A DNA stretch of 64,000 nucleotides, taken from the IMG/VR virus record IMGVR_UViG_3300020036_003099, positions 9,614 through 73,613 of that record. One strand, written 5' to 3'. Origin of the DNA: a virus (taxonomy: Duplodnaviria; Caudoviricetes). A model generated the notes under the pieces. That model made no database searches and was not told the origin of the DNA. It saw nothing but the letters and a program-made list of their open reading frames with translations. How positions within the stretch are numbered: position 1 is the first letter of the stretch; each line of letters starts with the position of its first letter. Shown piece by piece: positions 1 through 64,000 of this stretch. The translations under genes and the position numbers were made by a program.

Positions 1-406
1 ACATTTTATACGTACGACCTACAGCGGAGACCTGAAGGACAGCTGAGGTAGCAGTACGGACAATGTAAGTGTTGTCTTCGTCGTCGTAAACTTTACCGTA
101 AACGCGGGCTTCACCGTTAAGAACGGGAACTCCACCTTTAGAAGATGTACCGGCTACGAAGTCTTTCGTGAACTGAAGTTGACCCGTAACTGGGTCTACG
201 TACTGGCAACCACCGAAAACGCCGTAGCAGTTTTTTGCGTTCGTGGCGATTACAATGTAACCTGCGGATAGTGCAACTGGATCACCTTCACCAATAGCTG
301 TGGCGTATCCATTACGAATCGGGTAGGTGTTAAATCCACACGAGTTGTACTGGCTTCCGAGCTTACGGGCGGGGGTGAATCCTTTTTGAATGTCTATGAA
401 AGGCAT
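1..406 (-). CDS. Capsid decoration/cement-like protein, 3' partial (runs off window start)
   Basis: Own translation from ATG at 406: MPFIDIQKGFTPARKLGSQYNSCGFNTYPIRNGYATAIGEGDPVAL...GVFGGCQYVDPVTG, open to position 1; lies downstream of the scaffold gene in the head module. Confidence 0.55.
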   Translation of the reverse strand, partial: MPFIDIQKGFTPARKLGSQYNSCGFNTYPIRNGYATAIGEGDPVALSAGYIVIATNAKNCYGVFGGCQYVDPVTGQLQFTKDFVAGTSSKGGVPVLNGEARVYGKVYDDEDNTYIVRTATSAVLQVSAVGRTYKM

Positions 407-471
407 AGTTTAAAGTTTCCCTTTTTATTTTATTTAAAGTACAAAAAGGCAAACATTCGCCTCTTTAGTTA

Positions 472-1011
472 CTAATCTCCGAAATCTATTTCTCGGGTCT
501 TAGTTGGTTGATCGCGGGTGGTTTTATAGTCACCTTTGAAATTGTGTTTACGAAGGTCGTCAACCAAAGCACGGCTGCGGTTCCTCGTTTCATTTTCCAG
601 GTAAGCCCTTTTCTTAGCTTTATGCGAAAGGGAGACCTTGGCTAAAACCAGATCCCCTACGGAGATTAGGTCTTTATGCTTATCGACTTCACTGGCGAAA
701 AATCCCGCTAGGGATGTGTTCATCTCAGGAACGTCTTCTTTAACCAGAAACGTATATTTGTCTGCCTCTTTTCGTTTGATGTTGTTAACATCCAACTCGC
801 CGTTATTCACGTAAACGCGAACCCATTGGAGATCATAACCCTGTCTTTTAAACCTATCGATGGCTGTCTGTGGAATATCCAAAGAACCAGGCGGTTTGTA
901 AGTTTCATCCAGATCTTCTGGAACGGGTGACTCTAGGGCCAATTCGGCTTCAATAGCAGGACTAATATCTTTAATCCTCATTTCTTGTTTCGGTTTGTAG
1001 TCTTTGGTCAT
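472..1011 (-). CDS. Conserved head-module hypothetical protein
   Basis: 179-aa ORF co-oriented between the scaffold-like and decoration-like genes. Confidence 0.6.
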   Translation of the reverse strand: MTKDYKPKQEMRIKDISPAIEAELALESPVPEDLDETYKPPGSLDIPQTAIDRFKRQGYDLQWVRVYVNNGELDVNNIKRKEADKYTFLVKEDVPEMNTSLAGFFASEVDKHKDLISVGDLVLAKVSLSHKAKKRAYLENETRNRSRALVDDLRKHNFKGDYKTTRDQPTKTREIDFGD

Positions 1012-1018
1012 TTTGCTT

Positions 1019-2101
1019 TTAATCCTTAAATATCTTTACGTAAGAGGAGCCTTGCTTTTCAGCGATTTCCAATTTTCTTTTTTCTTTTGCGTAGTCCAAA
1101 TACGAAACTCCCATGAGGTCCGCTAAGGATTTTTCTTCAGCACTAAGTGTGATTTTATTGGAAGGTGGGGCTTTACGAGAAGAGGATCGGCTGGTGCCTA
1201 AGACTTTCTGCGAAATCTTTTTCTTTTGAGTGTTTTTAACGTCACCGCTCTTTGACGAAGTTTCTTCTTCTTCGGAGTCTAGATCATCTTCCTTGTCTTT
1301 CGCAAGTCCTAGCTTAATTAATCTTTTGTCTATCAAATCATAAAACTCTTTTGACTCTGGGTCGTAGCCTTTACGGATCAAACTTTCGTTGTAAATTTTA
1401 ACTTCTTGGATACGCTCTATGTCGTCACGACCTTCAGGGTCTAAAAACCAGGAGTTGTTTTTAATCCAGGTTTGCGTAGCTTTTGGGGCATTTTCAAGTT
1501 TAGGTTGCTTTTGAACAACAACCTCTTCCTCTTCTTCCTCTTCAGGTTCCAGAATAGGATCTGGTTTCCAGCTGTCGAGGGCTTTCAAAGCCAACTGAGC
1601 GTCACCCAGTTTGGCAGTAAGTTCAACAATCGCTTCAGAGTTGTCTTCTTCGTGAGCCTTTGTTAGTTGCTTTTTGGTAGCCTCTAGGATTGCCGCATAG
1701 GAGACCTTCTGGGATTCCACGGTGTTCTTAAGGGTTTCCTGTTTGTCTTTTTTAGCTTTAAAGAGTTCTTGTTTCTGATCTTTTAAAGCTTTAACCAAAG
1801 CTGCCCGCGCTTTTTCAGCCTCTTCGGCTCTACGCTCAGCCTCTTTTGCTTTGGCGTTTAACTCCCGTATGCGCTCGTTGGCGCGGGATTTTTTAGGAAC
1901 GGCGGGTTCTTCGTCCTCTTCTTCATCGTTCGTGCTGAAACTGATTTCGTCATCGGTTTTACCGGTGTCTTCTTGGTCAGTATCTTCGTCCTCATCATCT
2001 TCTTCTTCGAGACCTTCAAGTTCAAGATCTTCGTCGTCTTCCAAATCGTCTGTTTTTAAGTTTTTATAGTCGTCTGGGTTAATAGGTGTCCATTTAGTCA
2101 T
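1019..2101 (-). CDS. Capsid scaffolding protein (putative)
   Basis: Highly acidic N-terminus, long coiled coil (RANERIRELNAKAKEAERRAEEAEK), basic C-terminal tail; position after portal and GroES. Confidence 0.7.
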   Translation of the reverse strand: MTKWTPINPDDYKNLKTDDLEDDEDLELEGLEEEDDEDEDTDQEDTGKTDDEISFSTNDEEEDEEPAVPKKSRANERIRELNAKAKEAERRAEEAEKARAALVKALKDQKQELFKAKKDKQETLKNTVESQKVSYAAILEATKKQLTKAHEEDNSEAIVELTAKLGDAQLALKALDSWKPDPILEPEEEEEEEVVVQKQPKLENAPKATQTWIKNNSWFLDPEGRDDIERIQEVKIYNESLIRKGYDPESKEFYDLIDKRLIKLGLAKDKEDDLDSEEEETSSKSGDVKNTQKKKISQKVLGTSRSSSRKAPPSNKITLSAEEKSLADLMGVSYLDYAKEKRKLEIAEKQGSSYVKIFKD

Positions 2102-2138
2102 TTTTCGCTGTTAACGCTGTACAGTGGCGGGGTAGTGT

Positions 2139-2552
2139 TTAGGAGTTCGGAACCACTCCTATGTTGAATTTGGGGTCAATAGTCGCAGGATCGTCAATGA
2201 CTGCCAGGACCCGATCACAGGCAATCAAAAGAACCGGAACACCCCGTAGGAGTATTTTGGTTCCAGAATTTTTAGGGAGTAAAACGTAGTCGCCAGGTTT
2301 ACACCAAGCAACACCCTTAAAGGCTTCTTGTGTGTAAGCCATGGGGCCCACAGCTAAAACCAAAGCTACGTTATTCAAATAAGCCACGTCATCTCTGGCT
2401 TCGTCCGGCAAGATAATGCCACCTTTGGTTTTTTCGTCTACTTTCGTAGGTTGAACCAAAATGTTCCAACCCTGTAGGTTAAACCCCGAGAAATCTACAG
2501 GGCCTTCACTCATTTTCGTTTTAGTTTCGTCTAGAATTGTTAAAGTCTTCAT
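2139..2552 (-). CDS. groES: Co-chaperonin GroES-like protein
   Basis: GWNILVQP...EKTKGGIILPD mobile loop, VLAVGP, KPGDYV, DRVLAVI motifs. Confidence 0.88.
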   Translation of the reverse strand: MKTLTILDETKTKMSEGPVDFSGFNLQGWNILVQPTKVDEKTKGGIILPDEARDDVAYLNNVALVLAVGPMAYTQEAFKGVAWCKPGDYVLLPKNSGTKILLRGVPVLLIACDRVLAVIDDPATIDPKFNIGVVPNS

Positions 2553-2787
2553 CGGCTTCGTCTTCGTTACGATACAACTTGTCGTAGATCTCGTTGAAAA
2601 TCTCCAAAGATTCCTCTAGGGTCACCACGTAGACACAAGCTTTTTTATAAGCCAACTCATCAAAGTGACCTTTGCAAATAAGGTCTTTGTGATCGTTGAT
2701 CCTCGTGGTCAGTTCTTTGATAAAAATCTTTTTTAGTTGTTCATTCATCCAGCTGAATAGTTTATTCGCTTTAATATGTAAAGTCAA
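2521..2787 (-). CDS. Hypothetical protein (head module)
   Basis: 88-aa ORF between portal and GroES, same strand. Confidence 0.55.
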   Translation of the reverse strand: MTLHIKANKLFSWMNEQLKKIFIKELTTRINDHKDLICKGHFDELAYKKACVYVVTLEESLEIFNEIYDKLYRNEDEADEDFNNSRRN

Positions 2788-2792
2788 AACTT

Positions 2793-5222
2793 TTATTCTT
2801 TAGTTTTTGGTTTCTCGGTTTTGGCTTTAGCAGTTCTGTCTTTCTCCTTAGACGCAACATCGATAGCTTTTGAAACAAAGTCAGACATCTGTTTCATTTG
2901 AGCTTGCGTTTGCTGGGTTTCCGCTTGCATAGCCGCAACAACCAATTTGTTTTCTTCGGCTTGCTGCTTGAGAGCCAGCTCCATGGATTTCAAGGTGCGC
3001 TCGAAAAGACTTTCTTGCATTTCAAGTTGTAGCTTTCTACCTTCGTTTTGAGCCCGCATGACTTCAGCATCAGCCAGTTTATTCTTGGCACCGTCCACAC
3101 CTTGGGCTTCCAGCTCGGCCAGTCTTTGGTTTGTTTGAGCGATCTTCTGAGCGGCTTGACCGACAATTTGTTCGTTCATTTGCTGGTTAGGATCGCCGCC
3201 AGCGATGGTGCCGCTAATGCTTTCTTGGAACTTCAAGATAACGTGCTCTTGAATGTTCGCTTGGATTATCGGAATAATAGCTTGCATAAAAGGTGAGCCA
3301 CCGCTTTGGGGATCTTGTAAGAAAGCCGACTTCACTTGGATGTGACTGTCGTGATCCTGTCCAGGGAAAGCCTTTATAGGTTTACCTTGCTGGGCCGCTA
3401 AAAGATCTGAAATAGGATCTTGCTCTTGAGGTTGCTCGGGGTCAGGTAGGAAAAGAGTTATCTTTTGTGTATCTACACCCAAGGACTCGTAGTATTCCTT
3501 TGTCACGGCCCTGATGTCGTGGATCTGCGGGGTTTGCATAGCCGCCGTGTAGATGGCTTGTGCCTGTGTCATACGCTGCGCCTGAGACGAGATGTTGGGG
3601 TCTGACTGTGGAACCACGTCAACTCTACCGTCATAGTCACTCTTTTGGATCTCAAAAGTGTCACCTACAACGTCAAACTCTTCGACTTCACCCAGATACT
3701 CGTAGTTGATACGTGCCAGGATCTTGAACTCTTCCTTTTGGGCTTTGTGAAGACGCTTGTGAACCCCGGAGAAAAACTTGGAAGAAGCCTCTAAAAGAGC
3801 CATCGTGGTTCCTACAGGGCCGTAGTTCGTAGAGTCGGCAATCATTTGCTCGGCTGTATCAGCAAACTTCTGGGCGCGTTCTTCGACAAACTGGTACATC
3901 TGCAAAAGTGTAACCGAGGGTTCTTTGAAAGGCATAAGCTTGAAAGCTTTGTCCAGATCCAGACCACCACACTCAACTTCTTTAAACTGTCCAGGTCCTA
4001 AAGGTCCATCGTCACGAAGTCTGAGGCGTTTGTCTACAAACCCTGCGTTTAGGTTGGCAAACATACCAGAATCAATAAGGGCCCTCATGGTCGAAGTTAG
4101 GGTCATCTGCAGGTTTCCCAAGAGGTGAATGTACCCGAGCCCATAGAAGCCCATACCAGGAACAAATTTATAGTGCGTGAAAACTTGCAACCTTTCTTTT
4201 TTCAGGTCTTCCTCAGCCCAGCCTCGGCGGATGGCCAGAACTGTTTGCGTTTCTCTTTCAAAAGTCAAAATGTAAGGTAAGGCTAAACCGTCAGGATCTG
4301 CAAATCTACCGGGGAGATCCAGATATGTGTGCTGTTCCACAAGTGTGTAAACCCTGTCGGCATCCGAGGGGTTGAAGCCCATGATGTCGTCAACCGCTTG
4401 GGTCAAATCACCTTCATCTCCGTAGCCCACGGGGGCTCCCAGATCGACATCTTTGTAGACACCTTGTACTTTCAACTTTTTAAGCTCGTCACCGTTGACA
4501 GACATCACATGTGAAAATGTGTGTGCGCTTTCCAGGTTTGTCGTCGTATAAGGAACGATCAGACTATCCACCGAAACATATTCCGAAGCTGGGCGCTTAA
4601 GAGCCGAGTCGTAGTAAGTCTTTTTAAAACAAGAACCGATAATAGGCAAAAAGAACAAAAGCGTTTCCTGTTCGTCAAAAAACTCCTTTATTTGCTCCAT
4701 AACCTGGTAGTTCATGTGGGCTCTGACCCTTTGGGCCTGACTTTCTTTTTCAGGCGTGACTTTCCCTAGAACCTGTGTTTTCACGGGTCCTTTAGGGTTA
4801 AAGAGCTCTGTTGAAGCCTTTGCCTGGAACTTAACCGCAGACTCAAGGATGAGCGGGTGATGGGCGCTGCAAGCGCCAGGAAAGGGGTCGTTTGTTTCTT
4901 CGATACGGGTTCCTAAAAGGGATAAACCACCTTTGATGCCATCCAACCACTGCTTCCGAGAGCTCTCCGCATCGACCAGCTGCTCGTAACCATTAGCGGC
5001 GATGGCTTGGAGCTCTTGTTCATCCAGGAACTCCGCGATGTTCTCGTCAAAGTCAAAGTCACCTTCGGTGAAGGGGTCCTCACCTTCCTCGGTGTCCTGG
5101 GGTTCAAAGTCAAACTCCGTAGAGCCATCGTCAAACTCCGTAACTCCCACCGATTCATCAGGGGCATCAAAAGGTGTTTGCTCTGCCAAGGCAGAACCTA
5201 AAGGGTTTTTAGTCGTTATCAA
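2793..5222 (-). CDS. Portal protein
   Basis: 809 aa directly after TerL; PFPGACSAHHPLILESAVKFQA, RVRAHMNYQ, GFYGLGYIHLLG, GPVGTTMALLE; C-terminal coiled coil. Confidence 0.9.
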   Translation of the reverse strand: MITTKNPLGSALAEQTPFDAPDESVGVTEFDDGSTEFDFEPQDTEEGEDPFTEGDFDFDENIAEFLDEQELQAIAANGYEQLVDAESSRKQWLDGIKGGLSLLGTRIEETNDPFPGACSAHHPLILESAVKFQAKASTELFNPKGPVKTQVLGKVTPEKESQAQRVRAHMNYQVMEQIKEFFDEQETLLFFLPIIGSCFKKTYYDSALKRPASEYVSVDSLIVPYTTTNLESAHTFSHVMSVNGDELKKLKVQGVYKDVDLGAPVGYGDEGDLTQAVDDIMGFNPSDADRVYTLVEQHTYLDLPGRFADPDGLALPYILTFERETQTVLAIRRGWAEEDLKKERLQVFTHYKFVPGMGFYGLGYIHLLGNLQMTLTSTMRALIDSGMFANLNAGFVDKRLRLRDDGPLGPGQFKEVECGGLDLDKAFKLMPFKEPSVTLLQMYQFVEERAQKFADTAEQMIADSTNYGPVGTTMALLEASSKFFSGVHKRLHKAQKEEFKILARINYEYLGEVEEFDVVGDTFEIQKSDYDGRVDVVPQSDPNISSQAQRMTQAQAIYTAAMQTPQIHDIRAVTKEYYESLGVDTQKITLFLPDPEQPQEQDPISDLLAAQQGKPIKAFPGQDHDSHIQVKSAFLQDPQSGGSPFMQAIIPIIQANIQEHVILKFQESISGTIAGGDPNQQMNEQIVGQAAQKIAQTNQRLAELEAQGVDGAKNKLADAEVMRAQNEGRKLQLEMQESLFERTLKSMELALKQQAEENKLVVAAMQAETQQTQAQMKQMSDFVSKAIDVASKEKDRTAKAKTEKPKTKE

Positions 5223-5242
5223 AGGAATTTGTGTCCGCGTGT

Positions 5243-7021
5243 TTATAAACGGCCCGCTAAGGCAGACCAGTAAGTGCTTTGAGGTTTGGCGTTATTGTCT
5301 CGATCTTCGTCTTCTGGATCGGTGTAGTCGTATTTTTCGTGTCTGATTATACCGTTATCGCGCATCCAGATAACAGCCATCGATACGGTGTCGGTAAAGT
5401 CGTCATTTGCAGCGCTGGGAAAAGAACAAACTTCTTCCACCACGTCCACGGCCCAGTCCTTGTCCACAGGAACCCAGACCCTACCAGCCCGCATAAGGAT
5501 ACTTGCAGCTTGCAACCGCTCCTCTTTCTTTGCGCGGGGATCGTAAGGAATGCAAGGGAACCCTCGATTATACAACTCAGCCAAAAGCCCGATCCCTGAC
5601 TGCTTCTTCTCTACAACAAAATAATCTGGGTTAAACCTGGCCCGTAAGTTTTCACATTTCTGACACAGCTCGTGAAAGTCCCACTTTCCCTTTTCGGCGT
5701 CCAAAAGAAGCAAACTGGGGACCCAGATGGTTCCTTCCGTCGTTTCCTTCGCAACGTGAAAAACTCCCCAGACTGTAACCGCTGAAAAGTCAGATCTCTC
5801 TGTCTCCTGATACGCGGTGTCCATCGAGACGATTATCTGGGAGACCTTAGGTTTTCCCTTGATCTCTTCGTCCCACCACTGCCAGTCCGTATGTTTGACA
5901 ATGTTCCCATCTTGAGGGATGGGATTTTGCATATACAACGCCCACCACTTGTAAGGCTCGGTGGACATGTAGTTCGACTTTAACTCCTCAAGCTCTTCAA
6001 TAGGCTTCCATTCGGGCCAATAGGATGTTCCCATCTCATACCAGCCTTCAGGATCTCCTGGACGCTTCAGCAGCTTTGACCCTGCCTCGTCCAAAATAGC
6101 TGGGACACAAACGATCTTCCAGGGCCGCTTGCTCTTGGCGTCCACCTTCAGGAGGAATCCTGAGGGGTCGTCCAGAACCCATCGTGTGTTAACCATCAGC
6201 TCGGCAGCTCCTGGTTGGCTCCGTGAGCGGATACCTGGGATGTAGTTGTTGTTGATCTTCGTACGCTCTGTCTTGGAGAAAGCCGTTTGTTCGGAAAGCA
6301 TATCGTCGCAAATTATAAAATCCCCACCTCGACCAGCAATCCCTGTTCCGGCACCGGCGCAGAAGTAACCGCCACCGAGGGTCGTAAAGAACCGCTGGGC
6401 TGCTGAAGCCTTGGGGTCCAGCTGGGTTCTGGGGAAAATCGATTGGTATTCTTCGGTTGCCAAGAAGTTCTTTAAAGGTCTGCCAAACACATCGATGGCT
6501 GTTTGCACCGATCCGCCAATCAGCAGTACGCGGAACCGAGGGTTTCGCCCTAGGACCCACGCAGGGAACAGGATAGAACACAGGACGCTCTTCATCGATC
6601 TTGGGGGCAGGAAGACCTGTAGGCGCTCTGTACGCCTCTTGGGGTCCACGTAGCTCTCGTAAAGGCTCTGAAGATGATCACAGATGATCTCTATGTGTCG
6701 CCCTGTCTTAAACTTGTTGGGGATCACAACCTCAGCTGTGAGCTTTACAAACGTGTAGAAGTCAAACCTGGCCTCGTTGATTACCAGGTTTAAAAGAAAG
6801 TCACGAACCCTTTCCCTGATTATGGGCGGTACAGAGGATGTTTGCTCGGTCAAGAAGGACACGATCTTCGAACGCAAGCTCTTGAGCCTGAGGAGCTCCT
6901 CTGGTAGGGTTATGAGGTAATCAGCTACGTGGATACGCTCACCTTCGGTTAAAGAACTGTATTCGCTCTTTAAAAGGGATTCGACCAGCTGCTTTTGGGA
7001 TGTTATAGTTTCCTGTGACAA
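5243..7021 (-). CDS. terL: Terminase large subunit (TTG start uncertain)
   Basis: Walker A variant LPPRSMKS, Walker B IICDD, coupling motif NTRW, nuclease SMDTAY...SDFSA...DDFTDT. Confidence 0.93.
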   Translation of the reverse strand: MSQETITSQKQLVESLLKSEYSSLTEGERIHVADYLITLPEELLRLKSLRSKIVSFLTEQTSSVPPIIRERVRDFLLNLVINEARFDFYTFVKLTAEVVIPNKFKTGRHIEIICDHLQSLYESYVDPKRRTERLQVFLPPRSMKSVLCSILFPAWVLGRNPRFRVLLIGGSVQTAIDVFGRPLKNFLATEEYQSIFPRTQLDPKASAAQRFFTTLGGGYFCAGAGTGIAGRGGDFIICDDMLSEQTAFSKTERTKINNNYIPGIRSRSQPGAAELMVNTRWVLDDPSGFLLKVDAKSKRPWKIVCVPAILDEAGSKLLKRPGDPEGWYEMGTSYWPEWKPIEELEELKSNYMSTEPYKWWALYMQNPIPQDGNIVKHTDWQWWDEEIKGKPKVSQIIVSMDTAYQETERSDFSAVTVWGVFHVAKETTEGTIWVPSLLLLDAEKGKWDFHELCQKCENLRARFNPDYFVVEKKQSGIGLLAELYNRGFPCIPYDPRAKKEERLQAASILMRAGRVWVPVDKDWAVDVVEEVCSFPSAANDDFTDTVSMAVIWMRDNGIIRHEKYDYTDPEDEDRDNNAKPQSTYWSALAGRL

Positions 7022-7029
7022 AAAAAAGG

Positions 7030-7870
7030 GATCACCCTTAAAACAAGGGCTTCATTTACAATATGTAAAGTCTAAAGGGTTTTTTGTTCAAAAACAAGAC
7101 AAAGTTAAAATCTTGTCAATAGGTAAACGAAAAAATATTTTTAACCCTTTCCTACCTCATGGGTTAATCTTAAGGGTAAACAGGTCCTTAAGTGAAAACA
7201 ATGAGTTATCTACCTTTTAGGGTTTTCTTTAGATTTCTAAAGTGTGTTAAAAAGATCACTTACAAGAGTTTAAAGAAAATATTTTTCTTGACTTAAAGAG
7301 ATCATAGTTTATACTAATATTTAGATCTCTCTCCCTTATGGTTTACCCTTATGAATTCTCAAAGGTAAAAAGGGTCAATAATAAGTTTAAACAATATGAG
7401 TTTTATCTCTCTTATGTTAATCCTTTTATGATTAAATCATTAATGATTAAACAATAACAGTTGTAGCCGCAAAAGATGACCTTTAAAGTTAATAACTGTT
7501 ATAGATTATCCTTTTATCTTTTCCTTAAAAATAAAAGCTATTATTGATTATACCCTTTATCATTAATCAATGTTATCTTACTCTTAAGGGTTAAGATCAG
7601 CGATAGGGTTGGTCCCTGAGGGTTAATCTTAAGGAAGGGTAAATACCAGTTTTAATTTATGTTGATTAGTTAATAAGGAGAGCTAAAGCTCAGGAGTACG
7701 CCTCTACGAGGCTAGTGCCGCGATCTTAGTAACTTGAGAATATATTAAGTTAGATACTTATAAAGTAAAACCCCCTAGGGATTCCTAAGGGGTTCGTTGC
7801 ACTCAACGTACTAGCGTAGCGTTGTTTAGTTATAAGTGGCTGATAATAAAAGAGTAAACTGTCTCTTCTT
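7030..7870. other. AT-rich non-coding spacer between terS and terL
   Basis: No ORF of 60 aa or more; low-complexity AT-rich DNA with palindromes and a plus-strand TTGACT-N16-TATACT at 7288-7315. Confidence 0.6.
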
Positions 7871-7879
7871 CAAAGAAAC

Positions 7880-8374
7880 TTAATTGATTATAGTATCTTC
7901 AGGGACCTCTACAGCTTCCCCTTTAGATTTTCCTAAGACGTTGGCAAATCTATCCAGGTCTTTTTGCAAATCTCCACTCTTATCAGTCAAGCCTTCTCCT
8001 TTCGTTATCTTCGTCACCTCAGACTTCTTCACTTCAAAGCCGCCTATGGCATCCAGCCTTTCCAAAGCTTTAATAGCTCCAGCAGCCTGTCCCTTAGACA
8101 TGCAAAGCTGGTAGATCTCGTGGTATTTCCGTATTTGTTCCTGGACATCCAAACCATACGTCTCAGCACGATCTTCTTTCAGCTCTTCAATCCTACGGAT
8201 AATCCTAGGGTCCTTCTCCAGACCATGCCCTTGTTTCCCTGGGTAGTTCGAATTAGGATACGCCATCCTAGCAGCCATCGTCTTCGTTTTACCCGAAGCT
8301 CTTTGTTCGCAATAGATCTCCATGGCCGGTGAAAGGTCACCCCCAGGGAAATCAAAGTCAGATTCATTACTCAT
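7880..8374 (-). CDS. terS: Terminase small subunit
   Basis: N-terminal HTH-like segment (KTKTMAARMAYP...LEKDPRIIRRIEEL), AAGAIKALERLDAIGG; upstream of terL. Confidence 0.75.
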   Translation of the reverse strand: MSNESDFDFPGGDLSPAMEIYCEQRASGKTKTMAARMAYPNSNYPGKQGHGLEKDPRIIRRIEELKEDRAETYGLDVQEQIRKYHEIYQLCMSKGQAAGAIKALERLDAIGGFEVKKSEVTKITKGEGLTDKSGDLQKDLDRFANVLGKSKGEAVEVPEDTIIN

Positions 8375-8860
8375 TGGTCAATCGTCTCATTCAGTATACT
8401 TCCTCAAAATCCTACGGATTTATGAAGATCACTTTTTCCAAATTTTGAAAAAAAAAAAAGATACCTCTTCTTCTTTTACGTTTCCCCTGAAGAGGCCCGC
8501 CGGTGCTTCTGCACTTGGCACTTTTCTCCTACAGAAAAAAGATACCCCAGGTGGCTCTCAGGAGGTTCCCTGATGCCCTCAGAAAAAGCTCGTGTGGGTG
8601 GGTACCTGAGACATCATAGGGGTTTTCTAGGGGTTCCACAAGGGAACCTACGGGGTTCTAGTCGAGCCAAAAATTTCCAAAAATATTAGACACGCTTAGT
8701 ACACATTTAAGGGGACCCCCTAGATTTTCCTTGGGGGGTTGCCATAATCCGTTTACATATATCAGAGGGTTTCCATACTATATATTATCACATTAGGATT
8801 GTTAGGGATATCAATGGGTTAACCTAGAGGGGACCTTAGGGGTCTGTACTATGTCTATTC

Positions 8861-8889
8861 ATCATACGTTTGTTCTACTGTTATGTCAA
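8861..8889 (-). promoter_or_regulatory. sigma70-type promoter facing terS
   Basis: Minus strand TTGACA-N17-TATGAT. Confidence 0.65.
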
Positions 8890-9157
8890 TCATATTCAGG
8901 AAATTAGTCATATTATATCTTATCGATACCTAACACGTTGCGATGAATACAACCTATGGTTTTAAGGTATTATAATACCGCATGACACTCATGAACCCCT
9001 TAGGGTTTCTTATGGTAAACCCTTAAGGTATCCATCGAGGTTATGTCTATTCATGTTATGTTAAGTATTCAAGCGCTACGCTTGCGTACATTGTCAACCA
9101 ATATTATCTATTGACTTACTCATTAGGGTATGTCTTGAGGGTTTACTTATGCGTTTA

Positions 9158-9185
9158 TTGCATAACAGGGTTGCAAACATATCAT
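9158..9185 (+). promoter_or_regulatory. Putative early sigma70 promoter
   Basis: TTGCAT-N16-TATCAT upstream of the first plus-strand ORF. Confidence 0.4.
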
Positions 9186-9243
9186 AAACACTCAAGTGAA
9201 ATACGTGTTAGTCTGGTCTTAGTTAAATAGATAACGTCAAAGA

Positions 9244-9444
9244 TTGAAAGGGGATAAAGAGATGAATGCAATACAAACTGTTAAGCTACCTAACGTTTAC
9301 TCAAATGCAGGCAAGCGGGATAAAACCTTAAACAAATATTTTAATATGCCCGAATTCGTTATGAGGAACGGGGTTATGATTAACATAAGAGACCATAACA
9401 AAACGTTAGGGATCAACGGTTCGCGTAAAGCTATTAAGGGCTAG
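9244..9444 (+). CDS. Early hypothetical protein
   Basis: First plus-strand ORF; SD-like GAAAGGGA precedes the internal ATG. Confidence 0.5.
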   Translation: MKGDKEMNAIQTVKLPNVYSNAGKRDKTLNKYFNMPEFVMRNGVMINIRDHNKTLGINGSRKAIKG

Positions 9445-9452
9445 GCTTAACA

Positions 9453-9482
9453 GAAACCCTTAAGGGTATCCAAAGGGGTTTC
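9453..9482 (+). terminator. Hairpin (terminator or RNase III-type site)
   Basis: GAAACCCTTAAGG-GTAT-CCAAAGGGGTTTC; related hairpins at 7769-7794, 9733-9762, 10167-10188. Confidence 0.45.
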
Positions 9483-9778
9483 GATTAAGACTATCTAAAG
9501 GTTTTAGGTTCTCAATGACCAGATATTGGGGGAATGAATGACAAGGAACATTCGCGCATACAAATCCTTGTTATCTACACGGGACCGACCTGTTATTGAT
9601 TAGACCATCTTAGGGAGAATAGACGCGATAGGTTCGCGCTTGTCCTAGGAAAGGGAGTTTAAAAGCACTCGCAAGCGGTAAGTGAGAATTTGTCTCACAA
9701 ATTGGAACGTAAAACAAATAATCCTGTCTAATAAAACCCTTTGGGATAATCTAGGGGCTTTATCTGAAAGGATTTTAA

Positions 9779-9955
9779 ATGAATATTGTAGACCATACAA
9801 ACAAAGCTTTAACAGGTAAACAAAAAGAAGTTATGTTAACTCACATTGAACAAGGTTTTGTAGGTAGGTGTATTCACTGTGATATGACTTTTATTGTGAC
9901 TAAACACTGCACTATTGACAAAGAAACAAGCGGCTTTGAATGCGGCTGTCTTTAA
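9779..9955 (+). CDS. Small Cys-rich early protein (58 aa, not in ORF track)
   Basis: SD GAAAGGA; MNIVDHTNK...GRCIHCD...KHC...FECGCL. Confidence 0.55.
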   Translation: MNIVDHTNKALTGKQKEVMLTHIEQGFVGRCIHCDMTFIVTKHCTIDKETSGFECGCL

Positions 9956-10221
9956 CGAAAAGAACCTCAACGTGTTGGGGAAAGTAAGGAATGTAATGAC
10001 AAACCTAGCAATAACGGAACTAAAAAACCCTGATTCTCAATATTAAGTGGACGATATTGTAAAAGCAATTATCTTGTACAATGAAACAAAGAGTGAAAGG
10101 AAAACTAACACATGCTAACGATATGGGAATTCAACACTTTCAAAGTGTACAAAGCTTTAGGGTTTACCCTTTGGAATACCCAAGAGGGAATCTTTCTGTA
10201 CTTTAGGGGGGTAAAGATACT

Positions 10222-10401
10222 ATGAAAGTCAAAGTAGAGCAGTGTTTTAACGGTCATAACCTTTATTACAGGTTAACTTTACCGGATGGATCAAGGGAAT
10301 TTATAACAAGTGATACATGGAAAAGAGAACAATCCATCGCCGCTAAAAACTTAATCGAAACCTTGTACAAAATACCTAGAAACAAAATAAGGTTTATTTA
10401 A
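10222..10401 (+). CDS. Small early protein (59 aa, not in ORF track)
   Basis: MKVKVEQCFNGHNLYYRLTLPDGSREFI...; G-rich SD. Confidence 0.55.
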   Translation: MKVKVEQCFNGHNLYYRLTLPDGSREFITSDTWKREQSIAAKNLIETLYKIPRNKIRFI

Positions 10402-10419
10402 ACGAAAGGAATAATTCCT

Positions 10420-11307
10420 ATGGCTAATGTATATGAGCTAGTAACAAACGCAATCATTGAACAATTAGAAAACGTTAACCCGAACGACTACAAAAAACCT
10501 TGGTTTAACATAGGATCGTCGCCAATGAATGCCTTAACAAAGACAAGTTATCGGGGTATTAATACCATCATGTTATCCAATAAACCCTATCAATCCAATC
10601 TGTATGCCTCTTACAAACAATGGGCGGAGAAGGGATGCCAAGTTAACAAAGGGGAAAAAGGACACTGTGTAGTCTTTTGGAAGTTCTCAAAGTTTGAAGA
10701 CGTTAACACAGGGGATGAAAAGTCATCAGTTCTTTGTAAACACTATTATGTTTTCAATTCGGAGCAAGTGACCGGAGATTATGCACGATTTGTGGAATCT
10801 GAAAAGCCTGCTTTAAACCCTTTGGACATTCATAAGGACGCTCAACGGATAACCGATTACTACCTTTTGAACGAGCGTATCGGTTTAGAGTTTACAGATC
10901 GGGCTTGCTATTCACCCTCTTTGGACAGGATACAAATGCCACAACTAGGGCAATTCAAAACCCCTGAGGAATACTATTCGGTTTTCTTTCATGAAATGGG
11001 ACATAGTACAGGCAAGGATACACGCCTTGAACGTGACTTAACCGGAGGATTCGGATCAACCAAGTACGCAGAGGAAGAGCTAGTTGCAGAGTTTACGGCA
11101 GCTATGCTTTGTGGTTCTATAGGGTTATCTCAAACACCAAGGCTAGACCATGCAATGTACATTAAAAGCTGGCTATCCGCCCTTAAGAACGACAAGAGAT
11201 TCGCTATACAATCAGCATCAAAAGCACAAAAAGCCTGTGACTTTGTACTGGCTAGTGTAGAGAATTATACGGAACACCTTGAAAAGGTGGAACGTATAAG
11301 AGCGTAG
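10420..11307 (+). CDS. ardC: ArdC-family antirestriction/ssDNA-binding protein with zincin-like domain
   Basis: VYELVTNAIIEQLE, KPW, YRGIN, SYKQW...VNKGEKG, YYVFNSEQV, FHEMGHST (HExxH), YAEEELVAE. Confidence 0.9.
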   Translation: MANVYELVTNAIIEQLENVNPNDYKKPWFNIGSSPMNALTKTSYRGINTIMLSNKPYQSNLYASYKQWAEKGCQVNKGEKGHCVVFWKFSKFEDVNTGDEKSSVLCKHYYVFNSEQVTGDYARFVESEKPALNPLDIHKDAQRITDYYLLNERIGLEFTDRACYSPSLDRIQMPQLGQFKTPEEYYSVFFHEMGHSTGKDTRLERDLTGGFGSTKYAEEELVAEFTAAMLCGSIGLSQTPRLDHAMYIKSWLSALKNDKRFAIQSASKAQKACDFVLASVENYTEHLEKVERIRA

Positions 11308-11547
11308 CGGTGATGCCTCAACAATCGCTTGCGATTTTGGGGGAAGTGAACGCAATTTTACCTTTTCCTTAAAAGTAAAAACCATGAAATGGAGTGAACG
11401 AATGATTATTGGACAAATAGCATTTTTACTTATAGCCTTTTTAGGGTTATCGGGCCTATTCGCTATCACGCGAGGAAACCCTTTAGCGATGTGCGTAGGC
11501 TTGTGCTGCGTAGCCTTCTGGTGGGTAGTTATCTTTAAACTAATTTT

Positions 11548-12219
11548 TTGAAAGGAATCTTTAACATGAGAGACGATTCAGTACATACAGAGGATTACAA
11601 AGGCTTTAAAATTAAAGTCTATCAAGACGAACTCGCGGAGAATCCTTACGACGACTGGAATATGCTAGGTAAGTTTTACCACTGGCATAAAAGAGGGTTC
11701 TTTGGTGAAAGCCTAGTCTATCAAAGAACAAACGGTATGACCCCTGAGGACATCATTAAGGAAAAAGGTTGGGAAAGCGCTATCATCGTCCCTGTATACC
11801 TATACGAACACTCAGGGCAAACAATCAGCACTGGCCCCTTTGGTTGCCCTTGGGATTCCGGTTGTGTAGGTTTATGGGTAGTTACTAGAGAGGAGGCTTT
11901 AAAAGAGTTTGGCGGGAAAATCCTAACGAAAGCCTTAAAAGAAAAGGTTAACAAACTAATCGAAAGCCAAGTTAAATCTATAGACAGGTATTTAACAGGG
12001 CAGGTTTACGGCTTTGTTGCAGAAGATAAAGACGGAGAACAAATTGATTCTTGTTGGGGTTTCTATAACGATTATGACGACGAGTACATGATCGGTGAAG
12101 CTAAATCGTCTATAGATTACCACTTGAAAGAAAAGGGAAAAGAGAGGATAAACAAACTTAAAACACTGATTAAAAATAGAGTACCACTGGACAAACGCAG
12201 CCAAATGCTGGCGGCTTAA
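11548..12219 (+). CDS. Conserved phage hypothetical protein
   Basis: 223 aa with PVYLYEHSG and CPWDSGCVG; SD present. Confidence 0.65.
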   Translation: MKGIFNMRDDSVHTEDYKGFKIKVYQDELAENPYDDWNMLGKFYHWHKRGFFGESLVYQRTNGMTPEDIIKEKGWESAIIVPVYLYEHSGQTISTGPFGCPWDSGCVGLWVVTREEALKEFGGKILTKALKEKVNKLIESQVKSIDRYLTGQVYGFVAEDKDGEQIDSCWGFYNDYDDEYMIGEAKSSIDYHLKEKGKERINKLKTLIKNRVPLDKRSQMLAA

Positions 12220-12235
12220 AAGAAAAAGGGGTAAA

Positions 12236-12661
12236 ATGCAAAACATATTTCACAATCCAGATGGGGCTAACTACCAAGCGCAAGCGGTTTTAGCTTGTTT
12301 ACGTAGGTGGGACGGTATCGAAGAATCTTATTCAAAGGATCGGGGTAAATACCTAGCCGAGCCTATGGCTAGTCGCTGGCATAACTGCAGGGAGCAAGGG
12401 TACATAATAACCTTAACGAACCACCGCCACTCTAACCAAATAAACATAGTCTTTTATGAACACAGAAATCACGATGGTATTTGCATCCTTCAATGGGAAT
12501 CTCAGTGTACGATTAACCCGCCAACCCTGAGGGATTTACCCGCAGATACCTATAAAGATAAGTACGACTACGCTAAAGACTTTGACTTTATGCAAATAAA
12601 AGAAGCCTCTGACTATATTTACCAAGAGTTAACTAAGTTTTGGATTGCTAACAACGAATAG
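12236..12661 (+). CDS. Hypothetical protein
   Basis: 141-aa ORF in the tightly packed early operon. Confidence 0.6.
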   Translation: MQNIFHNPDGANYQAQAVLACLRRWDGIEESYSKDRGKYLAEPMASRWHNCREQGYIITLTNHRHSNQINIVFYEHRNHDGICILQWESQCTINPPTLRDLPADTYKDKYDYAKDFDFMQIKEASDYIYQELTKFWIANNE

Positions 12662-12678
12662 AAAGGATTGCTATCATC

Positions 12679-12891
12679 ATGGCTATACGTGAAACTGTTA
12701 AGGAAGCTGGTTACCGATATGTATCTTTCGATAAAGACCTTGGCGGTCACGTTTTAGGTTATAGTGATCCTAGAAACGTAGAAGAAAAGTTTGAATTGTG
12801 GGTAGCTAACAAAAACCACGCTTCATACGGTATCAAGTTTAAGAATACAGACCTAGAGTTCGCTTGTTCACTGCCTTATTACAACGTTTAA
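12679..12891 (+). CDS. Hypothetical protein
   Basis: SD GAAAGGA, 70 aa. Confidence 0.55.
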   Translation: MAIRETVKEAGYRYVSFDKDLGGHVLGYSDPRNVEEKFELWVANKNHASYGIKFKNTDLEFACSLPYYNV

Positions 12892-12921
12892 CGTTCAACA
12901 AACCAAGAGGAGACTAAAACT

Positions 12922-13599
12922 ATGGGACAACGCTTTCAAATCTACATTAGAACACCTAAGAAATTCTACAACGAGGGCAACGCTAACAATCAACCAGCTT
13001 TAACTATCACCTTTCACCACCAATGGCTATACGGAGCAAGCGCCGTTGAAATGATGGATTGGATACTTAGGGTAGTCGATAAAAACAGGGCTGATAAGTA
13101 TTCACCCCTTTGGACCCCTCAGGAATCCGTTAAATTCCTAGAGTCAACCTGTGGACTTTTGAACGGGTGGAAAGCCGAACGCGTACACGTTATGAACGAA
13201 CAAATCAAAGGTAAATACAGCACTGAGTATAAAACCTTTGATAATCCCGATATGGGTGACAACAACGATGGTTTTATGGTCATAGACTTGGAAGACCCTG
13301 AGAACGTGTGTGCATCCTTTGGCTCTTTAGGAAGTACAGAAGGGGAAGTTTCGCTATCACGCGGCCTATACACCCCCCTTCAATATCTACAAAGCTACTA
13401 CCCCTTATCTAAGCTCTTAAAAGAAGATAACAGGGAAGACGCTACATACGAAGATGTCTTGCTTAAAATGGAGCCTAGAGGCGGTTCGGATATGACGGAA
13501 GTAATGGATCGTCTATCTAAAGTGCCTATGGTATCCGTGGAGAGACTTAAGAAGATATTTCCTAAGTTTAACCTTTCGGTGGATAAAGAGGTAGCTTGA
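12922..13599 (+). CDS. Hypothetical protein
   Basis: SD GAGGAG; MGQRFQIY...HHQWLYG...DNNDG. Confidence 0.65.
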   Translation: MGQRFQIYIRTPKKFYNEGNANNQPALTITFHHQWLYGASAVEMMDWILRVVDKNRADKYSPLWTPQESVKFLESTCGLLNGWKAERVHVMNEQIKGKYSTEYKTFDNPDMGDNNDGFMVIDLEDPENVCASFGSLGSTEGEVSLSRGLYTPLQYLQSYYPLSKLLKEDNREDATYEDVLLKMEPRGGSDMTEVMDRLSKVPMVSVERLKKIFPKFNLSVDKEVA

Positions 13600-13664
13600 A
13601 ATGCGAGGTATACCACGACCTAGAATAATCCGACCACCACCGCCACCTACAAGGATAAGATAAA

Positions 13665-13874
13665 ATGACAAAAGATGAAGAAAAAGAGTTTAAAAAAGAA
13701 CTTAAAGCTTTACTACTAAAATACCAAGTACAGATCGGACTTGACTCAGACGCGAGTTCTGACTGGCACGGTATTACAGGTGAAAAAATGGTGGCCAGTC
13801 CTAACAGTGGTTTCAACAAAGACATTGTTTTAAGTTGGGGTAACTGGTTAGGAGCATCTGACATAGAAGAGTAA
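13665..13874 (+). CDS. Hypothetical protein
   Basis: SD AAGGA, 69 aa. Confidence 0.55.
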   Translation: MTKDEEKEFKKELKALLLKYQVQIGLDSDASSDWHGITGEKMVASPNSGFNKDIVLSWGNWLGASDIEE

Positions 13875-14056
13875 AGAGGAGAAAGATGCTAAACAGTTAC
13901 AGACTAGCCCTGCACTATAAAGAGCTTGGCTATTCCAAAGGAGTAGCCTACATTCTCATGTGTTTACTGAGTCCCTTTAAACCCAAAAAGATAAGAAAGT
14001 CTCTTAAATACGTTTATGAGACGAGTGAGTGAACAACGAACGAAAGGCTTTGAAAT

Positions 14057-14437
14057 ATGTGCATAACAGCGACACAGGAGGCTATTAATATGCTAGACAA
14101 AACATTCTACGATTATGGTCACGTAGAAAACGCTATAGCGATAAGCTGTGACTTTCACACAAGCAAGTTCTACGATCAGTTCTATGACCGGTTTAAAGAC
14201 CAACTCGGTGGCTTTACAGGTATCTACGACTTTATCCATAAGATGGCCCTTGAGGTTACCCAGTGGGAAGACAATAGAAACGCTGTACTAGGTGAGAATA
14301 AAGCTTGGGTCGATACAGACATTATATGGATCGAGGCTATTGAACACTTTGTAGAAGTAGTGCAGACTCAGGCACTCCTAAATGGAGAAATACCTGACAT
14401 AAGCAAAGTATGGTTGGAAGTAGTTAGAGATATTTAG
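14057..14437 (+). CDS. Hypothetical protein
   Basis: 126-aa acidic ORF; second ATG has SD AGGAGG. Confidence 0.55.
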   Translation: MCITATQEAINMLDKTFYDYGHVENAIAISCDFHTSKFYDQFYDRFKDQLGGFTGIYDFIHKMALEVTQWEDNRNAVLGENKAWVDTDIIWIEAIEHFVEVVQTQALLNGEIPDISKVWLEVVRDI

Positions 14438-14452
14438 AAAAGGAACGAACGT

Positions 14453-14668
14453 ATGACTAGGCTAATCTTATTAACCACCCTATTGGTTCTCAGTGGGTGT
14501 TCCCCTGAGGCCGCTAGAGCGATCCAAGCTATGAACGCTCAGTACCAGTACAACCAAGCGATGGAAGCGGCTTCAACCCCCGCCTTTGCCCCTGTAGCAC
14601 CTATGCAAGTACCTATGCAAACGAGGTGTTATCAAATAGGTAACCAAGTAAACTGCAGTCAATTTTAA
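14453..14668 (+). CDS. Small lipoprotein
   Basis: Signal peptide with lipobox LSGC; C-terminal CYQIGNQVNC. Confidence 0.65.
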   Translation: MTRLILLTTLLVLSGCSPEAARAIQAMNAQYQYNQAMEAASTPAFAPVAPMQVPMQTRCYQIGNQVNCSQF

Positions 14669-14683
14669 CAAAGGAAAAACACT

Positions 14684-14935
14684 GTGACCACCTACATCAT
14701 TCAAAACAAAACTAACCCTAGACTTTTCTGGAACAAAGAAACCAACGAGTGGGGGAATCGCTATCATTGTTCCAAATATCCCCCTTTAGAACGCCTTAAG
14801 GCCAACATCCCTCTGGACGGTATCTTTATCAACGCCGAGCTTAGGTTAGAGGAAGCCTATACACCTCCTGAGGAATCCCCCAGAGCCAAGCGATACAACA
14901 AAGTAAATAGATCGGAGATATTGAAGCATCGGTGA
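14684..14935 (+). CDS. Hypothetical protein
   Basis: SD AAGGA, 83 aa. Confidence 0.55.
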   Translation: MTTYIIQNKTNPRLFWNKETNEWGNRYHCSKYPPLERLKANIPLDGIFINAELRLEEAYTPPEESPRAKRYNKVNRSEILKHR

Positions 14936-14955
14936 CGAGCGAGTGAAACGAGTGA

Positions 14956-14984
14956 TTGACTTTAAGGGTTTCCTTGTGTATAAA
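14956..14984 (+). promoter_or_regulatory. sigma70 promoter
   Basis: TTGACT-N17-TATAAA with extended TG; overlapped by the inverted repeat TAAGGGTTTCC/GGAAACCCTTA. Confidence 0.7.
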
Positions 14985-15240
14985 CAAAGGGTAACGCCTG
15001 GGAAACCCTTATTACTCCCCTTATACCAAAATGATTACGATAAAACTGACACAGACAACCAAGTCTATTTGGAACAAACCCCCTAAAGAGCTTTGTTTGA
15101 CTTTAAAAGACCACTGGAACGAGAAAGTGGATCAACACAACATAGCCTCTAAGTTGTCCTCAAAGAAAGCCTTAAGATTTAAAGAGGAAGTTAAAGGCAA
15201 CTACAAAATCGAGATTTATTTTTAAATTAGGAGACCCCCG

Positions 15241-16044
15241 ATGACCGAGAATGAGAAGACTGATATGCCGGATTTACTGCCATGCCCGTTTTGTGGGCAT
15301 TCCGCACACAAAGAAGAAGAAACGGGCAATTATGAACATTGCGTCATTATTTGTGGGAATATGAACAAAGAAAATTGTCTTATGAACCCCATAATCAGAA
15401 CTGTTAGCGAAATTGGCAAAACCCCTTCCGCGCGAGAAAAGGCGGTCAATATATGGAACACCCGCGCCGCGCCGGACGGGGGGAAGGATACCGTAGCAGC
15501 TATCAAGCAATCCTTAAAATTGTGTTCCTACATTCACCCTAATAACCATGATGCGATTATGCGGCTCGTGAAATCCGCCCTTACCCGCCCCCATGTCGCG
15601 GGGGTGGATTTGGAGGCTTTGAAGCGGGAGATTATTACCGCGATTGATGATGCGGATCAGAAGTTTGATCAGAATGACGAACGGTTTTTGTTTAACTATA
15701 TGGCCGATCATATCATTGAAGCGTTACGCAAGACAGGCCACCTCGCGCCGAAGCCGAGTGATGCGTCAGCATCCGAGGCCATGCAGGGGGTGAGTGTGCC
15801 GGATGGGTTGGAAGAGGCTTTAAATGCATTTGAATCCTTTAAAAAAGACCCGTTACAATATCACCCGCCTAAAGCACAAGAATATTCCATGATAATTGAA
15901 CAAGCAGCCCGCGAACTTTTGCGGATCAAGAAGGGAGAAATAGGGATGGATAAAGAACGTTTATTCGTAGTAGTAACAATTTTAGCGTTCGTATTTGGTA
16001 TGACTTTTGGAGCATTAAGGGTCTTGATAGAGGTGACATCATGA
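15241..16044 (+). CDS. Lar-family restriction-alleviation-like protein with long C-terminal extension
   Basis: LLPCPFCG...C.....C...AVNIWNTRA zinc-ribbon signature; C-terminal TM segment. Confidence 0.7.
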   Translation: MTENEKTDMPDLLPCPFCGHSAHKEEETGNYEHCVIICGNMNKENCLMNPIIRTVSEIGKTPSAREKAVNIWNTRAAPDGGKDTVAAIKQSLKLCSYIHPNNHDAIMRLVKSALTRPHVAGVDLEALKREIITAIDDADQKFDQNDERFLFNYMADHIIEALRKTGHLAPKPSDASASEAMQGVSVPDGLEEALNAFESFKKDPLQYHPPKAQEYSMIIEQAARELLRIKKGEIGMDKERLFVVVTILAFVFGMTFGALRVLIEVTS

Positions 16045-16196
16045 CCCAGAAGACCAACCGAAAACACGGAAAAACTAACGATGTTGCACGGGAAGTATGG
16101 GATAAAATCATGAAAGCAAAAGACGGTGAAATTTTTGTATTCTGTCGAAACGAAATAACTATTCAATTTACCGCTAAAATCTTGAAGGATAAGTAA

Positions 16197-16490
16197 ATGA
16201 CCAAGAAGACCAACCGAGAACAGGCTTTGGAAGCTTTGGATGATCTATATGACAATCAAGGATATTTCCACCCTGTTGATGGTACTAACGCGAAGATTGC
16301 CAAGTTTGTAGAAGTGTGGGGAATGACCATCCGCGCAGCCCTTATCCAAGAGCCGGTGGATTTGTCGGTGGAGTGGCAAGAGTGGTGTGGGGTAGCTTGG
16401 TTATGCCCGGTGTCTTGGAAACTCGGCTGGAACGCCTGCCTCGATCATTTGGCCCAGCGTTACCCTGATATGTTCAAGGGAGGGGTGTGA
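16197..16490 (+). CDS. Hypothetical protein (mosaic island)
   Basis: 97 aa with GWNACLD motif. Confidence 0.55.
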   Translation: MTKKTNREQALEALDDLYDNQGYFHPVDGTNAKIAKFVEVWGMTIRAALIQEPVDLSVEWQEWCGVAWLCPVSWKLGWNACLDHLAQRYPDMFKGGV

Positions 16491-16721
16491 TGCACGCGTT
16501 TGTACAAGGAGTATTCTGTGCCACATGCTGGATATTTATTTTTTACCTAACAACACATTGGTGACATCATGACCCTAACCGAACAACAAAGGCTGACCGT
16601 TTTAAAGGCGTTGGAGAGCTGTTGTTGTAATGGTGATCCAGAATGGTCATATGAGATGATGTATGACCCTGCCTTGGTAAATGAAGCAATCTCGATCATG
16701 AAACGCGTAGGGGTGGAGTAG

Positions 16722-17096
16722 ATGATTAAACTGGATCAAGCAATGCCTTTTGGGAAACATAAAGGGAAGATCGTCAGAGAACTTGCGCAGACAAACTATA
16801 ATTACATCTTGTGGTGCAAGCGCGAATTGGGAACGGAGTTTTCTGATGGGGTTATCTATATCGCAAAATACGAAAGCCGTGCATCTGCCAGTCGCCAATT
16901 AGCTTGGGCATACGGTCAGTCCTGCAAAAGAAAGTGGCGCGATTGGTCTAAAATAAAAGACAAAAATCCTGTGCAAAAAGCAGAGCCTGATAAAATAGAC
17001 GCTGCTGATTTCTACGAACCAGAAGAGCAAAACTCGCACGAGCCAGATTACGACGAATACGCAGGAATGACGTATTCGGATTTCGGAAACAATTAA
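16722..17096 (+). CDS. DUF3820/ExoX C-terminal-like protein
   Basis: MPFGKHKG...YILW motif. Confidence 0.6.
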   Translation: MIKLDQAMPFGKHKGKIVRELAQTNYNYILWCKRELGTEFSDGVIYIAKYESRASASRQLAWAYGQSCKRKWRDWSKIKDKNPVQKAEPDKIDAADFYEPEEQNSHEPDYDEYAGMTYSDFGNN

Positions 17097-17109
17097 AGAG
17101 GAGAATAAA

Positions 17110-17490
17110 GTGACCGACTCCACAAAGATCAAGGCGGCTCTGGAGGCTATCATTGCCGTAAATCAATATTTTTACGAACACAACAGCGATGAAAATAATC
17201 CGCGCCAACTTTCTCATGCTGATTATTTTGCAAGTATGTTTCCGGTGGTTGAACAGGCCCGTTCCGCGCTTGCCCCGAAGACCGGAGAGGGGGATATTGA
17301 GACGATAGTAAAACATCTGGAAGAATGGTCTTCTGGTAACGCTGACAAAGAATTCCTGCGAGATGTTGTTCATGAAATAGCATCCCAAGGCTACCTTCAA
17401 CCGAAACGAGGCGGGGGAGAGGATAAACCTCTAGGCCTGCAAGGCGGCATGGTCGAGGGCATTCCACCAGATGGCTGCAAGGAGGAATGA
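17110..17490 (+). CDS. Hypothetical protein
   Basis: SD GAGGAG, 126 aa. Confidence 0.5.
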   Translation: MTDSTKIKAALEAIIAVNQYFYEHNSDENNPRQLSHADYFASMFPVVEQARSALAPKTGEGDIETIVKHLEEWSSGNADKEFLRDVVHEIASQGYLQPKRGGGEDKPLGLQGGMVEGIPPDGCKEE

Positions 17491-17609
17491 GATGCTAAAT
17501 GGATTACAACTAATGAAGTATTTCTTTTTTGTTTTGACTTTGTTACTAATTGCAGGTATGTTCGATTAACAGTTAACGTTCTAACCCCTCCTGAAAGGAG
17601 ATAACACAA

Positions 17610-17951
17610 ATGAAAAAATCTAAAAAGAGATTTGATTATTCCTCTAAGCACAGAGCTTTAGGTCTCACTATCACCTCTTTGGTTTACCAGGCGGTTAAAC
17701 GCTGTGGGTCCCCTAAGGGCCTCACGGTGGACGACATAAAGAAAACCGTATGGAAAGCCCACCGCATCAGCCTTAAGCACACACAGATATACGCTGCCGT
17801 ACAGAATTTGAGTTTGCAAGGTATCTTTGAGGCTTTCGATCCCCACAAAAGACACGCGCCCAAGAACCAACAGAAAGTTAGAAGACCTGTAGGCAGACCA
17901 CGCGGTTCATCCTCTAACGTGGTGCCTTTCTTTAAACGAAAAGCAGCTTAA
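17610..17951 (+). CDS. Basic putative DNA-binding protein (winged-helix-like plus AT-hook)
   Basis: Lys/Arg-rich; RRPVGRPRGS AT-hook motif. Confidence 0.55.
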   Translation: MKKSKKRFDYSSKHRALGLTITSLVYQAVKRCGSPKGLTVDDIKKTVWKAHRISLKHTQIYAAVQNLSLQGIFEAFDPHKRHAPKNQQKVRRPVGRPRGSSSNVVPFFKRKAA

Positions 17952-17994
17952 TCCAAAGAATACACACGACCCGTTAAATGCGGACCTAAAGATC

Positions 17995-20196
17995 TTGAAA
18001 ATCAACTCTGACGAACACAAGTTGGAGACTGACGGATTCGATCAGTTCCAACAAAAAGGTTTTTCTATCAAACAATCTGCTAGAGCCTTTGAAGTCCTTT
18101 CCTCTAACCTCTACTCAAACAAAGTTAAAGCCATCGTGCGCGAACTGGGTTGCAATGCCTGGGACGCTCACGTTGAGCGAGAGAAGCTAAGGAAAAGAAA
18201 TCCTAAACACCCTCACTTGGCACCGTCTAACCAAGCGTTTGAGATCACCCTGCCTAATACGTGGTCCCCTATGTTTGTCATTAGGGACTACGGTATAGGT
18301 TTGTCTAACGAAGATGTTTTGGGTTTGTACACAACTTACTTTGGATCAACAAAAGAGCAAAGCAATGACACAATCGGAGCCTTTGGACTCGGTTCTAAAT
18401 CTCCGTTTTGTTATACCGATCAGTTCACTGTTACATCTTTCTTCAACGGTACTAAGTCAACTTACCAAGCTTTTATCGGTGAAGATGGTGCCCCCGCCAT
18501 CGCTTTGCTATCATCAGAGCCAACAAGTGAAAAGAATGGTATACAGATCTCTCTTTCAGCCAAAGCCTCTGATTTCAACTCTTTTAAAGATAACACTCAA
18601 GAGGTTTTCAAGTGGTTCACCACTGACAAGCCTTTGGTAAAGGGTCAAAACCCCTTTTGGTTATCCGAGCCTGAAGCTTTTAACGGTAAGAAATGGTCAC
18701 ATTTCTACAGAACCACCAACACCGTCTCTTTTTTTGTTAGGCAAGGGAACGTGGTTTATCTTGTAGATGTCGATTCGTTTTCTACGACTTCGCTATCACA
18801 AACGCACAAATCACTTTTAAAGTATAGTTTTGTCGTGGATGTTCCTATAGGTTCCGTAAATGTCACGGCTTCCAGGGAGCGTTTGAACTATGACCGCAAT
18901 ACAGAGGCGTATCTCGTGAAGATGCTGGACGGTATGCACAAAGAAATAGTTGATGATTTAAAAACCGAAATTAGTGATACAGACACACAATGGAAAGCTG
19001 TAGATTTTTTCAACAAAAGAATTAGACAAGACTCTTTTTATAGTCCCTTGGTTCAAGGCTTGTCTCTGAAAAACGGTTTAAAACTGGAGCACTGCTTGTT
19101 TTTTGATCTACGCAAAGAAACAAAGAATGTCGTGCCAGACCCAAAAGATCCCACAAAAACCTTAACAGTCACCACCAAAGAACCCGTTTTAACAATCTAT
19201 TTTAAAAGCTACCACAGACAAGACTCAATCACTTATGGTTCTTTTTCCCCTGGAGATTACACTTTAGTCTTCGATGATCTACACGTAAGCAGTTTCTGGC
19301 AAAAGTACGATTTAAACAGGGTTGTAGACGGTAAAAAAGTTTGGTTAATCCGCAGAGTAGACAAAAACATGTCCACCACAGACGCTTTAACCCTAATCTG
19401 TAAACAGTTCGGAGATGTTGACCCTAAAGAAATCCTTAAGTTCTCTTCTCTACCAGACCCCGTAAAAGCACCTAAACGCACGACTCAAACAAGAAAGCTT
19501 TTAAAGTTAAACCCTAGCAAGTCTGCTCAAAGAAGCTTCTGTTTTTGGGAGGACGCCACGCACGATATGTCTAAAGGTGGTTATTTTGTCTACACCTACG
19601 CAGGATCACCCGAAGGTTTCCCTTCAATAGGGACAGCTATAAACGAAGCCTACAGTTTAAATCTTTTAAACTCAGTGGAAGTCTTCGGGGTTCCCAGGGG
19701 CTCCAGAGATATGTTCAATAAAGACGTAGCCGCAAATGCTACAAAGTGGGAACCCTTTAAAACCTATTTAAAGGATCAAGTTTTGGCTTTTTCCAAAAAA
19801 TACGACTTTGAAAAAACCGCTGTTTTAAAAAGGGCTTTGTCACTTTTACCTTTAAAGTGGAGGGCAATTTATGGATTCATAACTTTACACAATTTAACTT
19901 GCTCAAAACAGATAATGTCAGCAGTTCAAGCTTACAATTTGTATCTAAAACTGGTTGAACCTGTCGTTTCCGCCTCGTTAACTATTAACAAGTACATCGC
20001 TTTAGGTCACGCAGTTGGTGTAGATGTTCAAGATGTTTTCTCCAGCGAACCTGAAAAAACTGAAAGTGACTACAAATTAGGGTTGACAAAAGAGACACAA
20101 AGCCTTAAAACAAAGTATCCGCTGGTGGATCTCCTTGATTTACCCGAGAAACCTACCCAGGAAGACCTGACCAACATCCAAGCCTATTTAAGCTGA
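17995..20196 (+). CDS. rIIA: rIIA-like protein (GHKL ATPase N-terminus)
   Basis: EVLSSNLYSNKVKAIVRELGCNAWDAH, IRDYGIGL, TTYFGSTK, GAFGLGSKSPF, VTASRERL. Confidence 0.9.
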   Translation: MKINSDEHKLETDGFDQFQQKGFSIKQSARAFEVLSSNLYSNKVKAIVRELGCNAWDAHVEREKLRKRNPKHPHLAPSNQAFEITLPNTWSPMFVIRDYGIGLSNEDVLGLYTTYFGSTKEQSNDTIGAFGLGSKSPFCYTDQFTVTSFFNGTKSTYQAFIGEDGAPAIALLSSEPTSEKNGIQISLSAKASDFNSFKDNTQEVFKWFTTDKPLVKGQNPFWLSEPEAFNGKKWSHFYRTTNTVSFFVRQGNVVYLVDVDSFSTTSLSQTHKSLLKYSFVVDVPIGSVNVTASRERLNYDRNTEAYLVKMLDGMHKEIVDDLKTEISDTDTQWKAVDFFNKRIRQDSFYSPLVQGLSLKNGLKLEHCLFFDLRKETKNVVPDPKDPTKTLTVTTKEPVLTIYFKSYHRQDSITYGSFSPGDYTLVFDDLHVSSFWQKYDLNRVVDGKKVWLIRRVDKNMSTTDALTLICKQFGDVDPKEILKFSSLPDPVKAPKRTTQTRKLLKLNPSKSAQRSFCFWEDATHDMSKGGYFVYTYAGSPEGFPSIGTAINEAYSLNLLNSVEVFGVPRGSRDMFNKDVAANATKWEPFKTYLKDQVLAFSKKYDFEKTAVLKRALSLLPLKWRAIYGFITLHNLTCSKQIMSAVQAYNLYLKLVEPVVSASLTINKYIALGHAVGVDVQDVFSSEPEKTESDYKLGLTKETQSLKTKYPLVDLLDLPEKPTQEDLTNIQAYLS

Positions 20197-20219
20197 GACC
20201 AGCTTTCCCTGTAAATCAA

Positions 20220-21167
20220 GTGTACCAAATACCCATGATGACCAAAATTCCTTACCTTTTAACCAACAAAGGTTTAACCCTCGTAATCGAAGGTAGGCCA
20301 CACAACGTATCTTCCGACAACAAACGTTTTAACGACATCATAGATGTCTTGAGAGAGCGTGACTACGAAGAAGCCAAAAGACTGGTTGATCTAGCTTCAC
20401 AAGTTGTTGCCAAATCCAAAGGTAGAATCACGATTAAAGACGGTGTTGTCTACGGCTCTAACGGCCAAGCCATCCACAACGCCTTGACTTCCCGTATGCT
20501 TCAAATGCTGGAGCTGGGCCTTGAAGTAGACCCCCTAATGCTCTTCATGGAACGCTTAGAGAAAAACCCTTCGTTTCGTTCAAGGGAACAACTCTTTGAG
20601 TTCCTGGAAGCTTGCGACCTACCTATCCTAGAAGATGGGCGGTTCCTGGCCTATCGCTCTGTTAAATCAGACTACTGGGACAAACACACAGGACGCTCTG
20701 CTTATTCCAAACCTTACAAAGACATGGACTTCTACGAGCGGGCTAAACTACCCCTTACACGCGGTAACGTGACAAGCGCTATCATTAACTTTGAAACTGT
20801 TGTCTCCATGGAGCGTACTGCTGTGGACGACGACCCTAATCGTACTTGCTCACACGGCCTCCATGTGTGCTCCCAAGGCTACGGTATGTACGGTGATCTT
20901 CTTTTGCACGTGGCTGTAGATCCTGCGGACGTTGTGTCTGTTCCTACGGATTATAACAACGCCAAAATGCGCGTCTGTAAATACGCAGTCCTAGAAGAGG
21001 CCCCACAAAACGCTTTTAAAACCTGGGATGTCCCCGTTTATACTTACAACGAGTACGTTGAAGACTTCTTTGGTGACGACGATACCGCTGAAGACTTCTA
21101 CGGAGATGAGGCCCCCGACAATACCGACTTCAAAGCCAAACTTCAGGCTTGGTTAGATTCCCAGTAA
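20220..21167 (+). CDS. rIIB: rIIB-like protein
   Basis: Follows rIIA; NPSFRSREQLFEFL, DGRFLAYRSV, CSHGLHV, DVVSVPTDYNNAKMRVCKY. Confidence 0.88.
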   Translation: MYQIPMMTKIPYLLTNKGLTLVIEGRPHNVSSDNKRFNDIIDVLRERDYEEAKRLVDLASQVVAKSKGRITIKDGVVYGSNGQAIHNALTSRMLQMLELGLEVDPLMLFMERLEKNPSFRSREQLFEFLEACDLPILEDGRFLAYRSVKSDYWDKHTGRSAYSKPYKDMDFYERAKLPLTRGNVTSAIINFETVVSMERTAVDDDPNRTCSHGLHVCSQGYGMYGDLLLHVAVDPADVVSVPTDYNNAKMRVCKYAVLEEAPQNAFKTWDVPVYTYNEYVEDFFGDDDTAEDFYGDEAPDNTDFKAKLQAWLDSQ

Positions 21168-21177
21168 GGTTACTCTT

Positions 21178-21567
21178 TTGCCTATACGATCAGCTGACTT
21201 TGTTTACAAAATATGGGACAAACAGAAAAAGAAGTACTGTGCGTCCACCAACCAAAGCGGGGAACACATGAACAACATGTGGACCTCGGTTGGCGCGGTA
21301 AAAAACCTTACCACCAAATGGTATCGGTGGTACTGTGAGTGGTACGTCAAAGAGTGCGACAGGTACATGCAAGGTTTAACCAAGCAGCACCCAGGAGACT
21401 TTGCAGCTACCAAAGGGGACAAATATGACGTTCACAGGTTTAAGTTAACCCACAAACTGGTTATTCCTTGGGATGCCAACGGTGTTCTCGATCCGCCTCC
21501 CGACGAAAGAAAGATGAGACGGAAAAGGAATGTCACAAAAACAAAGAAAAAAGCCACCAGGTTCTAG
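21178..21567 (+). CDS. Hypothetical protein
   Basis: 129-aa ORF, co-oriented. Confidence 0.5.
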   Translation: MPIRSADFVYKIWDKQKKKYCASTNQSGEHMNNMWTSVGAVKNLTTKWYRWYCEWYVKECDRYMQGLTKQHPGDFAATKGDKYDVHRFKLTHKLVIPWDANGVLDPPPDERKMRRKRNVTKTKKKATRF

Positions 21568-21784
21568 CGAACATTCAAAATATTCCTGGAAAGCCAATAA
21601 AAACTATACAGCTTGTATCTTCTTTGAGAACGAAGAGCTGGATGATTTCACCAAAACCCGACGAATAACCAAACGAAGGGATATTGCTATAGAGAAACTG
21701 GCTGATAGATTTATGGACGAATTAGAGTCTCACTTAGAAGAATTACCTGTGGATATCTATTTTAACTTGAAAGGTTTAAAATGA
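21530..21784 (+). CDS. Hypothetical protein
   Basis: 84 aa, coupled to neighbours. Confidence 0.5.
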   Translation: MSQKQRKKPPGSSEHSKYSWKANKNYTACIFFENEELDDFTKTRRITKRRDIAIEKLADRFMDELESHLEELPVDIYFNLKGLK

Positions 21785-22056
21785 CAGATCTAGAATTACA
21801 AGACAAACTTTATGCGTTGGTTAACAATCACCTTCAAACCAACAGCCCTGAAGCCCCTAGAGAAAGCGTCTTTGCCCTTTTTGCGGTTGTCATCCGACAC
21901 TGTTCTTTACTATCTCTTTTTGGTACCGACGAAACTATCTTAGCGGCTATTTTTGATGAATCTAAAAAAGAGTTCCTGCGTATCACTGCCGAAGCCAAAC
22001 GACAATTCACAGATTTAATAGAAGGAGAAACAGATGAAAATAAAACGACACACTAG
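21781..22056 (+). CDS. Hypothetical protein
   Basis: 91 aa, start/stop overlap with the previous gene. Confidence 0.55.
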   Translation: MTDLELQDKLYALVNNHLQTNSPEAPRESVFALFAVVIRHCSLLSLFGTDETILAAIFDESKKEFLRITAEAKRQFTDLIEGETDENKTTH

Positions 22057-22342
22057 CGGCAACGTTATTCATGCTCCGTTTGCCTTTCTAGATAACGAAA
22101 GTTTGATCCGGTATTATCGTGAGCGTATGGAAGAGCTGGCACTACTCCCCGAAGCGGGACCACCAGACAGCGCCTTAAACTACACGCTGGACTGGTTAGA
22201 GCGGGAAATAGACGACAGGTATAACACGCAACGCCTGACTTCTTTTGACATATATCGCCTGGGACAAACAACAATAAACAAAGCTGAAAAAAGTTCCAAA
22301 AAAATAAATTTAGGTGTTGACGAAGGACCCTCAGCGGCGTAG
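22034..22342 (+). CDS. Hypothetical protein
   Basis: 102 aa; its 3' end contains the promoter of the ncRNA array. Confidence 0.55.
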   Translation: MKIKRHTSGNVIHAPFAFLDNESLIRYYRERMEELALLPEAGPPDSALNYTLDWLEREIDDRYNTQRLTSFDIYRLGQTTINKAEKSSKKINLGVDEGPSAA

Positions 22343-22345
22343 AAA
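22317..22345 (+). promoter_or_regulatory. sigma70 promoter for the ncRNA array and Ro-like gene
   Basis: A-rich UP element, TTGACG-N17-TAGAAA; predicted +1 at about 22352-22354 coincides with the start of unit 1. Confidence 0.65.
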
Positions 22346-22353
22346 TAAACCTA

Positions 22354-22420
22354 ACGATTGACTGCAGCAAACAACCGCCGAAAGGCACTTGCATCAGGAG
22401 CAAACCAAAGTTCAATCCGT
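22354..22420 (+). ncRNA. Y-RNA-like unit 1
   Basis: Closing stem ACGATTGA/TCAATCCGT (bulged C), CTGCAGCAA motif, GCC-GAAA-GGC hairpin, TTGC-ATCAGGA-GCAA hairpin with a 7-nt loop. Confidence 0.6.
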
Positions 22421-22439
22421 ATCTAAAAGATTCAAATTA

Positions 22440-22499
22440 AGGGTTCTCTACAGCAAACTAAATAATTTTCACTTTCAATGAAAACCAAAAGTAGAACCT
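22440..22499 (+). ncRNA. Y-RNA-like unit 2 carrying a Glu(UUC)-like anticodon stem-loop
   Basis: Stem AGGGTTCT/AGAACCT, CTACAGCAA motif, TTTTCA-CTTTCAA-TGAAAA (loop CU-UUC-AA). Confidence 0.6.
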
Positions 22500-22550
22500 G
22501 TCACCTATCTGGTAAAAAGTACACTATACCTAAATATTTGAAACGCTAAA

Positions 22551-22665
22551 GGGCTAGTTCCAGCATATAATTTGCTCTTGTAAAGCAGAGGTTGTTGGTT
22601 CGAGTCCAACCAGAGGGCGAAAGCCTGATGTAGCTCAATTGGTCGAGCGCTAAAAAAACTAGCCC
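22551..22665 (+). ncRNA. Y-RNA-like unit 3 with circularly permuted tRNA-Thr(UGU)-like domain
   Basis: Perfect 9-bp stem GGGCTAGTT/AACTAGCCC, TCCAGCAT motif, then anticodon arm (CU-UGU-AA), variable loop, T arm, acceptor stem capped by GAAA, D arm; no CCA end. Confidence 0.75.
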
Positions 22666-22685
22666 GTTAGGGTTTCAAATATAAA

Positions 22686-22832
22686 ACGTATGTCTACAGC
22701 AACGGCCCTTTTCCTTTTGGAAAAGACGCCAACTAATTTCCTCGCCTGAGGATGTAGCTCAGCTGGTTAGAGCGCCTGGTCAAAAGCTTGGAGGACGTTG
22801 GTTCGAATCCAACCATTAAAACAACATACCGT
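22686..22832 (+). ncRNA. Y-RNA-like unit 4 with degenerate tRNA body
   Basis: Stem ACGTATGT/ACATACCGT (bulged C), CTACAGCAA motif, two hairpins, then intact D arm and T arm with a defective anticodon arm and only a 3-4 bp acceptor stem. Confidence 0.68.
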
Positions 22833-22866
22833 ATATTACCTAACAAATTAAAAAAGGGGACCAATT

Positions 22867-24324
22867 ATGACGAACTCACCTATCTTCAAAAACGCAATCA
22901 GAAACACACCAGTTAAAGCTTTAACAGCCAACGGCGCTATCACAAACGCGTCTTCTTTGGACCCCTTGGTAGACCTCTTCTTTGTTATCGGCTCTGCTAG
23001 AAACATGTCCGATGCACAACTCTTCCCTATGTTTGAAAAGGCTCTCGCAGAGGACAAGGTTAACACCCTTAAGATGCTCTTTTGGGCCCGTGACATACGT
23101 GGCGGCTCAGGTGAAAGAAAAACCTTTGTCAGGCTTTTCAACTATCTATATAAGCATTACGACTACGAAATGGATGCTATTAGCTTAATCGGTCTTATCC
23201 CCACGTTCGGTAGATTTAAAGATCTTATTGAGTCTTTGCCCCCTGAGGTCGCCGCTGCGTTCCTCTTAAAAGGTATCTCTGCGAAGAACGGCTTGGCTGC
23301 TAAATGGTCCCCGCGTAAAGGTCCTGTGTTCAACGACATGAGAAAGATCCTTAATGTTACCCCTAAAGCCCTCCGTAAAGCCCTTGTGGAGCTCACCAAG
23401 GTGGTTGAAACACAAATGTGTGCGAAACAGTGGGATCAGATTATCTTTGACCACGTGCCTTCTGTGGCTGCTGCTAGATACCAAAAGGCTTTCTCGAAGC
23501 ACCAGCCCGAGCGCTACAAAGCCTACAGGGATGCCCTTAACTCCAAAGACCCTGCTGTAAAGGCTACCGCTAAGATCAACGCTAGCGCTATCTTTCCCCA
23601 CGATGTCCTTAAAAGTCTTCATTTGGGTGATGCAGGGGTTGCTACGGCTCAATGGGAAGCTTTACCCGATTACCTAGGGGACAACAAGATCATCCCTGTT
23701 TGTGACGTATCCGGCTCCATGACTTGCCAAGTTGGTGGTAACCCTAATCTGCGGTGTATCGATATTTGCGTCTCTTTAGGTCTCTACATAGCCGATAAGC
23801 AAAAGGGAGCCTTTAAAGACATTTTCTGCACGTTCTCTTCGAAACCTTCTTTGGAGGTTCTTAAGGGCAACATCGCGCAAAAAGTACGTCAACTAAACGC
23901 CGCCCACTGGGAGATGTCCACCAACGTCGAAGGAGCCTTTAGAGCTATCCTTAAAATGGCTGTGGAGAACAAGGTACCTGCCTCGGACATGCCTAAAATG
24001 CTGCTAATCTTCTCAGATATGGAGTTTAACCCCTCAACAGTGTCTGGATTGACCAATCAGCAAGTCGCTGAAGGATACTTCAAGGCTGCTGGATACAAAT
24101 TACCTAAAATTGTTTACTGGAATCTAAACGCTAGACCAGGCAACAACCCCGTAACGATCCGCGAAGATGGTGTTTGTCTGGTCTCAGGGTTTTCCCCTTC
24201 GATCCTTAAAGCTATCCTGGCTGGTTCTGAAGCCATAGAAGACGACTTTTCACCTAGGGCTATCATGATGAAAACCCTTAATGACCCGCGTTACGCGGTG
24301 GTGGAGGAACTCTTGAAAAAATGA
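22867..24324 (+). CDS. TROVE/Ro60-like helical domain plus vWA protein (DUF2828-type)
   Basis: TANGA, LVDLFF, FWARDIRGGSGERKTF, FGRFKDL, LAAKWSPR; vWA MIDAS VCDVSGSM, STN, FSDMEF, VYWNL, VSGFSP. Confidence 0.8.
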   Translation: MTNSPIFKNAIRNTPVKALTANGAITNASSLDPLVDLFFVIGSARNMSDAQLFPMFEKALAEDKVNTLKMLFWARDIRGGSGERKTFVRLFNYLYKHYDYEMDAISLIGLIPTFGRFKDLIESLPPEVAAAFLLKGISAKNGLAAKWSPRKGPVFNDMRKILNVTPKALRKALVELTKVVETQMCAKQWDQIIFDHVPSVAAARYQKAFSKHQPERYKAYRDALNSKDPAVKATAKINASAIFPHDVLKSLHLGDAGVATAQWEALPDYLGDNKIIPVCDVSGSMTCQVGGNPNLRCIDICVSLGLYIADKQKGAFKDIFCTFSSKPSLEVLKGNIAQKVRQLNAAHWEMSTNVEGAFRAILKMAVENKVPASDMPKMLLIFSDMEFNPSTVSGLTNQQVAEGYFKAAGYKLPKIVYWNLNARPGNNPVTIREDGVCLVSGFSPSILKAILAGSEAIEDDFSPRAIMMKTLNDPRYAVVEELLKK

Positions 24325-24404
24325 AATCTACTCAAAACTAAACCACACTACAAACGATAAAAACTAAAAAAATCAAGTCTAAGTAAAAGAGAACTTAGGC
24401 GTAC

Positions 24405-24737
24405 ATGTACGTGCGGAATTTTCGCGTAATGACAAGTATTAAAGTCTACAACCATAAAATCCGTCTAGAAGATAACGGAGCCTTTAAATACGAAAGGGAA
24501 ACAATCGAATCCAACGCCCTCTTTTTGGAAGAGACCTTAGAAAAACTTCTTTTGGCAGAGAAGCGTTGGCAGTATAAAAGATACACCAAAAAAGGTAAAA
24601 CCTCTGAAGCTGATATCTTGGCTTTCAAAGCAGCTGACGAGAAACTAAGGGATATCCAAAGGGGTATCAACGAAGTAAACGAAAAGGCCAACATTATCTG
24701 GAAAGATATTGCAGCTGGTAAAAGATTGGAAACTTAA
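24405..24737 (+). CDS. Hypothetical protein
   Basis: 110-aa coiled-coil-like ORF. Confidence 0.5.
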   Translation: MYVRNFRVMTSIKVYNHKIRLEDNGAFKYERETIESNALFLEETLEKLLLAEKRWQYKRYTKKGKTSEADILAFKAADEKLRDIQRGINEVNEKANIIWKDIAAGKRLET

Positions 24738-24996
24738 AATGGGAGTAAACACCTTGAACACAGAAAACCTACCTAACACTGCGGACGCTATCATAAAAAA
24801 GCTTTTGGTTGATTTGCGTGAAATGGAATCTCTCAACGAGAAGCTGCGCTGGCGGTGTAAAAATCAAAAGCGTGAAATCCGTAACTTGAACAAAACTGTT
24901 TTGGCTCAGAAATACCTAGTGCTAACCGCACAGTCTGACGCTAAAGAAGCTTCTGTTGAAAAACTGAAAGGTTTACGTAGTTTAGTTAAAGGATAG
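24709..24996 (+). CDS. Hypothetical coiled-coil protein
   Basis: 95 aa. Confidence 0.5.
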   Translation: MQLVKDWKLKMGVNTLNTENLPNTADAIIKKLLVDLREMESLNEKLRWRCKNQKREIRNLNKTVLAQKYLVLTAQSDAKEASVEKLKGLRSLVKG

Positions 24997-24998
24997 AA

Positions 24999-25193
24999 GT
25001 GACACCAGAGTTTACTGCCCTATTGACTTTTAAAGCTGCTCTTATAAAGTTGAAATGGGAATGGCGAAAAAAGTTTGAACATCTTTTTACTGAGTATTTA
25101 GAAGACACTGTTAAAGAAGCACAACAAGACGTGGATGATCGAATAGCAACCCTAAAGGAAACCTTAAGCGATGGAAACGAAAACGATACTTAA
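24999..25193 (+). CDS. Hypothetical protein
   Basis: 64 aa, operon-packed. Confidence 0.5.
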   Translation: MTPEFTALLTFKAALIKLKWEWRKKFEHLFTEYLEDTVKEAQQDVDDRIATLKETLSDGNENDT

Positions 25194-25353
25194 AGAAGTC
25201 TACTCTAAAACTATTCACAATTTATTTTGGGTAGGTGTGGGAATTCTCTTGACTATATTCGTGTTACCAAGTAAAACATTTCCACCACTAGACGAAAGAC
25301 TAGAGCTGTCCTGGAATAAAGACGGTTCGCCTAACAAAAACCCAGTTAACTAA
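25171..25353 (+). CDS. Small membrane protein
   Basis: One TM segment (LFWVGVGILLTIFVL). Confidence 0.5.
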   Translation: METKTILKEVYSKTIHNLFWVGVGILLTIFVLPSKTFPPLDERLELSWNKDGSPNKNPVN

Positions 25354-25367
25354 AAAGGAAATAAATA

Positions 25368-25988
25368 ATGAACAACCCACAATACGCACACAAAAACGTT
25401 ATCACTGTTGACCAAGCAAAAGAATACGATCACTACATTTTGATTGATCAATCCGGTTCCATGGGTTCGCCCTCAACTAAAATGCAAGGCAAATCCCGCT
25501 GGCAAGAAGCCCAAGAGTTCACAGAAGGCTACGCTCGTTTTGCCGAACAAGTTGACGATGATGGTTTGACGGTTATCACCTTTAACTCTTCTTGTAAGGT
25601 TTACGATGGTGTCAAAGCTGATAAAGTAACGTCTATCTTCGCAAACTCCCCTATGGGTTCCACCAACTTGGCGGCTGCTTTGGAAGCGGCTTTCAAGAAG
25701 AAGTTTTCTGGGTCTAAAAAAGCAATCATGATGGTTTTGACGGATGGCTCACCTGATGACCGTCAAGCCGTTATCCAGTCCATTGAACGGGCCTCTAACA
25801 AACTTGACCGAGACGAAGAGCTGGCTATTCAGTTTATTCAAATTGGCGATGATTCAGGCGCTAAGCAATTCCTGGCAAAACTTGATGACGACCTAAAAGG
25901 CAAGTTTGACATTGTTAACTCTTTGACGCGTGAAGAAGCCGAGAGCCTGACGATTGAAGAACTTCTCTGGCAAGCTCTCAACGATTAG
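25368..25988 (+). CDS. vWA domain protein (Ter-cluster type)
   Basis: MIDAS IDQSGSM, GSTNLAAAL, VLTDGSPDD, FIQIGDD, KLDDDL. Confidence 0.88.
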   Translation: MNNPQYAHKNVITVDQAKEYDHYILIDQSGSMGSPSTKMQGKSRWQEAQEFTEGYARFAEQVDDDGLTVITFNSSCKVYDGVKADKVTSIFANSPMGSTNLAAALEAAFKKKFSGSKKAIMMVLTDGSPDDRQAVIQSIERASNKLDRDEELAIQFIQIGDDSGAKQFLAKLDDDLKGKFDIVNSLTREEAESLTIEELLWQALND

Positions 25989-26102
25989 TCGTTTCTAAGA
26001 TTCCGCTAACACCGGAAAAGCTAAGGGTACCGGACAAGAGTACCCAGCGGGTCCTGCTAAAGTGCCAACTGTTACTTTCACAACTAAAAAGGAGATTAAA
26101 CT

Positions 26103-26699
26103 ATGAATAACCCCGCTCAAGCAGCTGCCCCTTTGACTTTCGACATTGTACCCAAAGGCGTAACTGTAGAAGTTAAAGACAAAGCCGGTCAAACTTTCTC
26201 TAAACTGTACGTAGGTGCAGGTTGGGATATGGCTGGATCTGCCTCTGTAGACCTTGACCTTGTTGGTGCTTGCCTCGTGAACGGTAAACTGACAGCTCAA
26301 ACACGTTTGGTTTACTTTGGTGATAAAACAGAGCCAGGTGTTACGTTGTCTGCTGATAACACAACAGGAGCCGGTGACGGTGACGATGAATCCATGGTTA
26401 TCGATCTGGATAAAGTTGAAGCTGAAATCACGTCTATTGCCATCGGTATCATTGCCTACGCTGGCGCTGATATTTCAACGGCTAAGAACGTTCACTTTAG
26501 AGTTTGCAACGGCTCTACCACAAGTGATCCACAAGTTTTCGATGTACCTATGAACCAAGCAACTGCAGGTGACACCGTGCTTCACGCGGCTAACCTTGTC
26601 AGAGGCGCTGGTGGCTGGTCTATCGAGAATGTCTCCAGTTTCTATCAAAAAGGTAACGGGACAGCTGCGGTACAAGGTTTTGCGGGACTATTCGCATAA
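26103..26699 (+). CDS. terD: TerD-family stress protein
   Basis: VGAGWD...DLDLVGA, LVYFGD, DNTTGAGDGDDESMVIDL, GGWSIEN. Confidence 0.88.
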   Translation: MNNPAQAAAPLTFDIVPKGVTVEVKDKAGQTFSKLYVGAGWDMAGSASVDLDLVGACLVNGKLTAQTRLVYFGDKTEPGVTLSADNTTGAGDGDDESMVIDLDKVEAEITSIAIGIIAYAGADISTAKNVHFRVCNGSTTSDPQVFDVPMNQATAGDTVLHAANLVRGAGGWSIENVSSFYQKGNGTAAVQGFAGLFA

Positions 26700-26818
26700 C
26701 AAAGTATGGTGTGTGTCTAGACGTTGATCGAGAGCAACCTTTCACGGTTTCTATCTCTCCAGATTGTTTGTGAGAGGTTGCTTATGGGTCAATTAAAACG
26801 TAAAAAGGAAAATATAGA

Positions 26819-27028
26819 ATGAACTGGTTAAAGAAACAACTGACTGAAGTCTCTGCTTGGATCTGCTTTATCATCATCGTAACCGCACTGGTAGCGCGTA
26901 CAGATCTCCCTGTGATCGTTGTTTGTTTGGTGGGTATTTGGTTAGACGAAGGTTGGATTAAACAACAGATTGATAGTTACGCGCCTAGCTTGGGTAGGTG
27001 GTTGGATGATGTGGCTAAGGGTCTGTAG
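26819..27028 (+). CDS. Small membrane protein
   Basis: Two hydrophobic segments. Confidence 0.55.
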   Translation: MNWLKKQLTEVSAWICFIIIVTALVARTDLPVIVVCLVGIWLDEGWIKQQIDSYAPSLGRWLDDVAKGL

Positions 27029-27031
27029 GCT

Positions 27032-27241
27032 ATGAATCACCCTTACGTTTATATCGTCGTTGCGGTGGTTTTACTTGCCTTGGGTGCCTACGGGACTTTC
27101 TCCCTGGGTTCCGGTGGGTTTAAGCGCCTCACGACAATCTCAGGGGTTTACACCGTGGAGAACCCAGGTAACTTCCCCGTGGTTTGTTTCGTGGAGAAAT
27201 CCTCGGGATCTATGCAATGTCTCACACGCAAGAGCATGTGA
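27032..27241 (+). CDS. Small exported/membrane-anchored protein
   Basis: N-terminal hydrophobic helix; VVCFV...MQCL. Confidence 0.55.
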   Translation: MNHPYVYIVVAVVLLALGAYGTFSLGSGGFKRLTTISGVYTVENPGNFPVVCFVEKSSGSMQCLTRKSM

Positions 27242-27270
27242 CGCCTACCCATAAGGGTACGTAAAAAGGG

Positions 27271-27825
27271 TTGAAGAGAATGTCAGATAAACTGAAATTG
27301 TTAAAAAACCAAATAAAAGATCTATACAAAGCTTTAGCGGTTGCTGAAAAAGCTGTCGTTGAAGAAGAGGATAAAATCCTTAAAGAGACTCGAGAGATTA
27401 ACAGTGAGAAAGCCAAAGTTTTCAACGAAAGCAAACGCAGTTTTATCTTTTACAAAAAAGTTTACAAGAACTCTAAAGAAAAAGACACTCTCAGGTACGG
27501 AGAAACCACAGCTATCGTTAAGTTGAAGGTACCAGCAGGTGCTTTGCGCTCCATGAACCCGGATCTTTGGCATAAAAACTGGGGTGTTTTTCCTTTTAAT
27601 GCGGCTAAATTACGCGTAAACGAGGCTGAAGTTTTGGAAATTTGGGAAACTGAAAATCCCGACAAAAAACTAAATAAAGGCTACTCTATGCGAGACAGAT
27701 CCTTTGTTTATCAAGTTGGGAAAACTGTAAAGCCTGTGGACACCTTTGACACAAACCACAAGAACGACTGCTCAAGTGGCATACACGGGTACTTGTCAAA
27801 AAAAGCTGCACAAAACCACTTTTAA
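27271..27825 (+). CDS. DUF5758-like protein
   Basis: IVKLKVPAGALRS...AEVLEI...FVYQVG...CSSGIHGY. Confidence 0.65.
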   Translation: MKRMSDKLKLLKNQIKDLYKALAVAEKAVVEEEDKILKETREINSEKAKVFNESKRSFIFYKKVYKNSKEKDTLRYGETTAIVKLKVPAGALRSMNPDLWHKNWGVFPFNAAKLRVNEAEVLEIWETENPDKKLNKGYSMRDRSFVYQVGKTVKPVDTFDTNHKNDCSSGIHGYLSKKAAQNHF

Positions 27826-27986
27826 ACTGTAAATAAGGATTTATATTCATGCACCATTTAGACCACCAAACAATCGTTTTACTGGGTGTTGTTATCCCAG
27901 CCATCATTTTTTTCGTAGCTGCCTTCTTTTTACTAGACACTAAAAAAGATAAACACTAAGCTCAACCAACAAAAGGATTTTTAACC

Positions 27987-28874
27987 ATGTCGAACTTCAA
28001 GCCGTTAATCAAAATCAACGATGAGGTTATCCAATATAAAACCTGGAGGTTCCCTAGCGGGGAACTGGGGTTGGAGTTGGAACAAGACTACGATTTCAGG
28101 GGTGACATGCACTGGTACGCCGAAATTGTCACCAGTGAAGACCTGTTTATTCTGGAGTTGATCAGGACCATTATACCGACTGACGTAAAATCAGTCCAAT
28201 CTCTGCGCTTACCTTATCTCCCACACGGTAGACAGGATCGTAATACTACACCTAGAGCACCGTTCTCTCTAGACATCATTACTGACAGGCTCCAACGTTT
28301 GTATTTTGATCAGATAATTTTGACAACACCACACAGCAATGTTTCTGAATTGTCAATCACACACCCTGTCTCGGTCATCGTGCTAGATGTAGAAGAATGG
28401 GTCGCAGAACAGCTGTGCGATTTTAGCGGTAATGAAATAACCAACCAAACTTTGTTTGTAGCTCCTGATGCTGGCGCTGAGAAGCGTGTGTACGCTATGG
28501 CTAAACACTGCGGGGTACCAAATGTGATGACCTGTTTTAAGAAGAGAGATCCTGCTACAGGGGAAATTAAAGGTCTTTACGTCCCTGATGACTTTGAATA
28601 CTTTGGTAAGCACGTAGTCGTGATCGATGACATCTGTGATGGCGGAGCTACCTTCATTCATCTGGCAGAAGCCCTGAAGAAAAAGGGAATAGTGAGCGAA
28701 GCGAACGATAAGTCGTTATCTTTATTCGTGACCCACGGGATCTTCTCGAACGGTGCCAGGGATAAGCTTAAAGCTGCGGGTTATGATCGCGTGGAAGCTA
28801 GATACACGTTTATAGAGCAGAGGTTGGCTGCGTTGAGCGTAGCGAATGAAGAAAGGTTGAAGAACAATGGATAA
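27987..28874 (+). CDS. prs: Ribose-phosphate pyrophosphokinase-like protein (candidate NARP1 Adps)
   Basis: FPSGE, LPYLPHGRQDR, PHS, VAPDAGAEKR, KKRD, VIDDICDGGATF, LFVTHGIFS. Confidence 0.88.
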   Translation: MSNFKPLIKINDEVIQYKTWRFPSGELGLELEQDYDFRGDMHWYAEIVTSEDLFILELIRTIIPTDVKSVQSLRLPYLPHGRQDRNTTPRAPFSLDIITDRLQRLYFDQIILTTPHSNVSELSITHPVSVIVLDVEEWVAEQLCDFSGNEITNQTLFVAPDAGAEKRVYAMAKHCGVPNVMTCFKKRDPATGEIKGLYVPDDFEYFGKHVVVIDDICDGGATFIHLAEALKKKGIVSEANDKSLSLFVTHGIFSNGARDKLKAAGYDRVEARYTFIEQRLAALSVANEERLKNNG

Positions 28875-29103
28875 TTGGTGGTTACTAATCTCATACCTTG
28901 CAGTCGGTATTTTTTGGGTGTTATTTAGAGTTACGTCAAAAAGAAGTCAAGAAGGCTTGGTTGAGTTCAGGAAAACCACGGATCGCACAGAACAACAAGT
29001 GAACGAATTACTTGGTTTTGTGGTTATTCTTGGTATTCTGACTTGGCCTTTATCAATTATTACTTTTCTTTATAGAAATTTATTCACAGAAGATAAGGGA
29101 TAA
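28867..29103 (+). CDS. Small membrane protein
   Basis: Two TM segments; TWP motif. Confidence 0.55.
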   Translation: MDNWWLLISYLAVGIFWVLFRVTSKRSQEGLVEFRKTTDRTEQQVNELLGFVVILGILTWPLSIITFLYRNLFTEDKG

Positions 29104-29188
29104 GCTTAAAGATGATGTATATATTTTGAAATCCGAATTTAAATGTGCTACCAACAAAGAATTACCTGAAGGGTACGACGAGTAACTT

Positions 29189-29824
29189 ATGGGCTACATA
29201 TCTTCCATTCACGGATCGGGTCAATGGGTTACCTGTACCAACTGTCGAGGTAAGGGGTATACACAAGAAACAGACTACAATTTCGAAAAATGCGAAGTCT
29301 GTAACGGATACGGACGCGTTAAAAAAGCAGAAACAAAACCAACTTTAAAAGAGGAGACTATAACTATGAGCGGTACAAACTATTCCACAGCAGTCATGCT
29401 TTTCAATGAAGATATTAAAGCTATCAGTATCGTTTACGAACCTGACGTTGACGGTAAACCTAAACAACAAAGGTACACCTTTAAGACTCTCAATAAGGAT
29501 CTAAAGAAAGGTGATCTCGTGGTTATCCCCACAGATACCCGACACGGCTACACCGTGGTCCTCGTGGATGCTGTTGACGTGGAAGTTGACTTTGAGTCAT
29601 CTGTCCAACTCAAATGGATCGTGGATAAAGTCCACGTTGAAGGTTACCAAGAGATCCTGGCAAACGAAGCCAAGCTGGTGGATGTCATGAAGAAATCCGA
29701 AGTGCGTCATAAGAAAGAAGAGATCAAAGGAAAAGTCTTCAGCTTTGTTAAAGAGGAAGAAATTAAAGCTTTTGCTATCACACACGCCCCTGTAGTAACA
29801 GCGCTAGAATCTAAAGAGGAATAA
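29189..29824 (+). CDS. Hypothetical protein with N-terminal DnaJ-type CxxCxGxG zinc finger; strong internal start at 29366
   Basis: CTNCRGKG and CEVCNGYG; SD GAGGAG before the internal ATG. Confidence 0.6.
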   Translation: MGYISSIHGSGQWVTCTNCRGKGYTQETDYNFEKCEVCNGYGRVKKAETKPTLKEETITMSGTNYSTAVMLFNEDIKAISIVYEPDVDGKPKQQRYTFKTLNKDLKKGDLVVIPTDTRHGYTVVLVDAVDVEVDFESSVQLKWIVDKVHVEGYQEILANEAKLVDVMKKSEVRHKKEEIKGKVFSFVKEEEIKAFAITHAPVVTALESKEE

Positions 29825-30150
29825 AGTTTACCGAGGCGATGCTGTGATCTGGTGCCTGAGACCTCACAGAAGCAGCACCCAACAAAGGCTACTCGCATTC
29901 GCTCCTAGCCTTTCTTCGCTTCGCTCAGAAAGAAGATCCAAGGATAAGTTTATCGTGAGGTTTAAAGGGCGTAGAGCCGCTTATCCCGAAATCTTCCTAA
30001 CCGAAAGTAACGCGTAAATGCCTATTTGTTCACGCTGCTGCAATAAACTGGTAAAGCGTAAATCTGATAAGTCTTACTATTGTCGTAGACATGGTTGGAT
30101 AAAAGAAATTAAACCGGAACCACTAACGTATTTAACGGAAGGCCAGACTT

Positions 30151-31608
30151 ATGACACACAACCTCCTCTTGATGACAGACGTATACAAGTTCGACCATGC
30201 AGCGCAATACCCAAAAGGCACCAACAAAATCTACTCTTATTTCTGCGCGAGAAAGGCGAGTGAAGAATATGGCTCTGAAACAGTTTTCTTTGGTCTTCAA
30301 TACTACCTTAAGAAATACCTCTCTAAACCTGTAACAAAGGAAAACGTAGATGAATTCAAAGATGTATGTGATTCTATCCTTGGCCCTGGTGCTGTCGATT
30401 ATAACCGCTTCTATGCTTTGGCTGAACTTGGCTACTTGCCACTTAAAATTAAAGCCGTACGAGAAGGCGAAATCGTTGGTATCAAAAACGCTCTTTTCAC
30501 ATTAACCAACACTCACCCAGATTTCTACTGGCTCGTTAACTACATCGAAACCTTGCTTTTAAAAGTTTGGTACCCGATGACGGTAGCGACTATCTCTCAC
30601 TCTTACAGAAAGCTGTGCTCGGACTATGCTGATAGAACCTGTGATGATAAAACACAACTACCTTTTCAAATACACGACTTCGGCTACAGAGCTGTTTCGT
30701 CTGAAGAATCAGCAGGGCTTGGCGGTGCTGCACACTTGCTCAATTTCATGGGGACAGACACTACCGCAGGAATTACCTTTTTGCGTGACTACTATTCTGG
30801 ACAATATCCAATTGGGTTGTCCGTTCCGGCCAGCGAACACTCCGTGATGTGTGCTCACAGCCCTGACAGTCACGATTACCTGGCTATTGAGAACATGCTC
30901 AAGCAATACCCCAAAGGCATCGTGTCGATTGTCTCTGATACGTTTGATCTTTGGAGAGCTGTGGACTGGTACTGCAACGAATTGAAAGATGACATCCTAG
31001 CCAGGGAAGGTAAAGTCGTTATCCGCCCTGACTCAGGCGACCCCGAGAAGATCTTTCTAGGCAACCCTGAAGCCGGTAACGAAATGGAACGTGACGGTCT
31101 CATAGAAACCCTTTGGAAACATTTTGGAGGTACCACAAATGCAAAAGGCTTTAAAGTCCTCGATCAAAGGATCGGTGCGATTTACGGAGATGCTATTTAC
31201 TTTGCGAGAGCTAGAAGAATCTTTGCAGGTCTTGCAGAAAAAGGCTTTGCTTCTTCAAACGTTGTCTTCGGTATTGGGGGTATCCTTTTACAGTGCTGCA
31301 CGAGGGATACCTATGGGTGTTCTCTTAAAGCGACTTACGCAGAGGTCGAAGGCGTTCCACGAGCGATTATGAAGGCCCCTAAAACGGATGCTGCCAAGAA
31401 TAGCCATAAGGGGCCCCTAAGGCTCAATATGAGCTATACAATGGACCCAGATAAAGACGGAGCTATCCCTGGTTCTGTTGATTACATCACGCAGCAAGAA
31501 CAAACTTGGGGGCAAGAATCTACAGGGTTTTTACAAACCGTTTACGAAGACGGTAAGTTAATTGAAGATATAACTTTAGAGGAACTCCGTAAAAAGCTTA
31601 TGGTTTAA
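30151..31608 (+). CDS. nadV: Nicotinamide phosphoribosyltransferase-like protein (candidate NARP1 Namat)
   Basis: LMTDVYKFDH, FFGLQY, HDFGYR, FMGTDT, SVPASEHSVM, SIVSDTFD, VIRPDSGD, IYGDAI, FGIGG, RDTYG. Confidence 0.92.
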   Translation: MTHNLLLMTDVYKFDHAAQYPKGTNKIYSYFCARKASEEYGSETVFFGLQYYLKKYLSKPVTKENVDEFKDVCDSILGPGAVDYNRFYALAELGYLPLKIKAVREGEIVGIKNALFTLTNTHPDFYWLVNYIETLLLKVWYPMTVATISHSYRKLCSDYADRTCDDKTQLPFQIHDFGYRAVSSEESAGLGGAAHLLNFMGTDTTAGITFLRDYYSGQYPIGLSVPASEHSVMCAHSPDSHDYLAIENMLKQYPKGIVSIVSDTFDLWRAVDWYCNELKDDILAREGKVVIRPDSGDPEKIFLGNPEAGNEMERDGLIETLWKHFGGTTNAKGFKVLDQRIGAIYGDAIYFARARRIFAGLAEKGFASSNVVFGIGGILLQCCTRDTYGCSLKATYAEVEGVPRAIMKAPKTDAAKNSHKGPLRLNMSYTMDPDKDGAIPGSVDYITQQEQTWGQESTGFLQTVYEDGKLIEDITLEELRKKLMV

Positions 31609-31691
31609 ACAAGGTTAATTTTAGAATGGGTAAAATTTGAACAAAACGTAGCAACGCCAGGAAGAAATTACTCAAAATCAGAGATGCAAAA

Positions 31692-32132
31692 GTGTTAGAA
31701 CAAGGCAACCGTTGCTACTGGTGTACGATAGATTTCGACACTGATAACCCACCTACTACAGAGCATCTTTCACCTTTAGGTCAAGGTGGAAGTGTAAAAC
31801 ATCCCGATAACATCGTAGCGGCCTGTCTTTACTGCAACTCTATGCGAAATACTGTCGGCTGCTACAACTGGAAAAGGCACATACACGAATGGCGAAAAAC
31901 ACTTGGTTCATCTCAGACACTCACTTCAGCCACGCCAACATCATTGTCTTTGAGCATGAAGGCAAGCGTATCCGTCCTTTTCAAACGATTGAGGAACACG
32001 ATGAATTACTTGTGGAAAATTGGAACAAACTTATTAAGCCCTCAGACCGCGTATATCATCTCGGAGATGTCGTCATCAACAGAAAAGCCCTACCCATCCT
32101 CAACAGACTTAACGGGAAAAAGAAACTCATAA
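31692..32132 (+). CDS. HNH endonuclease
   Basis: CYWC...TTEHLSPLGQGG...NIVAACLYCN; 3' end overlaps the next gene. Confidence 0.8.
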   Translation: MLEQGNRCYWCTIDFDTDNPPTTEHLSPLGQGGSVKHPDNIVAACLYCNSMRNTVGCYNWKRHIHEWRKTLGSSQTLTSATPTSLSLSMKASVSVLFKRLRNTMNYLWKIGTNLLSPQTAYIISEMSSSTEKPYPSSTDLTGKRNS

Positions 32133-32437
32133 AGGGAAATCATGATATATTCAAGCTGGCAGACTACGCACCTTACTTTGAAGACATACTTGCTTATCGC
32201 ATTTATCCAAGCCATGGTGTCATTTGTAGTCACATACCTATACATCCTTGTCATTTAAAATCCCGTTGGAGGCGAAATGTCCATGGACATCTGCACCAGA
32301 ATCTGGTAAACCTAGATTACATTGGGCCTGAATACGGTGACTTCGACAATTCGCCAGACTTTAGGTACGTTAACATTTGCGTAGAACACACTAACTGGAA
32401 ACCGGTACATTTTGACGAGGTTATAAGTAATGGTTGA
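31889..32437 (+). CDS. Calcineurin-like metallophosphoesterase
   Basis: ISDTH, HLGD, KGNHD, SHIP, HGHLH. Confidence 0.9.
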   Translation: MAKNTWFISDTHFSHANIIVFEHEGKRIRPFQTIEEHDELLVENWNKLIKPSDRVYHLGDVVINRKALPILNRLNGKKKLIKGNHDIFKLADYAPYFEDILAYRIYPSHGVICSHIPIHPCHLKSRWRRNVHGHLHQNLVNLDYIGPEYGDFDNSPDFRYVNICVEHTNWKPVHFDEVISNG

Positions 32438-32557
32438 AAGACAAACTGTAGTTACGAAAGACGGTTACGAACTTTGGCAAGCCGATCCTGGCTGTGAACA
32501 TGTGATTATAGATCAGTTTTATTCAGGTGGCGGGTACGCTTGTAAACTCTGTGGAGG

Positions 32558-32971
32558 ATGGCTTTGTCTATGAAAAAACTGATCTATAACGCCATAAGAA
32601 CCCCTGATGGTACCGTGCTGGAATCCAGGCACGTTCACGATTACAGAACTCATGTGGATGCCAACGGAGAAACCTACATGGTTGACGGTGGTCTAAATTA
32701 CACGCGCAGGATTATTAACAAGGTACCTTACGAGGAGCTGTCGCTTTATGACGATGCTCCGCATGAAGTCCAACGCGAAGTGATGACTTGGGGAACGTAT
32801 GGTATTGACGGTAAACAACCTATTCGTTACGTCAAAATAAAAAATATGTCCACGGCACACATTGAAAATGTTTTAAAGAATTGCACCCCCATTGCTCACG
32901 TTTACCTTTTTGCGTTTCACAAGGAATTAAAGTTAAGAGATTCAGGAGAATACCCACATGTTAATGATTAA
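32558..32971 (+). CDS. Conserved phage hypothetical protein
   Basis: NAIRTPDGTVLESRHVHDY...MVDGGLNY...WGTYG. Confidence 0.7.
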   Translation: MALSMKKLIYNAIRTPDGTVLESRHVHDYRTHVDANGETYMVDGGLNYTRRIINKVPYEELSLYDDAPHEVQREVMTWGTYGIDGKQPIRYVKIKNMSTAHIENVLKNCTPIAHVYLFAFHKELKLRDSGEYPHVND

Positions 32972-33347
32972 ACAGCATCGTATCTACCGTGTAGACTTGA
33001 AGAACAACCCTAATGTTCTGTACCTCTTTGGCGATAACCTGGCTAGGACTGGCTTTGGAGGTCAAGCCGCTGAAATGCGCGGGGAGCCCAATGCCCACGG
33101 GTTTGCCACAAAGGTTTCCCCTGGTCACAACGTTGAAGACCTCGTTTTTGACGGTAACATTTTACATAAAGCTGTTATAGATGCAGAGCTATTTTCGTTA
33201 AAGAAAAGACTTGACGAGTGCGCTTGGGATGCTGTAGTTTGGCCCCTAGACGGTATCGGTACAGGCTTGGCCGCTATGCAAGATAACGCACCTATCCTCC
33301 TTAAATACCTTACAGATCAAATCTTCAACCTCATTGCTGAGGCGTAA
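32958..33347 (+). CDS. Macro-domain-like hypothetical protein
   Basis: LFGDNLARTGFGGQA...PNAHGFATK...WPLDGIGTGLA resembles the two ADP-ribose-binding loops of the macro fold. Confidence 0.5.
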   Translation: MLMIKQHRIYRVDLKNNPNVLYLFGDNLARTGFGGQAAEMRGEPNAHGFATKVSPGHNVEDLVFDGNILHKAVIDAELFSLKKRLDECAWDAVVWPLDGIGTGLAAMQDNAPILLKYLTDQIFNLIAEA

Positions 33348-33364
33348 AAAAGACCCCTTTCAGT

Positions 33365-35155
33365 TTGTCTAATTACGTAGCCCAAAGACTACCCTGTGAT
33401 GCCTGTGGGTCCTCAGATGGTCGTGTTCTCAATCTGGACAACACACAGCATTGTTTCGTCTGCAACAAAACCTTTTTCCCTGATAACAAATCAGGATCTG
33501 TAAAAGAGTCTCATACACAATTGACGAAAGAACAAAAAGCCCTGGAAATAGGCGGCTATCATACATCTTTAAATTTAACCGGACACCCTTTAGCTGACCG
33601 TAAGATATCTAAAAAAACTTGCGAATTCTTTGATGTGAAGGTACGCGATGGTTTGGATGACGAATCCAATAAAGTGCCGGTTACTTCCATCGTACTTCCC
33701 TATTACAACGATAAGAAAGAGCTGGTTGCTCAAAAGATACGCACCGTAGACTCCCCTAAGGGCTACTGGGTGGGTGACGCTCAAGGTTGTACTTTATTCG
33801 GTATGAACAAGTTTCCTAACGGGGATAAGATCACGATCTGTGAAGGGGAACTTGACGCGTTGGCCTACAGGGACCTTATGGGGGATTATCCCGTAGTTTC
33901 CATTAAGAATGGTGCTGGGGCAGCTGCCAGGGACATCCGTAAGAATCTCGATTACTTCGAGAAATTTAATCACATCTATATTTGTTTTGATGCTGATCAA
34001 CCTGGACGCGAAGCTGCTAAACAGGTGGCTGAGATCTTCCCAGCAGGAAAAACAAAGATCGTCAACCTTAGGCACGCTAAGGACGCTAACGAGTACCTTC
34101 AAAAGGGTTTGTACAACGAGTTTAAGAAATCCTGGTGGGATGCAGAACCCTTTAAGCCCGAAGGTATTGTCTTTGGGACGCAGCTCCTAGAGCGTATTAA
34201 ACGTAAGCTGGATGACCGTAAAGCACAGAACGGTGTTGTTTATCCCTTTAAGCTTCTCAACAAGTATACCTACGGGATTCGTACGGGAGAGATGGTTACG
34301 CTCGTCTCCGGCACCGGTATGGGAAAAAGTTCTATCCTAGCCGAAGTTATGTTCCACATTCTAAAAACCGTTGATAACTCAAAGATCGGCGTGATGATGC
34401 TCGAAGAGTCGGTAGAGATGGCAAACCTGCGGCTTATGTCCATACAAGCCAACAAACCTCTTCACCTTCCCGACACAGTGTACTCAGACAGAGAGTTGGA
34501 ACAATATGCGGCTCAAACCATCCACCTTCTCGACGATGACAATGATCCCCGCGTTATCTCTTTTGACCACTTCGGGTCTAACTCCGTTGACACTATTATT
34601 TCCAAAGTCGATTACATGGCAGCGCTTGGATGTAAATACATTTTCCTTGACCACATTTCCATACTTGTTTCTGATCAATCTAACGGGGACGAACGTAAAG
34701 CTCTTGATGAAATCGCTACAAAGTTACGCACAAAGATCCAAGAACGCGACATTTGTCTTTTCCTTGTGTCGCACCTTAGAAGACCTGGGGGCAAACCGCA
34801 CGAGGAAGGTGGAGAAACTTCTTTGGCCGACATTAGGGGTACTGCTGGGATTGGACAACTTTCTGACATTGTGCTCGGATTTGAACGAAACCAACAGCAC
34901 CCTAACGAATATCTTCGGGCCATCACCAAAATTCGCGTGCTCAAGAATCGGTTTTGCGGACTTACCGGCCTCACTTCCTATGTGGCCTACGACAAAGTAA
35001 CAGGTCGTATCGAAGAAGTTGATCCTCTAGAAGTCGAAGCCTTAGAGCAATCTGGCGGCACTGTGAGTGAATTTCAAACAGAAGAGAACGTGTTTGATAC
35101 CCCCATCTTTGACACTACTGCCTTTGCTACCGATAAACTATCGCAGGTGGCCTAA
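33365..35155 (+). CDS. T7 gp4-type primase/helicase
   Basis: Zn finger CDAC...CFVC, TOPRIM ICEGELD and FDAD, Walker A GTGMGKS, FLDHI, SHL, DIRG, LKNRFCG. Confidence 0.95.
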   Translation: MSNYVAQRLPCDACGSSDGRVLNLDNTQHCFVCNKTFFPDNKSGSVKESHTQLTKEQKALEIGGYHTSLNLTGHPLADRKISKKTCEFFDVKVRDGLDDESNKVPVTSIVLPYYNDKKELVAQKIRTVDSPKGYWVGDAQGCTLFGMNKFPNGDKITICEGELDALAYRDLMGDYPVVSIKNGAGAAARDIRKNLDYFEKFNHIYICFDADQPGREAAKQVAEIFPAGKTKIVNLRHAKDANEYLQKGLYNEFKKSWWDAEPFKPEGIVFGTQLLERIKRKLDDRKAQNGVVYPFKLLNKYTYGIRTGEMVTLVSGTGMGKSSILAEVMFHILKTVDNSKIGVMMLEESVEMANLRLMSIQANKPLHLPDTVYSDRELEQYAAQTIHLLDDDNDPRVISFDHFGSNSVDTIISKVDYMAALGCKYIFLDHISILVSDQSNGDERKALDEIATKLRTKIQERDICLFLVSHLRRPGGKPHEEGGETSLADIRGTAGIGQLSDIVLGFERNQQHPNEYLRAITKIRVLKNRFCGLTGLTSYVAYDKVTGRIEEVDPLEVEALEQSGGTVSEFQTEENVFDTPIFDTTAFATDKLSQVA

Positions 35156-37239
35156 TGAGAGATTATGGGCGTATCGTCGTATTAGACACAGAGTACGATA
35201 ATATCAACGCGTATAACGCCACGAAAATGTGGTGTGCGACTGCTATTGATTACCGTATAGGGCAACAATTCAAGTTTCACCCCGAGAAAGAAGGCGGTGA
35301 TCAGTTCCACGATCAGTTCGGGGATAAACTTGTAGAGTTCCTTAAGGGTTACGATACGTATGTAGGTCATAACCTACACGGTGCCGAAGCGGTTGTCCTT
35401 AGGAAACTCCTAGGCTTCGAGCTGGACCCTGATAAATGTATAGATACTTTGGTTTGGTCCCGCTTGCTTCGTCCTGTGAGCCCCTTTGGGGAACTCTACG
35501 ATGATTTCAAACGGAACGGCTGGGATAACCGCCATGGAGGTCACTCGTTACGTGCCTGGGGTAACCGTTTGGGTTTTCCCAAGTTGGAGTTCGACAACTT
35601 CTCTGAGTTCACCTTTGAGCAGTTGGAATACTGTATGAATGACAGCTTTGTAAACGTCAAGATCCTGGATGAATTGTTTAAAGAGAAACGCTGCTTCGGT
35701 TTTAGTGACGAATGTTTTGACACAGAGAACTGGGCGCACCACTGGTTTATGCAGCAAGTGGAAAACGGTTTTACGTTGAACGTAGACCGCGCCACAAAGC
35801 TGGCTAAGGAAACCGATGTTCTTTTAGAGCATTACACACACGAACTCCAAAAGGTTTTCCCTGAGCAAAAGGTTTTTGTCAAGGAATACACCGGAAAGAA
35901 ACTTAAAGGTACTGAAGAATTAAACGCTACATCCAAAAAGTATTTACTTTCTCACTTACACGAAGAACACCCAGAGAAACCGGGGGTGTACAACATCTAT
36001 CGCATGGAGACGTTTAATCCCGATAGTCCCGCGCAGGTAGCCCAAAGGCTTATCCAGGCTGGTTGGAAGCCTCGTAAGTACACCGAGACAGGACAAGCTT
36101 CTACAGCCAAAGATGTCATAGGTGAAGCCATTGAACAGCTTGCTGATGAAATCCCTGAAGTGGCTGTACTGCATAAATACAATATTGTTGTGGATAAAAA
36201 TCAAAAAGCAAAAAAATGGTTGACTCTAATTGACGAAAACAATAAGGTACATGGAGGCATTTCACACATAGGTCCTTGGACCCACAGATGCTCACACTAC
36301 CAAGAAAACATGGCAAATGTAACGAAAGTTCGTTTGGACAATCTAGGAAAACCCATAGAGGGCCTAGAGGGTAACTTTGGTTGGGACAGCAGACACTGTT
36401 GGGTCCCCCGTAAAGGTTGGAAATTAGTTGGTTATGACGCTTCCGGTATTCAACTCCGCGCTTTATCCCATTACATGGCTGATCAAGACTACATTCACCA
36501 GGTTTGTGAAGGTGATGTGCATACCGTTAACCAGCTTGCTGCTGGTATTAAGGATCGTCCCACGGCTAAGACCTTTATCTACGCCTGGTTACTGGGAGCA
36601 GGTGACGAGAAGATTGGTCAAGTCGTTGGTTGTGAAGAGAGTGAATACGAAGATCTCTTTAACAAAGCCAGAGTAACAGCTAGATTTAATCGCTTTAGAC
36701 CCCACCAAAGGGGTCACGGTAACAAGCAGATCATGGATAAGTATGATACCCTTCTATTCTATACTGCTGATAAGCTTCGTAATGAAGGTCGCTCTGCTGA
36801 TCGTGATATTGTTGCGAGAATCCTTAAGGGGCATTACGTTAAAGCCAAGTTCCTTGATGCACTACCAGCTCTTCGTCGTTTTAAAGATGAAGACATTAAG
36901 AAAGCTGCAAGAGATGGTTTCATGATTGGTTTGGATGGTCGCAAGATTTGGGTTCCTTCTGAGCATCTTGCTATGGGCGCGTACTTACAGGGTTTCGAAG
37001 CGGTTGTCATGAAGAAAGCCATGGATATCTCTTCTAAAGAACTAAAAGCTAAAGGCATACCATTTGGTCAATGCGCTCATATTCATGACGAAGCCCAAAT
37101 GGAAACCCCTGAGGAATGCGCTGAGGAACTCGGTAAAACCTGTGTTTGGGGAATTCAAGAAGCCGGTAAGATACTTGGATCACTTTGTCCCCTTACAGGG
37201 GAGTATCGCGTGGGGGATTCATGGGGACTGACGCATTAA
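35155..37239 (+). CDS. polA: T7-type family A DNA polymerase with 3'-5' exonuclease domain
   Basis: ExoI DTE, ExoIII YCMND, motif A DASGIQLR, motif B RPTAKTFIY, motif C HDE. Confidence 0.95.
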   Translation: MRDYGRIVVLDTEYDNINAYNATKMWCATAIDYRIGQQFKFHPEKEGGDQFHDQFGDKLVEFLKGYDTYVGHNLHGAEAVVLRKLLGFELDPDKCIDTLVWSRLLRPVSPFGELYDDFKRNGWDNRHGGHSLRAWGNRLGFPKLEFDNFSEFTFEQLEYCMNDSFVNVKILDELFKEKRCFGFSDECFDTENWAHHWFMQQVENGFTLNVDRATKLAKETDVLLEHYTHELQKVFPEQKVFVKEYTGKKLKGTEELNATSKKYLLSHLHEEHPEKPGVYNIYRMETFNPDSPAQVAQRLIQAGWKPRKYTETGQASTAKDVIGEAIEQLADEIPEVAVLHKYNIVVDKNQKAKKWLTLIDENNKVHGGISHIGPWTHRCSHYQENMANVTKVRLDNLGKPIEGLEGNFGWDSRHCWVPRKGWKLVGYDASGIQLRALSHYMADQDYIHQVCEGDVHTVNQLAAGIKDRPTAKTFIYAWLLGAGDEKIGQVVGCEESEYEDLFNKARVTARFNRFRPHQRGHGNKQIMDKYDTLLFYTADKLRNEGRSADRDIVARILKGHYVKAKFLDALPALRRFKDEDIKKAARDGFMIGLDGRKIWVPSEHLAMGAYLQGFEAVVMKKAMDISSKELKAKGIPFGQCAHIHDEAQMETPEECAEELGKTCVWGIQEAGKILGSLCPLTGEYRVGDSWGLTH

Positions 37240-37481
37240 AAATTAAGTTAGCTAAAAAGCTTTTAGAATTTAACTTTTTTATCAGACGTTTAGCTTATGT
37301 GCTCGACCCAGAACAGACGCAATCAGTGTTTAGTTTTTATTTCGACCCAGAAAAAGACAAAGTTAGATTTGTGCATAAAGCTTTGAACGACTCTGTGTAC
37401 GATAACTTTGGCATTCATTGGGCTGATTGGGTAGAAATTATTGCAGAAATGCAAAGTAGAAGAGATAACAAAATTGTTTAA
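37185..37481 (+). CDS. Hypothetical protein
   Basis: ORF between PolA and the RNA ligase. Confidence 0.45.
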   Translation: MSPYRGVSRGGFMGTDALKIKLAKKLLEFNFFIRRLAYVLDPEQTQSVFSFYFDPEKDKVRFVHKALNDSVYDNFGIHWADWVEIIAEMQSRRDNKIV

Positions 37482-38007
37482 CGACCCTATCTTTGAAACC
37501 TTTAAACCTTTTGATAAAATATCCCGATTATTCGAACAACCCATTTGTGTCACCGAAAAAATCGACGGTACCAACGCAGTGGTTGTCATCTCTGCAGACT
37601 GCACCGAGATCCGCGCTGGCAGCAGAACCAGATGGATTAGTCCTGAGGATGATAACTACGGGTTTGCCAAATGGGTAGAAGCCAACAAGGAAGACTTAAA
37701 GCTACTTGGGCCTGGCTATCATTTCGGTGAATGGTGGGGACAAGGTATCCAACGAGGCTACGGGATGACTAAAAAAGTCTTCTCTCTTTTCAACGTCAAC
37801 AGGTGGGATAACGAATCAAGGCCAGCTTGCTGTGACGTGGTTCCAACAGTTTTCAAGGGGAAAGATTGGCCTGAAGATCCTATCCACAAGAAACTTCCAC
37901 ATTCCCTCGCAGCAGCCAAATACGGCGTAACCTTTGAGGCCACCGAGGGGCTAGTCTATTGGTTCGCTAACGCTAAAATGTATTTCAAAGTTATTTGGGA
38001 TAAATAA
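37441..38007 (+). CDS. RNA ligase, Rnl2-like nucleotidyltransferase domain only
   Basis: Motif I TEKIDGTNA, GSRTR, FGEWWG, FSLFN, EGLV, FKVIWDK. Confidence 0.82.
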   Translation: MQKCKVEEITKLFNDPIFETFKPFDKISRLFEQPICVTEKIDGTNAVVVISADCTEIRAGSRTRWISPEDDNYGFAKWVEANKEDLKLLGPGYHFGEWWGQGIQRGYGMTKKVFSLFNVNRWDNESRPACCDVVPTVFKGKDWPEDPIHKKLPHSLAAAKYGVTFEATEGLVYWFANAKMYFKVIWDK

Positions 38008-38018
38008 AAAACTTACAC

Positions 38019-38046
38019 TTGACTAACCTCGCTACTCCTGTAGAGT
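38019..38046 (+). promoter_or_regulatory. sigma70-type promoter upstream of SSB
   Basis: TTGACT-N16-TAGAGT overlapped by the hairpin GCTACTC-CTGTA-GAGTAGC. Confidence 0.5.
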
Positions 38047-38073
38047 AGCTTTTGTAAACAGAGCACGAAAACA

Positions 38074-38655
38074 TTGTCTGATTTAAACATACAAAAACTA
38101 AAGGGCTTGGCTATGTACCCTAAAATACAAGCCGGAAACTACGACACAAAATACAAAGACACTTGGACTATTGATCTCCTTTTGGACAAAGAAGGTTTGA
38201 AAGTAGCCAAAGCTGAAAAGCTCCGTATCAAGAAGAGTAGCATCAAAGACGGTGAAGCCGTTACAAAATACGCAGGTTTGTTTGATGGTTATGATGGGTC
38301 TTATCTCCGTCTTCAGCGCTCTGTTGTGGACGCGAACGGTGATAACCGTGAACCCCCTAAGCTCATCGATTCAAAGCTCAACCCAATTCCCCCTTCTGTC
38401 AAAATCGGTAACGGTTCTGAAGTAAAAGTGCAGTTCATCGTTAAAGATGACGATGCCGAAACTATTAAAAAGTTCGGTGGTAAAGGTACTTTCCTTTTGG
38501 GCGTTCAAGTTCTTAAACTGGTGGCTTACGAAGGCCGTGCAGGAGATCCTGAGAAAGACTTTGTAGAAGAAGATGGGGAATCACTCGTTTCAAGTTCCGA
38601 TTTCAGTTTCGAACAAGGCGATGCTTTGGACGAAGTATTCGGAGCTCCTGCCTAA
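38074..38655 (+). CDS. ssb: ssDNA-binding protein (T7 gp2.5-like)
   Basis: IGNGSEVKV, LLGVQVLKLVAY, acidic C-terminal tail. Confidence 0.8.
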   Translation: MSDLNIQKLKGLAMYPKIQAGNYDTKYKDTWTIDLLLDKEGLKVAKAEKLRIKKSSIKDGEAVTKYAGLFDGYDGSYLRLQRSVVDANGDNREPPKLIDSKLNPIPPSVKIGNGSEVKVQFIVKDDDAETIKKFGGKGTFLLGVQVLKLVAYEGRAGDPEKDFVEEDGESLVSSSDFSFEQGDALDEVFGAPA

Positions 38656-38670
38656 AGGTTCTACACAGAG

Positions 38671-38712
38671 AAACCCCAGGGGATTTTCTCCTTGGCCCCT
38701 GGGGTTTTCTTT
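38671..38712 (+). terminator. Intrinsic terminator
   Basis: AAACCCCAGGGG/CCCCTGGGGTTT stem followed by TCTTT. Confidence 0.75.
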
Positions 38713-38863
38713 AGATGTCTCGTCCTTGGCCTACTATTGTTTCCTCGCGGCCCACTTACCTAGACGAACATCTGCCTTTAATCCTCACCTGTAGCTCGTG
38801 TGTAGATTGGGCTACAGGCTTTATTTAAAATTAACGCGTCACCCGTAACTTGAGTTCCAAGAT

Positions 38864-39838
38864 TTGTCAAATAAAAAGTGCATAGATACGTTGGTTAAGG
38901 ATATTTATAACCTGTTTTCGCCAGATAACCAAGAACTTTCTCAAGAGTTACTTGATATTTTCGGTGATTCAGTCAAAGACGTGGTAAAAAAGTCGATAGA
39001 AGAGGCTAGAAATGGGTGGGCTAATGAACATGGAGGGCTCAGGCTCTCGTCAATTGGTAAGCCAGACAGACAGCTGTGGTTCGATAACAACCCAGTATCA
39101 CAAACAGGAGATACTTCTGGAGCATCGCAGGCGGTTGCAGAATGCGAACTCACTAAACCTTCAGATCTCCTTAAGTTCCTCTACGGACACATCCTTGAGG
39201 CGTTACTCGTCTACCTTATCAGACAATCAGGGCACACCCTGGACCACGCCCAAGAAGATCTGGAGCTGTGCGGTGTTCCTGGTCACCCTGATGGGGTACT
39301 TGATGGACTTCCAGCAGATATTAAGTCAGCTTCAAACTTTGCTTTCAAAATGAAATTCGCCAATCGGGCGCTCATCAAACCTGGTCCTGAGAATGATTCT
39401 TTCGGTTACGGGTACCAATTAAAGGCTTACAGAGAAGCCCTTCTCGATAAGTACCCACACGAAGATATAGACAAAGAAAACATAGCTTGGGTTGTGTTCA
39501 ACAAAGAAACTGGTGAGATCTGCCTCCTTAAAGCAGATGTCCTAGAGCTACCCCACGGCTCAGCGTCATCTCGTGTAGAGACCGTTAAAAGACTTGTGCA
39601 GCAACCTCAACCTCCTAAAGAGAAATGCTACCCTGATGTTCCTGACGGTAAATCCGGTAACAGAGTTTTAAACAAACTTTGTGGCTGGTGTAAACATAAA
39701 GATCGCTGCTGGGCTGACGCTAACGGCGGTCAAGGGTTAAGAACTTTTGAGTATTCCAGTGGGCCTAAATGGTTCACACAAGTGGTGAAGCAACCACGTG
39801 TAAATGAGTCGAGAGATTATGAGTTTGTCGAAGAGTAA
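38864..39838 (+). CDS. Cas4-like/PD-(D/E)xK exonuclease
   Basis: LRLSSIGKPDRQLW, GHILE, GHPDG, DIKSAS, YQLKAY, CGWC. Confidence 0.85.
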   Translation: MSNKKCIDTLVKDIYNLFSPDNQELSQELLDIFGDSVKDVVKKSIEEARNGWANEHGGLRLSSIGKPDRQLWFDNNPVSQTGDTSGASQAVAECELTKPSDLLKFLYGHILEALLVYLIRQSGHTLDHAQEDLELCGVPGHPDGVLDGLPADIKSASNFAFKMKFANRALIKPGPENDSFGYGYQLKAYREALLDKYPHEDIDKENIAWVVFNKETGEICLLKADVLELPHGSASSRVETVKRLVQQPQPPKEKCYPDVPDGKSGNRVLNKLCGWCKHKDRCWADANGGQGLRTFEYSSGPKWFTQVVKQPRVNESRDYEFVEE

Positions 39839-40343
39839 AAAGAAGCCAGGGCGTAACAGTTTCGAACAAAAAGTTATTCAACAATTAACTGATTACAGGG
39901 TTTCTTTTGCGTACGAACCCATAAAGATCCCTTATGTTACCGAGGCCATGTACCTACCGGATTTTATAGTTAATGGGACGATTATCGTTGAAACAAAAGG
40001 TCACTTTGATAAAGATGATCGTCGGAAAATGCGGGATGTCAAAAGATGCAATCCGAAATTGGATATCCGTTTGGTTTTCCAAAAAGACAATAAAATAAGT
40101 AAAGCAAAAAGAAGTAAAACGTATTCCCAGTGGGCCGCACATCACGGATTCTTATGGGCTATAGGAGAAATACCGGATGAATGGATTGTGGAGTTCAATA
40201 ACGCACCTGCTAAAGCTGCGAAGCTACGTCGTAATGGTTCACGAGATGGCGTTTTCCAACCAGGTAAGGTTCGTAGAGTTGCAGGACCAGGTAAAAAGCT
40301 TGGAAGACCGTTTAAAAATAAAGACCAGGGACCTGGAGTTTGA
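39804..40343 (+). CDS. T7 endonuclease I-like resolvase with basic C-terminal extension
   Basis: RNSFE, YEPIKIPY, YLPDF, ETKGHF, DRRKM, DIRLVFQ, YSQWA. Confidence 0.88.
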   Translation: MSREIMSLSKSKKKPGRNSFEQKVIQQLTDYRVSFAYEPIKIPYVTEAMYLPDFIVNGTIIVETKGHFDKDDRRKMRDVKRCNPKLDIRLVFQKDNKISKAKRSKTYSQWAAHHGFLWAIGEIPDEWIVEFNNAPAKAAKLRRNGSRDGVFQPGKVRRVAGPGKKLGRPFKNKDQGPGV

Positions 40344-40381
40344 CTGTAGCCAGTTGAAGTTAAAGTTGGAAAAACTAGAGA

Positions 40382-41512
40382 ATGAAAGAAAATAAAAGAA
40401 CTATTCTAATCACAGGCGGTGCGGGATTTGTGGGCCATCACGTTGTGGAGCACTTTATGAAGAACACGCTCGATGACATTTTAATTGTTGATTCTTTGAA
40501 CTATTCCGGTACCTTGGATCGCCTAAGGGATATCCGTATGCCCGATGGTCTACCTATTTACCCGTATAATGACCGTATCAAAGTTTTCACTTACGACTTT
40601 ACAAATCCTTGTGAGCCTAACCTGATAAAAGAGTTTAAAGATGTCACTCATATCCTTCACCTTGGGGCTGAAAGTCACGTGGATGGAAGTATCGAAGACC
40701 CAATGCGATTCGTTCGTTCAAATGTTGTCGGTACCGTTAACATGCTTCAGTTGGCCCGCAAACTCGACAATCTTGAGCTTTTCGTCTACTTCTCGACTGA
40801 CGAGGTATTTGGACCCGCCCCTTTAGATTACTACGAAGATAACTTTGACATTTCACGCGGCACAGAGCGCGTAAAGATTTCTTTTAAAGGTTACAAAGAA
40901 GACGATGTACACAACCCTAAGAACCCCTACGCGGCTACCAAGTCAGCTGGCGAACAGATGGTCATCGCGTTCGCTAACACTTACGGTATCCCGTGTATTA
41001 TCACAAGGACCATGAATGTATTTGGCGAACGACAACACCCCGAGAAGTTTATCCCTAAGGTCATCAAAGCGGTCCTTGAGGGTTCTACCGTTCCCATCCA
41101 TGGAACGCCAGATAAGAAACAAGCTGGACTTCGCCATTATATACACGGACGTAATGTAGGTAGTGCACTCCTATTCCTCCTTAATAAACGACCTTATCTT
41201 GCGAAATCGTTTAGAGAAGTATGTGCGTATCACATCGTGGGGGAGATAGAGTTAAATAACATGGAACTGTCCTGTGACATTAACGAAATAATCGAAACTT
41301 TTGATATTCGTAACGATACAAATTATATGAACAACGAGTATAAATCCGAAATGGTTGACTTTCACAGCTCTCGCCCTGGTCACGATTTAAGATACGCCTT
41401 GGACGGATCTAAAATGAAGGGCCTTGGTTGGGAGCCGCCTAAGACTTTTTATCAATCCCTTACGAAAACTGTAGAATGGTATTTGGAGAACCCTAGATGG
41501 CTGACACAATAA
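40382..41512 (+). CDS. NDP-sugar 4,6-dehydratase (RfbB/RmlB-like extended SDR)
   Basis: TGGAGFVG, HLGAESHVD, STDEVFG, YAATK, NVFGERQHPEKFIP, RPGHDLRY. Confidence 0.9.
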   Translation: MKENKRTILITGGAGFVGHHVVEHFMKNTLDDILIVDSLNYSGTLDRLRDIRMPDGLPIYPYNDRIKVFTYDFTNPCEPNLIKEFKDVTHILHLGAESHVDGSIEDPMRFVRSNVVGTVNMLQLARKLDNLELFVYFSTDEVFGPAPLDYYEDNFDISRGTERVKISFKGYKEDDVHNPKNPYAATKSAGEQMVIAFANTYGIPCIITRTMNVFGERQHPEKFIPKVIKAVLEGSTVPIHGTPDKKQAGLRHYIHGRNVGSALLFLLNKRPYLAKSFREVCAYHIVGEIELNNMELSCDINEIIETFDIRNDTNYMNNEYKSEMVDFHSSRPGHDLRYALDGSKMKGLGWEPPKTFYQSLTKTVEWYLENPRWLTQ

Positions 41513-41626
41513 AAGATCTAATCATTGAAAAAGGTATCGAACATATTTTAGCGGCACATTACGAAAACGGCTTGTACGAAGCGCAACTAAAAGAAGTGCT
41601 ATTGAAGGAAATTCAAAAAGGATCTG

Positions 41627-41890
41627 ATGCACATAACAATTGACATAAGTCAAAATCCTTGGGACAATAGACAGGTCTTTCTCACAGTGAGTGAAGACAC
41701 ACGTCTAGCCCTTAAGGATCTCTACGGGATAACCCTGGAAGACCTCATTCACAGTTCCATAACCAAAGAGCTGGGCTATCTGTACGAAGTCTATTTACGT
41801 GGCCAAGAAGAGGCGCTTAGGGACCCCCCTGAGCCGACACATAGCCAGGAACGGTTTATTCACCCGAATACCGATACCCCTGGAACTTAA
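41627..41890 (+). CDS. Hypothetical protein
   Basis: 87 aa. Confidence 0.5.
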   Translation: MHITIDISQNPWDNRQVFLTVSEDTRLALKDLYGITLEDLIHSSITKELGYLYEVYLRGQEEALRDPPEPTHSQERFIHPNTDTPGT

Positions 41891-42134
41891 AAGCTTAGAG
41901 CCTGAGATAATGCTCGGGAGACATGTTATAGACAGAGCTGTACTGGATACCCCTAGGGACCCTGAGGCGCTATCATGGTTTAGCTTAGAAGACGAAGATT
42001 TTTTAACCTTATGCGAAATATCTTACCTGAATCCAGAGGAAGTCATTGAAAAACAAAAAGAAGTTACCCTTAAGCTTATCCGGGGAGCTACCCTAGGAAC
42101 TCTTGTAGAGACCCTTGAACCTCCTTTAAACTAA
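41799..42134 (+). CDS. Hypothetical protein
   Basis: 111 aa. Confidence 0.5.
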   Translation: MAKKRRLGTPLSRHIARNGLFTRIPIPLELKSLEPEIMLGRHVIDRAVLDTPRDPEALSWFSLEDEDFLTLCEISYLNPEEVIEKQKEVTLKLIRGATLGTLVETLEPPLN

Positions 42135-42190
42135 GTCTCTCACACATCGCTCACTAGCTTTGTGAAACCCCATCTCCCCTCCTAAAGGCA

Positions 42191-42229
42191 AACCCCAACA
42201 GACATTCGCTCTTGTTGGGGTCCCTTTTT
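42191..42229 (+). terminator. Intrinsic terminator-like hairpin
   Basis: ACCCCAACAG/CTTGTTGGGGT followed by CCCTTTTT. Confidence 0.55.
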
Positions 42230-42254
42230 CTCGACCTGTACGCAGCTAATACCA

Positions 42255-44075
42255 ATGAAACAACTTTCTCTCTTTCCCGACCTTCTTTACCAACCCTTTC
42301 AAGCCGACTATACCGGTTTCTCTCAATTCAACGGTGAGCCCCGTAGAATCCTCATAAACTTCGAAAGAGATAAGCTTTTAAGCGAAGCCGGTATCGCAAC
42401 TATGAAGGACCGTTATTTGGTCCCTGGAGAGGAATACCCTCAGGAAGCCTTTGCAAGAGCCGCTTGCGCCTTTTCCAGCAGCAACGCTCATGCACAGCGC
42501 CTGTATGACTACGTATCCAAATGCTGGTTTATGTTCGCGACTCCCTTGCTTTCCAACGGGGGAACCGACAGGGGCTTACCTATCAGCTGCTTTTTGAACC
42601 AAACAGATGACTCTATCGTAGGGCTGGGTAACCATTACGCCGAGAACCTGCTTCTAAGCACCTCTGGAGGCGGTATAGGCACTGACTGGAGCCTTGTACG
42701 CTCGGTTAACACAGCGACCTCAAAGGGCAATAAAACGACTGGTATCGTTCCTTTTATCAAAACAGCGGACAGTTTGATCCAAGCCTCCTGGCAAGGGTCT
42801 ACCCGCAGGGGTGCCTTGGCGGTAAACCTTCGTATTGACCACCCAGAGATCGAGGAGTTCATTGAAATCAGGAAGCCTACAGGGGATGCCAACAGACGCT
42901 CCCTCAACGTAAACAACGCTGTGGCCGTTACAGATGTCTTTATGGAGGCTGTGGAGAAGGGTGAGAGATGGGACCTTATAGACCCCCACACGAAGCTTAA
43001 AGTCAAGGACGTGGACGCCAGAGACCTGTGGATGAAGATCCTGGCTACGCGGGTGGCCACAGGGGAGCCTTACATCTTCTTTATCGACGCTGCAAACAGA
43101 GCTTTAAACCCTTCTTTAAAAGTCAAGGGTCACCTAATCAACACAACCAATCTTTGCACCGAGATTATGTTACCTACAAATCCAGACCGTACAGCTGTTT
43201 GTTGTTTATCTTCTGTGAACCTTGAGTATTACGATGACTGGAAAGACCACCCTTACTTCATTCACGACCTGATGGAGATGCTGGATAACGCTTTGGAGGT
43301 TTTCATTAAGAAAGCCCCTGAGGGTATGTGGAGAGCCGTGGAGAGCGCCCGTAACGAGAGATCTGTGGGTTTAGGAGCCATGGGCTTCCATTTGTACCTG
43401 CAGAAAAAAGGCATACCTTTCGAGAGTGGTTTAGCGTCTTCCCGTAACAGGGTTATCTTCTTTGATTTGCAAAGTAAATGTATCTCCGCAAATATAACCC
43501 TAGGAGACCTTAGGGGTAACGCTCCAGATATCGAAGGAACAGGCATGCGCTTTAGCCACATGAACGCTCTAGCACCTAACGCCTCTTCGTCGGTTATCTG
43601 CGCCAACACATCTCCTTCGATTGAACCCTACGCAGCCAACGCGTATACCCTAAAGACATCCTCAGGGGTTTTTCTAATCAAGAACAAAGCTTTTGATAAG
43701 CTGCTAAAAGAAAAATACAAAAAGTCGGAAAAAGAAGTTGACGAAATTTGGAACTCTGTTATTGTCAACGAAGGCTCAGTCCAGCACTTGGATTTTCTTG
43801 AACCTGCAGACAAAGACGTATTTAAAACAGCTAGAGAGATAGACCAACACTGGATTATTGATCACGCTGCATCCAGGCAACCGTATATCGACCAGGGACA
43901 GTCAGTAAACTTATTCTTGTCCCCAACCATCTCCAAATCTGATCTGAGAGCTTTACACAAAGCTGCTTGGACTAAAGGTTTAAAGTCCCTTTACTACGTA
44001 CGTTCGTCCTCGTCCCTAAAAACGGAAACGATCAGTCGCGTTAAAGAAGGTGGTTGCTTATCCTGCGAGGGTTAA
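42255..44075 (+). CDS. nrdA: Ribonucleotide reductase class Ia alpha subunit (no ATP cone)
   Basis: FATPLLSNGG, PISCF, GGIG, TNLCTEI, VCCLSS, APNASSS, IEP, DQGQS, LYYVR, terminal CLSCEG. Confidence 0.95.
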   Translation: MKQLSLFPDLLYQPFQADYTGFSQFNGEPRRILINFERDKLLSEAGIATMKDRYLVPGEEYPQEAFARAACAFSSSNAHAQRLYDYVSKCWFMFATPLLSNGGTDRGLPISCFLNQTDDSIVGLGNHYAENLLLSTSGGGIGTDWSLVRSVNTATSKGNKTTGIVPFIKTADSLIQASWQGSTRRGALAVNLRIDHPEIEEFIEIRKPTGDANRRSLNVNNAVAVTDVFMEAVEKGERWDLIDPHTKLKVKDVDARDLWMKILATRVATGEPYIFFIDAANRALNPSLKVKGHLINTTNLCTEIMLPTNPDRTAVCCLSSVNLEYYDDWKDHPYFIHDLMEMLDNALEVFIKKAPEGMWRAVESARNERSVGLGAMGFHLYLQKKGIPFESGLASSRNRVIFFDLQSKCISANITLGDLRGNAPDIEGTGMRFSHMNALAPNASSSVICANTSPSIEPYAANAYTLKTSSGVFLIKNKAFDKLLKEKYKKSEKEVDEIWNSVIVNEGSVQHLDFLEPADKDVFKTAREIDQHWIIDHAASRQPYIDQGQSVNLFLSPTISKSDLRALHKAAWTKGLKSLYYVRSSSSLKTETISRVKEGGCLSCEG

Positions 44076-44195
44076 TGTCTCCAATCGTAATCACGCTTCT
44101 AATCTTGCTGGCGCTAGCCATCTTAATCGCTTTAACTATTGTAACCAAGGGGGCCATCTGGTCTTGCCTTGCTGATATCCTAGGGTGTTTCTTCA

Positions 44196-44576
44196 GTGAC
44201 TAAACCTTTCAACCTACAGCATGAAGCTTGCGGTAACTTTGTTTACGTAGAGAGAACTTACTGCTCTGTCCTGCACGGGATGCGTGAAATCATCGCCACT
44301 TCTTTTTCAGACAAAGCTTTGGCGCAAGATAGACTAGGTCACTATGAAGTTCCTGTTAATGTTCCTCTTATCCTCTCTTCTTTAATCGAAGAGTTGCAGG
44401 TTTATGGGTCCCGTATGGAAGCCCATTTAAGCGACCAAAGATCTTTTGAGCAAATGAAGAAAGAAGCTAAAGAACTGAAAGAAGAAATTGAGAAGCTGAA
44501 GAAAGAGAAATCAGAAATAACAGGAGAGCCTGAAAGCAAAAGAAGAGGGGGAATATCCGAAGCATGTCTTTATTAG
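44196..44576 (+). CDS. Hypothetical protein
   Basis: 126 aa between nrdA and nrdB. Confidence 0.55.
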   Translation: MTKPFNLQHEACGNFVYVERTYCSVLHGMREIIATSFSDKALAQDRLGHYEVPVNVPLILSSLIEELQVYGSRMEAHLSDQRSFEQMKKEAKELKEEIEKLKKEKSEITGEPESKRRGGISEACLY

Positions 44577-45541
44577 AACAAAGATCTTACTACAAACCCT
44601 TTAGTTATCCTTGGGCCTACGACCTGTACAAAAAACACGAAGCCGCTCACTGGTTAGCTGCTGAAGTAGAAATGAGGGAAGATATTAATGACTGGAACCA
44701 CAAGCTGAGTCCAGGTGAAAGACATCTCCTTACCCAACTCTTTCGTTTCTTCACTCAAGCTGACGTAGACGTTGCTGGTGGCTACAGGAAACTCTTTGGG
44801 CCTACCTTAGGGGGACACCCCGAAGTTGCCATGATGATGTCCTCATTCGGTAACAGAGAGACCGTCCATATAGACGCTTACTCTTTGCTTATTGAAACGG
44901 TAGGGATGCCTGAGGATACGTACCAGGCTTTTACGCTCTTTAAAGAGATGCGAGACAAGCATGAATACGCACACACATTTAACTGCAACACCGTTTACAA
45001 CACCTTAAAGAGCTTGGCTGTTTACGCTGCTTTTACAGAAGGTATGCAGTTGTTCGCTTCCTTCGCTATCCTGATGAACTTTGAAAGGTTCAACAAGATG
45101 AAAGGGATGTGTAACATCGTTCGTTGGTCCATCAAAGATGAATCGATGCACGTAGAAGGCATGACAAAGCTTTTCCAGGAACTCTTAAGGGAACACCCTG
45201 AGATCTCCACGTATGACCTGAAGGAAGACATAAGGGAAATAGCTTTTAAAATGATTGAGATGGAAGATGTCTTTATCGACCTTTGTTTCAAATACGGCGA
45301 GCCTGTTGGTTTAACAGCAGATCAAGTTAAAAAGTACATTCGCTTTATTGCCCAAAAACGCTGGAATCAATTGGGTTTCACTGACATGTTAGGATATTAC
45401 AAGTATAAATCTGAAGGTAACCCCCTTCCTTGGCTTGACTGGGTAGTGAACGGAACCGAACACACAAGTTTCTTTGAGGCTAGACCTACTGATTATTCTA
45501 AGGGGTCCCTAACGGATGACGGAGAAGATTCAGGATGGTAG
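44564..45541 (+). CDS. nrdB: Ribonucleotide reductase class Ia beta subunit
   Basis: YYKPFSYPWAY, FFTQAD, ETVHIDAY, EGMQLF, WSIKDESMH, TSFFE. Confidence 0.95.
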   Translation: MSLLEQRSYYKPFSYPWAYDLYKKHEAAHWLAAEVEMREDINDWNHKLSPGERHLLTQLFRFFTQADVDVAGGYRKLFGPTLGGHPEVAMMMSSFGNRETVHIDAYSLLIETVGMPEDTYQAFTLFKEMRDKHEYAHTFNCNTVYNTLKSLAVYAAFTEGMQLFASFAILMNFERFNKMKGMCNIVRWSIKDESMHVEGMTKLFQELLREHPEISTYDLKEDIREIAFKMIEMEDVFIDLCFKYGEPVGLTADQVKKYIRFIAQKRWNQLGFTDMLGYYKYKSEGNPLPWLDWVVNGTEHTSFFEARPTDYSKGSLTDDGEDSGW

Positions 45542-45713
45542 ACGAATTTGAAAAACTCGTTTCTATGTCTAAGAAATGGTGTGAAGATCACCTGTACAGT
45601 TATAGAGGAATAGTTAATCACGCGCTTACAGGAACGTCTTGTTGGTACGTGAATGAGCACGGAGAAGAGCGGTACACAAACATTGCGTTTGGTGTTCGTG
45701 TGGGTAAGAAATA

Positions 45714-46085
45714 ATGGTAGGACCTCACTGTGATAAGTGCCAGAAACGATACTGGGACTGTAAATGCGAAAAGAAAAATATGATGGACGACGAATACCCT
45801 GTAGACAGACATTTCTACCAGCAAGCTTTAGAGCTTGAAGCGGCTATGAAGGCAGAGACCCCTGACTATATAAATAAACCCCCGCACTACACGAACGAAG
45901 ATGGCTTTCCGCAGGTCATAGACATTCTTGAAAGGTGGTTTCCCAAAGAGCCTCTTCTTTGGCAAGTGGGGAAGTATATAGCCAGATGGGATCGTAAAGA
46001 TACAGCTCTTGAAAATTTGAAAAAAGCCAGGTACTATTTAAACCGTAAAATTAAACAACTGGACCCTAAGGACACTGGACAATGA
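45714..46085 (+). CDS. DUF3310 (SaV-like) protein
   Basis: INKPPHYT...KYIARWDRK...ENLKKARYYL. Confidence 0.8.
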   Translation: MVGPHCDKCQKRYWDCKCEKKNMMDDEYPVDRHFYQQALELEAAMKAETPDYINKPPHYTNEDGFPQVIDILERWFPKEPLLWQVGKYIARWDRKDTALENLKKARYYLNRKIKQLDPKDTGQ

Positions 46086-46480
46086 CTTTAAACGTACGCA
46101 ACAGAATGGCTGTGACCACAAACCCTTTTCAAGGTGACTACAAGAAAGTCCTGTGTGTTTGCTCTGCAGGTCTTCTCAGGTCGCCTACAGCAGCCTTTGT
46201 TCTTTCCAATCCCCCTTTTAATTTCAACACAAGATCTGTAGGAATAACCACAGAGTTTGCTCTCATACCCCTAGATGAAGCCTTGCTTTTCTGGAGTCAA
46301 GAGATTGTTTGTATGGAGAATTGGCAAAAAGAAAGAATTGAGACCCTGTTAAGAGAAGCAAATTTAAAGCGTCCCGTTATCAACTTAAGTATCGATGATC
46401 GTCACAGTTACAGAGATCCTGAGCTGATGCGCTTGGTTCGAGAACAATACGTACTATTAAAAGGCTTACCCAATGAATAA
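46082..46480 (+). CDS. Low-molecular-weight PTP-like phosphatase
   Basis: P-loop CVCSAGLLRSPT; terminal acid loop IDD...YRDPEL. Confidence 0.82.
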   Translation: MTLNVRNRMAVTTNPFQGDYKKVLCVCSAGLLRSPTAAFVLSNPPFNFNTRSVGITTEFALIPLDEALLFWSQEIVCMENWQKERIETLLREANLKRPVINLSIDDRHSYRDPELMRLVREQYVLLKGLPNE

Positions 46481-46712
46481 AAACAATTTAAACGCAGAAG
46501 AAAAAGAACTCCTAACGACACCCATTAGGGTTCTCCTGTCACAAGAAACAGATAACGGAGAAAGAGATCTATCTTTCTTTCACAGAGCCCTACGTATTTG
46601 GGACCGTCTAGCACAAGCCAATTGGGATACCCCTAGGGCTCCCCGTGAAGATTGGCTTTATGAAAGAAATGGGGATGAAACAGGTTCGACCACAGCACCA
46701 TCTAAGCTGTGA
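46473..46712 (+). CDS. Hypothetical protein (3' end overlaps the mini-tmRNA)
   Basis: 79 aa, coupled to the upstream gene. Confidence 0.4.
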   Translation: MNKNNLNAEEKELLTTPIRVLLSQETDNGERDLSFFHRALRIWDRLAQANWDTPRAPREDWLYERNGDETGSTTAPSKL

Positions 46713-46743
46713 CACCACGGGGCAGTGCCGTGCATCTCCACCA
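46671..46743 (+). ncRNA. ssrA: Mini-tmRNA: tRNA-like domain only
   Basis: GGGGATG/CATCTCC-ACCA acceptor stem with G3-U70, D-loop analogue ending UUCGAC, T arm CACGG-GGCAGTG-CCGTG; body replaced by a 6-bp hairpin. Confidence 0.75.
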
Positions 46744-46780
46744 AACTTTATAGTTAATAAAAGGTTAACAAAAAATACTG

Positions 46781-46810
46781 TTGACAAACCCTCTGAGAAT
46801 CCTGTAGGGT
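46781..46810 (+). promoter_or_regulatory. Promoter for the tRNA cluster
   Basis: TTGACA-N18-TAGGGT with extended TG. Confidence 0.5.
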
Positions 46811-46899
46811 ACTCTTAGAAGCAAACGATAACTCTTTTACTGAAGTTCGCCTTGCGGCCTAATTCAGTTACCTAATCTTCCTCACACGAAGTATCTACC

Positions 46900-46936
46900 G
46901 AGAAAGCCCTCTTAATCCCCACTAGAGGGCTTTCTC
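46900..46936 (+). other. Perfect 13-bp hairpin in the tRNA-cluster leader
   Basis: GAGAAAGCCCTCT/AGAGGGCTTTCTC, ending 15 nt before tRNA-Met. Confidence 0.6.
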
Positions 46937-46951
46937 ACCCCTTTCATACAT

Positions 46952-47031
46952 AGCAGGGTAGCTTAGTCCGGTCTAAAGCACAGCGTTCATACCGCTGATA
47001 ACGTGGGTTCAAATCCCACCCGCTGCAACCA
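46952..47031 (+). tRNA. tRNA-Met(CAT) (atypical acceptor stem)
   Basis: Anticodon arm CAGCG-TTCATAC-CGCTG, T arm GTGGG-TTCAAAT-CCCAC, encoded CCA. Confidence 0.85.
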
Positions 47032-47046
47032 ATCAATACATGTATA

Positions 47047-47122
47047 GACCAGGTGGCAGAATGACGATGCGCTAGATTGCAGATCTGGTTTAACGCGGGT
47101 TTGATTCCCGTCCTGGTCTCCA
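47047..47122 (+). tRNA. tRNA-Cys(GCA)
   Basis: GACCAGG/CCTGGTC acceptor stem, U73, CCA, loop TTGCAGA. Confidence 0.88.
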
Positions 47123-47152
47123 TGTATACAAAGTAAAAACAAATAAACATAG

Positions 47153-47503
47153 GTGCAACATCTTACCCCGCGCCAAAGAAGGCGCTATCTAAAGAAACAA
47201 AACTACCGCTCATTCCTTGACTCATTAGTTTGTCAGATCTGCGGTCACGATAAACCCCATCACATAGAGCTTCATCACTTAGATCCAACTTCTAAGGAAG
47301 CCAACGTATCCAGACGAATTAACCAGTGCCAATCAGATGTCGCTATCATAACTGAGATTGAAAAGTGCGCTGCTTTGTGTTCTTATTGCCACAAGGATGT
47401 TCATAAGGGATTGCACAGCGATAAAATATTAGAACCGTTAAACTATATCGGTGTAGCACAGGGACAGTGCGCGGGTCTCCAAAACCTTGAGACGTTGGTT
47501 TGA
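47153..47503 (+). CDS. HNH homing-type endonuclease inside the tRNA cluster
   Basis: CQICG...ELHHLDP...EIEKCAALCSYCHKDVH. Confidence 0.85.
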   Translation: MQHLTPRQRRRYLKKQNYRSFLDSLVCQICGHDKPHHIELHHLDPTSKEANVSRRINQCQSDVAIITEIEKCAALCSYCHKDVHKGLHSDKILEPLNYIGVAQGQCAGLQNLETLV

Positions 47504-47521
47504 ATCCAGCCGCCGGTGCCA
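47447..47521 (+). tRNA. tRNA-Trp(CCA)
   Basis: ATCGGTG/CGCCGGT acceptor stem, loop CTCCAAA, G73, CCA. Confidence 0.85.
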
Positions 47522-47526
47522 ATTAT

Positions 47527-47603
47527 TCTCACTAGCCGAACAAGGCGGACGGAGCTGACTGTTAATCAGCGTATGCAAGGTTCGATTCCTTGAGTGAGAA
47601 CCA
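47527..47603 (+). tRNA. tRNA-Asn(GTT)
   Basis: TCTCACT/AGTGAGA acceptor stem, GCTGA-CTGTTAA-TCAGC, T arm CAAGG-TTCGATT-CCTTG, CCA. Confidence 0.88.
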
Positions 47604-47608
47604 ACTAC

Positions 47609-47682
47609 GACTACATCGTTCAGTGACAGGACCTGGGATTGTCTATCCTAAGACCGGAGTTTGATTCTCCGTGTAGTCGCCA
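47609..47682 (+). tRNA. tRNA-Asp(GTC)
   Basis: GACTACA/TGTAGTC acceptor stem, loop TTGTCTA, G73, CCA. Confidence 0.88.
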
Positions 47683-47864
47683 ATTAATTAGGGAACCCCT
47701 TAGGACCTTCTTAAGTTAGTCCTAACGAGTCCTCTAAACTCACACACACCCTTCGACTCGAAACTTAAACCCCCGTAGGTTCCTCAACGCCCACAATGCC
47801 TAAGCATTCTGAGCAAAAGGTTGCCTACGGGGATTTTTTTAGGTAAGCTTAAGGGGTACGCAGA

Positions 47865-48635
47865 GTGCTTCATCTCTTGGCAAAACAAAAGAACAAACCT
47901 TCCCGCAAAGCCGTTACCGGCAAAACTCTCAACCAAGCCCAACTCATTGCTTGTATTAACAAATACCCTACTACTGTCGTAACTGGACCAGCTGGCTCAG
48001 GTAAAACCTTTATCACCGCTTCAAGGGCTGCAGAAATGCTCCTGGAAGGTAAGGTGACTAAGATTGTAGTGACACGACCCACAGTCCCCACAGGGCGCTC
48101 CTTAGGGTACTTCCCTGGGTCACTTGAGGAAAAGATGGCCCCTTGGACAATCCCCATCATGGAGGTCTTACAAAGCGTCCTAGGCGGTGCTTTTGAATGT
48201 CAGTTAAAACTAGGAAACATCGAGGTGGTCCCCTTTGAGACCATCAGGGGTCGATCCTTTAAGGATACCTTCGTTATTCTAGATGAAGGTCAAAACGCTA
48301 CGTACGACGAGCTGAAGGCCCTTCTTACACGGTCTGGCGAGAACTGCACCACGGTGATCAACGGGGACATCTCACAGAGTGACCTAAGGGGGACCAATGG
48401 ACTCTACGAAGTCAGTCGTATAATCGCCAAGCAGCCGTGTTTAGCCGAGATGTGCGCGACTGTACAATTCACCAAAGATGACATTGTGAGATCGAAGATC
48501 TGTCGTTTGTTTGTGGAAGCGTTTGAGGACTACGAGAAAGAGTTGGATGAGTTACAGAATATATTCGATAACCAAGAATCCTTACCGGCGTTCCTCGTAG
48601 ATGCGCAGTTAAACACCGGCGTTAAAATTAAGTAG
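47865..48635 (+). CDS. phoH: PhoH-family ATPase
   Basis: GPAGSGKT, VTRP, GYFPGSLEEKMAPW, IRGRSF, ILDEGQN, GDISQSD. Confidence 0.93.
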   Translation: MLHLLAKQKNKPSRKAVTGKTLNQAQLIACINKYPTTVVTGPAGSGKTFITASRAAEMLLEGKVTKIVVTRPTVPTGRSLGYFPGSLEEKMAPWTIPIMEVLQSVLGGAFECQLKLGNIEVVPFETIRGRSFKDTFVILDEGQNATYDELKALLTRSGENCTTVINGDISQSDLRGTNGLYEVSRIIAKQPCLAEMCATVQFTKDDIVRSKICRLFVEAFEDYEKELDELQNIFDNQESLPAFLVDAQLNTGVKIK

Positions 48636-48809
48636 GTAAAACAATGAAGTCTATCGTAAAAACCCCAGCCACCATAAGGGAAGTCCGCTATGTGCTTAAA
48701 CCAGCTTTTGACCGGTTCGCGTTTCAAAAGGGGAAAGCGGGAGCAAACAGTCTTTGTAAGGCTTGGTCTACCGCCGTTTCCAAAAACAAAAGAGCTCAGC
48801 AAGAGACAC

Positions 48810-49049
48810 CTACCTTACGAAATCATTACTGTCCTTAACTTGACGTAAAGTCTTATCGGTTAATATATCACACCCCTCGAAATTCTCAAGGGGCTTCTTG
48901 GCGTTTCCGTTAGCTTTTGCTACAGCCCAGGTGAATGTACAAGGGGAAACAAGGATACGCTTAGGGCTCCTTGCGGGCATCGTCACGGAGCAACTCGCTA
49001 AGAATATCATCAGTAGACTTGGCAAGATTATCTTTTTCAATTTGTTCAA
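48810..49049 (-). CDS. Outer spanin-like lipoprotein (Rz1-like)
   Basis: Lipobox FLASC; overlaps the 3' end of the upstream membrane-protein gene. Confidence 0.6.
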   Translation of the reverse strand: MNKLKKIILPSLLMIFLASCSVTMPARSPKRILVSPCTFTWAVAKANGNAKKPLENFEGCDILTDKTLRQVKDSNDFVR

Positions 49050-49182
49050 AATCTTTAGCGTCCTTTAACGCCTTATCTTTTAGGTCGTTAACAACTTTGT
49101 TTTTACCAGCAAAATAAGCCATCAGGGGTACTGACAGCTTATCGAGTAGAATCTTTAACACTTCTAAAAGGAAGCTTAGCAA
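48961..49182 (-). CDS. Inner spanin-like protein (Rz-like)
   Basis: N-terminal hydrophobic segment plus coiled coil, downstream of the endolysin. Confidence 0.55.
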   Translation of the reverse strand: MLSFLLEVLKILLDKLSVPLMAYFAGKNKVVNDLKDKALKDAKDFEQIEKDNLAKSTDDILSELLRDDARKEP

Positions 49183-49187
49183 AGGAG

Positions 49188-49364
49188 CTATGCTTTCGGT
49201 TTAGTGTCGGCTATCGCCTGGAGAATGGCCTCAAGAACTTTATCGTCTATTTTATTTTCTGTTTTAGCTACCAGATCTTTGATTTTACCCAAAGCCAGTG
49301 TTACGACAGAGCCCAAAGCTGCAGCGATGGCCGCAACGATTTCTACGGAGAGATTATCCAGCAT
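49188..49364 (-). CDS. Small membrane protein, holin candidate (58 aa, not in ORF track)
   Basis: MLDNLSVEIVAAIAAALGSVVTLALGKIKDLVAKTENKIDDKVLEAILQAIADTKPKA; start overlaps the endolysin stop. Confidence 0.55.
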   Translation of the reverse strand: MLDNLSVEIVAAIAAALGSVVTLALGKIKDLVAKTENKIDDKVLEAILQAIADTKPKA

Positions 49365-50121
49365 TTATATTGTTTTCCTTTTCTATCGAGGTTAGACGAT
49401 TCATCCAACCTTTGAGGGAACCCCCGTGGGTCTTAGGGTCTTTCTTAGCGAGATCCTTAAGGAATTCCTTTCTTTCGTTTAAGTAGGCTTTCTTCAACTC
49501 TGAAGAACCAAACTTTTTAATGTACAAATTAACTTTACCTAAAGTCTCGGGTCCGAGGGAACCATCTACGGGGGCTCCAACGATTTTCTGCAAACCCTTT
49601 ACGGCTTTCACAGGGCCTGAGTTCACACTGTAGTCAAAAGCCAAATGTTGGATATCTTCTGGGAGAGCGTTCAAACCAGGCTTTTCGTAGTATTTGACTT
49701 TATACAGCTTCTTAGCGTCTTCAGGCGTGAGATCCTTAAGGGTTTCCTCAGTATAACCCAGTTGGCGCAACTCTTTTTTGTTGTCTCGCCAAGTCACACC
49801 ACGCATAGTGGGGCCACCTTGATCTACAGTAAAGCCACCTTCCAAACCTAAAGTTTTGTCTGCAAAATCATCGAAAGTCAAAGACGTAGGGTTTCCCAGA
49901 TACTTGTTTAAAATAGAACGGTAATCAATAGAGCCTGTGTCGGAATCCTGAAGGGTTTGAGAGGGGGCCTTAGGGGTTTCTGTTTGAGCTTTGTCGAAAT
50001 AAGCTTTAAAAATATCCTGAAGCACAGGGTCGTCTATTTTATTCGTCATTATCTGTTTCTTCCAAGTCGAAAGTAAGCTCCAGAATTTCTTCAACACCGG
50101 CATTATCATTGGCTTGTTCAA
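49354..50121 (-). CDS. Endolysin, glycoside hydrolase family 108 with PG-binding domain
   Basis: LEGGF...GGPTMRGVT, YKVKYY, FDYSVNSGP, LQKIVG..DGSLGPET, GWMNR. Confidence 0.88.
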   Translation of the reverse strand: MNKPMIMPVLKKFWSLLSTWKKQIMTNKIDDPVLQDIFKAYFDKAQTETPKAPSQTLQDSDTGSIDYRSILNKYLGNPTSLTFDDFADKTLGLEGGFTVDQGGPTMRGVTWRDNKKELRQLGYTEETLKDLTPEDAKKLYKVKYYEKPGLNALPEDIQHLAFDYSVNSGPVKAVKGLQKIVGAPVDGSLGPETLGKVNLYIKKFGSSELKKAYLNERKEFLKDLAKKDPKTHGGSLKGWMNRLTSIEKENNINAG

Positions 50122-50242
50122 CTACTAAACGGATCTCAAAACTGTCGTCTTGAATGAAAGCAGAGACCAGGTGTTGGATGTAAAGGTCGAAGTCAACAAC
50201 GTTTGTATCTAGATAATAAGAGGGGTACTTTTTAATGAACAC
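50039..50242 (-). CDS. Hypothetical protein
   Basis: 67 aa, acidic. Confidence 0.45.
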   Translation of the reverse strand: MFIKKYPSYYLDTNVVDFDLYIQHLVSAFIQDDSFEIRLVVEQANDNAGVEEILELTFDLEETDNDE

Positions 50243-50272
50243 TTTAGAGCCTCCTAGGATACGTTGTAGAGG

Positions 50273-50431
50273 TTACTTACAGACTTTACCGCCCTTCCTG
50301 TAACCACCGTTAGTGGGTACCTTAGCGCCTTTAGGGACTTTCTTTTTAGAGGCTTCCCCATCTTTAATCATCTTGTCTGAAGGGATGTTAACGGGTTTTT
50401 CTTTAGGCTTCTCAGGGGTTTTCTTAGCCAT
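50273..50431 (-). CDS. Small Lys-rich protein (52 aa, not in ORF track)
   Basis: MAKKTPEKPKEKP...GGYRKGGKVCK. Confidence 0.55.
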   Translation of the reverse strand: MAKKTPEKPKEKPVNIPSDKMIKDGEASKKKVPKGAKVPTNGGYRKGGKVCK

Positions 50432-50435
50432 GTAT

Positions 50436-50639
50436 CTATTTCTTCTTTTTATTAAAGGCTGCTACGCCTTTCTTATCTGCGGCCATATCTTTCTTAGAGC
50501 CTTCTTTCCCGTGGGCACCCTTGGCGTCTGCCTTAGCGTCCTTAGGGGAGTTTTCCCATTTGTTTAAAGTCATTTTTTTCTTTTTAGCCATTGAGGGTGT
50601 ACCTACTTGTTTACCTATGGAAGACCTAGAGATTGTCAT
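50436..50639 (-). CDS. Small Lys-rich protein
   Basis: MTISRSSIGKQV...KKKK. Confidence 0.6.
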   Translation of the reverse strand: MTISRSSIGKQVGTPSMAKKKKMTLNKWENSPKDAKADAKGAHGKEGSKKDMAADKKGVAAFNKKKK

Positions 50640-50893
50640 TAGATGGTCTTGCCTGATTTGTTTCGTTTGCCTCTGTTGGCTTTTTTAGTTTCCATTTTGA
50701 GGTTTGATTTTGAGTTATTTCTAGGATTAGAATCCTGGTGTCCGACATCTTTACCGTCACCCTTGTGGGCTTTACCGGCTTTGACCATTTCGGCACGAGC
50801 CTTGTTCCTAGCCGCTCGGTTTTTAATTTGCTCAGGCTTACCTTGGTACTCTTTATAGTGCTTTTTCAGCTGTTCTTTAGTTCTATTAGGCAT
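50639..50893 (-). CDS. Small HNH-like protein
   Basis: KGDGKDVGH...NNSKSNL...NR. Confidence 0.65.
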   Translation of the reverse strand: MPNRTKEQLKKHYKEYQGKPEQIKNRAARNKARAEMVKAGKAHKGDGKDVGHQDSNPRNNSKSNLKMETKKANRGKRNKSGKTI

Positions 50894-50901
50894 CTTGACG
50901 A

Positions 50902-51945
50902 CTATTCTACAGGGTCAGGATCTACTGAAGGAAGGGTTACAGATCTCTTTTGGACCTCCCCTAGGGTTTCCTTTTTGGGCACTTTGGTTTTGAAAAAGCT
51001 GGTAAAACTAAAGTCCCTTTGGGGTCTTGTCATGTTGGAAAACAAATGTCCTACTAATCCATCATCGTACACCTGGTACTTGATATCAAAATGTGGGGAA
51101 GAGAAAAGATTTTCAAAATCCTGGGCTTGAGCCATAAGCTCCCCTGTGGTGTAGAACTTTTTAAAAGCGGCAATTTTGATAACAGTGTTTTCAGGCATAG
51201 CCTCAGAAGTTTCTTGGACTTTGTCTTCCAGGAAAGCCTTGTCAGCCTCCGATAACTGCGTTAAAGGAAGCTCTACGGGAATGTACTTCTTTCTGTCTTT
51301 TTTGTCTCTCTCCAGCAACTGTGCTGGTGTAGGGTTATGGATACAGGAGTCAAAACCCACCAAGGTGATGTCGCGTATGCCCAAGGCGTGAGCTATGGCT
51401 ACACAGCGAGTCCCACTGGAAGTTCCCCCTGAGATAATAGGTTCTTTAATCATGTGTGCGAATTCTTTTATGGCTTCCACTTCAGTGTGCCAGCCCATAA
51501 CCCTAGCACCGTTATCCATCAAGTATTTCGCGTAGCCTGGGTTAGCCATTGAGGCAACCAGGAAGATGGTTTTAGGGGGAATGGTTTCAAACAAAGAAGC
51601 GCGGTTAACCCCGTGGGTGCTTTCACCGTTAAAGTCACGACCATCCAGAATGACACAGAAATCTGGCTCGATACCCATAGCTACCAACCTAGGCAGTGAG
51701 TGCTTGACGCAAAAAAGAATGAAAGGACGACTGGGGTTGGCCATTCGCTCCTTTAGATTCAACTCTGTTGCGTACTTCTCTAAAGAAGGACCTGCAGAAC
51801 AGATGATGGCTTCGTAGCCGTTAGGGTAAAACATACGATCAAACCAGGTGGGAATAGTTTGCAGGTTCTCTTTAATGTTGTTCACGGTGTCTTCTTTGGA
51901 GACAGCTAAAACAGCGTTGACTTTAACAGGTAGAAAATTAGTCAT
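50902..51945 (-). CDS. DUF115/Maf (MptE-like) protein, putative sugar transferase
   Basis: IICSAGPSL, EPDFCVILD, SGGTSSG, ITLVGFDSC. Confidence 0.75.
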   Translation of the reverse strand: MTNFLPVKVNAVLAVSKEDTVNNIKENLQTIPTWFDRMFYPNGYEAIICSAGPSLEKYATELNLKERMANPSRPFILFCVKHSLPRLVAMGIEPDFCVILDGRDFNGESTHGVNRASLFETIPPKTIFLVASMANPGYAKYLMDNGARVMGWHTEVEAIKEFAHMIKEPIISGGTSSGTRCVAIAHALGIRDITLVGFDSCIHNPTPAQLLERDKKDRKKYIPVELPLTQLSEADKAFLEDKVQETSEAMPENTVIKIAAFKKFYTTGELMAQAQDFENLFSSPHFDIKYQVYDDGLVGHLFSNMTRPQRDFSFTSFFKTKVPKKETLGEVQKRSVTLPSVDPDPVE

Positions 51946-52561
51946 GTGGGTTAATTACCGATGTGTCGTATCTGGTATCGGGTTTAATGGCCTCGATACG
52001 GAAGTCCCTAGAGGGACCCATGTGGGTTACCGGTGCAGCTTCTCGTATACGTGTAAAGCCACAACGTTCTAGAACAGGTGCCAAGGTTTGGAAAGTCCAA
52101 CCCCAGCGGTGAATCATGTAAGGTCTATTTTCAAATTGCTCACCGTAGAGACCCATGAGACCCAAACGGTCAATCATCTTTAAGTCCCTGGAAGTGTGAA
52201 GTTGTAGAATGTTAATAGCGCATTTAACAACATCTGGCATTTCAAAGGCCACCGAACCTCCTGGCTTTAAGATCCTAAGCCACTCTTTAAGGGTTTTGTC
52301 TAAATCATAAACCGGTATGTGCTCTATGACATGCGAGGAAAATATGTGATCAGCGTAGTCGTCAGGTAAGTCAATAGCTCTTAAATCCGACTCTAGAAAA
52401 TAAGGGTATTTGTGGGCTTGTTTATTAGGGATATCTTCAACGGTGCGTGGGTCAACAAGTTTAAGGTTAACCTCAGGGGCTACAATGTCTACGTTGATCC
52501 ATTGCTGCATGATGTCGGAACCTTTAATTTTGTTTCCACAGCCGAGGTTTAGGTTAAGCAT
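51938..52561 (-). CDS. Class I SAM-dependent methyltransferase
   Basis: LNLGCG, INVD, SSHVIEHI, RILKPGG. Confidence 0.88.
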   Translation of the reverse strand: MLNLNLGCGNKIKGSDIMQQWINVDIVAPEVNLKLVDPRTVEDIPNKQAHKYPYFLESDLRAIDLPDDYADHIFSSHVIEHIPVYDLDKTLKEWLRILKPGGSVAFEMPDVVKCAINILQLHTSRDLKMIDRLGLMGLYGEQFENRPYMIHRWGWTFQTLAPVLERCGFTRIREAAPVTHMGPSRDFRIEAIKPDTRYDTSVINPHD

Positions 52562-53468
52562 AATCTTTAATTTTTCCTAGTTGTTTAAATACGTCGAGCC
52601 ATTTGTCGAGAATAATTTGGTCAGAGTGATGTCTGTCTATGTATGAGTAAGATAAGTTTGTGCAAGACACGTCAGCCAACGAGGTCACTGTATAGTCAAG
52701 GCAATCTTTAAAGTCTTTTCCTATGACGCCTACAGTGTTTACGAACAAGTGTAAGTGTCCATAGATATCAGTGTTGTCTACAATAACCTTGCAACCAGCA
52801 TTCAACGCGTCCAAGGCTCTGTTGGGTGATTTACACTTGGATTTTTCGTCTAGCTTGGTGGGAATAAGCACGATGTTAAAGTCAGCTATCATGGATTCAA
52901 CTACACCTACACCCCACTTTACATAGTCGATGTTCGGATGGTTTAGTTGTGCATCACAAACAGCCGTAATACGGTAAGGGCACTCATTGGCCCATTTCAA
53001 TAAAGGTAAAGCGTTCGATTGGTGCCCGAACCAAAGGATTTTAGGCTCACTGTAATCTTTGTTCTCAGGTTTAATCCTGGGGAAAGTCACAGGGTCAGGG
53101 ATGATGACTGCTAGTTTTCCCGTTTGTTCGTAAATCCTTGTTTGCATGTTTTCAGTGTTACAAACAATAACATCAACCCTTTCACACATATCCCGGTAAT
53201 AATCCCCTTCCGGTCTATCGAAGTAATCGTCACAAATATCAAAAACAGTGGAATAGCCAAAATCTTCGGCAGAAGCAACAGAAAGAAAATTACCACTGCG
53301 GTCAAAGTGCTTAGAAAAGATGTTAACGTCACTGTCTGGATTTGCCTTTCTATCGGTTGTTGCCGCGATGTTATCAGTGTATTTGTTTAAAAGCTCTACT
53401 GGTTTCAAGCAGCGGTATCTATGAGACGCTAAATGGGAGCCCGCTTGGGAGACAAAAGTGACTTTCAT
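52554..53468 (-). CDS. Glycosyltransferase (GT-B-like, putative)
   Basis: ASHRYRC, FDICDD, IPDP, ILWFGH, KSPNRALDAL. Confidence 0.65.
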   Translation of the reverse strand: MKVTFVSQAGSHLASHRYRCLKPVELLNKYTDNIAATTDRKANPDSDVNIFSKHFDRSGNFLSVASAEDFGYSTVFDICDDYFDRPEGDYYRDMCERVDVIVCNTENMQTRIYEQTGKLAVIIPDPVTFPRIKPENKDYSEPKILWFGHQSNALPLLKWANECPYRITAVCDAQLNHPNIDYVKWGVGVVESMIADFNIVLIPTKLDEKSKCKSPNRALDALNAGCKVIVDNTDIYGHLHLFVNTVGVIGKDFKDCLDYTVTSLADVSCTNLSYSYIDRHHSDQIILDKWLDVFKQLGKIKDYA

Positions 53469-54277
53469 TAAAACTCGCTGTCTATCAGTTTACAGGCGTC
53501 AAAGCGAATGTTGTAAACAACGGAGCGTAGGAAATCTTCGTATTCGCTTAACCACATTTCTGCGTGTAGGCAATCCCGCATGTGGGGGAACCAGGGACCT
53601 CCGTTTGTGTAGTGCAAAGCTTTAATCCTTTCTTTAGCCAGGTGATTCTCAGAGTGACCCGCCACAAAGTGCCAATCCTCAGGCAACCCTTCAACTTCTG
53701 TGGGTTTTAACCAAGAAAACTGATGGAGGTTTCGCCCAGTTTCAAAACGGACCAAATCAACAAAATCTACACTCTTATTCGAATCAGAAGTCATTTCTAA
53801 AACAAACATAGCTGACCAAAGCTTCTTGTTGTATTGCTCCTGTTTCATACCATCCATTTTAATGGTGTTCTCGGGTTTGTAATCGTGTTTTACGCACCAA
53901 AGAGCGGAGGTGGAAGTTCTGTGCTGTTCAATATACTCGAACATCTTCCCTATGTCGGTAGTCCAAATAAAGTCACAGTCAACAAACATTACCAAGTCGC
54001 TCTTTGTAGGATCTTCTAGACGTTTCCAAAGCTCGCCGATTAAGAACCTGGTGTGGGAGAATTGCGTAGAGAAAGGTCTACCGTCTACCAGATCAACGTA
54101 CTGACCGTTGGCTTCTATTTTCCACTCTCGCGTAAACAAGCCTTGTGAACGAAGATCCCTGTGACAAAGCTTGTGGACTTTAATAGGAACTTTAGCGTAT
54201 TTCTGAAGGGTAAATTTGGCGACTTGGTAAGCGGTAGGTTCGCGCTCATCAAATCCTACGTATATGTGATAAGTCAT
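53468..54277 (-). CDS. Glycosyltransferase (GT8-like, GT-A fold)
   Basis: IYVGFDERE, STQFSHTRF, DxD motif FVDCDF, KHDY, KLWSA, LHYTNGGPW. Confidence 0.8.
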   Translation of the reverse strand: MTYHIYVGFDEREPTAYQVAKFTLQKYAKVPIKVHKLCHRDLRSQGLFTREWKIEANGQYVDLVDGRPFSTQFSHTRFLIGELWKRLEDPTKSDLVMFVDCDFIWTTDIGKMFEYIEQHRTSTSALWCVKHDYKPENTIKMDGMKQEQYNKKLWSAMFVLEMTSDSNKSVDFVDLVRFETGRNLHQFSWLKPTEVEGLPEDWHFVAGHSENHLAKERIKALHYTNGGPWFPHMRDCLHAEMWLSEYEDFLRSVVYNIRFDACKLIDSEF

Positions 54278-54345
54278 TTTAGATTGAGGTTTACAGACAG
54301 CGGGGAGCTATCGAGAGTCGTAAACCAAAGTATGCGGGGTAGGCG

Positions 54346-54534
54346 CTAAGAAGTCAAGGAATTCTTGGTTAAAATCTTCTGTTTAAAGTAGGAAGGTGGG
54401 GTGGCTTCTATTTTCTTTAAAGCTTCAGCACAAGTGTCCAGGCTTTCTTTTAAAACCCTTTCAAACTCCTTTTCCATCCCTTTAAAATCCTCTTGTTCGT
54501 AAAGATTATTCTTCGTCAGCATCGAGTTTCTCAA
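54346..54534 (-). CDS. Hypothetical protein
   Basis: 62 aa. Confidence 0.45.
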   Translation of the reverse strand: MRNSMLTKNNLYEQEDFKGMEKEFERVLKESLDTCAEALKKIEATPPSYFKQKILTKNSLTS

Positions 54535-54730
54535 TCAAACGGGTCATCACACGTGTGTTGTTCTCGACTGTTAAAAGAAACTTGTTACTTAAAGCTTCCA
54601 GTTTGTCTAAAAGGACTTCCTGTTTGGCCCAGAGGGTTTGGACAGTTTTAACTAAAACAACGATGACCAGAATAAGGAACCCTACAAAAGCCCCGTATTC
54701 ACTAATTATTTTATCTATATATTGATCCAA
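54506..54730 (-). CDS. Membrane protein (holin/hemolysin XhlA-like candidate)
   Basis: One TM segment (YGAFVGFLILVIVVLV) plus coiled coil. Confidence 0.55.
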   Translation of the reverse strand: MDQYIDKIISEYGAFVGFLILVIVVLVKTVQTLWAKQEVLLDKLEALSNKFLLTVENNTRVMTRLIEKLDADEE

Positions 54731-54735
54731 GTCGC

Positions 54736-57700
54736 TTAGTTTCCTGTCGTTTTTTTCAGGGCTTCATAGCGACCTGTGGCTTTTGCAGCCTTGTTTAATT
54801 CTCCGTATTGTACCCCTCCAGCCAAGCGCTGAGCAACAGCCTCGTTGACAGAAGAGAAAAAAGATCCTATATCGTAAGGTACGTTTTTCTTAGTCAGGAA
54901 CTCCTGCAAATCAGAAACAACATCCGAATATTTTTGAGCCCATTTCTTGGCTTCCTCGGGGTTACCCTCTTGGTACGCCCTGAGCTCCCTCGTGCGGTAA
55001 TTCTTTGCTCTGGCTCTGAATTTATCCATTGCTGGCTTGTAACGACCATTCTCAAGGGTAGCCCAGTAGCGCTCGTCTCTGGCGTTTGCAACCGTACCGG
55101 AACCAATACCCATAGCTCTAAGAGCTATCTGATCCGGTTCCGCACGGAGATCCTCAGGAGTAACCAGCTGCTTACCTTTACCGGTAACAGCGCCTTCGTC
55201 GTAGTACGTATAAGCTTTTAAAAGGTTGGAAATAGCCATAGGAGTAATCATCGTACCTATCTTAGCCGTGCTTTCGTCTGTGTTGTAGGCTTTCCAGGCT
55301 TGTATACCTTGCGTCAGCATAGAACCTTGAACACCTGCCAACTCCGTCATATCCCCTTGAACACCCATCGCAGCCAATATCACGTCTTGACCAATTAAAG
55401 GTAATCCGATACGTTTGGATACGTCGATGTTGGTTAAAGATCTAAAGATACCGTTGGTTACAAAGCGGCCAGCGACAGGGCCCCCAGTGGCTTCCGCCAG
55501 AGTTTCCTGCATCAATTGATTGAGATCAACATCTTCACCTTCTATTCCTGCGTAGGCTTCTTCAGCCAACTCCTTGAACAGGTCAGCTCCTGGAAGACCC
55601 ATAAGGCCAGCAAAAAGGAACAAAGAGGCGACAGTCGTAGCAAGAGCTTTCTTGCCTTCAGGACCTCTACCATACATCCTGGCGAGAAACTCAAGAGCTT
55701 GCTGAGGGTAGGTCTGAAAAGGAAACACAAAGGCACCTAGGCCACCTCTAAGAACATCAGAGCGACCGGTTTTACCAAAGACTGCGTGAGCTTCGTCTAG
55801 ACCAAAAAGAACTACGTCATCTATAAGGGGAAGACCAGAGATCTTTCTTTGTGCTTGAAATCGGTAATCCTGAGCAAGAACATTAGCAGCCTTTTGAAGA
55901 GCCTGTGGATTCTCCTGAAACATCTGGTAGTGAGCGTTGGCCGTAGCAAATCTTGTTGCTTGCTCCATAGCTGAAATAGGTATACCCAAATAGTTGGTTA
56001 CCTCGTTTAATTTTGTCTTAGCTTTACCGCCAATAGTTTTGTCTTTGAAAGAAGCTTTCTCTGTGGTGTCGTAGCGATATGTGCCTGTTTGCTCTTCCAA
56101 GAAAGCGGCACCTGTACGACCAGCCTTAAACATACGCTTGTTAAACTCTATTTGCTTGGACGTGTACTTGTGTTTATCTCTCAAATCGTCCAAAAACTTT
56201 TGTTCATCAACTCTAAAAACCAAAGAACCGTTCTCTAGTTGATACGCGTTTTTATTCGTCATAGCTGACATGGCGACTTTAAAATTATTCGAAATATAGC
56301 GCATGTTCTTTATCGGATTAGGGTTGTACTGCGTCATCGAGCCTAACGTTGTTGTCGGAAGGGTCATAATCTGCAGAGCTGCTGAAGACAGGTTACCGCC
56401 CATAGTCCAGACAAAGTTAAGCGCCCTGATCTCCTGGAAGGAGTCAAAGGGGGAGGATGTATAATCTACATACTTTTGTATCTTTTCTTTAATGTTTTTG
56501 TGGTTGTCACCCAGCTCGTTTTGAATACGGTTGTTGTATTCTTGCATCATAGGTGCGTATTTCTGCTTGGCGAAGTAATGAGCGCTGGACGTGGCGTAGG
56601 AGCTTAGAACCCTGTCCCAGTCTTGCGAGTACCCTGGAATGTTCTCAGAAGGCGCGAACCTACGGGCAAACCCCTTAAACTTCACATCTCTTTCAAGTTG
56701 CTCTTTGATTTGTTGATACGCTTTCTCATCTTTGGCAGAACCCAATAGACCGCTTAAAAGTTCAAACGTAAGCTGGCTTTCACCAATCTTGTCGTAGACA
56801 TTGGCGTAAGTCATCTCGAAACCATCATAAACAACATAATCGTTGTTATCACGGTAGTCCTTAAGGGCTTTCTGTACGGCTTCGTATTGTTGTCTGTTAT
56901 ACCGGCCAAAATGCTTACCCTCTTCAACCTGTGCATGGTACACGGGTTTGGCATCCGGCTTCACTTTGCCAGACTTGGTTATGTTGTCTTTCAGGTGTAC
57001 GGTGAAGCCGTACGTTCCAAAACGCATGTGAGGGACAAAAGCTTTAGATCGCATACGCTCGATGTCTTCCAGGTTTTGCACTTGGTCCTGGATGAAGTCA
57101 CGGTCCTTTGCCGACATTTGGTCATTATCGAGCATTTTAAAAGCTTCTTTCTGAATAGCTTGAGGAGACATTTTTATAGCGCCTGGGATCAGTTTTTCCA
57201 AAGCGGCGCGGGACATCATCTCGGCATCGTTAAGGGGTTCCTTAAGGTACCTGTCAAGATCTTGAATAACACCCAACATACGCTTGTCTTTAATCGCCAC
57301 GATTTGACCATCTCTTTCAAAAACCAGGGAACCATCTTGATCGTAACTAAAGTTTTGACCGGTCATTCTTAAGTGGTCAATCACAGAACCAGCTTTAACG
57401 CGTACTTGCGCTTCGCGCTCAGAGAAGTATCTTTCGCCCATCTCGCGGTATTTGGTCATCAAGTTTGACTGCATATCTTCCTGCGTCCTTTTGATCGCAA
57501 AGACAACACCGGCAACAGGGTTAACCGAGGCTAGGTGTGCAAAAGAAGAAAGAAATCTTTGGTACAAACCTAAATCTTTATTAGATGCCTTTTCTTCATC
57601 AAACCTATCTTTGGCAAATTGTTCAAACGCATCGTCTTGATCCTTCCAGTGACCTTCTTGGAGTTGATCGGAAAACTTTTGTAACCTGGCTTCCCTGATG

Positions 57701-60105
57701 GCTTTTACACCGTCCGCAGCAGCTTGTTTAGCCGACTGATCCGCAGTGTCGAACAGATCTTCCAAGGACTGAAGACCTTGCAGCTTCATCTTTCTTTGAA
57801 CATCTTTAAGTGTTTTTAACGCCTTGTTAAACTCTCTTTTCAGTTTCTTAGGAACGTAAGGTAGTTTTACACCTTTACGTTTTGCTTCGGCGTATTCAGC
57901 GAACTTGTTAGCGATAATCTCACGGCGACCCTCAGGAGTTTTCGCCCAGGCTTTTAGGGTATTCTTAAGGTCTCCTGAGGCTTTCACCACAAGGGGTATT
58001 GATTGATCAACAGCTTCTGCGTCAAAGGAACCTTTATCCGCCAAATAATTCCAAGCCTCTAGGAGAGGTGTTTCCAAGTTGATAAAATTTGAGGGGTCGT
58101 TGAAGTTTAAAGCTGCAGACATCAAATTAGCTTCTTGCACGGTTTCCACAGGGGCTACGGGGTTACCGTTCTGGTCTAAAGTCTCGGGTACGTTAAAAGA
58201 CACATTATCAGCTTTAATGCGGTTTAAAGAACGTATTGTTTCTTGAACCTGCATTTGAACCGCTTGCTGACTTTTTCTTTTGTCGGCTTTAACCTTTAAC
58301 TTCGAGGCGTTGTTGTTTATTTCAACTTCAGGAGCCACGGGTGTCTTTGGTTGTACGGGTGTATCCGCTTTAACCAAGGGTACTGGCTCTGTATACGATT
58401 TACGCATAATGGCTCCAGCAATATCTTCTTTGGTTCTTGTGACGTTGGACTTGGTGTCAGAAATCTCGCTTTCGGGAACACCTTTGGATCTCGCTATTTC
58501 AATAAGCTGAGGTTTGGTGTAAGTCAAAAGGTCTTTAAACTTTTTGTTTTGAACCTTCATGTCTTCAGCTATAAAACCTGGAAGCTCAGAAATAGAGGGC
58601 TCATTCGGCGCTTGAGCTGGTGTATATTTATTTTGTCTTTGTTTCACTTGCGCTTGTGCAGTGACCGCAAGGGCTTCCCCTGTGGACTCTAAAGGCAAAC
58701 TTTGGATTTCAACCTTAAAAGGCTTTACGGGTTTTGCGATAAAAGGGGATTGCGGGGCAATGATCTCAGCCAGGCTCTTTGTCGCTGCGTCTGTTTGAAC
58801 CTTATTTAGGTCAACATCACCTATTGGTGTTTTGTTTTGGATTTTGACTCTTAAGGGAGCCGTAGGGGTTAACCCCGAGGAATTCTTAAGGTTCATCTGC
58901 ATGTGGGCCTGAAGGTTTTCCTTGGCTACCCCTGAGAACAACGACTGGTAACCGAGCCGATTGTTCTCCACACGATCCAGCATGACGTTGGCTGCTTTGA
59001 TCTTCTCTTCAGCTTTAAAGGCATCAGGAGAAAAGCCGTTATTACGAAGAACCGCATCAGCAGCCTCCGGTGTGTCGATAATGGATGATTTTGGAGCTTG
59101 CTCTTTTAAAACGTCTTCTCGGATAACCTCTTCCAAACCCTTTTTGGCTTTCTCGGGAAGACCTTTAGGAATCCCCGAAAGACCGGAATAAAGACCGGAT
59201 GCTGATCCGAAACCGCCACCTTGTACAGCGGCTGCAATGGCAGAATCGAGGTATTCGTTAGCGGCTTCTTCGGAAGTAAAAGGATTGACCTCCAGATTGG
59301 CTGCAGAACGCTCCAGGGCTTGCTGTAGGACCTCTCCAGGTACCCCTACAGCTATCGCTTCAGAGACCTTACCCATGACGTTCTTGGCGACACCAGGGGC
59401 CACATTCTCAAAGACCTTCTCTCCTACGGCTGTTAAGCCAGTCTTCGCCAGGACCCCACCTAGGACCGCTTCTACGGCTGCTTGCGGGACTGCGAGGACT
59501 GCGGCTTTTGGGAGGTTTGGTTCTTGTCCTTCGTCGAGTTGTCTGGAAACATTAAAACCGGTAAAAATAGGCAAAGCAGCCAGAGTAGCACCGACACCAA
59601 AGCCTCCAACCTTGGCGACCAGTTCGGCAACAGGGTGGGGAAGATTAGGAGCAATAGTAGCGCCAGCGACACCACCTGCCATAATAGCCGCCATTTGCGG
59701 AGAATTGAGACCAATCTGTTCTTTGGCGTAATCAAGAAATTTACCCGCTCCTTCAGGGATAGAATCAGCTTTTAAAATATCACGCCAGTCTGTAGCGTTT
59801 ACCAACAGCTGTCCAGCTTTTTCTTTTTGCTTTTGAAACTCCTGCGTGGCTAGGGCTTGCTCTTCGCTATCACCAGTCAACTCATTCCAACCGGCGTTTA
59901 AAGCAGCGCCAGCACCGGAAAGACCAGCAGCGCCAGCCCTGACAGATTCCCAAAAGGTTGGAGAGGCAGCACTAGGCTGCGGTGTGGGGGCTAGTTGCGC
60001 GAAGTGCTGCGTGGCAAACGCCTCAACTTGCTCAGGGGTAGCTCCTTCGGGGCCCTCGAACTTGTAAATCTTTGAATCGGGACCTTGTACTTTGTAGATC
60101 GGCAT
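54736..60105 (-). CDS. Large internal virion/DNA ejection protein
   Basis: 1789 aa; MPIYKVQGPD..FEGPEGATPEQV N-terminus, Gly/Ala-rich hydrophobic segments, helical body; follows the other ejection genes. Confidence 0.75.
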   Translation of the reverse strand: MPIYKVQGPDSKIYKFEGPEGATPEQVEAFATQHFAQLAPTPQPSAASPTFWESVRAGAAGLSGAGAALNAGWNELTGDSEEQALATQEFQKQKEKAGQLLVNATDWRDILKADSIPEGAGKFLDYAKEQIGLNSPQMAAIMAGGVAGATIAPNLPHPVAELVAKVGGFGVGATLAALPIFTGFNVSRQLDEGQEPNLPKAAVLAVPQAAVEAVLGGVLAKTGLTAVGEKVFENVAPGVAKNVMGKVSEAIAVGVPGEVLQQALERSAANLEVNPFTSEEAANEYLDSAIAAAVQGGGFGSASGLYSGLSGIPKGLPEKAKKGLEEVIREDVLKEQAPKSSIIDTPEAADAVLRNNGFSPDAFKAEEKIKAANVMLDRVENNRLGYQSLFSGVAKENLQAHMQMNLKNSSGLTPTAPLRVKIQNKTPIGDVDLNKVQTDAATKSLAEIIAPQSPFIAKPVKPFKVEIQSLPLESTGEALAVTAQAQVKQRQNKYTPAQAPNEPSISELPGFIAEDMKVQNKKFKDLLTYTKPQLIEIARSKGVPESEISDTKSNVTRTKEDIAGAIMRKSYTEPVPLVKADTPVQPKTPVAPEVEINNNASKLKVKADKRKSQQAVQMQVQETIRSLNRIKADNVSFNVPETLDQNGNPVAPVETVQEANLMSAALNFNDPSNFINLETPLLEAWNYLADKGSFDAEAVDQSIPLVVKASGDLKNTLKAWAKTPEGRREIIANKFAEYAEAKRKGVKLPYVPKKLKREFNKALKTLKDVQRKMKLQGLQSLEDLFDTADQSAKQAAADGVKAIREARLQKFSDQLQEGHWKDQDDAFEQFAKDRFDEEKASNKDLGLYQRFLSSFAHLASVNPVAGVVFAIKRTQEDMQSNLMTKYREMGERYFSEREAQVRVKAGSVIDHLRMTGQNFSYDQDGSLVFERDGQIVAIKDKRMLGVIQDLDRYLKEPLNDAEMMSRAALEKLIPGAIKMSPQAIQKEAFKMLDNDQMSAKDRDFIQDQVQNLEDIERMRSKAFVPHMRFGTYGFTVHLKDNITKSGKVKPDAKPVYHAQVEEGKHFGRYNRQQYEAVQKALKDYRDNNDYVVYDGFEMTYANVYDKIGESQLTFELLSGLLGSAKDEKAYQQIKEQLERDVKFKGFARRFAPSENIPGYSQDWDRVLSSYATSSAHYFAKQKYAPMMQEYNNRIQNELGDNHKNIKEKIQKYVDYTSSPFDSFQEIRALNFVWTMGGNLSSAALQIMTLPTTTLGSMTQYNPNPIKNMRYISNNFKVAMSAMTNKNAYQLENGSLVFRVDEQKFLDDLRDKHKYTSKQIEFNKRMFKAGRTGAAFLEEQTGTYRYDTTEKASFKDKTIGGKAKTKLNEVTNYLGIPISAMEQATRFATANAHYQMFQENPQALQKAANVLAQDYRFQAQRKISGLPLIDDVVLFGLDEAHAVFGKTGRSDVLRGGLGAFVFPFQTYPQQALEFLARMYGRGPEGKKALATTVASLFLFAGLMGLPGADLFKELAEEAYAGIEGEDVDLNQLMQETLAEATGGPVAGRFVTNGIFRSLTNIDVSKRIGLPLIGQDVILAAMGVQGDMTELAGVQGSMLTQGIQAWKAYNTDESTAKIGTMITPMAISNLLKAYTYYDEGAVTGKGKQLVTPEDLRAEPDQIALRAMGIGSGTVANARDERYWATLENGRYKPAMDKFRARAKNYRTRELRAYQEGNPEEAKKWAQKYSDVVSDLQEFLTKKNVPYDIGSFFSSVNEAVAQRLAGGVQYGELNKAAKATGRYEALKKTTGN

Positions 60106-60109
60106 TTGA

Positions 60110-62329
60110 TTATTCTTCCGTGCCTATGAACTTGAACCCGCCGGGAGTAGAAGGTGTCACGTTGGCTAAGCCAGCATCTTGTGACTTTGTTCCTACTATT
60201 GCTTGAGCTTCAACCAGTGATTCTTTTTGCATTCTATCCAAATCTTCTTTCGAAATAGTCATACCGGCACGTTGTTCAATTTTCTTTTGCAAGATCTTGG
60301 CTGCAGCAGACGACAAAGGATCTCCTTTTTCGGAAGCTTGTGCCTGTTTATAAGCTACTTCGGCTTGTATCTCTTGTTTTTTAAGTGGGAAAAGCTCTTG
60401 GTTCATCTTTTGGTTATCCCTAGAGATCTCCGTTTGAAGTTTGTAGGATTCAGCTCTGTCTTGAGCCAACTGATTTTCCAAGGCTTGCTGCTGAGCTTCA
60501 GACTTAATTTTGTCGATTTGCATTTTAGTGGTCATACCTTGCATCACGGAGTTACCCAAAGCTTCGCCAAAGCCTTCACCTGGGGAAGCCAGCATACGGG
60601 CACCAAAGGCAAGAAGCGGTAAGTTCCAACCCGGACTTTCTTCTTTAGTCGTGTTTGGTTGAGCCATTTGCTGTGTAAAGCGGGCCATCTGTTCATCGTT
60701 CATTTGAGAACCGTCAGGGTTCAAATAGGAGCCCTCAGGAGATTCTGAAGGTGTTTCTTCGGGGCTCTCTTTAATACGGTGCTTGTCCATCATCTCGGCT
60801 ATAGCTAAAACATTCTTATTCATTTCTGGGTCAAGGTCGTCGGGACTCATGTTGTCGGCAAAGAACTTAGCGAATTCAGGTGAGGATTTACGACCAACTT
60901 TACCTTCAGAAGCATCATAAGCCGCAGCTTGCTGTAGTTGGTACATAGCTTCGTTTTTATTTTTGTCACCCAAATTAACCGTATCTTCTTCCTTGGGTTT
61001 TGAAGGGGAGGTTAGCCAGTCACCCAGCAATTGAAGATCTGTGGTAGGCGCACGAAGAGCCTCTAAAGGAAGTGTTCCTACAGCAGCACCTAATGAGCCT
61101 AAGCCTAGAAAACCGTTTTTACCGTAACCTGCAGCCTTGGTTAAAGGTGAATCGTCTTCAGAAGGTGAGTAGGCAGCTCTACGGTTAGACTTAATAATTC
61201 CCGTTAAAGCTTCGTAAAGAGGGTTCAAAATATCCCTGTCATGGCTAACAGAGCCGCCAGAAGCGTAACCCTTCACTTGGCCGCCTTCCTTAAAAATAGA
61301 TCCGCGTAAGGGTCCGTTGACAAGGTTGTAAACACTGGAGCCAGTACCAAAACCTGTACCACCCATCATGCTGCTTAAACCCGCCATTCCAGAGCCTAAC
61401 ATTCCTCCCAAAGAGCCCAGGCCACCTAAGCCTAAAGAAGCTCCGCCCGTGAAAGGTGCAGCCAGCATCGAGCCTAGCCCGAGCATGGAGCTTAAGGGGC
61501 TGCTGCCTGGTTGCGTTTGGGTATTTGTCGTCGTACCTTGAGTGTGCTGGCTAGTCGTAAGTTGAGCCATAGGATAAAGGATGCTGCTAAGAAAGTTAAC
61601 TTGGTCATACGGATACTGCTGTTGTTTAGCGAATTGACCGTAATCCCAGTTCAAACCTTGTTGAGCCTGATTTTGCTGTGTAGCCCCAGTTTGCTCCAAA
61701 GCAGCCAGACCCGTAAGATCCTGTGCCTGGTTTGCACCTGCAAGTTGGCTCATAAGGGTTCCTGAGTTCAACTGGTTTTGTTGCTGGCTCAAAGCTAAGT
61801 TCTGAGCGTCTCCGTAAGCTGTTTGAAGACCTTGTGTCTGTATGTCGCTCAAACGCGTGTTTAAATCGTTGTAAGCGTTAGCCTCGACAACGCCGTGACG
61901 GTCTCCACCGAAAGCTCCTGCGTTGGCTGCAGCGTCACCTATAGAGTTCATTTGAATATCGAAGTCGCGCAAAGCACCGCGTTTGGTTTGATCCACAACG
62001 TTTTGCATATAAGGCGACATATACTGAGAGATATCGGATGAAGTCAGATTTTGAGAGCCGGAATTCAAAAGACTTTGTGCCTGGACTTGCAAAGGGTTCT
62101 GCTGTCCTTGCATGTCCTTGACACCTTGAAAAGCTTGAAGTTGCTCAGGCGTAAGACCTGCGACACCTTGGCCTGTGTAAGGTGTGTAAGGGCTAAGAGA
62201 CAAAGAGTTAGCTCTGTTGGCTAAATCAGGAAATAAATCCTTCAAGTAGTCAGGTAAAACAGGTGTCTGTGTTTGGTCGATTGAGGAAGTGGAAGTGGAT
62301 TTTTTAGAACCACCTAAAAGGCCGCCCAT
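60110..62329 (-). CDS. DNA transfer/ejection protein
   Basis: YMSPYMQNVVDQT, AFGGDR, Gln-rich segment, Gly-rich hydrophobic stretch, GG motifs. Confidence 0.72.
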   Translation of the reverse strand: MGGLLGGSKKSTSTSSIDQTQTPVLPDYLKDLFPDLANRANSLSLSPYTPYTGQGVAGLTPEQLQAFQGVKDMQGQQNPLQVQAQSLLNSGSQNLTSSDISQYMSPYMQNVVDQTKRGALRDFDIQMNSIGDAAANAGAFGGDRHGVVEANAYNDLNTRLSDIQTQGLQTAYGDAQNLALSQQQNQLNSGTLMSQLAGANQAQDLTGLAALEQTGATQQNQAQQGLNWDYGQFAKQQQYPYDQVNFLSSILYPMAQLTTSQHTQGTTTNTQTQPGSSPLSSMLGLGSMLAAPFTGGASLGLGGLGSLGGMLGSGMAGLSSMMGGTGFGTGSSVYNLVNGPLRGSIFKEGGQVKGYASGGSVSHDRDILNPLYEALTGIIKSNRRAAYSPSEDDSPLTKAAGYGKNGFLGLGSLGAAVGTLPLEALRAPTTDLQLLGDWLTSPSKPKEEDTVNLGDKNKNEAMYQLQQAAAYDASEGKVGRKSSPEFAKFFADNMSPDDLDPEMNKNVLAIAEMMDKHRIKESPEETPSESPEGSYLNPDGSQMNDEQMARFTQQMAQPNTTKEESPGWNLPLLAFGARMLASPGEGFGEALGNSVMQGMTTKMQIDKIKSEAQQQALENQLAQDRAESYKLQTEISRDNQKMNQELFPLKKQEIQAEVAYKQAQASEKGDPLSSAAAKILQKKIEQRAGMTISKEDLDRMQKESLVEAQAIVGTKSQDAGLANVTPSTPGGFKFIGTEE

Positions 62330-62335
62330 AGTGTT

Positions 62336-62779
62336 TTAAATTCCGAAAGTTAACAAGAACCCACTCTTTTTGAAACCTTGTTTCTCGAAAAGTCTTTCTT
62401 TGGCCGGTGTTCTGTCGTTACTCATGAAAGTCATGATTACCGGTAATTTATTTAATTTTGAAAAATCTTTCATGGCTCCTGCCAGAGCTTTAAAGACTTT
62501 CCCACCTTTACGGTGTTCTGGGTCTACAAAAAAAATGTAGTCAGAAATAACAGGAGTCGAACTCCACCAAGTAGTAACTATCTGAGTTCCTACAAAGCCT
62601 TTTATTTTACCTTCTTCTTTGAAGATAAACAAAGGACTCTCAGACCATTTATCGTAAAAAAACTCTGTTGTTTTAGCTAGGTCTACTTTAGGCAGGTTTT
62701 CAAAACCATGTTCTTTAGGGATCGTAAGGGCCATCTTAATGACAACCGGCAGATCTTCTTTAGCTGCGGTAAAAATCAA
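62336..62779 (-). CDS. GNAT-like protein in the virion module (T7 gp13-like position)
   Basis: FFVDPEHRKGG...ERLFEKQGF. Confidence 0.65.
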   Translation of the reverse strand: MIFTAAKEDLPVVIKMALTIPKEHGFENLPKVDLAKTTEFFYDKWSESPLFIFKEEGKIKGFVGTQIVTTWWSSTPVISDYIFFVDPEHRKGGKVFKALAGAMKDFSKLNKLPVIMTFMSNDRTPAKERLFEKQGFKKSGFLLTFGI

Positions 62780-62785
62780 AGGTTG

Positions 62786-63115
62786 TTACTTTGTCTGTTT
62801 ACTTGTCGCTTGGCTCACCATCTCGGATAAGGGAGGGGATTGCTCTTTACCCCCTTGTTTCATCATAGCACGCACTTGCGTGATAATCTGGTTTAAAACC
62901 CTGGAGCCAGCGTCTGAAGAACCATTACCCACAAAAGAGACTACATCAGCGGGAAAAACAAATTCCCCTTCTGACAGGGCTGCGGGTTGTTCTCCGTCTA
63001 TTTGTGCGGGAACAAAGTCAGCAAGACCTCCACCGGAACCTTGGACAGGTCCTGCCTGTTCCGAAGGATCATTCATAATGTCACCTAAAAGGGAAGATAT
63101 GGGGTTCATAGGCAT
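62786..63115 (-). CDS. Virion-module hypothetical protein
   Basis: ALSEGEFVFPADVVS..GNGSSDAGSRVL. Confidence 0.65.
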   Translation of the reverse strand: MPMNPISSLLGDIMNDPSEQAGPVQGSGGGLADFVPAQIDGEQPAALSEGEFVFPADVVSFVGNGSSDAGSRVLNQIITQVRAMMKQGGKEQSPPLSEMVSQATSKQTK

Positions 63116-63177
63116 GTAGGTTGGTTTGCTCGACTTTTACAGGGTATATTCTATCATTCCAGACAGGGTAGATCAAT

Positions 63178-63534
63178 TTATTTAACTAATGTGTATTTAA
63201 AGATACGATTGGTTGAAACATCGTTCGCGTGGTAAACAGTGAAAAATTGGGTATTTGGGACACAATAGAGGGTTCCACCGGAGATCTCTAAGGCTGCATC
63301 ACTTGTGTAGGCGGTCAAATGCACAACACTCTTAGCTGTACAGGCCAAATCGTTAACAACAGTGCTTGTAGCACCAGCTGTTAAGGTGACAGACCCTTTA
63401 TTGGCCGTAGCCCTACCTAGCTCCCTGTCAGTATCTGTCAAATAAATAGTTAAGCCCCTGACCAACTCACTAAGAAAACCTTTTGTTTTAGGGTCTGCAA
63501 AATCTGTGGGTTCCGGTAGTCTAATTGTCGTCAT
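63178..63534 (-). CDS. Tail-associated hypothetical protein
   Basis: 118 aa directly after the tail protein. Confidence 0.55.
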   Translation of the reverse strand: MTTIRLPEPTDFADPKTKGFLSELVRGLTIYLTDTDRELGRATANKGSVTLTAGATSTVVNDLACTAKSVVHLTAYTSDAALEISGGTLYCVPNTQFFTVYHANDVSTNRIFKYTLVK

Positions 63535-64000
63535 TAGCGGCCACCATCAGGCTTGATCGCCAAGCGCGTAACGCCCAGTCTAAAGTCACCACCTTGGGTG
63601 CTTGTGGAATATTCTAAAGAAGCCTGTCTACCACGTGCCCTCAAACTAATCTTTTGAGTAGCACTGGTAACCTCAAAGGGTCCCTTTTCTTGAGTTTCTG
63701 TTGAGTTGGGGTATTTTTTAGCCCTAAAAATAAAGTTGGTTGTTTTGATAAAAGTTCCGTCAGGAATGATTCTGTCTACAAAGACAAAGTCCTGTCCATC
63801 ACCTATATCAAAATCAGCTGTTCTTAAATAAGCTTTTAAGTTAGAGCCATCATCGTCTTTACCTACCTCATGGGAATAGAGTTTTCCATCAGCCCCTGTA
63901 GCGTATGGCCTATCAAAAATATCAATGTCATTCCACGCAGTTCTTACAATCGTACCGTCATACCAAACGCGATCCAGGTAGTTATAAACCACATAACGGC
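63534..64000 (-). CDS. Tail stabilisation/nozzle protein (P22 gp10/T7 gp12-like), 5' partial
   Basis: Frame stays open to the window edge (RYVVYNYLD..WY.G...RTAW); DFDIGDG, RARGRQ, FRLG...PDGGR. Confidence 0.75.
   Translation of the reverse strand, partial: RYVVYNYLDRVWYDGTIVRTAWNDIDIFDRPYATGADGKLYSHEVGKDDDGSNLKAYLRTADFDIGDGQDFVFVDRIIPDGTFIKTTNFIFRAKKYPNSTETQEKGPFEVTSATQKISLRARGRQASLEYSTSTQGGDFRLGVTRLAIKPDGGR

What the first reader, a model, noticed from the sequence alone, without database searches (positions are those of the whole stretch)
22317..24324. Promoter-driven array of four tRNA-fragment-bearing ncRNAs upstream of a Ro60/TROVE-like gene: candidate new phage RNP system
Seen in sequence: a TTGACG-N17-TAGAAA promoter predicts +1 at about 22352-22354. 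Four tandem units follow (22354-22420, 22440-22499, 22551-22665, 22686-22832). Each is closed by a 7-9 bp terminal stem whose sequence differs between units but still pairs, and units 1 and 4 have the same bulged C on the 3' strand. Each stem is followed directly by a conserved motif (CTGCAGCAA, CTACAGCAA, TCCAGCAT, CTACAGCAA) and then by variable tRNA-derived cargo. The 485-aa TROVE-like plus vWA (DVSGSM) gene starts 34 nt after unit 4. Established: bacterial Ro60 (Rsr) genes are flanked by Y RNAs built from a Ro-binding terminal stem and an effector domain, and YrlA-type Y RNAs mimic tRNA. Inference: this is a divergent Ro-like family using a different recognition element (stem plus CAGCA) and a modular set of several cargo RNAs, possibly tRNA decoys or adaptors that recruit RNA repair or decay enzymes against host anticodon nucleases.
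Basis: partly seen in the sequence, partly recalled or inferred. Interest (0 to 1): 0.95.

Follow-up and report, generated by a model that had tools for sequence, protein, structure and literature searches.

The report
Ro60-like phage protein, four partner RNAs
A 73.6-kb phage encodes a ring-shaped relative of the RNA-surveillance protein Ro60, preceded by four small RNA genes that share one conserved "handle"; this handle sits beside the same gene in distant phages, bacteria and an archaeon, so the RNAs are most likely the protein's partners, in a family I found in neither Rfam nor the papers searched.

Summary
Four tandem units (22353-22422, 22439-22503, 22549-22669, 22685-22833) each close with a 7-9 bp terminal stem followed by unpaired (C)U-N-CAGCA(A/U). 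They end 34 nt before a 485-aa gene.

The protein is Pfam DUF2828 + DUF7788. Its AlphaFold model matches Ro60 over its full length (Z 23.5 to Xenopus Ro60), with an intact MIDAS site.

A covariance model built from 15 short units found:
- 113 hits, all on the gene's strand, beside homologues in viral contigs;
- 50 hits, 49 on the gene's strand, beside homologues in bacterial and archaeal contigs;
- in 28.7 Mb of five whole cellular genomes, 9 of 10 hits directly upstream of the gene.

All seven stem pairs covary. Unit 3 carries a YrlA-like permuted tRNA body, and unit 4 a tRNA body without an acceptor stem. Units 1 and 2 have no detectable tRNA part. The proposed promoter is unproven.

Best reading: a Ro60/Y-RNA-type particle with a new protein branch and a new RNA handle. 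Binding and function are inferred, not shown.

The short units closely resemble Dictyostelium Class I RNAs. I could not determine whether dictyostelids encode DUF2828. One lead is the uncharacterised Class I pull-down protein DDB_G0281243.

This scan has already reported the same system on over 100 other stretches of DNA.

The parts
22317..22345 (+). Putative promoter TTGACG-N17-TAGAAA (unproven)
   Evidence: The sequence is present. The sigma-70 scan does not list it. The looser pattern has 2 matches in the window against 0.47 expected. It overlaps the stop codon of ORF 22034-22342.
22353..22422 (+). Unit 1: handle RNA, about 70 nt. An 8-bp stem with a bulged C, motif CUGCAGCAA, and a small GAAA-capped hairpin as cargo.
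   Evidence: 14.5 bits; centroid fold; descriptor, bulge C.
22439..22503 (+). Unit 2: short handle RNA, 65 nt. A 7-bp stem, motif CUACAGCAA, an A/U-rich loop, 5' AAG and 3' UGU. It resembles Class I RNAs.
   Evidence: RF01414, full length, 30.1 bits, E 0.0015; 52.9 bits, in the training set.
22549..22669 (+). Unit 3: long handle RNA, 121 nt. A 9-bp stem and motif UCCAGCAU. The cargo is an anticodon-arm-like hairpin (loop CUUGUAA), a T arm, a GAAA-capped hairpin and a D arm, that is, a permuted tRNA-like body of the YrlA type.
   Evidence: YrlA positions 24-84, 25.5 bits; tRNA 8-63, 19.4 bits; 26.6 bits, E 3.6e-4, not in training; z -2.9; stem and T arm covary across 7 phages.
22685..22833 (+). 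Unit 4: long handle RNA, 149 nt. An 8-bp stem with a bulged C and motif CUACAGCAA. The cargo is two hairpins plus a tRNA-like body (D arm, anticodon-like arm, T arm) at 22752-22816, without an acceptor stem.
   Evidence: tRNA 39.9 bits, model positions 5-66; terminal stem in the minimum-energy fold.
22854..22859 (+). Shine-Dalgarno-like AAGGGG, 7 nt before the ATG. No terminator lies between unit 4 and the gene.
22867..24324 (+). Ro60-like protein, 485 aa: DUF2828 (helical-repeat ring part) plus DUF7788 (vWA with MIDAS residues D280, S282, S284, T352, D384).
   Evidence: Pfam; phrog_850, 'RNA-binding protein'; invariant residues; pLDDT 87.7, pTM 0.87; Foldseek, Ro60 entries, E 1.5e-8 to 4e-5; Z 23.5, 400 residues aligned to Xenopus Ro60.

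Best explanation
This is a Ro60/Y-RNA-type ribonucleoprotein system with a new protein branch and a new RNA handle.

The four units are probably transcribed together with the gene, because no terminator separates them, and are then cut out of the precursor by host RNases. Each unit folds so that its two ends pair in a 7-9 bp stem. The stem's first pairs are conserved (A-U, G-C). It is followed on the 5' side by unpaired U-N-CAGCA(A) and on the 3' side by G(U)U. This 'handle' is the element that the DUF2828/DUF7788 ring protein recognises, much as Ro60 holds the terminal stem region of Y RNAs.

The part between the handle strands is exchangeable cargo. It is a plain loop or hairpin in U1 and U2, a permuted tRNA-like body in U3, and a tRNA body without an acceptor stem in U4. 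By analogy with Rsr-YrlA and with phiRo60-Yrl, the cargo would gate the ring or tether it to tRNA-binding or RNA-degrading host enzymes such as PNPase. That would give the phage an RNA (probably tRNA) surveillance, repair or decay device early in infection.

Shown here: the fold of the protein, the reality and covariation of the RNA stem, and the tight, strand-specific linkage of handle and gene across phages, bacteria and an archaeon.

Inferred: transcription and processing, direct binding, the role of the cargo, and the biological function.
For: Protein:
- Pfam DUF2828 + DUF7788.
- AlphaFold2 model with pLDDT 87.7.
- The best PDB matches are all Ro60: phiLo phiRo60 9KOP at E 1.5e-8, and Xenopus Ro60 at TM 0.60-0.63.
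- VIA-align gives Z 23.5, rmsd 4.0 over 400 residues to 2I91. Matches to vWA alone stop at Z about 11.
- MIDAS residues and a set of basic residues (R45, R75, R78, R84, K146, R170) are invariant in 27 homologues. Similar motifs recur in the eukaryotic branch.
- Fused forms carry KH, zf-CCHC, 2H/2'-5' RNA ligase-like or RecQ domains.

RNA:
- Model R1 gives 113 hits at E<=1 in 474 kb around 77 viral homologues, all on the gene's strand.
- It gives 50 hits at E<=0.1 around 80 bacterial and archaeal homologues, 49 on the gene's strand. In 31 of these loci a hit lies within 1 kb upstream of the gene.
- In five whole phage records (515 kb), 15 of 17 hits lie within about 4.3 kb of the gene.
- In five whole cellular genomes (28.7 Mb), 9 of 10 hits lie directly upstream of the gene.
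- Stem: 100% of 322 cells pair and 7 of 7 pairs show double changes. There are 116 double-change cells against 30 +/- 8.5 in shuffles, and at most 42% pairing when the partner is slid.
- The long form with a T arm is conserved and covaries in very different phages.
- YrlA-like and tRNA-like cargo were detected by Rfam.

In other phages the units sit among tRNA genes next to the gene. This fits discrete, processed, stable RNAs.
Against: - No experiment and no RNA-seq data are available for this phage. Expression, processing and binding all rest on inference.
- The protein has no Pfam TROVE match. Its sequence similarity to solved Ro60 proteins is marginal and limited to the vWA part (E 0.017).
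- The handle differs from the known Ro60-binding element, GNCGAA(N)G or CGAA (PMC4201824, PMC12135203). Ro60-like binding geometry therefore cannot be assumed.
- The units lie in the 5' leader of the gene with no terminator, which equally fits a cis-acting regulatory role.
- R1 finds nothing at E<=0.01 near 34 of the 77 viral homologues or, at E<=0.1 and within 1 kb upstream, near 49 of the 80 cellular ones. This may reflect a narrow model, short flanks, or real absence.
- Alignment A4 was fitted to the model, which favours pairing.
Confidence: 0.7

Rival explanations
1. The units are cis-acting leader elements. The DUF2828 protein, or another factor, binds the structured 5' UTR of its own mRNA to control its translation or stability. 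The units are not released as separate RNAs.
For: - In the window, U4 ends 34 nt before the start codon and no terminator intervenes.
- In 31 of 80 cellular loci the hits lie within 1 kb upstream of the gene on the same strand.
Against: - In Felix O1-type phages the units lie downstream of the gene, between tRNA genes.
- Extra copies lie 2-6 kb from the gene in other phages.
- Up to four or more copies with different, tRNA-like cargos are not what an autoregulatory operator needs.
- The nearest known analogues, YrlA and Yrl1/2, are trans-acting and are also encoded next to their protein gene (PMC4201824, PMC12135203).
Confidence: 0.12
2. The handle is a processing or stability signal read by a different factor, such as a host RNase, an RRM or La-type protein, or Hfq. 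It is linked to DUF2828 only because both belong to phage tRNA and RNA-metabolism modules, and the DUF2828 protein works on other RNAs.
For: - In many phages the units are embedded in tRNA arrays.
- The very similar Dictyostelium Class I RNA DdR-21 is bound directly by an RRM protein, Rnp1A/CIBP (PMC7919456).
- The conserved AAG and GUU flanks could be cleavage sites.
Against: - In this window the handle units lie next to the gene although the tRNA cluster is 24 kb away.
- In cellular genomes, 9 of 10 genome-wide hits sit directly upstream of the gene.
- A signal read by a general host factor should occur elsewhere in those genomes.
Confidence: 0.12
3. The units are decayed tRNA genes or repeat debris with chance inverted ends, and have no function of their own.
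For: - U3 and U4 contain tRNA-derived arms.
- The folding energies of U1, U2 and U4 are not better than those of shuffles.
Against: - The stem covaries fully across 46 sequences.
- The unpaired motif is invariant.
- The strand bias is 113 to 0 and 49 to 1.
- The family is conserved from phages to an archaeal MAG.
Confidence: 0.02

Closest known systems
Bacterial and mycobacteriophage Ro60 (Rsr, TROVE + vWA) with the Y RNAs YrlA/YrlB (Rfam RF02553; Chen et al. 2014, PMC4201824)
   Same: - A ring protein with the Ro60 fold plus a vWA/MIDAS domain.
- One or more small RNAs encoded beside the gene.
- A modular RNA: a protein-binding terminal region plus an effector domain.
- In the long form, a permuted tRNA-like body made of a T arm, a capped acceptor-like hairpin and a D arm.
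   Different: - The protein belongs to Pfam DUF2828/DUF7788, not TROVE, and shares 11-17% identity with solved Ro60 proteins.
- The handle is a stem plus unpaired U-N-CAGCA(A), not GNCGAA(N)G.
- U3 reaches only 25.5 bits against YrlA's gathering score of 69.
- Many units are short, with no tRNA-like part.
- There are up to four or more copies per locus.
Thermus phage phiLo phiRo60 with Yrl1/Yrl2 (PMC12135203; PDB 9KOP, 9L5Y)
   Same: - A phage-encoded Ro60-fold protein with its partner RNAs encoded just upstream.
- It is the best Foldseek match of the model (E 1.5e-8).
- It was shown to bind its RNAs and to assemble with host PNPase, which is the working model borrowed here.
   Different: - phiRo60 is deposited as a TROVE-domain protein.
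- Its RNAs use the canonical CGAA bulge.
- There are two RNAs and no CAGCAA handle.
Class I RNAs of dictyostelid social amoebae (Rfam RF01414; Kjellin et al. 2021, PMC7919456)
   Same: - Length of 42-65 nt.
- A 6-7 bp stem joining the 5' and 3' ends, in which structure is conserved but sequence is not.
- A motif directly after the 5' arm: CCUUACAGCAA in Dictyostelium against (C)UACAGCAA here.
- The positions that never vary in dictyostelids (U, C, C, A, A) are the ones that never vary in the phage set.
- Conserved ends: AAG...CUGU there, aAAGG...CCUGUU here.
- A variable A/U-rich remainder, and a few long members with structured inserts (DdR-66, DdR-67).
- The Dictyostelium-only Rfam model aligns full length to U2 (30.1 bits), L007:2412-2466 (30.0 bits) and L024:4374-4430 (26.9 bits).
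   Different: - All scores are below the gathering score of 41.5.
- The linker is one nucleotide shorter.
- The RNAs are eukaryotic, with their own DUSE promoters, and are not known to lie near any DUF2828 gene.
- The only proven direct binder is the RRM protein Rnp1A.
- The literature states that they are unique to Dictyostelia.
Metazoan Ro60 with Y RNAs
   Same: - The protein fold (Z 21-23.5 to Xenopus and human Ro60).
- A terminal stem formed by the 5' and 3' ends, with a bulged C in the helix of U1 and U4.
   Different: - No sequence similarity in the RNA.
- A different conserved element.
- Pol III genes dispersed in the genome.

Membership tests
DUF2828/DUF7788 protein family (Pfam PF11443 + PF25043; phrog_850) | Matches to both Pfam models above their curated cut-offs | tested here: met
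   DUF7788 161.8 bits (cut-off 27.1) and DUF2828 99.5 bits (cut-off 29); phrog_850, E 3.6e-132.
Ro60 / TROVE family | Sequence match to the TROVE domain | tested here: not met
   One search shows no TROVE hit at E<=0.1; phmmer finds no Ro60 in the PDB sequences; the profile reaches 9L5Y and 9KOP only at E 0.017, over 41 residues of the vWA part.
Ro60 / TROVE family | Helical-repeat ring followed by a vWA domain (the Ro60 fold) | tested here: met
   the top matches are all Ro60 entries, with TM up to 0.63. Z 23.5, rmsd 4.0, 400 residues aligned to 2I91_B. Matches to vWA alone give Z <= 11.
Ro60 / TROVE family | Intact MIDAS motif in the vWA domain | tested here: met
   D280, S282, S284, T352 and D384 are invariant in 27 homologues. 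DVSGSM is read.
Ro60 / TROVE family | Binds a Y RNA through its terminal stem region | not testable with these tools
   This needs gel shifts, RIP or a structure. Only genomic linkage is shown.
YrlA (Rfam RF02553) | Score at or above the gathering score of 69 bits | tested here: not met
   U3 scores 25.5 bits, covering model positions 24-84 only. In related loci, L013 scores 39.1 and 29.6 bits.
YrlA (Rfam RF02553) | tRNA-like module with a T arm, a capped acceptor-like hairpin and a D arm | tested here: met
   U3. The T arm covaries across 7 phage sequences.
YrlA (Rfam RF02553) | GNCGAA(N)G Ro60-binding motif near the 5' end | tested here: not met
   The 5' region carries U-N-CAGCA instead. 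GCCGAAAG (U1) and GGCGAAAG (U3) do occur, but as GAAA-capped hairpins inside the cargo.
Dictyostelium Class I RNA (Rfam RF01414) | Score at or above the gathering score of 41.5 bits | tested here: not met
   U2 scores 30.1 bits. L007 scores 30.0 and L024 26.9 bits.
Dictyostelium Class I RNA (Rfam RF01414) | A short stem joining the ends, an 11-nt CCUUACAGCAA-type motif after the 5' arm, and AAG / CUGU ends | tested here: met
   Consensus of alignment A2 and of model R1 built from it: aAAGG-stem-UUACAGCAAaCA...stem-CCUGUU. Row-by-row ends of the 46 hits in alignment A4 agree. Compared with the D. discoideum sequences and the text. The linker is one nucleotide shorter.
Dictyostelium Class I RNA (Rfam RF01414) | DUSE promoter about 60 nt upstream, in a dictyostelid genome | tested here: not met
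   The source is a phage genome, so a eukaryotic promoter element does not apply.

The most novel reading that the evidence does not exclude
The Class I RNAs of dictyostelid amoebae are published as unique to Dictyostelia and have no known function. They may be the eukaryotic members of this handle-RNA family, with a DUF2828/DUF7788 Ro60-like protein as their true core partner. That would make 'Class I RNA + DUF2828' an ancient Y-RNA-like particle shared by phages, bacteria, archaea and eukaryotes. The uncharacterised protein DDB_G0281243, pulled down with Class I RNA DdR-21 (bioRxiv 10.1101/2020.04.05.026054), is a candidate that can be checked directly.

My evidence does not exclude this reading. 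The handles match in stem, motif, invariant positions and both ends. DUF2828 proteins exist in plants, fungi, green algae, dinoflagellates and Naegleria.

The evidence does not show it either. I could not obtain any dictyostelid DUF2828 sequence or the sequence of DDB_G0281243. None of the 150 best eukaryote-profile hits has a Dictyostelium-like composition.
Probability: 0.18. Interest if true: 0.92.

Novelty: new variant of a known kind. Interest (0 to 1): 0.8.

Why it matters
DUF2828/DUF7788 is a very large family with no assigned function.
- It forms 9,632 clusters at 50% identity (E<=1e-3).
- It is present in 702 of 50,697 deposited phage genomes. These include Felix O1-type, KVP40-type, Listeria, Staphylococcus, Campylobacter and mycobacterial phages.
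- It also occurs in bacteria, archaea, plants, fungi and protists.

A conserved partner RNA would turn the family into a testable ribonucleoprotein. It would widen the Ro60/Y-RNA paradigm to a second protein branch with a different recognition element. It would also explain unannotated gaps in phage tRNA arrays.

The exchangeable tRNA-like cargos suggest a programmable adaptor that connects a ring-shaped RNA binder to tRNA-handling or RNA-degrading enzymes during infection.

If the link to Dictyostelium Class I RNAs is real, it would give these abundant RNAs, first reported in 2004, a candidate core protein and a function to test.

Tried and rejected
- Expression data. The look-up of sequencing runs listed no RNA holder, only two DNA runs with a small share of the words.
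- Promoter and terminator. The sigma-70 scan does not list the proposed promoter and finds no terminator between U4 and the gene.
- Named relatives of the window. Megablast of 20000-26000 against deposited phages found nothing.
- Dictyostelid DUF2828, none found:
  - a word-index search with a eukaryotic query (only the top 120 of 378 are shown);
  - an exhaustive profile search (only the top 150 are shown) followed by a composition screen and naming;
  - motif searches in the partial D. discoideum and D. firmibasis proteomes held as supplements.
  The lists are truncated and the proteomes are cut at 400 kb, so this is not evidence of absence.
- DDB_G0281243. It is not in the held supplements and appears in no other paper of the library.
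- Avesson et al. 2011 and Burroughs & Aravind 2016 are not held.
I therefore could not fetch DNA around the Naegleria homologue to look for handle RNAs.
- Gene neighbours give no functional hint. rIIA and rIIB lie upstream, there are small ORFs of no known family, and vWA-TerF-like and TerD genes lie downstream.
- Literature. I found no paper describing a stem-plus-CAGCAA RNA with DUF2828. Iyer et al. 2021 (PMC7824862) mention ROT/TROVE proteins in jumbo phages as an RNA-repair platform with a tRNA-like partner, without describing this RNA family.
- My first ad hoc stem finder was too noisy to use on its own. The covariance model replaced it.
Full report
**Source.** The window is bases 9614-73613 of a complete 73,613-bp virus record with direct terminal repeats. 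It has no close relative among deposited phages.

| Unit | Stem | Motif after the 5' arm | Span |
|---|---|---|---|
| U1 | ACGATTGA / TCAAT-C-CGT | CTGCAGCAA | 22354-22420 |
| U2 | GGGTTCT / AGAACCT | CTACAGCAA | 22441-22499 |
| U3 | GGGCTAGTT / AACTAGCCC | (T)CCAGCAT | 22551-22665 |
| U4 | ACGTATGT / ACATA-C-CGT | CTACAGCAA | 22686-22832 |

- U1 and U4 share the same bulged C and the same AACG...C-CGUAU ends.
- U2 and U3 share AAGGG...CC(U/C)GU ends.
- The 485-aa gene starts 34 nt after U4, behind an AAGGGG ribosome-binding site. No terminator lies in between.
- A plain descriptor (7-bp stem, then 0-1 nt, then T-N-CAGCA) finds all four units within 480 nt. It finds only three other places on both strands of the 64 kb.
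- RNAfold recovers the terminal stems, but only U3 is clearly more stable than shuffles.
- The proposed promoter exists as letters (22317-22345). It fails the sigma-70 scan because its -10 lacks the final T. A looser pattern is not rare enough to count.

**The cargo.**
- Rfam finds a tRNA-like body in U4 at 22752-22816 (39.9 bits, model positions 5-66). It has D, anticodon-like and T arms but no acceptor stem.
- In U3, Rfam finds a match to the T-arm, hairpin and D-arm core of YrlA (25.5 bits, positions 24-84) plus an anticodon-arm-like hairpin.
- U3 is thus a circularly permuted tRNA-like body hung on the handle. This is the architecture of YrlA (PMC4201824).
- U1 and U2 have no detectable tRNA part.
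- Unexpectedly, U2 aligns over the full length of the Rfam model for Dictyostelium Class I RNAs (30.1 bits, E 0.0015 in that search).

**The protein.**
- It is Pfam DUF7788 (vWA part) plus DUF2828, and belongs to phrog_850.
- Sequence searches barely reach solved structures.
- An AlphaFold2 model built on 27 homologues (pLDDT 87.7, pTM 0.87) matches Ro60 entries ahead of everything else. These are phiRo60 of Thermus phage phiLo, Xenopus and human Ro60, and Deinococcus Rsr.
- VIA-align gives Z 23.5 over 400 aligned residues to Xenopus Ro60. Matches to a vWA domain alone stop at about Z 11.
- The MIDAS residues and several basic residues of the helical part are invariant.
- The protein therefore has the Ro60 fold without belonging to the TROVE sequence family.
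- Homologues occur in 702 deposited phages of many hosts. Mycobacteriophage annotators already call the protein 'Ro-like RNA binding protein'.
- The family is huge: at least 6,984 clusters at 90% identity and 9,632 at 50%.
- It reaches into eukaryotes: dinoflagellates, plants, green algae, fungi, Naegleria and a mite.
- Some members are fused to KH, zinc-knuckle, 2H-phosphoesterase-like or RecQ domains.

**Linkage of handle and gene.** I fetched 77 viral loci with homologues at 31-49% identity. I built a covariance model (R1) from U2 plus 14 short units taken from them.
- R1 gives 113 hits at E<=1 in these loci, every one on the strand of the gene. By my count, hits at E<=0.01 lie in 43 of the 77 loci.
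- Many hits were not in the training set, for example L010:2350-2419 (51.6 bits), L068:745-811 (48.6 bits) and L008:2434-2493 (47.1 bits).
- In whole records of five phages (515 kb), 15 of 17 hits lie within about 4.3 kb of the gene.
- Around 80 homologues in bacterial and archaeal contigs, none used for training, 49 of 50 hits are on the gene's strand. In 31 loci a hit lies within 1 kb upstream.
- In the five whole genomes behind such loci (28.7 Mb; Chloroflexi, Cellvibrionaceae, Paludibacteraceae, Meiothermus, Woesearchaeota), 9 of the 10 hits sit directly upstream of the gene.

**Structure support.**
- In the 46 best hits, all 322 stem cells form standard pairs and all seven pairs show compensatory double changes.
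- There are 116 double-change cells against 30 +/- 8.5 in shuffles. Pairing collapses to 42% or less when the partner is slid by one to three columns.
- That alignment was fitted to the model. However, an independent MAFFT/RNAalifold run on seven long units also returns the terminal stem and the T arm with covariation.
- The first two pairs (A-U, G-C), the U-N-CAGCA motif and the 3' G(U)U are nearly invariant.

**Context in other phages.** There the gene usually sits inside the tRNA array, with the units between tRNA genes. In phage wV8 they fall in unannotated gaps and under a doubtful small ORF. In this window the tRNA cluster is 24 kb away, yet the units stay with the gene. This argues that they belong to the protein and not to the tRNA operon as such.

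**Mechanism.**
- The best-supported reading is a Ro60/Y-RNA-type particle. The handle is the protein-binding module and the variable middle is an effector or gating module, tRNA-like in the long forms.
- The working model comes from two systems. Rsr-YrlA and Rsr-Y RNA-PNPase are described in PMC4201824. Phage phiLo phiRo60 binds two upstream-encoded Y-like RNAs and assembles with host PNPase (PMC12135203).
- The difference is the recognition element: CAGCAA here, against CGAA in those systems.
- Binding, processing and function are inferred. The rivals cannot be excluded without experiments. They are a cis-acting leader, or a handle read by another factor.

**Dictyostelium.**
- Published Class I RNAs are 42-65 nt. 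They have a 6-bp stem joining the ends, the motif CCUUACAGCAA right after the 5' arm, conserved AAG and CUGU ends, and a variable remainder. They are said to be unique to Dictyostelia (PMC7919456). Curated sequences are, for example GTTGAC-CTTACAGCAA...GTCAAC-TG.
- The phage consensus is aAAGG-stem-UUACAGCAAaCA...stem-CCUGUU. The positions invariant across dictyostelids are the invariant ones here.
- All Rfam scores stay below the gathering threshold, so this is a likeness, not membership.
- I could not establish whether dictyostelids have a DUF2828 protein.
- The 2020 preprint of the same study lists the four proteins pulled down with Class I RNA DdR-21: GuaB, NdkC, Rnp1A/CIBP and DDB_G0281243. 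The last has unknown function and has orthologues in all dictyostelids examined.
- Checking the domains of that protein is the quickest decisive test. The earlier notes of this scan that I searched do not mention it.

**Earlier notes of this scan.**
- The same system has been reported on more than 100 other stretches of DNA, with the same reading and the same Class I likeness.
- I reached my reading before opening those notes, and I tested the claims again here.
- One note pointed me to the phiLo paper.

**Verdict.**
- It is a new variant of the Ro60/Y-RNA kind. I found it neither in Rfam 15 nor in the papers searched.

Noticed in passing
window 25368-25988 and 26103-26699 (+): A vWA protein of the TerF type (PF10138, PF13519) and a TerD-domain protein lie 1-2 kb downstream of the Ro60-like gene. 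This looks like an abbreviated Ter (tellurite-resistance-type) module in a 73-kb phage.
   Followed up: no
window 17995-21167 (+): rIIA-like (733 aa) and rIIB-like (315 aa) genes lie upstream of the RNA array, so the locus sits in an early-gene region.
   Followed up: no
window 47150-47450 (+): The 324-nt gap between tRNA-Cys and tRNA-Trp holds what I read by eye, without translating it with a tool, as a small ORF with Cys and His pairs typical of HNH homing endonucleases. No RNA family matches the gap.
   Followed up: partly
window 43445-43503 (-): A hairpin has the same ends as the handle (CUAGGG...CCCUGUUA) but lacks the CAGCA motif. R1 scores it 15.3 bits, E 0.27. It may be chance or a degenerate relative.
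   Followed up: no
window 22376-22383 and 22616-22623: GCCGAAAG (U1) and GGCGAAAG (U3) fit the YrlA Ro60-binding pattern GNCGAA(N)G. Here, however, they form GAAA-capped hairpins inside the cargo, not the 5' region. L013:1887-2003 has the same feature, whereas L005 has a UUCG loop instead.
   Followed up: partly
L067:3973-4046 and L068:3997-4070: Matches to the c-di-GMP-I-GGC riboswitch model (55-56 bits, just under the gathering score of 59) lie right after the Ro60-like gene in two phage contigs of about 150 kb.
   Followed up: no
P0121, P0122, P0123, P0135, P0148: DUF2828/DUF7788 occurs fused to a RecQ helicase, a 2'-5' RNA ligase-like 2H domain (PF13563), a CCHC zinc knuckle, and KH domains. 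These fusions are consistent with nucleic-acid, mostly RNA, work.
   Followed up: partly
L161 (phage wV8, EU877232) 4968-5225 (-): The deposited annotation places a small hypothetical ORF (gene 48) on the opposite strand, over the stretch where closely related Felix O1-type loci carry the third and fourth handle RNAs. I did not scan L161 itself with R1. This ORF is probably a mis-call.
   Followed up: partly

What the first reader, a model, noticed from the sequence alone, without database searches (positions are those of the whole stretch)
22389..22484. Free-standing anticodon stem-loops as cargo in units 1 and 2
Unit 2 contains TTTTCA-CTTTCAA-TGAAAA, a 6-bp stem with a canonical 7-nt anticodon loop CU-UUC-AA (Glu). 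Unit 1 contains TTGC-ATCAGGA-GCAA, whose loop AU-CAG-GA has U33 and G37 like Leu(CAG), although the stem is only 4 bp. With Thr(UGU) in unit 3, the array presents up to three different anticodon loops, none matching the phage's functional tRNAs (Met, Cys, Trp, Asn, Asp). Inference: these are sacrificial decoys for anticodon nucleases or tRNA-modifying toxins.
Basis: partly seen in the sequence, partly recalled or inferred. Interest (0 to 1): 0.7.

Follow-up and report, generated by a model that had tools for sequence, protein, structure and literature searches.

The report
Anticodon-loop bait on phage Ro60-like RNAs
Two small phage RNAs upstream of a Ro60-shaped protein gene share a conserved "handle"; one displays a hairpin built like a tRNA anticodon arm that recurs in related phages far more often than chance, so it is probably a bait for proteins that read anticodon loops, while the other unit's anticodon-like hairpin has no comparative support.

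Summary
Both hairpins are at the stated coordinates. They are the cargo of two units of a four-unit array, not free-standing. Each unit is closed by a covarying helix followed by CU(A/G)CAGCAA, the handle of an RNA family that lies next to DUF2828 genes in very different phages. Here that protein is predicted to fold like Ro60. This scan has met the family many times on other DNA; I found no paper or Rfam family for it.

- Among 65-72 non-redundant short-cargo units, 12-13 carry a hairpin of at least 4 bp with a 7-nt loop C-U-NNN-A-A. Shuffled cargo gives about 0.3, and the reverse complement gives 0.
- Unit 2 aligns end to end with eight such units. The helix keeps pairing through compensatory changes, the loop frame is invariant, and positions 35-36 vary (UGU, UUU, UCU, UUC).

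Unit 2 is therefore a selected anticodon-arm mimic. Unit 1's AUCAGGA loop on 4 bp has no homologue and stays uncertain.

The decoy-for-anticodon-nuclease reading is plausible, because published Cas13a and PARIS targets include Glu-UUC, Thr-UGU and Lys-UUU. It is untested, and recruitment of tRNA repair enzymes is a live rival.

The parts
22317..22345 (+). Promoter-like TTGACG-N17-TAGAAA ahead of unit 1
   Evidence: Read by eye. The consensus scan does not list it because position 6 of the second hexamer is A. No terminator-like site lies between the array and the gene. Its role is inferred only.
22351..22422 (+). Unit 1, a handle RNA. Closing helix GATTGA 22356-22361 with TCAATC 22412-22417; motif CTGCAGCAA 22362-22370; A-rich 3' strand ACCAAAGT 22404-22411; tail CGTAT.
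   Evidence: Model R1 scores 34.4 bits, E about 1e-4 over the whole genome. It was one of the 20 seed sequences.
22377..22386 (+). Unit 1 cargo, first hairpin: GCC-GAAA-GGC mini-helix with a GNRA cap
   Evidence: Present in the cargo fold. The 12-nt CGCCGAAAGGCA recurs in a handle unit of L019 at 2264-2275. Unit 3 has a similar GAAA-capped helix.
22389..22403 (+). Unit 1 cargo, second hairpin: TTGC-ATCAGGA-GCAA, 4 bp with a 7-nt loop (A32 U33 CAG G37 A38)
   Evidence: No homologous hairpin in 168 related loci. A32 and G37 are minority letters among the family's 7-nt loops.
22437..22503 (+). Unit 2, a handle RNA. Closing helix GGGTTCT 22441-22447 with AGAACCT 22493-22499; motif CTACAGCAA 22448-22456; A-rich 3' strand CCAAAAGT 22485-22492; tail GTCA.
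   Evidence: Model R1 scores 48.5 bits, E about 1e-7 over the whole genome; it was a seed. Rfam Dicty_Class_I_RNA scores 30.1 bits, below its gathering score of 41.5.
22466..22484 (+). Unit 2 cargo: anticodon-arm mimic TTTTCA-CTTTCAA-TGAAAA, 6 bp with loop C32 U33 UUC A37 A38
   Evidence: It is homologous to the arm in eight other loci. That arm is 95.6% paired, 3 of its 5 pairs show changes on both sides, and the loop frame is invariant.
22551..22665 (+). Unit 3: handle (GGGCTAGTT ... AACTAGCCC, motif CCAGCAT) with a circularly permuted tRNA-like cargo that keeps an anticodon arm, loop CTTGTAA
   Evidence: Rfam YrlA gives a partial hit of 25.5 bits, below its gathering score of 69. R1 scores 13.9 bits over 22547-22669. 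Shown for context only; another report covers it.
22688..22829 (+). Unit 4: handle (GTATGT ... ACATAC, motif CTACAGCAA) with tRNA-like cargo in normal order
   Evidence: The Rfam tRNA model scores 39.9 bits at 22752-22816. The closing helix was found by script. ARAGORN calls no tRNA here.
22867..24324 (+). DUF2828 + DUF7788 protein of 485 aa: a Ro60-fold ring plus a vWA domain with a DxSxS metal site (D280, S282, S284)
   Evidence: Pfam matches at 1.9e-47 and 2.5e-28. The AlphaFold model has pLDDT 87. The 13 best PDB fold matches are all Ro60/TROVE over the full length, probability 1.00.
37441..38007 (+). RNA ligase family protein (context: the phage can seal RNA)
   Evidence: Pfam PF09414, 43.1 bits against a cut-off of 27.

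Best explanation
Units 1 and 2 are two small partner RNAs of the Ro60-shaped DUF2828 protein encoded 364-445 bases downstream.

Each RNA has two modules.
- The handle is a covarying terminal helix, then single-stranded CU(A/G)CAGCAA on the 5' side, an A-rich strand on the 3' side, and a YGU tail. It is shared with hundreds of phage loci. It is most likely what the protein ring holds, as Ro60 holds the terminal helix of Y RNAs (inferred).
- The cargo differs from unit to unit and is what the particle displays.

Unit 2 displays an anticodon-arm mimic: 6 bp with loop C-U-UUC-A-A. This arm is under selection. Unit 1 displays a GAAA-capped mini-helix plus a weaker 4-bp hairpin that may or may not be read as an anticodon loop. 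Units 3 and 4 display whole tRNA-like bodies.

The particle most likely offers these mimics as bait to proteins that recognise anticodon loops. My first choice is that it occupies or diverts host anticodon nucleases during infection, as a decoy or sponge.

My odds:
- Units 1 and 2 are handle RNAs of this family: 0.9.
- Unit 2's arm is a selected anticodon-arm mimic: 0.8.
- Unit 1's loop is one too: 0.35.
- The mimic works as bait for some anticodon-loop-binding protein: 0.55.
- That protein is a defence nuclease and the RNA is a decoy: 0.3.

The confidence given for this entry (0.55) is for the statement up to and including 'bait for an anticodon-loop-binding protein'.
For: Family and handle.
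- A model of the helix plus motif found 37 matches in viral and GenBank phage loci (some were seeds) and 68 in 80 metagenome loci that were not in the seed. All 105 lie on the strand of the DUF2828 gene and none on the other strand.
- A scan for the handle alone, blind to cargo, gave 180 hits on that strand against 2 on the other.
- The closing helix covaries: 88% of cells are paired against 60% in shuffles, all 7 pairs show changes on both sides, and slid partners give 30-50%.
- The protein folds like Ro60.

Anticodon arm.
- Of 65 non-redundant short-cargo units, 13 have a hairpin of at least 4 bp with loop CU-NNN-AA. Dinucleotide shuffles give 0.3 +/- 0.5 (0 of 500), the reverse complement gives 0, and random segments of the same loci give 0.6 +/- 0.8.
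- The cargo-blind set gives 12 of 72 against 0.28 +/- 0.49.
- Among the 7-nt loops, position 32 is C in 16 of 33 (background C is 0.16) and position 34 is A in only 2 of 33 (background A is 0.46), as in real tRNAs.
- Unit 2 aligns end to end with eight such units. The arm is 95.6% paired with double changes in 3 of 5 pairs. A31, C32, U33, U34, A37, A38 and U39 are invariant, and positions 35-36 vary.
- Units with the same handle (TAGGTTAA) carry UGU, UUU or UCU.
- Six of 34 tRNA-like units keep the same kind of arm, always 5' of the T arm.

Function, by analogy only.
- LshCas13a prefers tRNAs Lys-UUU, Glu-UUC, Gln-UUG and Thr-UGU, and also cuts small loops that mimic the anticodon arm (PMC11042736).
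- PARIS AriB cuts Lys-UUU and Thr-UGU next to U36-A-A-U (PMC12409363). Most family arms carry that sequence.
- This phage has an RNA ligase. Relatives place RtcB, an RNA ligase or a CCA-adding enzyme near the gene.
Against: - No expression, processing or binding data exist for this phage.
- The hairpins are thermodynamically marginal: about -1.4 kcal/mol for the unit 2 arm, and whole-unit z-scores are not significant.
- The units with the canonical loop all come from one clade of the protein family (43-50% identity to the window's protein). They are homologous to one another, so the 12-13 cases are not independent events. In Felix-O1-like phages and phages of Firmicutes, the 7-nt loops of short-cargo units do not have the C-U...A-A frame, although two of their tRNA-like units (L025, L086) keep such an arm.
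- The C-U...A-A pattern was sharpened after seeing the data.
- U-rich 'anticodons' could partly reflect descent from phage tRNA genes rather than matching to nuclease targets.
- Unit 2's C36 lacks the U36 of the AriB site.
- Unit 1's hairpin has no comparative support.
Confidence: 0.55

Rival explanations
1. Adaptor rather than decoy. As with Y RNAs, which tether Ro60 to an effector, the anticodon arm or tRNA-like cargo recruits a tRNA-handling enzyme to the ring. Candidates are an RNA ligase, RtcB, a CCA-adding enzyme, an end-healing enzyme, a modification enzyme or an exonuclease. The particle would then repair or clear damaged tRNAs, and the cargo is not consumed.
For: - The Ro60 fold.
- Gene neighbourhoods: RtcB next to the gene in Listeria phage LMTA-148; an RNA ligase and a tRNA nucleotidyltransferase in Yersinia phage fHe-Yen9-04.
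- One DUF2828 protein is fused to a 2',5'-RNA-ligase-like domain, PF13563.
- An RNA ligase is encoded in this phage.
- Precedents: the Salmonella rsr-yrlBA-rtcBA operon and Y RNA tethering of PNPase (PMC4201824). ROT/TROVE proteins have been described as an RNA-repair platform with a tRNA-like partner in jumbo phages (PMC7824862).
Against: - A bare anticodon arm lacks the elbow and acceptor end that most repair and CCA-adding enzymes recognise.
- Variation of positions 35-36 on one and the same handle fits a panel of specific baits better than one docking site.
- In this window no repair gene lies beside the array; the RNA ligase is 13 kb away.
Confidence: 0.25
2. Inherited shape without anticodon-specific function. 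The units arose from tRNA genes in phage tRNA clusters, and short-cargo units are trimmed leftovers. The hairpin serves only as a spacer that holds the handle together, and the loop frame persists through shared descent.
For: - The units lie inside or beside large tRNA gene arrays in relatives.
- There is a graded series from whole tRNA-like cargo to a lone arm.
- The canonical loops are confined to one clade and are homologous to one another.
- About half of the short-cargo units have no 7-nt loop at all.
Against: In the homologous series the stems have turned over through compensatory changes and the handle helices differ (12 distinct among 13 units). Yet A31, C32, U33, U34, A37, A38 and U39 are invariant. 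This pattern indicates purifying selection on the loop frame, which a spacer would not need.
Confidence: 0.12
3. Unit 1's ATCAGGA hairpin is a chance 4-bp pairing, or part of another fold of the unit 1 cargo, with no relation to anticodon loops. Only the GAAA-capped mini-helix is the real cargo element.
For: - No homologue of this hairpin in 168 related loci, whereas the mini-helix recurs in L019.
- Only 4 bp.
- A32 and G37 are minority letters among the family's 7-nt loops: 9 of 33 and 2 of 33.
- The whole-unit fold does not use this hairpin and scores z = 0.02.
Against: - The cargo-only fold contains it.
- Shuffles of the unit 1 cargo give a 7-nt U33/R37 hairpin only 0.3% of the time.
- The family as a whole is enriched for such loops.
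- L019 has a unit that combines the same mini-helix with a 7-nt-loop hairpin, in the opposite order.
Confidence: 0.5
4. The loop works by base pairing. It is a U-turn loop that kisses a complementary loop or codon-like sequence in another RNA, as in antisense regulators, rather than binding a protein.
For: The C-U-N-N... frame is the classic U-turn that presents three bases for pairing, and positions 35-36 vary.
Against: No target was sought or found. Three bases give little specificity, and the link to a Ro60-like protein and tRNA-like cargo points to protein recognition.
Confidence: 0.05

Closest known systems
Ro60 (Rsr) with Y RNAs, especially bacterial and mycobacteriophage YrlA (Rfam RF02553; Chen et al. 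2014, PMC4201824; Thermus phage phiLo Ro60, PMC12135203)
   Same: - A ring-shaped Ro60-fold protein with a vWA domain.
- Small RNAs encoded beside its gene on the same strand.
- Each RNA is closed by a helix joining its 5' and 3' ends, with a second module that imitates tRNA.
- RNA-repair genes are often nearby.
   Different: - The protein belongs to Pfam DUF2828/DUF7788, not TROVE, and has no sequence-level match to any solved Ro60.
- The handle (helix plus CUNCAGCAA plus A-rich strand) is not the Y RNA Ro-binding helix.
- YrlA matches only the tRNA-like core of unit 3, below threshold, and does not match units 1 and 2.
- YrlA has no anticodon arm, whereas in unit 2 the arm alone is the cargo.
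- Here the RNAs come in arrays of several.
tRNA anticodon stem-loop
   Same: Unit 2 has a 7-nt loop with C32, U33, A37 and A38 and an A31-U39 closing pair. A is avoided at position 34 across the family.
   Different: - The stem has 6 bp instead of 5, almost all A-U.
- There is no D arm, T arm or acceptor arm, and neither ARAGORN nor the Rfam tRNA model calls it.
- It cannot be charged or decode.
Dictyostelium Class I RNAs (Rfam RF01414; Kjellin et al. 2021, PMC7919456)
   Same: - The anatomy is the same: a start at AAG, a terminal helix of about 6 bp that covaries, the motif CCUUACAGCAA right after the 5' strand, a variable A/U-rich rest, and an end at CUGU.
- Unit 2 reads UUAAGGGUUCU-CUACAGCAA ... 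AGAACCU-GU, and the Rfam model scores it at 30.1 bits.
   Different: - The score is below the gathering score of 41.5, and the model hit none of nine related phage loci.
- Class I RNAs are eukaryotic, separately transcribed genes reported as unique to Dictyostelia.
- Their known direct binder is an RRM protein.
- I could not establish whether Dictyostelium has a DUF2828 protein.
Phage tRNAs that overcome tRNA-targeting defences (T5 tRNA variants against PARIS, PMC12409363)
   Same: The RNAs are phage-encoded and carry the anticodon loops of the tRNAs that defence nucleases attack. Thr-UGU and Lys-UUU dominate the family's arms.
   Different: The T5 tRNAs are functional replacements that resist cleavage. 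The units here cannot decode, so they could only compete for the nuclease or bind it.

Membership tests
ACAGCAA-handle RNAs beside DUF2828 genes (undescribed in the literature; seen repeatedly by this scan) | Terminal helix of 6-9 bp joining the 5' and 3' ends, covarying across members | tested here: met
   Unit 1: 22356-22361 with 22412-22417. Unit 2: 22441-22447 with 22493-22499. Family covariation is shown.
ACAGCAA-handle RNAs beside DUF2828 genes (undescribed in the literature; seen repeatedly by this scan) | Motif Y-U-N-C-A-G-C-A-A directly 3' of the 5' strand, an A-rich strand before the 3' strand, and a YGU tail | tested here: met
   CTGCAGCAA and CTACAGCAA; ACCAAAGT and CCAAAAGT; tails CGT and TGT. 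Model scores are 34.4 and 48.5 bits. Both units were seeds, but 68 non-seed matches validate the model.
ACAGCAA-handle RNAs beside DUF2828 genes (undescribed in the literature; seen repeatedly by this scan) | Position next to a DUF2828 gene, on its strand | tested here: met
   The array at 22351-22829 lies directly upstream of the gene at 22867-24324. All 105 model matches elsewhere are on the gene's strand.
ACAGCAA-handle RNAs beside DUF2828 genes (undescribed in the literature; seen repeatedly by this scan) | Made as a stable small RNA and bound by the protein | not testable with these tools
   No RNA run holds this phage. No binding data exist for any member.
Y RNA / YrlA (Rfam RF02553) | Match to the YrlA covariance model at or above its gathering score (69 bits) | tested here: not met
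   No match for units 1 and 2. Unit 3 scores 25.5 bits over model positions 24-84 only.
Y RNA / YrlA (Rfam RF02553) | Partner protein is a TROVE-domain Ro60 | tested here: inconclusive
   Pfam assigns DUF2828/DUF7788, not TROVE. The predicted fold matches Ro60 over the full length.
tRNA anticodon arm (mimic) | 7-nt loop with Y32, U33, R37 and A38 on a stem of about 5 bp | tested here: met
   Unit 2 meets all features, on 6 bp. Unit 1 has U33, G37 and A38, but A32 and only 4 bp, so it meets them in part.
tRNA anticodon arm (mimic) | The feature is conserved in homologues beyond chance | tested here: met
   Met for unit 2. Not met for unit 1.
Functional tRNA | Cloverleaf with acceptor, D and T arms | tested here: not met
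   ARAGORN and the Rfam tRNA model find nothing in 22351-22503.
Dictyostelium Class I RNA (Rfam RF01414) | Match at or above the gathering score (41.5 bits) | tested here: not met
   Unit 2 scores 30.1 bits, E 0.008 in 4 kb. No match in nine related loci.
Dictyostelium Class I RNA (Rfam RF01414) | AAG start, 6-bp helix, 11-nt CCUUACAGCAA motif, CUGU end (PMC7919456) | tested here: met
   Unit 2 reads AAGGGUUCU / CUACAGCAA / AGAACCUGU. This is a resemblance in anatomy only.
Anticodon-nuclease decoy | Bound or cut by a tRNA-targeting nuclease, and protective for the phage | not testable with these tools
   Only published specificities are available: PMC11042736 for Glu-UUC, Thr-UGU and Lys-UUU, and PMC12409363 for Lys-UUU and Thr-UGU.

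The most novel reading that the evidence does not exclude
Phages load a Ro60-like ring with a panel of anticodon arms and tRNA bodies on one common handle. They swap the displayed 'anticodon' (UGU, UUU, UCU, UUC, GUC, GCA and others) to soak up whichever anticodon nuclease their host deploys, for example PARIS AriB, Cas13a or PrrC/RloC-type enzymes. This would be an RNA-decoy counter-defence carried on a protein scaffold. The same handle in the unexplained Class I RNAs of Dictyostelium would then point to a related particle in a eukaryote.
Probability: 0.22. Interest if true: 0.9.

Novelty: new variant of a known kind. Interest (0 to 1): 0.66.

Why it matters
tRNA cleavage has become one of the most common known outcomes of bacterial anti-phage defence. 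The known viral answers are replacement tRNAs and repair enzymes. A phage particle that displays only the part of the tRNA that the nucleases read would be a third answer.

The idea is directly testable with defined RNAs of about 65 nt and known nucleases. It would also give a function to a very large protein family (DUF2828, over 7000 relatives) and to an uncatalogued RNA family found next to it.

Even if the decoy idea is wrong, the result narrows the search for the partner. Within one handle family the loop frame is fixed while the 'anticodon' changes, so whatever binds the cargo reads anticodon loops.

Tried and rejected
- Tandem Repeats Finder sees no array; the units share only the handle.
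- The promoter and terminator scan lists neither the TTGACG/TAGAAA site nor any terminator in the gap.
- Thermodynamic z-scores for units 1 and 2 are not significant, so folding energy is not used as evidence.
- A sequence search of the protein against PDB found nothing; only the fold search did.
- Sequencing runs: no RNA holder is listed, and only two DNA runs hold a small share of the words. I did not lay reads.
- My first script scans for motif plus any 6-7 bp helix were too noisy, with about half as many hits on the wrong strand. I replaced them with the covariance model and a stricter handle scan.
- The U33 + R37 criterion gave 22 observed against 19 in the reverse complement. With A at position 37 the pattern is its own reverse complement, so this control says nothing. 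I rely on the C32...A38 frame instead.
- Displayed anticodons against neighbouring tRNA genes gave a mixed picture: the same anticodon is present in 3 loci and absent from the fetched part of the others. The loci are partial, so no rule can be drawn.
- Listeria phage CKA15 transcriptomics (PMC12282133): the dominant non-coding transcripts at 26,236-26,727 map to L080 1979-2470, which has no handle motif. The three handle units lie at L080 3150-3425. That paper therefore cannot serve as expression evidence for handle RNAs.
- Dictyostelium link: three protein searches found eukaryotic DUF2828 proteins in fungi, plants and dinoflagellates, but no Dictyostelium entry came into view. The Avesson 2011 paper is not held.
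- A blastn-short search for relatives of unit 1's cargo found only the GNRA mini-helix.
Full report
**What is at the coordinates.**

The finding lies in a 524-base gap (22343-22866) between a small ORF and a 485-aa ORF on the + strand.
- TTGC-ATCAGGA-GCAA at 22389-22403;
- TTTTCA-CTTTCAA-TGAAAA at 22466-22484.

ARAGORN finds tRNA genes for Met, Cys, Trp, Asn and Asp far away at 46951-47682. It finds none in the other 9.6 kb of the genome. The genome is a complete 73.6-kb phage genome with terminal repeats.

**The setting.**

The gap holds four units with one plan.
1. A terminal helix whose sequence differs from unit to unit.
2. Directly after its 5' strand, the motif CU(A/G)CAGCAA (CCAGCAU in unit 3).
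3. A variable cargo.
4. An A-rich strand, the 3' strand of the helix, and a YGU tail.

Units 3 and 4 carry tRNA-like bodies. Rfam gives a partial YrlA match of 25.5 bits for unit 3 and a tRNA match of 39.9 bits for unit 4. Units 1 and 2 carry the short hairpins of this finding, so the hairpins are cargo inside closed units, not free-standing.

The gene downstream (22867-24324) matches Pfam DUF2828 and DUF7788 and has a vWA metal site, DxSxS. It has no sequence-level match in PDB. Its AlphaFold model (pLDDT 87) matches Ro60/TROVE structures over the full length in all 13 top fold hits. Those hits are frog and human Ro60, Deinococcus Rsr and the Thermus phage Ro60. tblastn finds relatives of the protein in 702 phage records, from coliphages to Listeria, Staphylococcus and mycobacteriophages, often annotated 'RNA-binding protein'.

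**The units belong to a real, widespread RNA family.**

The motif ACAGCA clusters beside the DUF2828 gene in very divergent viral contigs. It lies upstream in some lineages and downstream in Felix-O1-like phages.

I built a covariance model of the helix plus motif from 20 short units. Its matches were:
- 37 in viral and GenBank loci, including Listeria, Staphylococcus, Bacillus and Enterococcus phages;
- 68 in 80 metagenome loci that had no part in the seed.

All 105 matches lie on the strand of the DUF2828 gene.

The closing helix covaries. 88% of cells are paired against 60% in shuffles, every pair shows changes on both sides, and sliding the partner drops pairing to 30-50%. In the whole genome of this phage only units 1 and 2 match, at 34.4 and 48.5 bits. 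Unit 3 appears at 13.9 bits when the filters are off.

I found no paper on this RNA family and no Rfam family that reaches its threshold. This scan has reported the same handle-plus-DUF2828 pairing many times on other DNA, so the family itself is not new to the scan.

I took the cargo of all non-redundant short units (65 units, mean 34 nt). I listed every hairpin with at least 4 contiguous pairs and compared the counts with dinucleotide-preserving shuffles.

| Measure | Observed | Shuffles |
|---|---|---|
| Units with any 7-nt-loop hairpin | 33 | 18.1 +/- 3.3 |
| 7 nt is the loop size of the best hairpin | 14 | 4.6 +/- 2.0 |
| 7-nt loop with U33 and R37 | 22 | 3.6 +/- 1.8 |
| 7-nt loop reading C-U-NNN-A-A | 13 | 0.3 +/- 0.5 |

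No shuffle in 500 reached any of these observed values.

Further controls:
- The reverse complement of the same cargos gives 0 for C-U-NNN-A-A.
- Random segments of equal length from the same loci give 0.6 +/- 0.8, with a maximum of 3.
- The U33/A37 pattern is its own reverse complement, so the reverse-complement control is silent for it.

The model's seed held a few such hairpins. To avoid that bias I repeated the test on units found by a handle-only scan that ignores the cargo. That scan gave 180 hits on the gene's strand against 2 on the other strand. It left 72 non-redundant units, 12 of them with the C-U-NNN-A-A loop, against 0.28 +/- 0.49 in shuffles.

Composition of the 7-nt loops also follows tRNA rules:
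- C at position 32 in 16 of 33 (background 0.16);
- U at position 33 in 20 of 33;
- A at position 37 in 25 of 33;
- A at position 38 in 22 of 33;
- A at position 34 in only 2 of 33 (background 0.46).

The triplets displayed include UGU (the commonest), UUU, CUU, UCU, UUC, GUC, GCA, UGA, GUA and GUG.

**Unit 2 specifically.**

A plain MAFFT alignment of unit 2 with eight units from other loci aligns from end to end at 70% mean column identity. In it:
- the arm is 95.6% paired, with changes on both sides in 3 of its 5 pairs;
- A31, C32, U33, U34, A37, A38 and U39 are invariant;
- positions 35 and 36 vary.

Three units with the same handle helix (TAGGTTAA) carry UGU, UUU and UCU on an identical stem. 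Two units with the handle TAGGATGC keep CUUGUAA on stems that differ by two compensatory pairs.

The rows were chosen because they have the hairpin, so the pairing percentage is partly by construction. The pattern of a fixed frame with moving stems and a moving triplet is not.

The same kind of arm sits 5' of the T arm in 6 of 34 tRNA-like units, among them unit 3 of this window, a Felix-O1-like phage and an Enterococcus phage. Unit 2 is thus the minimal member of a series that runs from a whole tRNA mimic down to the anticodon arm alone.

**Unit 1 specifically.**

Its cargo is a GCC-GAAA-GGC mini-helix followed by the 4-bp hairpin. Shuffles of this cargo rarely give a U33/R37 7-nt hairpin (0.3%), and the family is enriched for such loops. 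But no related locus has a homologous hairpin. Only the mini-helix recurs, in a unit of L019 that also has a 7-nt-loop hairpin in the opposite order. A32 and G37 are minority letters in the family. I put the chance that unit 1's loop is read as an anticodon loop at about one in three.

**How it most likely works.**

Shown:
- the handle is conserved and covaries;
- it travels with a Ro60-fold protein gene;
- the anticodon-arm cargo is under selection.

Inferred by analogy with Ro60 and Y RNAs (PMC4201824):
- the ring holds the handle;
- the cargo is displayed.

Two published specificities make defence nucleases the leading candidates.
- Activated LshCas13a prefers tRNAs Lys-UUU, Glu-UUC, Gln-UUG and Thr-UGU, and also cuts small loops that mimic the anticodon arm (PMC11042736).
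- PARIS AriB cuts Lys-UUU and Thr-UGU beside U36-A-A-U (PMC12409363). Most arms of the family carry that sequence.

Unit 2 (UUC) and unit 3 (UGU) match two of the four preferred Cas13a substrates.

This is analogy, not evidence of function. U-rich triplets may also reflect descent from phage tRNA genes, and the host of this phage is unknown.

The main rival is that the cargo docks a repair or processing enzyme, as Y RNAs dock PNPase. Gene neighbourhoods support it:
- RtcB in Listeria phages;
- an RNA ligase and a CCA-adding enzyme in a Yersinia phage;
- a DUF2828 protein fused to a 2',5'-ligase-like domain;
- an RNA ligase in this phage.

'None matching the phage's functional tRNAs' is true here but is not a rule. 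In L131 and L164 a real tRNA gene with the same anticodon lies directly beside the arm-bearing unit, and L133 has one within the locus.

**Comparison with known systems.**

- **Ro60 with Y RNAs of the YrlA type.** This is the closest system in function. Membership fails on the RNA model and is open on the protein, which has the Ro60 fold but not the TROVE profile.
- **Dictyostelium Class I RNAs.** This is the closest RNA in anatomy: AAG start, 6-bp helix, CCUUACAGCAA, variable rest, CUGU end (PMC7919456). Rfam's model scores unit 2 at 30.1 bits, below its threshold, and misses other phage units. I could not find out whether Dictyostelium has a DUF2828 protein. A protein of unknown function, DDB_G0281243, was pulled down with a Class I RNA (bioRxiv 10.1101/2020.04.05.026054) and should be checked.

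**Limits.**

- No expression or binding data exist for this phage.
- The abundant non-coding RNAs reported for a Listeria phage map to a stretch without the handle, so they do not help.
- The arm-bearing units come from one clade and are related to one another.
- The sharp loop pattern was defined after looking at the data.
- Folding energies are marginal.

**Verdict.**

- The anticodon-loop reading is supported for unit 2 and open for unit 1.
- The decoy function is plausible and untested.

Noticed in passing
L096:2426-2499, L127:2017-2094, L162:2405-2474: Three metagenome phages have units with the same handle helix (TAGGTTAA) and the same arm stem, but display UGU, UUU and UCU. Only loop position 35 differs. 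This looks like switching of the displayed 'anticodon'.
   Followed up: partly
L081:5010-5163 (Staphylococcus phage S-CoN_Ph12): Two handle-RNA matches (5019-5089 and 5096-5163) lie directly after the RNA-binding protein gene. The first overlaps an annotated 30-aa 'hypothetical protein' (5010-5099), which is probably not a gene.
   Followed up: no
L079:5381-5623 (Cronobacter phage S13): Two oversized 'tRNA' annotations (tRNA-Ser of 121 nt and tRNA-OTHER of 113 nt) sit just downstream of the DUF2828 gene. They may be handle units with tRNA-like cargo.
   Followed up: no
L080:3150-3425 (Listeria phage LMTA-148; same stretch in A511, P100 and CKA15): Three handle units lie in tandem directly upstream of the RNA-binding protein gene, conserved at 95-100% in 54 Listeria phage records. 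RtcB lies 3 kb downstream.
   Followed up: partly
P0001, P0002: Fused forms of the protein exist. One is DUF2828/DUF7788 joined to a RecQ-type helicase (1148 aa) and one is joined to a 2',5'-RNA-ligase-like domain, PF13563 (905 aa).
   Followed up: no
P0132-P0166: Eukaryotic DUF2828/DUF7788 proteins occur in dinoflagellates (Symbiodinium, Polarella, Prorocentrum), plants (Thlaspi, Malus) and fungi (Coniochaeta, Phlebia, Rhizophlyctis). Whether handle-type RNAs accompany them is unknown.
   Followed up: no
L067:4474-4547: A near-threshold match to the c-di-GMP-I-GGC riboswitch (55.9 bits against a gathering score of 59) lies just downstream of a DUF2828 gene in a viral contig.
   Followed up: no
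L006:424-498, L101:907-983, L127:718-795: Amber-suppressor-type tRNA genes (anticodon CUA, labelled Pyl by ARAGORN) lie in the tRNA clusters around DUF2828 genes of several related phages. L101 also has a tmRNA.
   Followed up: no
window 17995-20196, 25368-25988, 26103-26699: Neighbours of the array and gene are a 733-aa protein with a GHKL/HSP90-type ATPase domain upstream, and a small vWA protein (TerF-like) and a TerD-domain protein downstream.
   Followed up: no
window 22418-22440, 22500-22550, 22666-22687: The spacers between units share a short TTCAAAT / ATTTGAAA element. It may be a processing signal or part of longer stems around the units. I did not analyse it.
   Followed up: no

What the first reader, a model, noticed from the sequence alone, without database searches (positions are those of the whole stretch)
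22534..22682. Circularly permuted tRNA-Thr(UGU) mimic that keeps its anticodon arm, inside a 26-bp processing stem
The order in unit 3 is anticodon arm (TTGCT-CTTGTAA-AGCAG, 22572-22588), variable loop AGGTT, T arm (GTTGG-TTCGAGT-CCAAC), acceptor 3' strand CAGAGGGC, GAAA tetraloop, acceptor 5' strand GCCTGATG (tandem G-A mismatches), then D arm (GCTC-AATTGGTC-GAGC). The break is between the D and anticodon arms, so it has no CCA end and cannot be charged. As I recall them, YrlA RNAs replace the anticodon arm with the Ro stem; here all four arms are kept. The closing stem extends outward (ATATTTGAAAC at 22534-22544 pairs with GTTTCAAATAT at 22672-22682), resembling an RNase III-type excision helix.
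Basis: partly seen in the sequence, partly recalled or inferred. Interest (0 to 1): 0.82.

Follow-up and report, generated by a model that had tools for sequence, protein, structure and literature searches.

The report
Phage Y-like RNA with inside-out tRNA
This phage RNA is a tRNA-shaped decoy-like molecule (sealed at the amino-acid end, opened inside the anticodon stem) that belongs to the Y-RNA/YrlA kind and most likely partners the Ro60-shaped protein encoded just downstream; it is a new variant of a known kind, not a working or a uniquely built tRNA.

Summary
22534-22682 folds far better than shuffles (z -5.85). It contains, in this order, an anticodon-type hairpin, a 5-nt variable loop, a T arm, a GAAA-closed acceptor stem and a D arm. 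Covariation across relatives supports all four helices.

It is a YrlA-type Y RNA:
- Rfam YrlA gives a sub-threshold hit.
- The T/acceptor/D core is 88.7% identical to a unit of Caulobacter phage CcrColossus, a phage in which YrlA-like RNAs were published.
- It lies 185 nt upstream of a DUF2828-vWA gene whose predicted structure matches Ro60 over its full length.

- Many published YrlAs already carry a stem-loop ("V") upstream of the T arm, where this hairpin sits. The hairpin is therefore not unique, and the UGU triplet is not conserved.
- The break lies inside the anticodon stem. Nt 27-28 (22650-22651) pair with 42-43 (22587-22588). This held in 55 of 58 cells over 29 units, and in 24 of 24 cells of an independent set.

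What differs from published YrlAs is the partner protein (DUF2828, not Pfam TROVE) and the handle motif (CAGCA, not GNCGAA).

This scan has reported the same family many times on other DNA. Function is inferred, not shown.

The parts
22534..22549 (+). Outer extension of the closing helix, 5' strand. 22534-22544 pairs with 22672-22682, and 22546-22549 with 22667-22670.
   Evidence: Sequence and RNAfold MFE. Not seen by eye in the aligned relatives.
22551..22559 (+). Handle stem, 5' strand (GGGCUAGUU). Pairs with 22657-22665.
   Evidence: Relatives keep an AGG.../...CCUGUU-type stem whose middle covaries.
22560..22571 (+). Single-stranded linker CCAGCAUAUAAU carrying the CAGCA motif (22561-22565). 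Proposed contact site for the Ro60-like protein.
   Evidence: ACAGCAA occurs 253 times on the gene strand and 42 times on the other strand in 157 DUF2828 loci. In 33 TROVE loci the counts are 12 and 7. Binding itself is inferred.
22572..22588 (+). Anticodon-type stem-loop. The local pairs are 22574-22576 with 22584-22586 (nt 29-31 with 39-41). The loop is CUUGUAA (22577-22583). 22587-22588 (nt 42-43) pair with 22650-22651.
   Evidence: Covariation. Composite stem: pair 27-43 formed in 29/29 units and pair 28-42 in 26/29. With the linkers shuffled among units, 0 of 5000 shuffles reach this.
22589..22593 (+). 5-nt variable loop AGGUU. U48 can form the Levitt pair with A15 of the D loop.
   Evidence: Sequence. 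A15/U48 here against G15/C48 in CcrColossus, L007 and L014 (rows printed).
22594..22610 (+). T arm GUUGG-UUCGAGU-CCAAC.
   Evidence: Rfam YrlA and tRNA alignments. Models R1 and R2. Covariation.
22611..22630 (+). Acceptor-like stem closed by a GAAA tetraloop. Seven pairs plus one extra, with tandem G.A/A.G. No CCA end.
   Evidence: All 7 pairs change on both sides among relatives. The tandem G.A is shared with CcrColossus and CcrPW.
22631..22649 (+). U8-A9, D arm GCUC-AAUUGGUC-GAGC, and N26 (G22649).
22650..22656 (+). Nt 27-28 (CU), which pair with 22588 and 22587, followed by an A-rich single-stranded linker.
   Evidence: The CUAAA / CGUAAA linker is conserved in relatives.
22657..22682 (+). 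3' strands of the handle stem (22657-22665) and of the outer extension (22667-22670, 22672-22682).
22867..24324 (+). Gene for a 485-aa DUF2828 + DUF7788 (vWA) protein with a Ro60-like fold. Proposed protein partner.
   Evidence: Pfam. AlphaFold2 model with pLDDT 86.9. Foldseek against PDB: 9kop 6.9e-10, 1yvr 1.4e-8 (TM 0.60), 2nvo 2.5e-7, aligned over the full length.
22354..22832 (+). The array that unit 3 belongs to. The other stem-closed units lie at about 22354-22420, 22440-22499 and 22686-22832, each with (C)U(A/G)CAGCA(A) just inside the 5' stem strand.
   Evidence: Sequence. Unit 4 holds a non-permuted tRNA-like body (Rfam tRNA 39.9 bits, 22752-22816).

Best explanation
Unit 3 is a non-coding Y-like RNA of the YrlA type. 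It is one of four stem-closed RNAs encoded just upstream of a Ro60-shaped DUF2828-vWA protein, on the same strand.

The 5' and 3' ends pair into a 'handle'. This handle, together with the adjacent single-stranded CAGCA tract, is the proposed binding site for the ring protein.

The rest of the RNA is a complete tRNA-like body. It has a D arm, a T arm, a 5-nt variable loop and an acceptor stem sealed by a tetraloop. Its anticodon stem is built from three strands: nt 27-28 come from the 3' side, nt 29-31 from the 5' side, and nt 39-43 run continuously. The handle therefore branches out of the anticodon stem between nt 28 and 29.

The RNA cannot be aminoacylated or decode. By analogy with Ro60/Y RNA particles, the handle tethers the protein and the tRNA-shaped module engages a tRNA-recognising factor (a modification enzyme, nuclease or exoribonuclease) during infection.

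Shown here: the structure, its conservation, the linkage to the gene and the fold of the protein. Inferred: expression, protein binding, and the role in RNA surveillance or counter-defence.
For: - **Structure:** z -5.85. Covariation supports all four helices. The composite anticodon stem holds in 55 of 58 cells over 29 units, and in 24 of 24 cells of a TROVE-linked test set not used to form the idea. Register controls give 1/24 and 15/24, and 0 of 5000 shuffles reach the observed value.
- **Family:** Rfam YrlA scores 25.5 bits here and 26.7-40.1 bits at the equivalent units of 10 other DUF2828 loci. The TROVE-linked Bxz1 unit also scores only 32.5 bits. The T/acceptor/D core is 88.7% identical to a unit upstream of the CcrColossus TROVE gene. 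CcrColossus is listed among phages with published Y RNA-like RNAs (PMC12135203).
- **Linkage:** my T-acceptor-D model hits upstream and on the same strand in 24 of 33 TROVE phage loci and in many DUF2828 loci. ACAGCAA shows a strand bias of 253 to 42 in DUF2828 loci.
- **Protein:** its predicted fold is Ro60-like over the full length.
- **Function, from papers:** phage phiLo Ro60 binds two upstream Y-like RNAs and host PNPase (PMC12135203). The Ro60-like gp130 of phage Bas63 counters the Ppl defence (bioRxiv 10.1101/2024.10.10.617714).
Against: - No expression, end-mapping or binding data exist for this phage, which is a metagenomic record with an unknown host.
- The consensus scan found no promoter or terminator bracketing the array.
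- The Rfam score is far below the YrlA gathering score (25.5 against 69).
- The YrlA 5' motif GNCGAA is absent.
- The partner protein is not a Pfam TROVE protein. BLASTP against the CcrColossus Ro60 finds only the vWA metal site.
- Many DUF2828 loci had no tRNA-like unit within the 1.2-1.5 kb flanks I fetched, so the tRNA module is not obligatory for the system.
- The RNAfold MFE does not draw the T arm.
Confidence: 0.8

Rival explanations
1. Anticodon-loop bait or decoy. The retained anticodon stem-loop is the working part. It would present a tRNA-like anticodon loop to host anticodon-directed defence nucleases or toxins, either as a sacrificial or non-cleavable competitor or as a sensor. The Ro60-like protein would protect or deliver it.
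For: - The loop keeps U33 (26/29), A37 (28/29), A38 (28/29) and mostly U36 (20/29), while positions 34-35 vary.
- The commonest triplets are GUU (5), UGU (4) and GCU (4).
- PARIS AriB targets tRNA-Lys(UUU), Thr(UGU) and Asn(GUU) at U36AAUC|A41 (PMC12409363). Several TROVE-linked units read UAAUC at that place.
- A Ro60-like phage protein counters a defence system.
Against: - 10 of 22 TROVE-linked units, and several DUF2828-linked ones (L014:925, L020, L138, L089), have no anticodon loop at all.
- Units 1 and 2 of this array have no tRNA body.
- The window's loop is followed by A39. In tRNA-Lys the U39A change abolishes AriB cleavage.
- The match of triplets could reflect descent from ANN-decoding tRNAs.
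- The host and its defence systems are unknown.
Confidence: 0.1
2. Cis-acting leader. The four units are structured parts of the 5' leader of the DUF2828 mRNA. Their main job would be autoregulation, or processing and stability of that mRNA, rather than acting as free RNAs.
For: The units lie directly upstream of the gene, on the same strand, with no terminator-like site between them and the gene. The long closing helix of unit 3 could be a processing site.
Against: In Felixounavirus phages and in L160 the homologous units lie about 0.5-1 kb downstream of the gene, among tRNA genes. Conservation of a full tRNA elbow is not needed for a leader. Published Ro60 Y RNAs act as free RNAs (PMC4201824).
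Confidence: 0.07
3. Permuted tRNA gene. The transcript would be cut, rejoined or circularised, and matured into an ordinary CCA-ending tRNA-Thr(UGU) that decodes.
For: All cloverleaf elements are present. M. smegmatis YrlA can be cleaved by RNase P and receive CCA (PMC4201824). The window has no tRNA-Thr among its five ARAGORN tRNAs.
Against: - The acceptor stem is sealed by a conserved tetraloop, with an eighth pair and tandem G.A.
- The triplet differs among units with the same body.
- The break lies inside the anticodon stem and carries a conserved protein-type handle that is shared with units lacking any tRNA body.
- Known permuted tRNA genes rely on the archaeal/eukaryal splicing endonuclease (my own knowledge, not tested here).
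Confidence: 0.02
4. Decaying remnant of two tandem tRNA genes, with no present function.
For: The T-then-D order is what a tRNA dimer would leave behind (the dimeric-tRNA origin model cited in bioRxiv 10.1101/312249).
Against: Compensatory changes occur in every helix across distant phages. The unit is consistently placed next to Ro60-type genes.
Confidence: 0.01

Closest known systems
YrlA (Y RNA-like A; Rfam RF02553; Chen et al. 2014, PMC4201824; S. Typhimurium structure PDB 6CU1, bioRxiv 10.1101/312249)
   Same: - A 5'/3' stem, then T arm, closed acceptor-like stem and D arm in that order.
- tRNA elbow nucleotides and a covarying Levitt pair.
- A fourth stem-loop upstream of the T arm in many members.
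- Encoded next to a Ro60-type gene on the same strand.
   Different: - The partner is Pfam DUF2828+DUF7788, not TROVE.
- The handle motif is CAGCA(A), not GNCGAA.
- The score is 25.5 bits against a gathering score of 69.
- The stem-loop has full anticodon-arm geometry and completes a 5-bp stem with nt 27-28, whereas S. Typhimurium YrlA has no anticodon loop.
- The closing helix is unusually long.
YrlA-like units of Caulobacter phages CcrColossus/CcrPW and mycobacteriophage Bxz1 (TROVE-linked)
   Same: The T/acceptor/D core is 88.7% identical to CcrColossus, including the tandem G.A in the acceptor stem. The hairpin + AGGUY + T arm layout is the same. The same CU:AG pairing of nt 27-28 with 42-43 is present.
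   Different: - Their handles carry GGCGUAG / GCCGAG-type motifs.
- Their proteins are Pfam TROVE.
- Their loops read GUU (CcrColossus) and UGC (Bxz1), not UGU.
Thermus phage phiLo Ro60 with Yrl1/Yrl2 (PMC12135203; PDB 9KOP, 9L5Y)
   Same: A phage Ro60-fold protein with Y-like RNAs encoded just upstream. It is the best structural match of the window protein (Foldseek 6.9e-10).
   Different: Yrl1 and Yrl2 were identified by a CGAA motif in a stem-bulge-stem. 'tRNA-like' does not occur in that paper's text.
Circularly permuted tRNA genes of Cyanidioschyzon merolae and some archaea (my own knowledge; alluded to in bioRxiv 10.1101/312249)
   Same: The 3' half of a tRNA is encoded upstream of the 5' half.
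   Different: Those genes are matured through a circular intermediate into ordinary CCA-tRNAs. Here the acceptor end is permanently closed, the break carries a protein handle, and the triplet is not conserved.
Dictyostelium Class I RNAs (Rfam RF01414; PMC7919456)
   Same: A short stem joins the 5' and 3' ends, an 11-nt motif ending in ACAGCAA sits just inside the 5' strand, and the terminal residues are conserved. Unit 2 of this array scores 30.1 bits (E 0.0015).
   Different: - The score is below the gathering score (41.5).
- No further hits in 16 related loci.
- Unit 3 itself is too long to match.
- Class I RNAs are reported only from dictyostelids and bind an RRM protein.

Membership tests
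YrlA-type Y RNA (Chen et al. 2014) | Near-invariant T and D stem-loops with tRNA elbow nucleotides, T arm 5' of D arm | tested here: met
   Rfam YrlA alignment of 22587-22651. Model R1 scores 75.4 bits. Covariation.
YrlA-type Y RNA (Chen et al. 2014) | [quoted passage not shown] | tested here: met
   22611-22630. All 7 pairs change on both sides among relatives.
YrlA-type Y RNA (Chen et al. 2014) | Fourth, less conserved stem-loop ('V') upstream of the T arm | tested here: met
   22572-22588. Three of 5 pairs are compensatory. The same position is occupied in the CcrColossus and Bxz1 units.
YrlA-type Y RNA (Chen et al. 2014) | Encoded within about 4 kb of a Ro60 (TROVE) orthologue, on the same strand | tested here: inconclusive
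   The gene lies 185 nt downstream on the same strand. Its predicted fold is Ro60-like over the full length, but Pfam assigns DUF2828/DUF7788, not TROVE. Sequence profiles barely reach PDB Ro60 chains (E 0.11).
YrlA-type Y RNA (Chen et al. 2014) | GNCGAA(N0-1)G motif near the 5' end (proposed Rsr contact) | tested here: not met
   I read no GNCGAA in 22534-22571. CCAGCAU takes its place. TROVE-linked units do carry GGCGUAG / GCCGAAG-type motifs.
YrlA-type Y RNA (Chen et al. 2014) | Reaches the Rfam RF02553 gathering score | tested here: not met
   25.5 bits against 69. The TROVE-linked Bxz1 unit also fails, at 32.5 bits, so this cut-off excludes phage members in general.
YrlA-type Y RNA (Chen et al. 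2014) | Bound by Ro60/Rsr in vivo; carries tRNA modifications (D, pseudouridine 55) | not testable with these tools
   Needs immunoprecipitation and modification mapping.
Functional tRNA / permuted tRNA gene | Free acceptor end that can carry CCA, a conserved anticodon, and detection by tRNA finders | tested here: not met
   The acceptor stem is closed by GAAA. ARAGORN finds nothing. Rfam tRNA gives a partial 19.4 bits, below the 29-bit cut-off. The triplet varies among homologous units.
Dictyostelium Class I RNA (RF01414) | 42-65 nt RNA with a 6-bp terminal stem and an 11-nt motif next to the 5' strand, at or above the gathering score | tested here: not met
   Unit 3 gives no hit. Unit 2 scores 30.1 bits, below 41.5. 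None of 16 related loci gives a hit.

The most novel reading that the evidence does not exclude
The anticodon stem-loop is kept on purpose. The Ro60-like particle would display a near-complete tRNA whose anticodon loop (U33, U36-A37-A38, with a variable 34-35) mimics ANN-decoding tRNAs such as Thr(UGU) and Asn(GUU), the same species that PARIS AriB attacks. It would then act as a decoy, a non-cleavable competitor or a sensor against anticodon-directed host defences. The DUF2828 proteins and their CAGCA handles would form a second, undescribed branch of Ro60/Y-RNA particles.
Probability: 0.1. Interest if true: 0.85.

Novelty: new variant of a known kind. Interest (0 to 1): 0.55.

Why it matters
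Y RNAs and Ro60 are well studied in animals and in a few bacteria. What the tRNA-like module of bacterial Y RNAs does is still open.

This unit and its relatives show three things:
- The same tRNA-shaped module is attached to two different handles that go with two different ring-protein families (TROVE and DUF2828). This suggests that the handle binds the protein and that the tRNA body is an exchangeable effector part.
- The stem-loop called 'V' in the literature is, at least in the phage units analysed here, the distal part of a true 5-bp anticodon stem with a U-turn-type loop. These RNAs therefore mimic the whole tRNA, not only its elbow.
- I found no paper that describes the DUF2828 pairing. 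My search for the term found no relevant paper, and one preprint only speculates that the 'tRNAs' next to Bas63 gp130 may be Y RNAs.

These points give concrete mutants to test in cultured phages such as the Felixounaviruses.

Tried and rejected
- **ARAGORN and Rfam at gathering thresholds:** nothing at the locus.
- **Protein against PDB sequences:** phmmer and a 26-sequence profile gave no significant Ro60 match. Only the fold comparison showed the relationship.
- **BLASTP against CcrColossus Ro60:** only the vWA DxSGS motif aligned.
- **Promoter and terminator scan:** no site brackets the array.
- **First MAFFT alignment (A1):** it mis-registered the hairpin by one column. I re-aligned from the hairpin start (A4).
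- **Fully local 5-bp hairpin:** rejected as the best model. Its outer two pairs form in only 22/29 and 20/29 units, against 29/29 and 26/29 for the trans pairs.
- **First D-arm finder:** it mislocated six units.
- **Dictyostelium Class I link:** one sub-threshold hit at unit 2, not repeated in 16 related loci. I kept it as a lead only.
- **Sim et al. 2020 review (PMC10870794):** not held in the library.

Full report
**1. Setting**

The window is part of a 73.6-kb virus record with direct terminal repeats. The finding lies in a 530-nt non-coding stretch between a small ORF (22034-22342) and a 485-aa ORF (22867-24324), all on the + strand.

**2. Checking the observation**

- hairpin 22572-22588 (5 bp, loop CUUGUAA)
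- AGGUU, 22589-22593
- T arm, 22594-22610
- acceptor-like stem closed by GAAA, 22611-22630, with tandem G.A/A.G
- U8-A9, then the D arm, 22633-22648
- a closing helix of 24 pairs (11+4+9) with two 1x1 mismatches, formed by 22534-22559 and 22657-22682

The 149-nt stretch folds at -57.1 kcal/mol against -34.5 +/- 3.9 for shuffles (z -5.85). ARAGORN calls no tRNA here. Rfam gives a sub-threshold YrlA hit over T arm, acceptor stem and D arm (25.5 bits, E 0.004 in the local search), and a partial tRNA hit over hairpin and T arm (19.4 bits).

**3. The neighbouring gene**

Pfam assigns DUF2828 and DUF7788 (a vWA domain) to the 485-aa protein, not TROVE. Sequence searches against PDB chains find nothing significant.

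An AlphaFold2 model built on 26 relatives has a mean pLDDT of 86.9. It matches Ro60 structures over its whole length:
- Thermus phage phiLo Ro60: 9kop 6.9e-10, 9l5y 8.6e-9
- Xenopus Ro60: 1yvr 1.4e-8 (TM 0.60) and 2i91 3.0e-8 (TM 0.63)
- D. radiodurans Rsr: 2nvo 2.5e-7

After these, only vWA domains match. The protein is therefore Ro60-shaped but belongs to a different sequence family. Relatives occur in 702 phage records.

**4. Relatives of the RNA**

- BLASTN finds the T/acceptor/D core at 88.7% identity in Caulobacter phages CcrColossus and CcrPW. It is unannotated there and lies about 400 nt upstream of their 'RNA-binding protein'. That protein is a Pfam TROVE + vWA protein, that is, a bona fide Ro60.
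- CcrColossus is listed among phages with published Y RNA-like RNAs (PMC12135203, citing Chen et al. 2014).
- Mycobacteriophage Bxz1 has the same kind of unit 190 nt upstream of its TROVE gene. It too scores only 32.5 bits with Rfam YrlA, so the Rfam cut-off of 69 excludes phage members in general.
- A covariance model of T arm, acceptor stem and D arm only (R1) finds full-length units next to DUF2828 genes in many IMG/VR loci. It also finds them upstream and on the same strand in 24 of 33 loci with a CcrColossus-type TROVE gene.
- Rfam YrlA hits of 26.7-40.1 bits recur at these units in 10 DUF2828 loci.
- A Felixounavirus version is present in 240 phage records and is mostly unannotated.

**5. 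Structure from comparison**

On a MAFFT alignment of seven units running from the hairpin to the D arm (A4), all four helices covary. 94.5% of cells are paired, 15 of 21 pairs change on both sides, and 0 of 500 shuffles or slid registers come close. The hairpin has 3 of 5 compensatory pairs.

The outer two 'pairs' of the hairpin are often mismatched (U.C in L007, L014, L104 and others). The two bases that follow N26 after the D arm always fit the 3' strand instead: CU with AG, CG with CG, AC with GU.

| Pair | Trans pairing, all 29 units | Local alternative, all 29 units |
|---|---|---|
| 27-43 | 29/29 (CG, UA, AU, GC) | 22/29 |
| 28-42 | 26/29 | 20/29 |

- In the 17 units used to form the idea, pair 27-43 forms in 17/17 and pair 28-42 in 14/17.
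- In 12 independent TROVE-linked units fetched afterwards, both pairs form in 12/12. Register controls give 1/24 and 15/24 cells. With the linkers shuffled among units, 0 of 5000 shuffles reach the observed value.
- Positions 29-31 pair locally in 27 to 29 of 29 units.

In the window this gives C22650-G22588 and U22651-A22587, stacked on 22574-22576 / 22584-22586. The handle therefore leaves the tRNA body between nt 28 and 29, inside the anticodon stem.

In other units the break lies elsewhere:
- In the anticodon loop, with no hairpin and a stem made wholly in trans: L014:925, L020, L138, L089 and 10 of 22 TROVE-linked units.
- Behind an anticodon arm that follows the D arm: L125:768 and L150:945.

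**6. The loop**

Across 29 units the 7-nt loop keeps U33 (26), A37 (28), A38 (28) and mostly U36 (20). Positions 34-35 vary, and the triplets include GUU 5, UGU 4, GCU 4 and GAU 2. The window's UGU is thus not an identity mark. The A15/U48 (window) against G15/C48 (CcrColossus, L007, L014) Levitt-pair covariation reported for YrlAs is also seen (rows).

**7. The handle**

All four units of the window carry (C)U(A/G)CAGCA(A) just inside the 5' strand of their closing stem.

| Loci | ACAGCAA on gene strand | ACAGCAA on other strand |
|---|---|---|
| 157 DUF2828 loci | 253 | 42 |
| 33 TROVE loci | 12 | 7 |

In the DUF2828 loci, stem-closed units of the form AGG-stem-(Y)ACAGCAA ... stem-CCUGUU are frequent. 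TROVE-linked units instead carry GGCGUAG / GCCGAAG-type motifs, which resemble the published GNCGAA. The handle goes with the protein family, while the tRNA-like body is shared. This is my main reason for assigning protein binding to the handle; the assignment is an inference.

**8. What the literature says**

- Chen et al. 2014 (PMC4201824) define YrlA by T, AS and D stem-loops plus a less conserved fourth stem-loop 'V' upstream of T, and they read V as a variable arm.
- Wang et al. 2018 (bioRxiv 10.1101/312249) show that S. Typhimurium YrlA folds like tRNA, lacks the anticodon loop and has a kinked anticodon-like stem. They also cite a model in which YrlAs arose from dimeric tRNA transcripts. 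That model predicts just what is seen here: the anticodon arm, variable loop and T arm of a first tRNA, then the D arm of a second.
- phiLo Ro60 binds two upstream Y-like RNAs and host PNPase (PMC12135203).
- Bas63 gp130, described as Ro60-like by structure, counters the Ppl defence. The authors speculate that neighbouring 'tRNAs' are Y RNAs (bioRxiv 10.1101/2024.10.10.617714).
- A full-text search for DUF2828 found no relevant paper.

**9.

It is partly supported. The RNA is a permuted, uncharged tRNA mimic, and an anticodon-type stem-loop is kept. However:
- a stem-loop at this position ('V', upstream of the T arm) is described for many published YrlAs;
- the break is at 28/29, not 26/27;
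- 'Thr' is not conserved;
- the long outer helix is the family handle plus a local extension that I did not see in the aligned relatives. Its RNase III role is untested.

**10. Mechanism and rivals**

- Most likely (0.8 for the identity; lower for each functional step): a Y-like RNA whose handle binds the Ro60-shaped protein and whose tRNA-shaped body engages a tRNA-recognising factor during infection.
- Decoy or bait for anticodon nucleases (0.1). PARIS AriB targets Lys(UUU), Thr(UGU) and Asn(GUU) at U36AAUC|A41 (PMC12409363). Against this, the window has A39, a change that abolishes cleavage in tRNA-Lys, and many units lack the loop.
- Cis-acting mRNA leader (0.07).
- True permuted tRNA gene (0.02).
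- Dead tRNA-dimer remnant (0.01).

**11. Earlier notes of this scan**

The same RNA-protein pairing has been reported many times on other DNA: 336 notes in at least 253 genomes hold the search words. Two earlier follow-ups also place the break at 28/29 or 'inside the anticodon stem'. I reached that reading from my own alignments before reading them and tested it on an independent set.

**12. Novelty**

This is a new variant of a known kind. It is a YrlA-type tRNA mimic joined to a different handle and a different Ro60-fold protein family, with a complete, three-strand anticodon stem-loop.

Noticed in passing
window 22440-22499 (unit 2) and the handles of all four units, 22354-22832: Unit 2 matches Rfam Dicty_Class_I_RNA (30.1 bits, E 0.0015, cut-off 41.5). 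The family handle (AGG-stem, then (Y)ACAGCAA, then stem-CCUGUU) resembles Dictyostelium Class I RNAs: start AAG, an 11-nt motif next to the 5' strand, end CUGU (PMC7919456). No further Class I hits turned up in 16 related loci.
   Followed up: partly
window 22686-22832 (unit 4; tRNA-like body 22752-22816): Unit 4 holds a tRNA-like body in normal D-anticodon-T order, with a truncated acceptor stem, inside the same kind of handle. Rfam tRNA scores 39.9 bits, but ARAGORN does not call it.
   Followed up: no
window 22577-22586; L001, L169-L201 and other loci: The anticodon-type loops of 29 units keep U33, U36, A37 and A38 but vary at 34-35. U36-A37-A38 is typical of ANN-decoding, t6A-carrying tRNAs (my own knowledge). 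UAAU is also the sequence noted next to the PARIS AriB cleavage site (PMC12409363).
   Followed up: partly
window 22587-22656 against L001:3001-3070 (CcrColossus): The tRNA-like core is 88.7% identical between a DUF2828-linked unit and a TROVE-linked unit, while the handles and the proteins differ. This suggests either exchange of the module between the two systems or a shared constraint from one tRNA-binding factor.
   Followed up: partly
L125:754-860 and L150:926-1040: In these two DUF2828-linked units a 5-bp/7-nt anticodon-type arm follows the D arm in the normal tRNA position, and a different hairpin precedes the T arm. The permutation point therefore differs between units.
   Followed up: no
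L030:3940-4110 and 240 phage records (Felixounavirus): A homologous permuted unit with a UACAGCAA handle lies about 1 kb downstream of the DUF2828 gene, inside the tRNA cluster. In GenBank it is unannotated, or lies under a 'hypothetical protein' or neighbouring tRNA features.
   Followed up: partly
window 25368-25988 and 26103-26699: A vWA-TerF-like protein and a TerD-domain protein are encoded 1-2 kb downstream of the Ro60-like gene. This Ter-type stress-response pair in a phage was not examined.
   Followed up: no
window 17995-20196: A 733-aa ORF upstream has a weak HATPase_c_3 (GHKL ATPase) match that sits right at the Pfam cut-off.
   Followed up: no
L001:2480-3440 (CcrColossus): CcrColossus carries an array of at least four or five handle-closed units (GGUGGCGUAG ... 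CGCCNGUUCCCC) upstream of its Ro60 gene. One of them overlaps a feature annotated as tRNA-Gln.
   Followed up: partly
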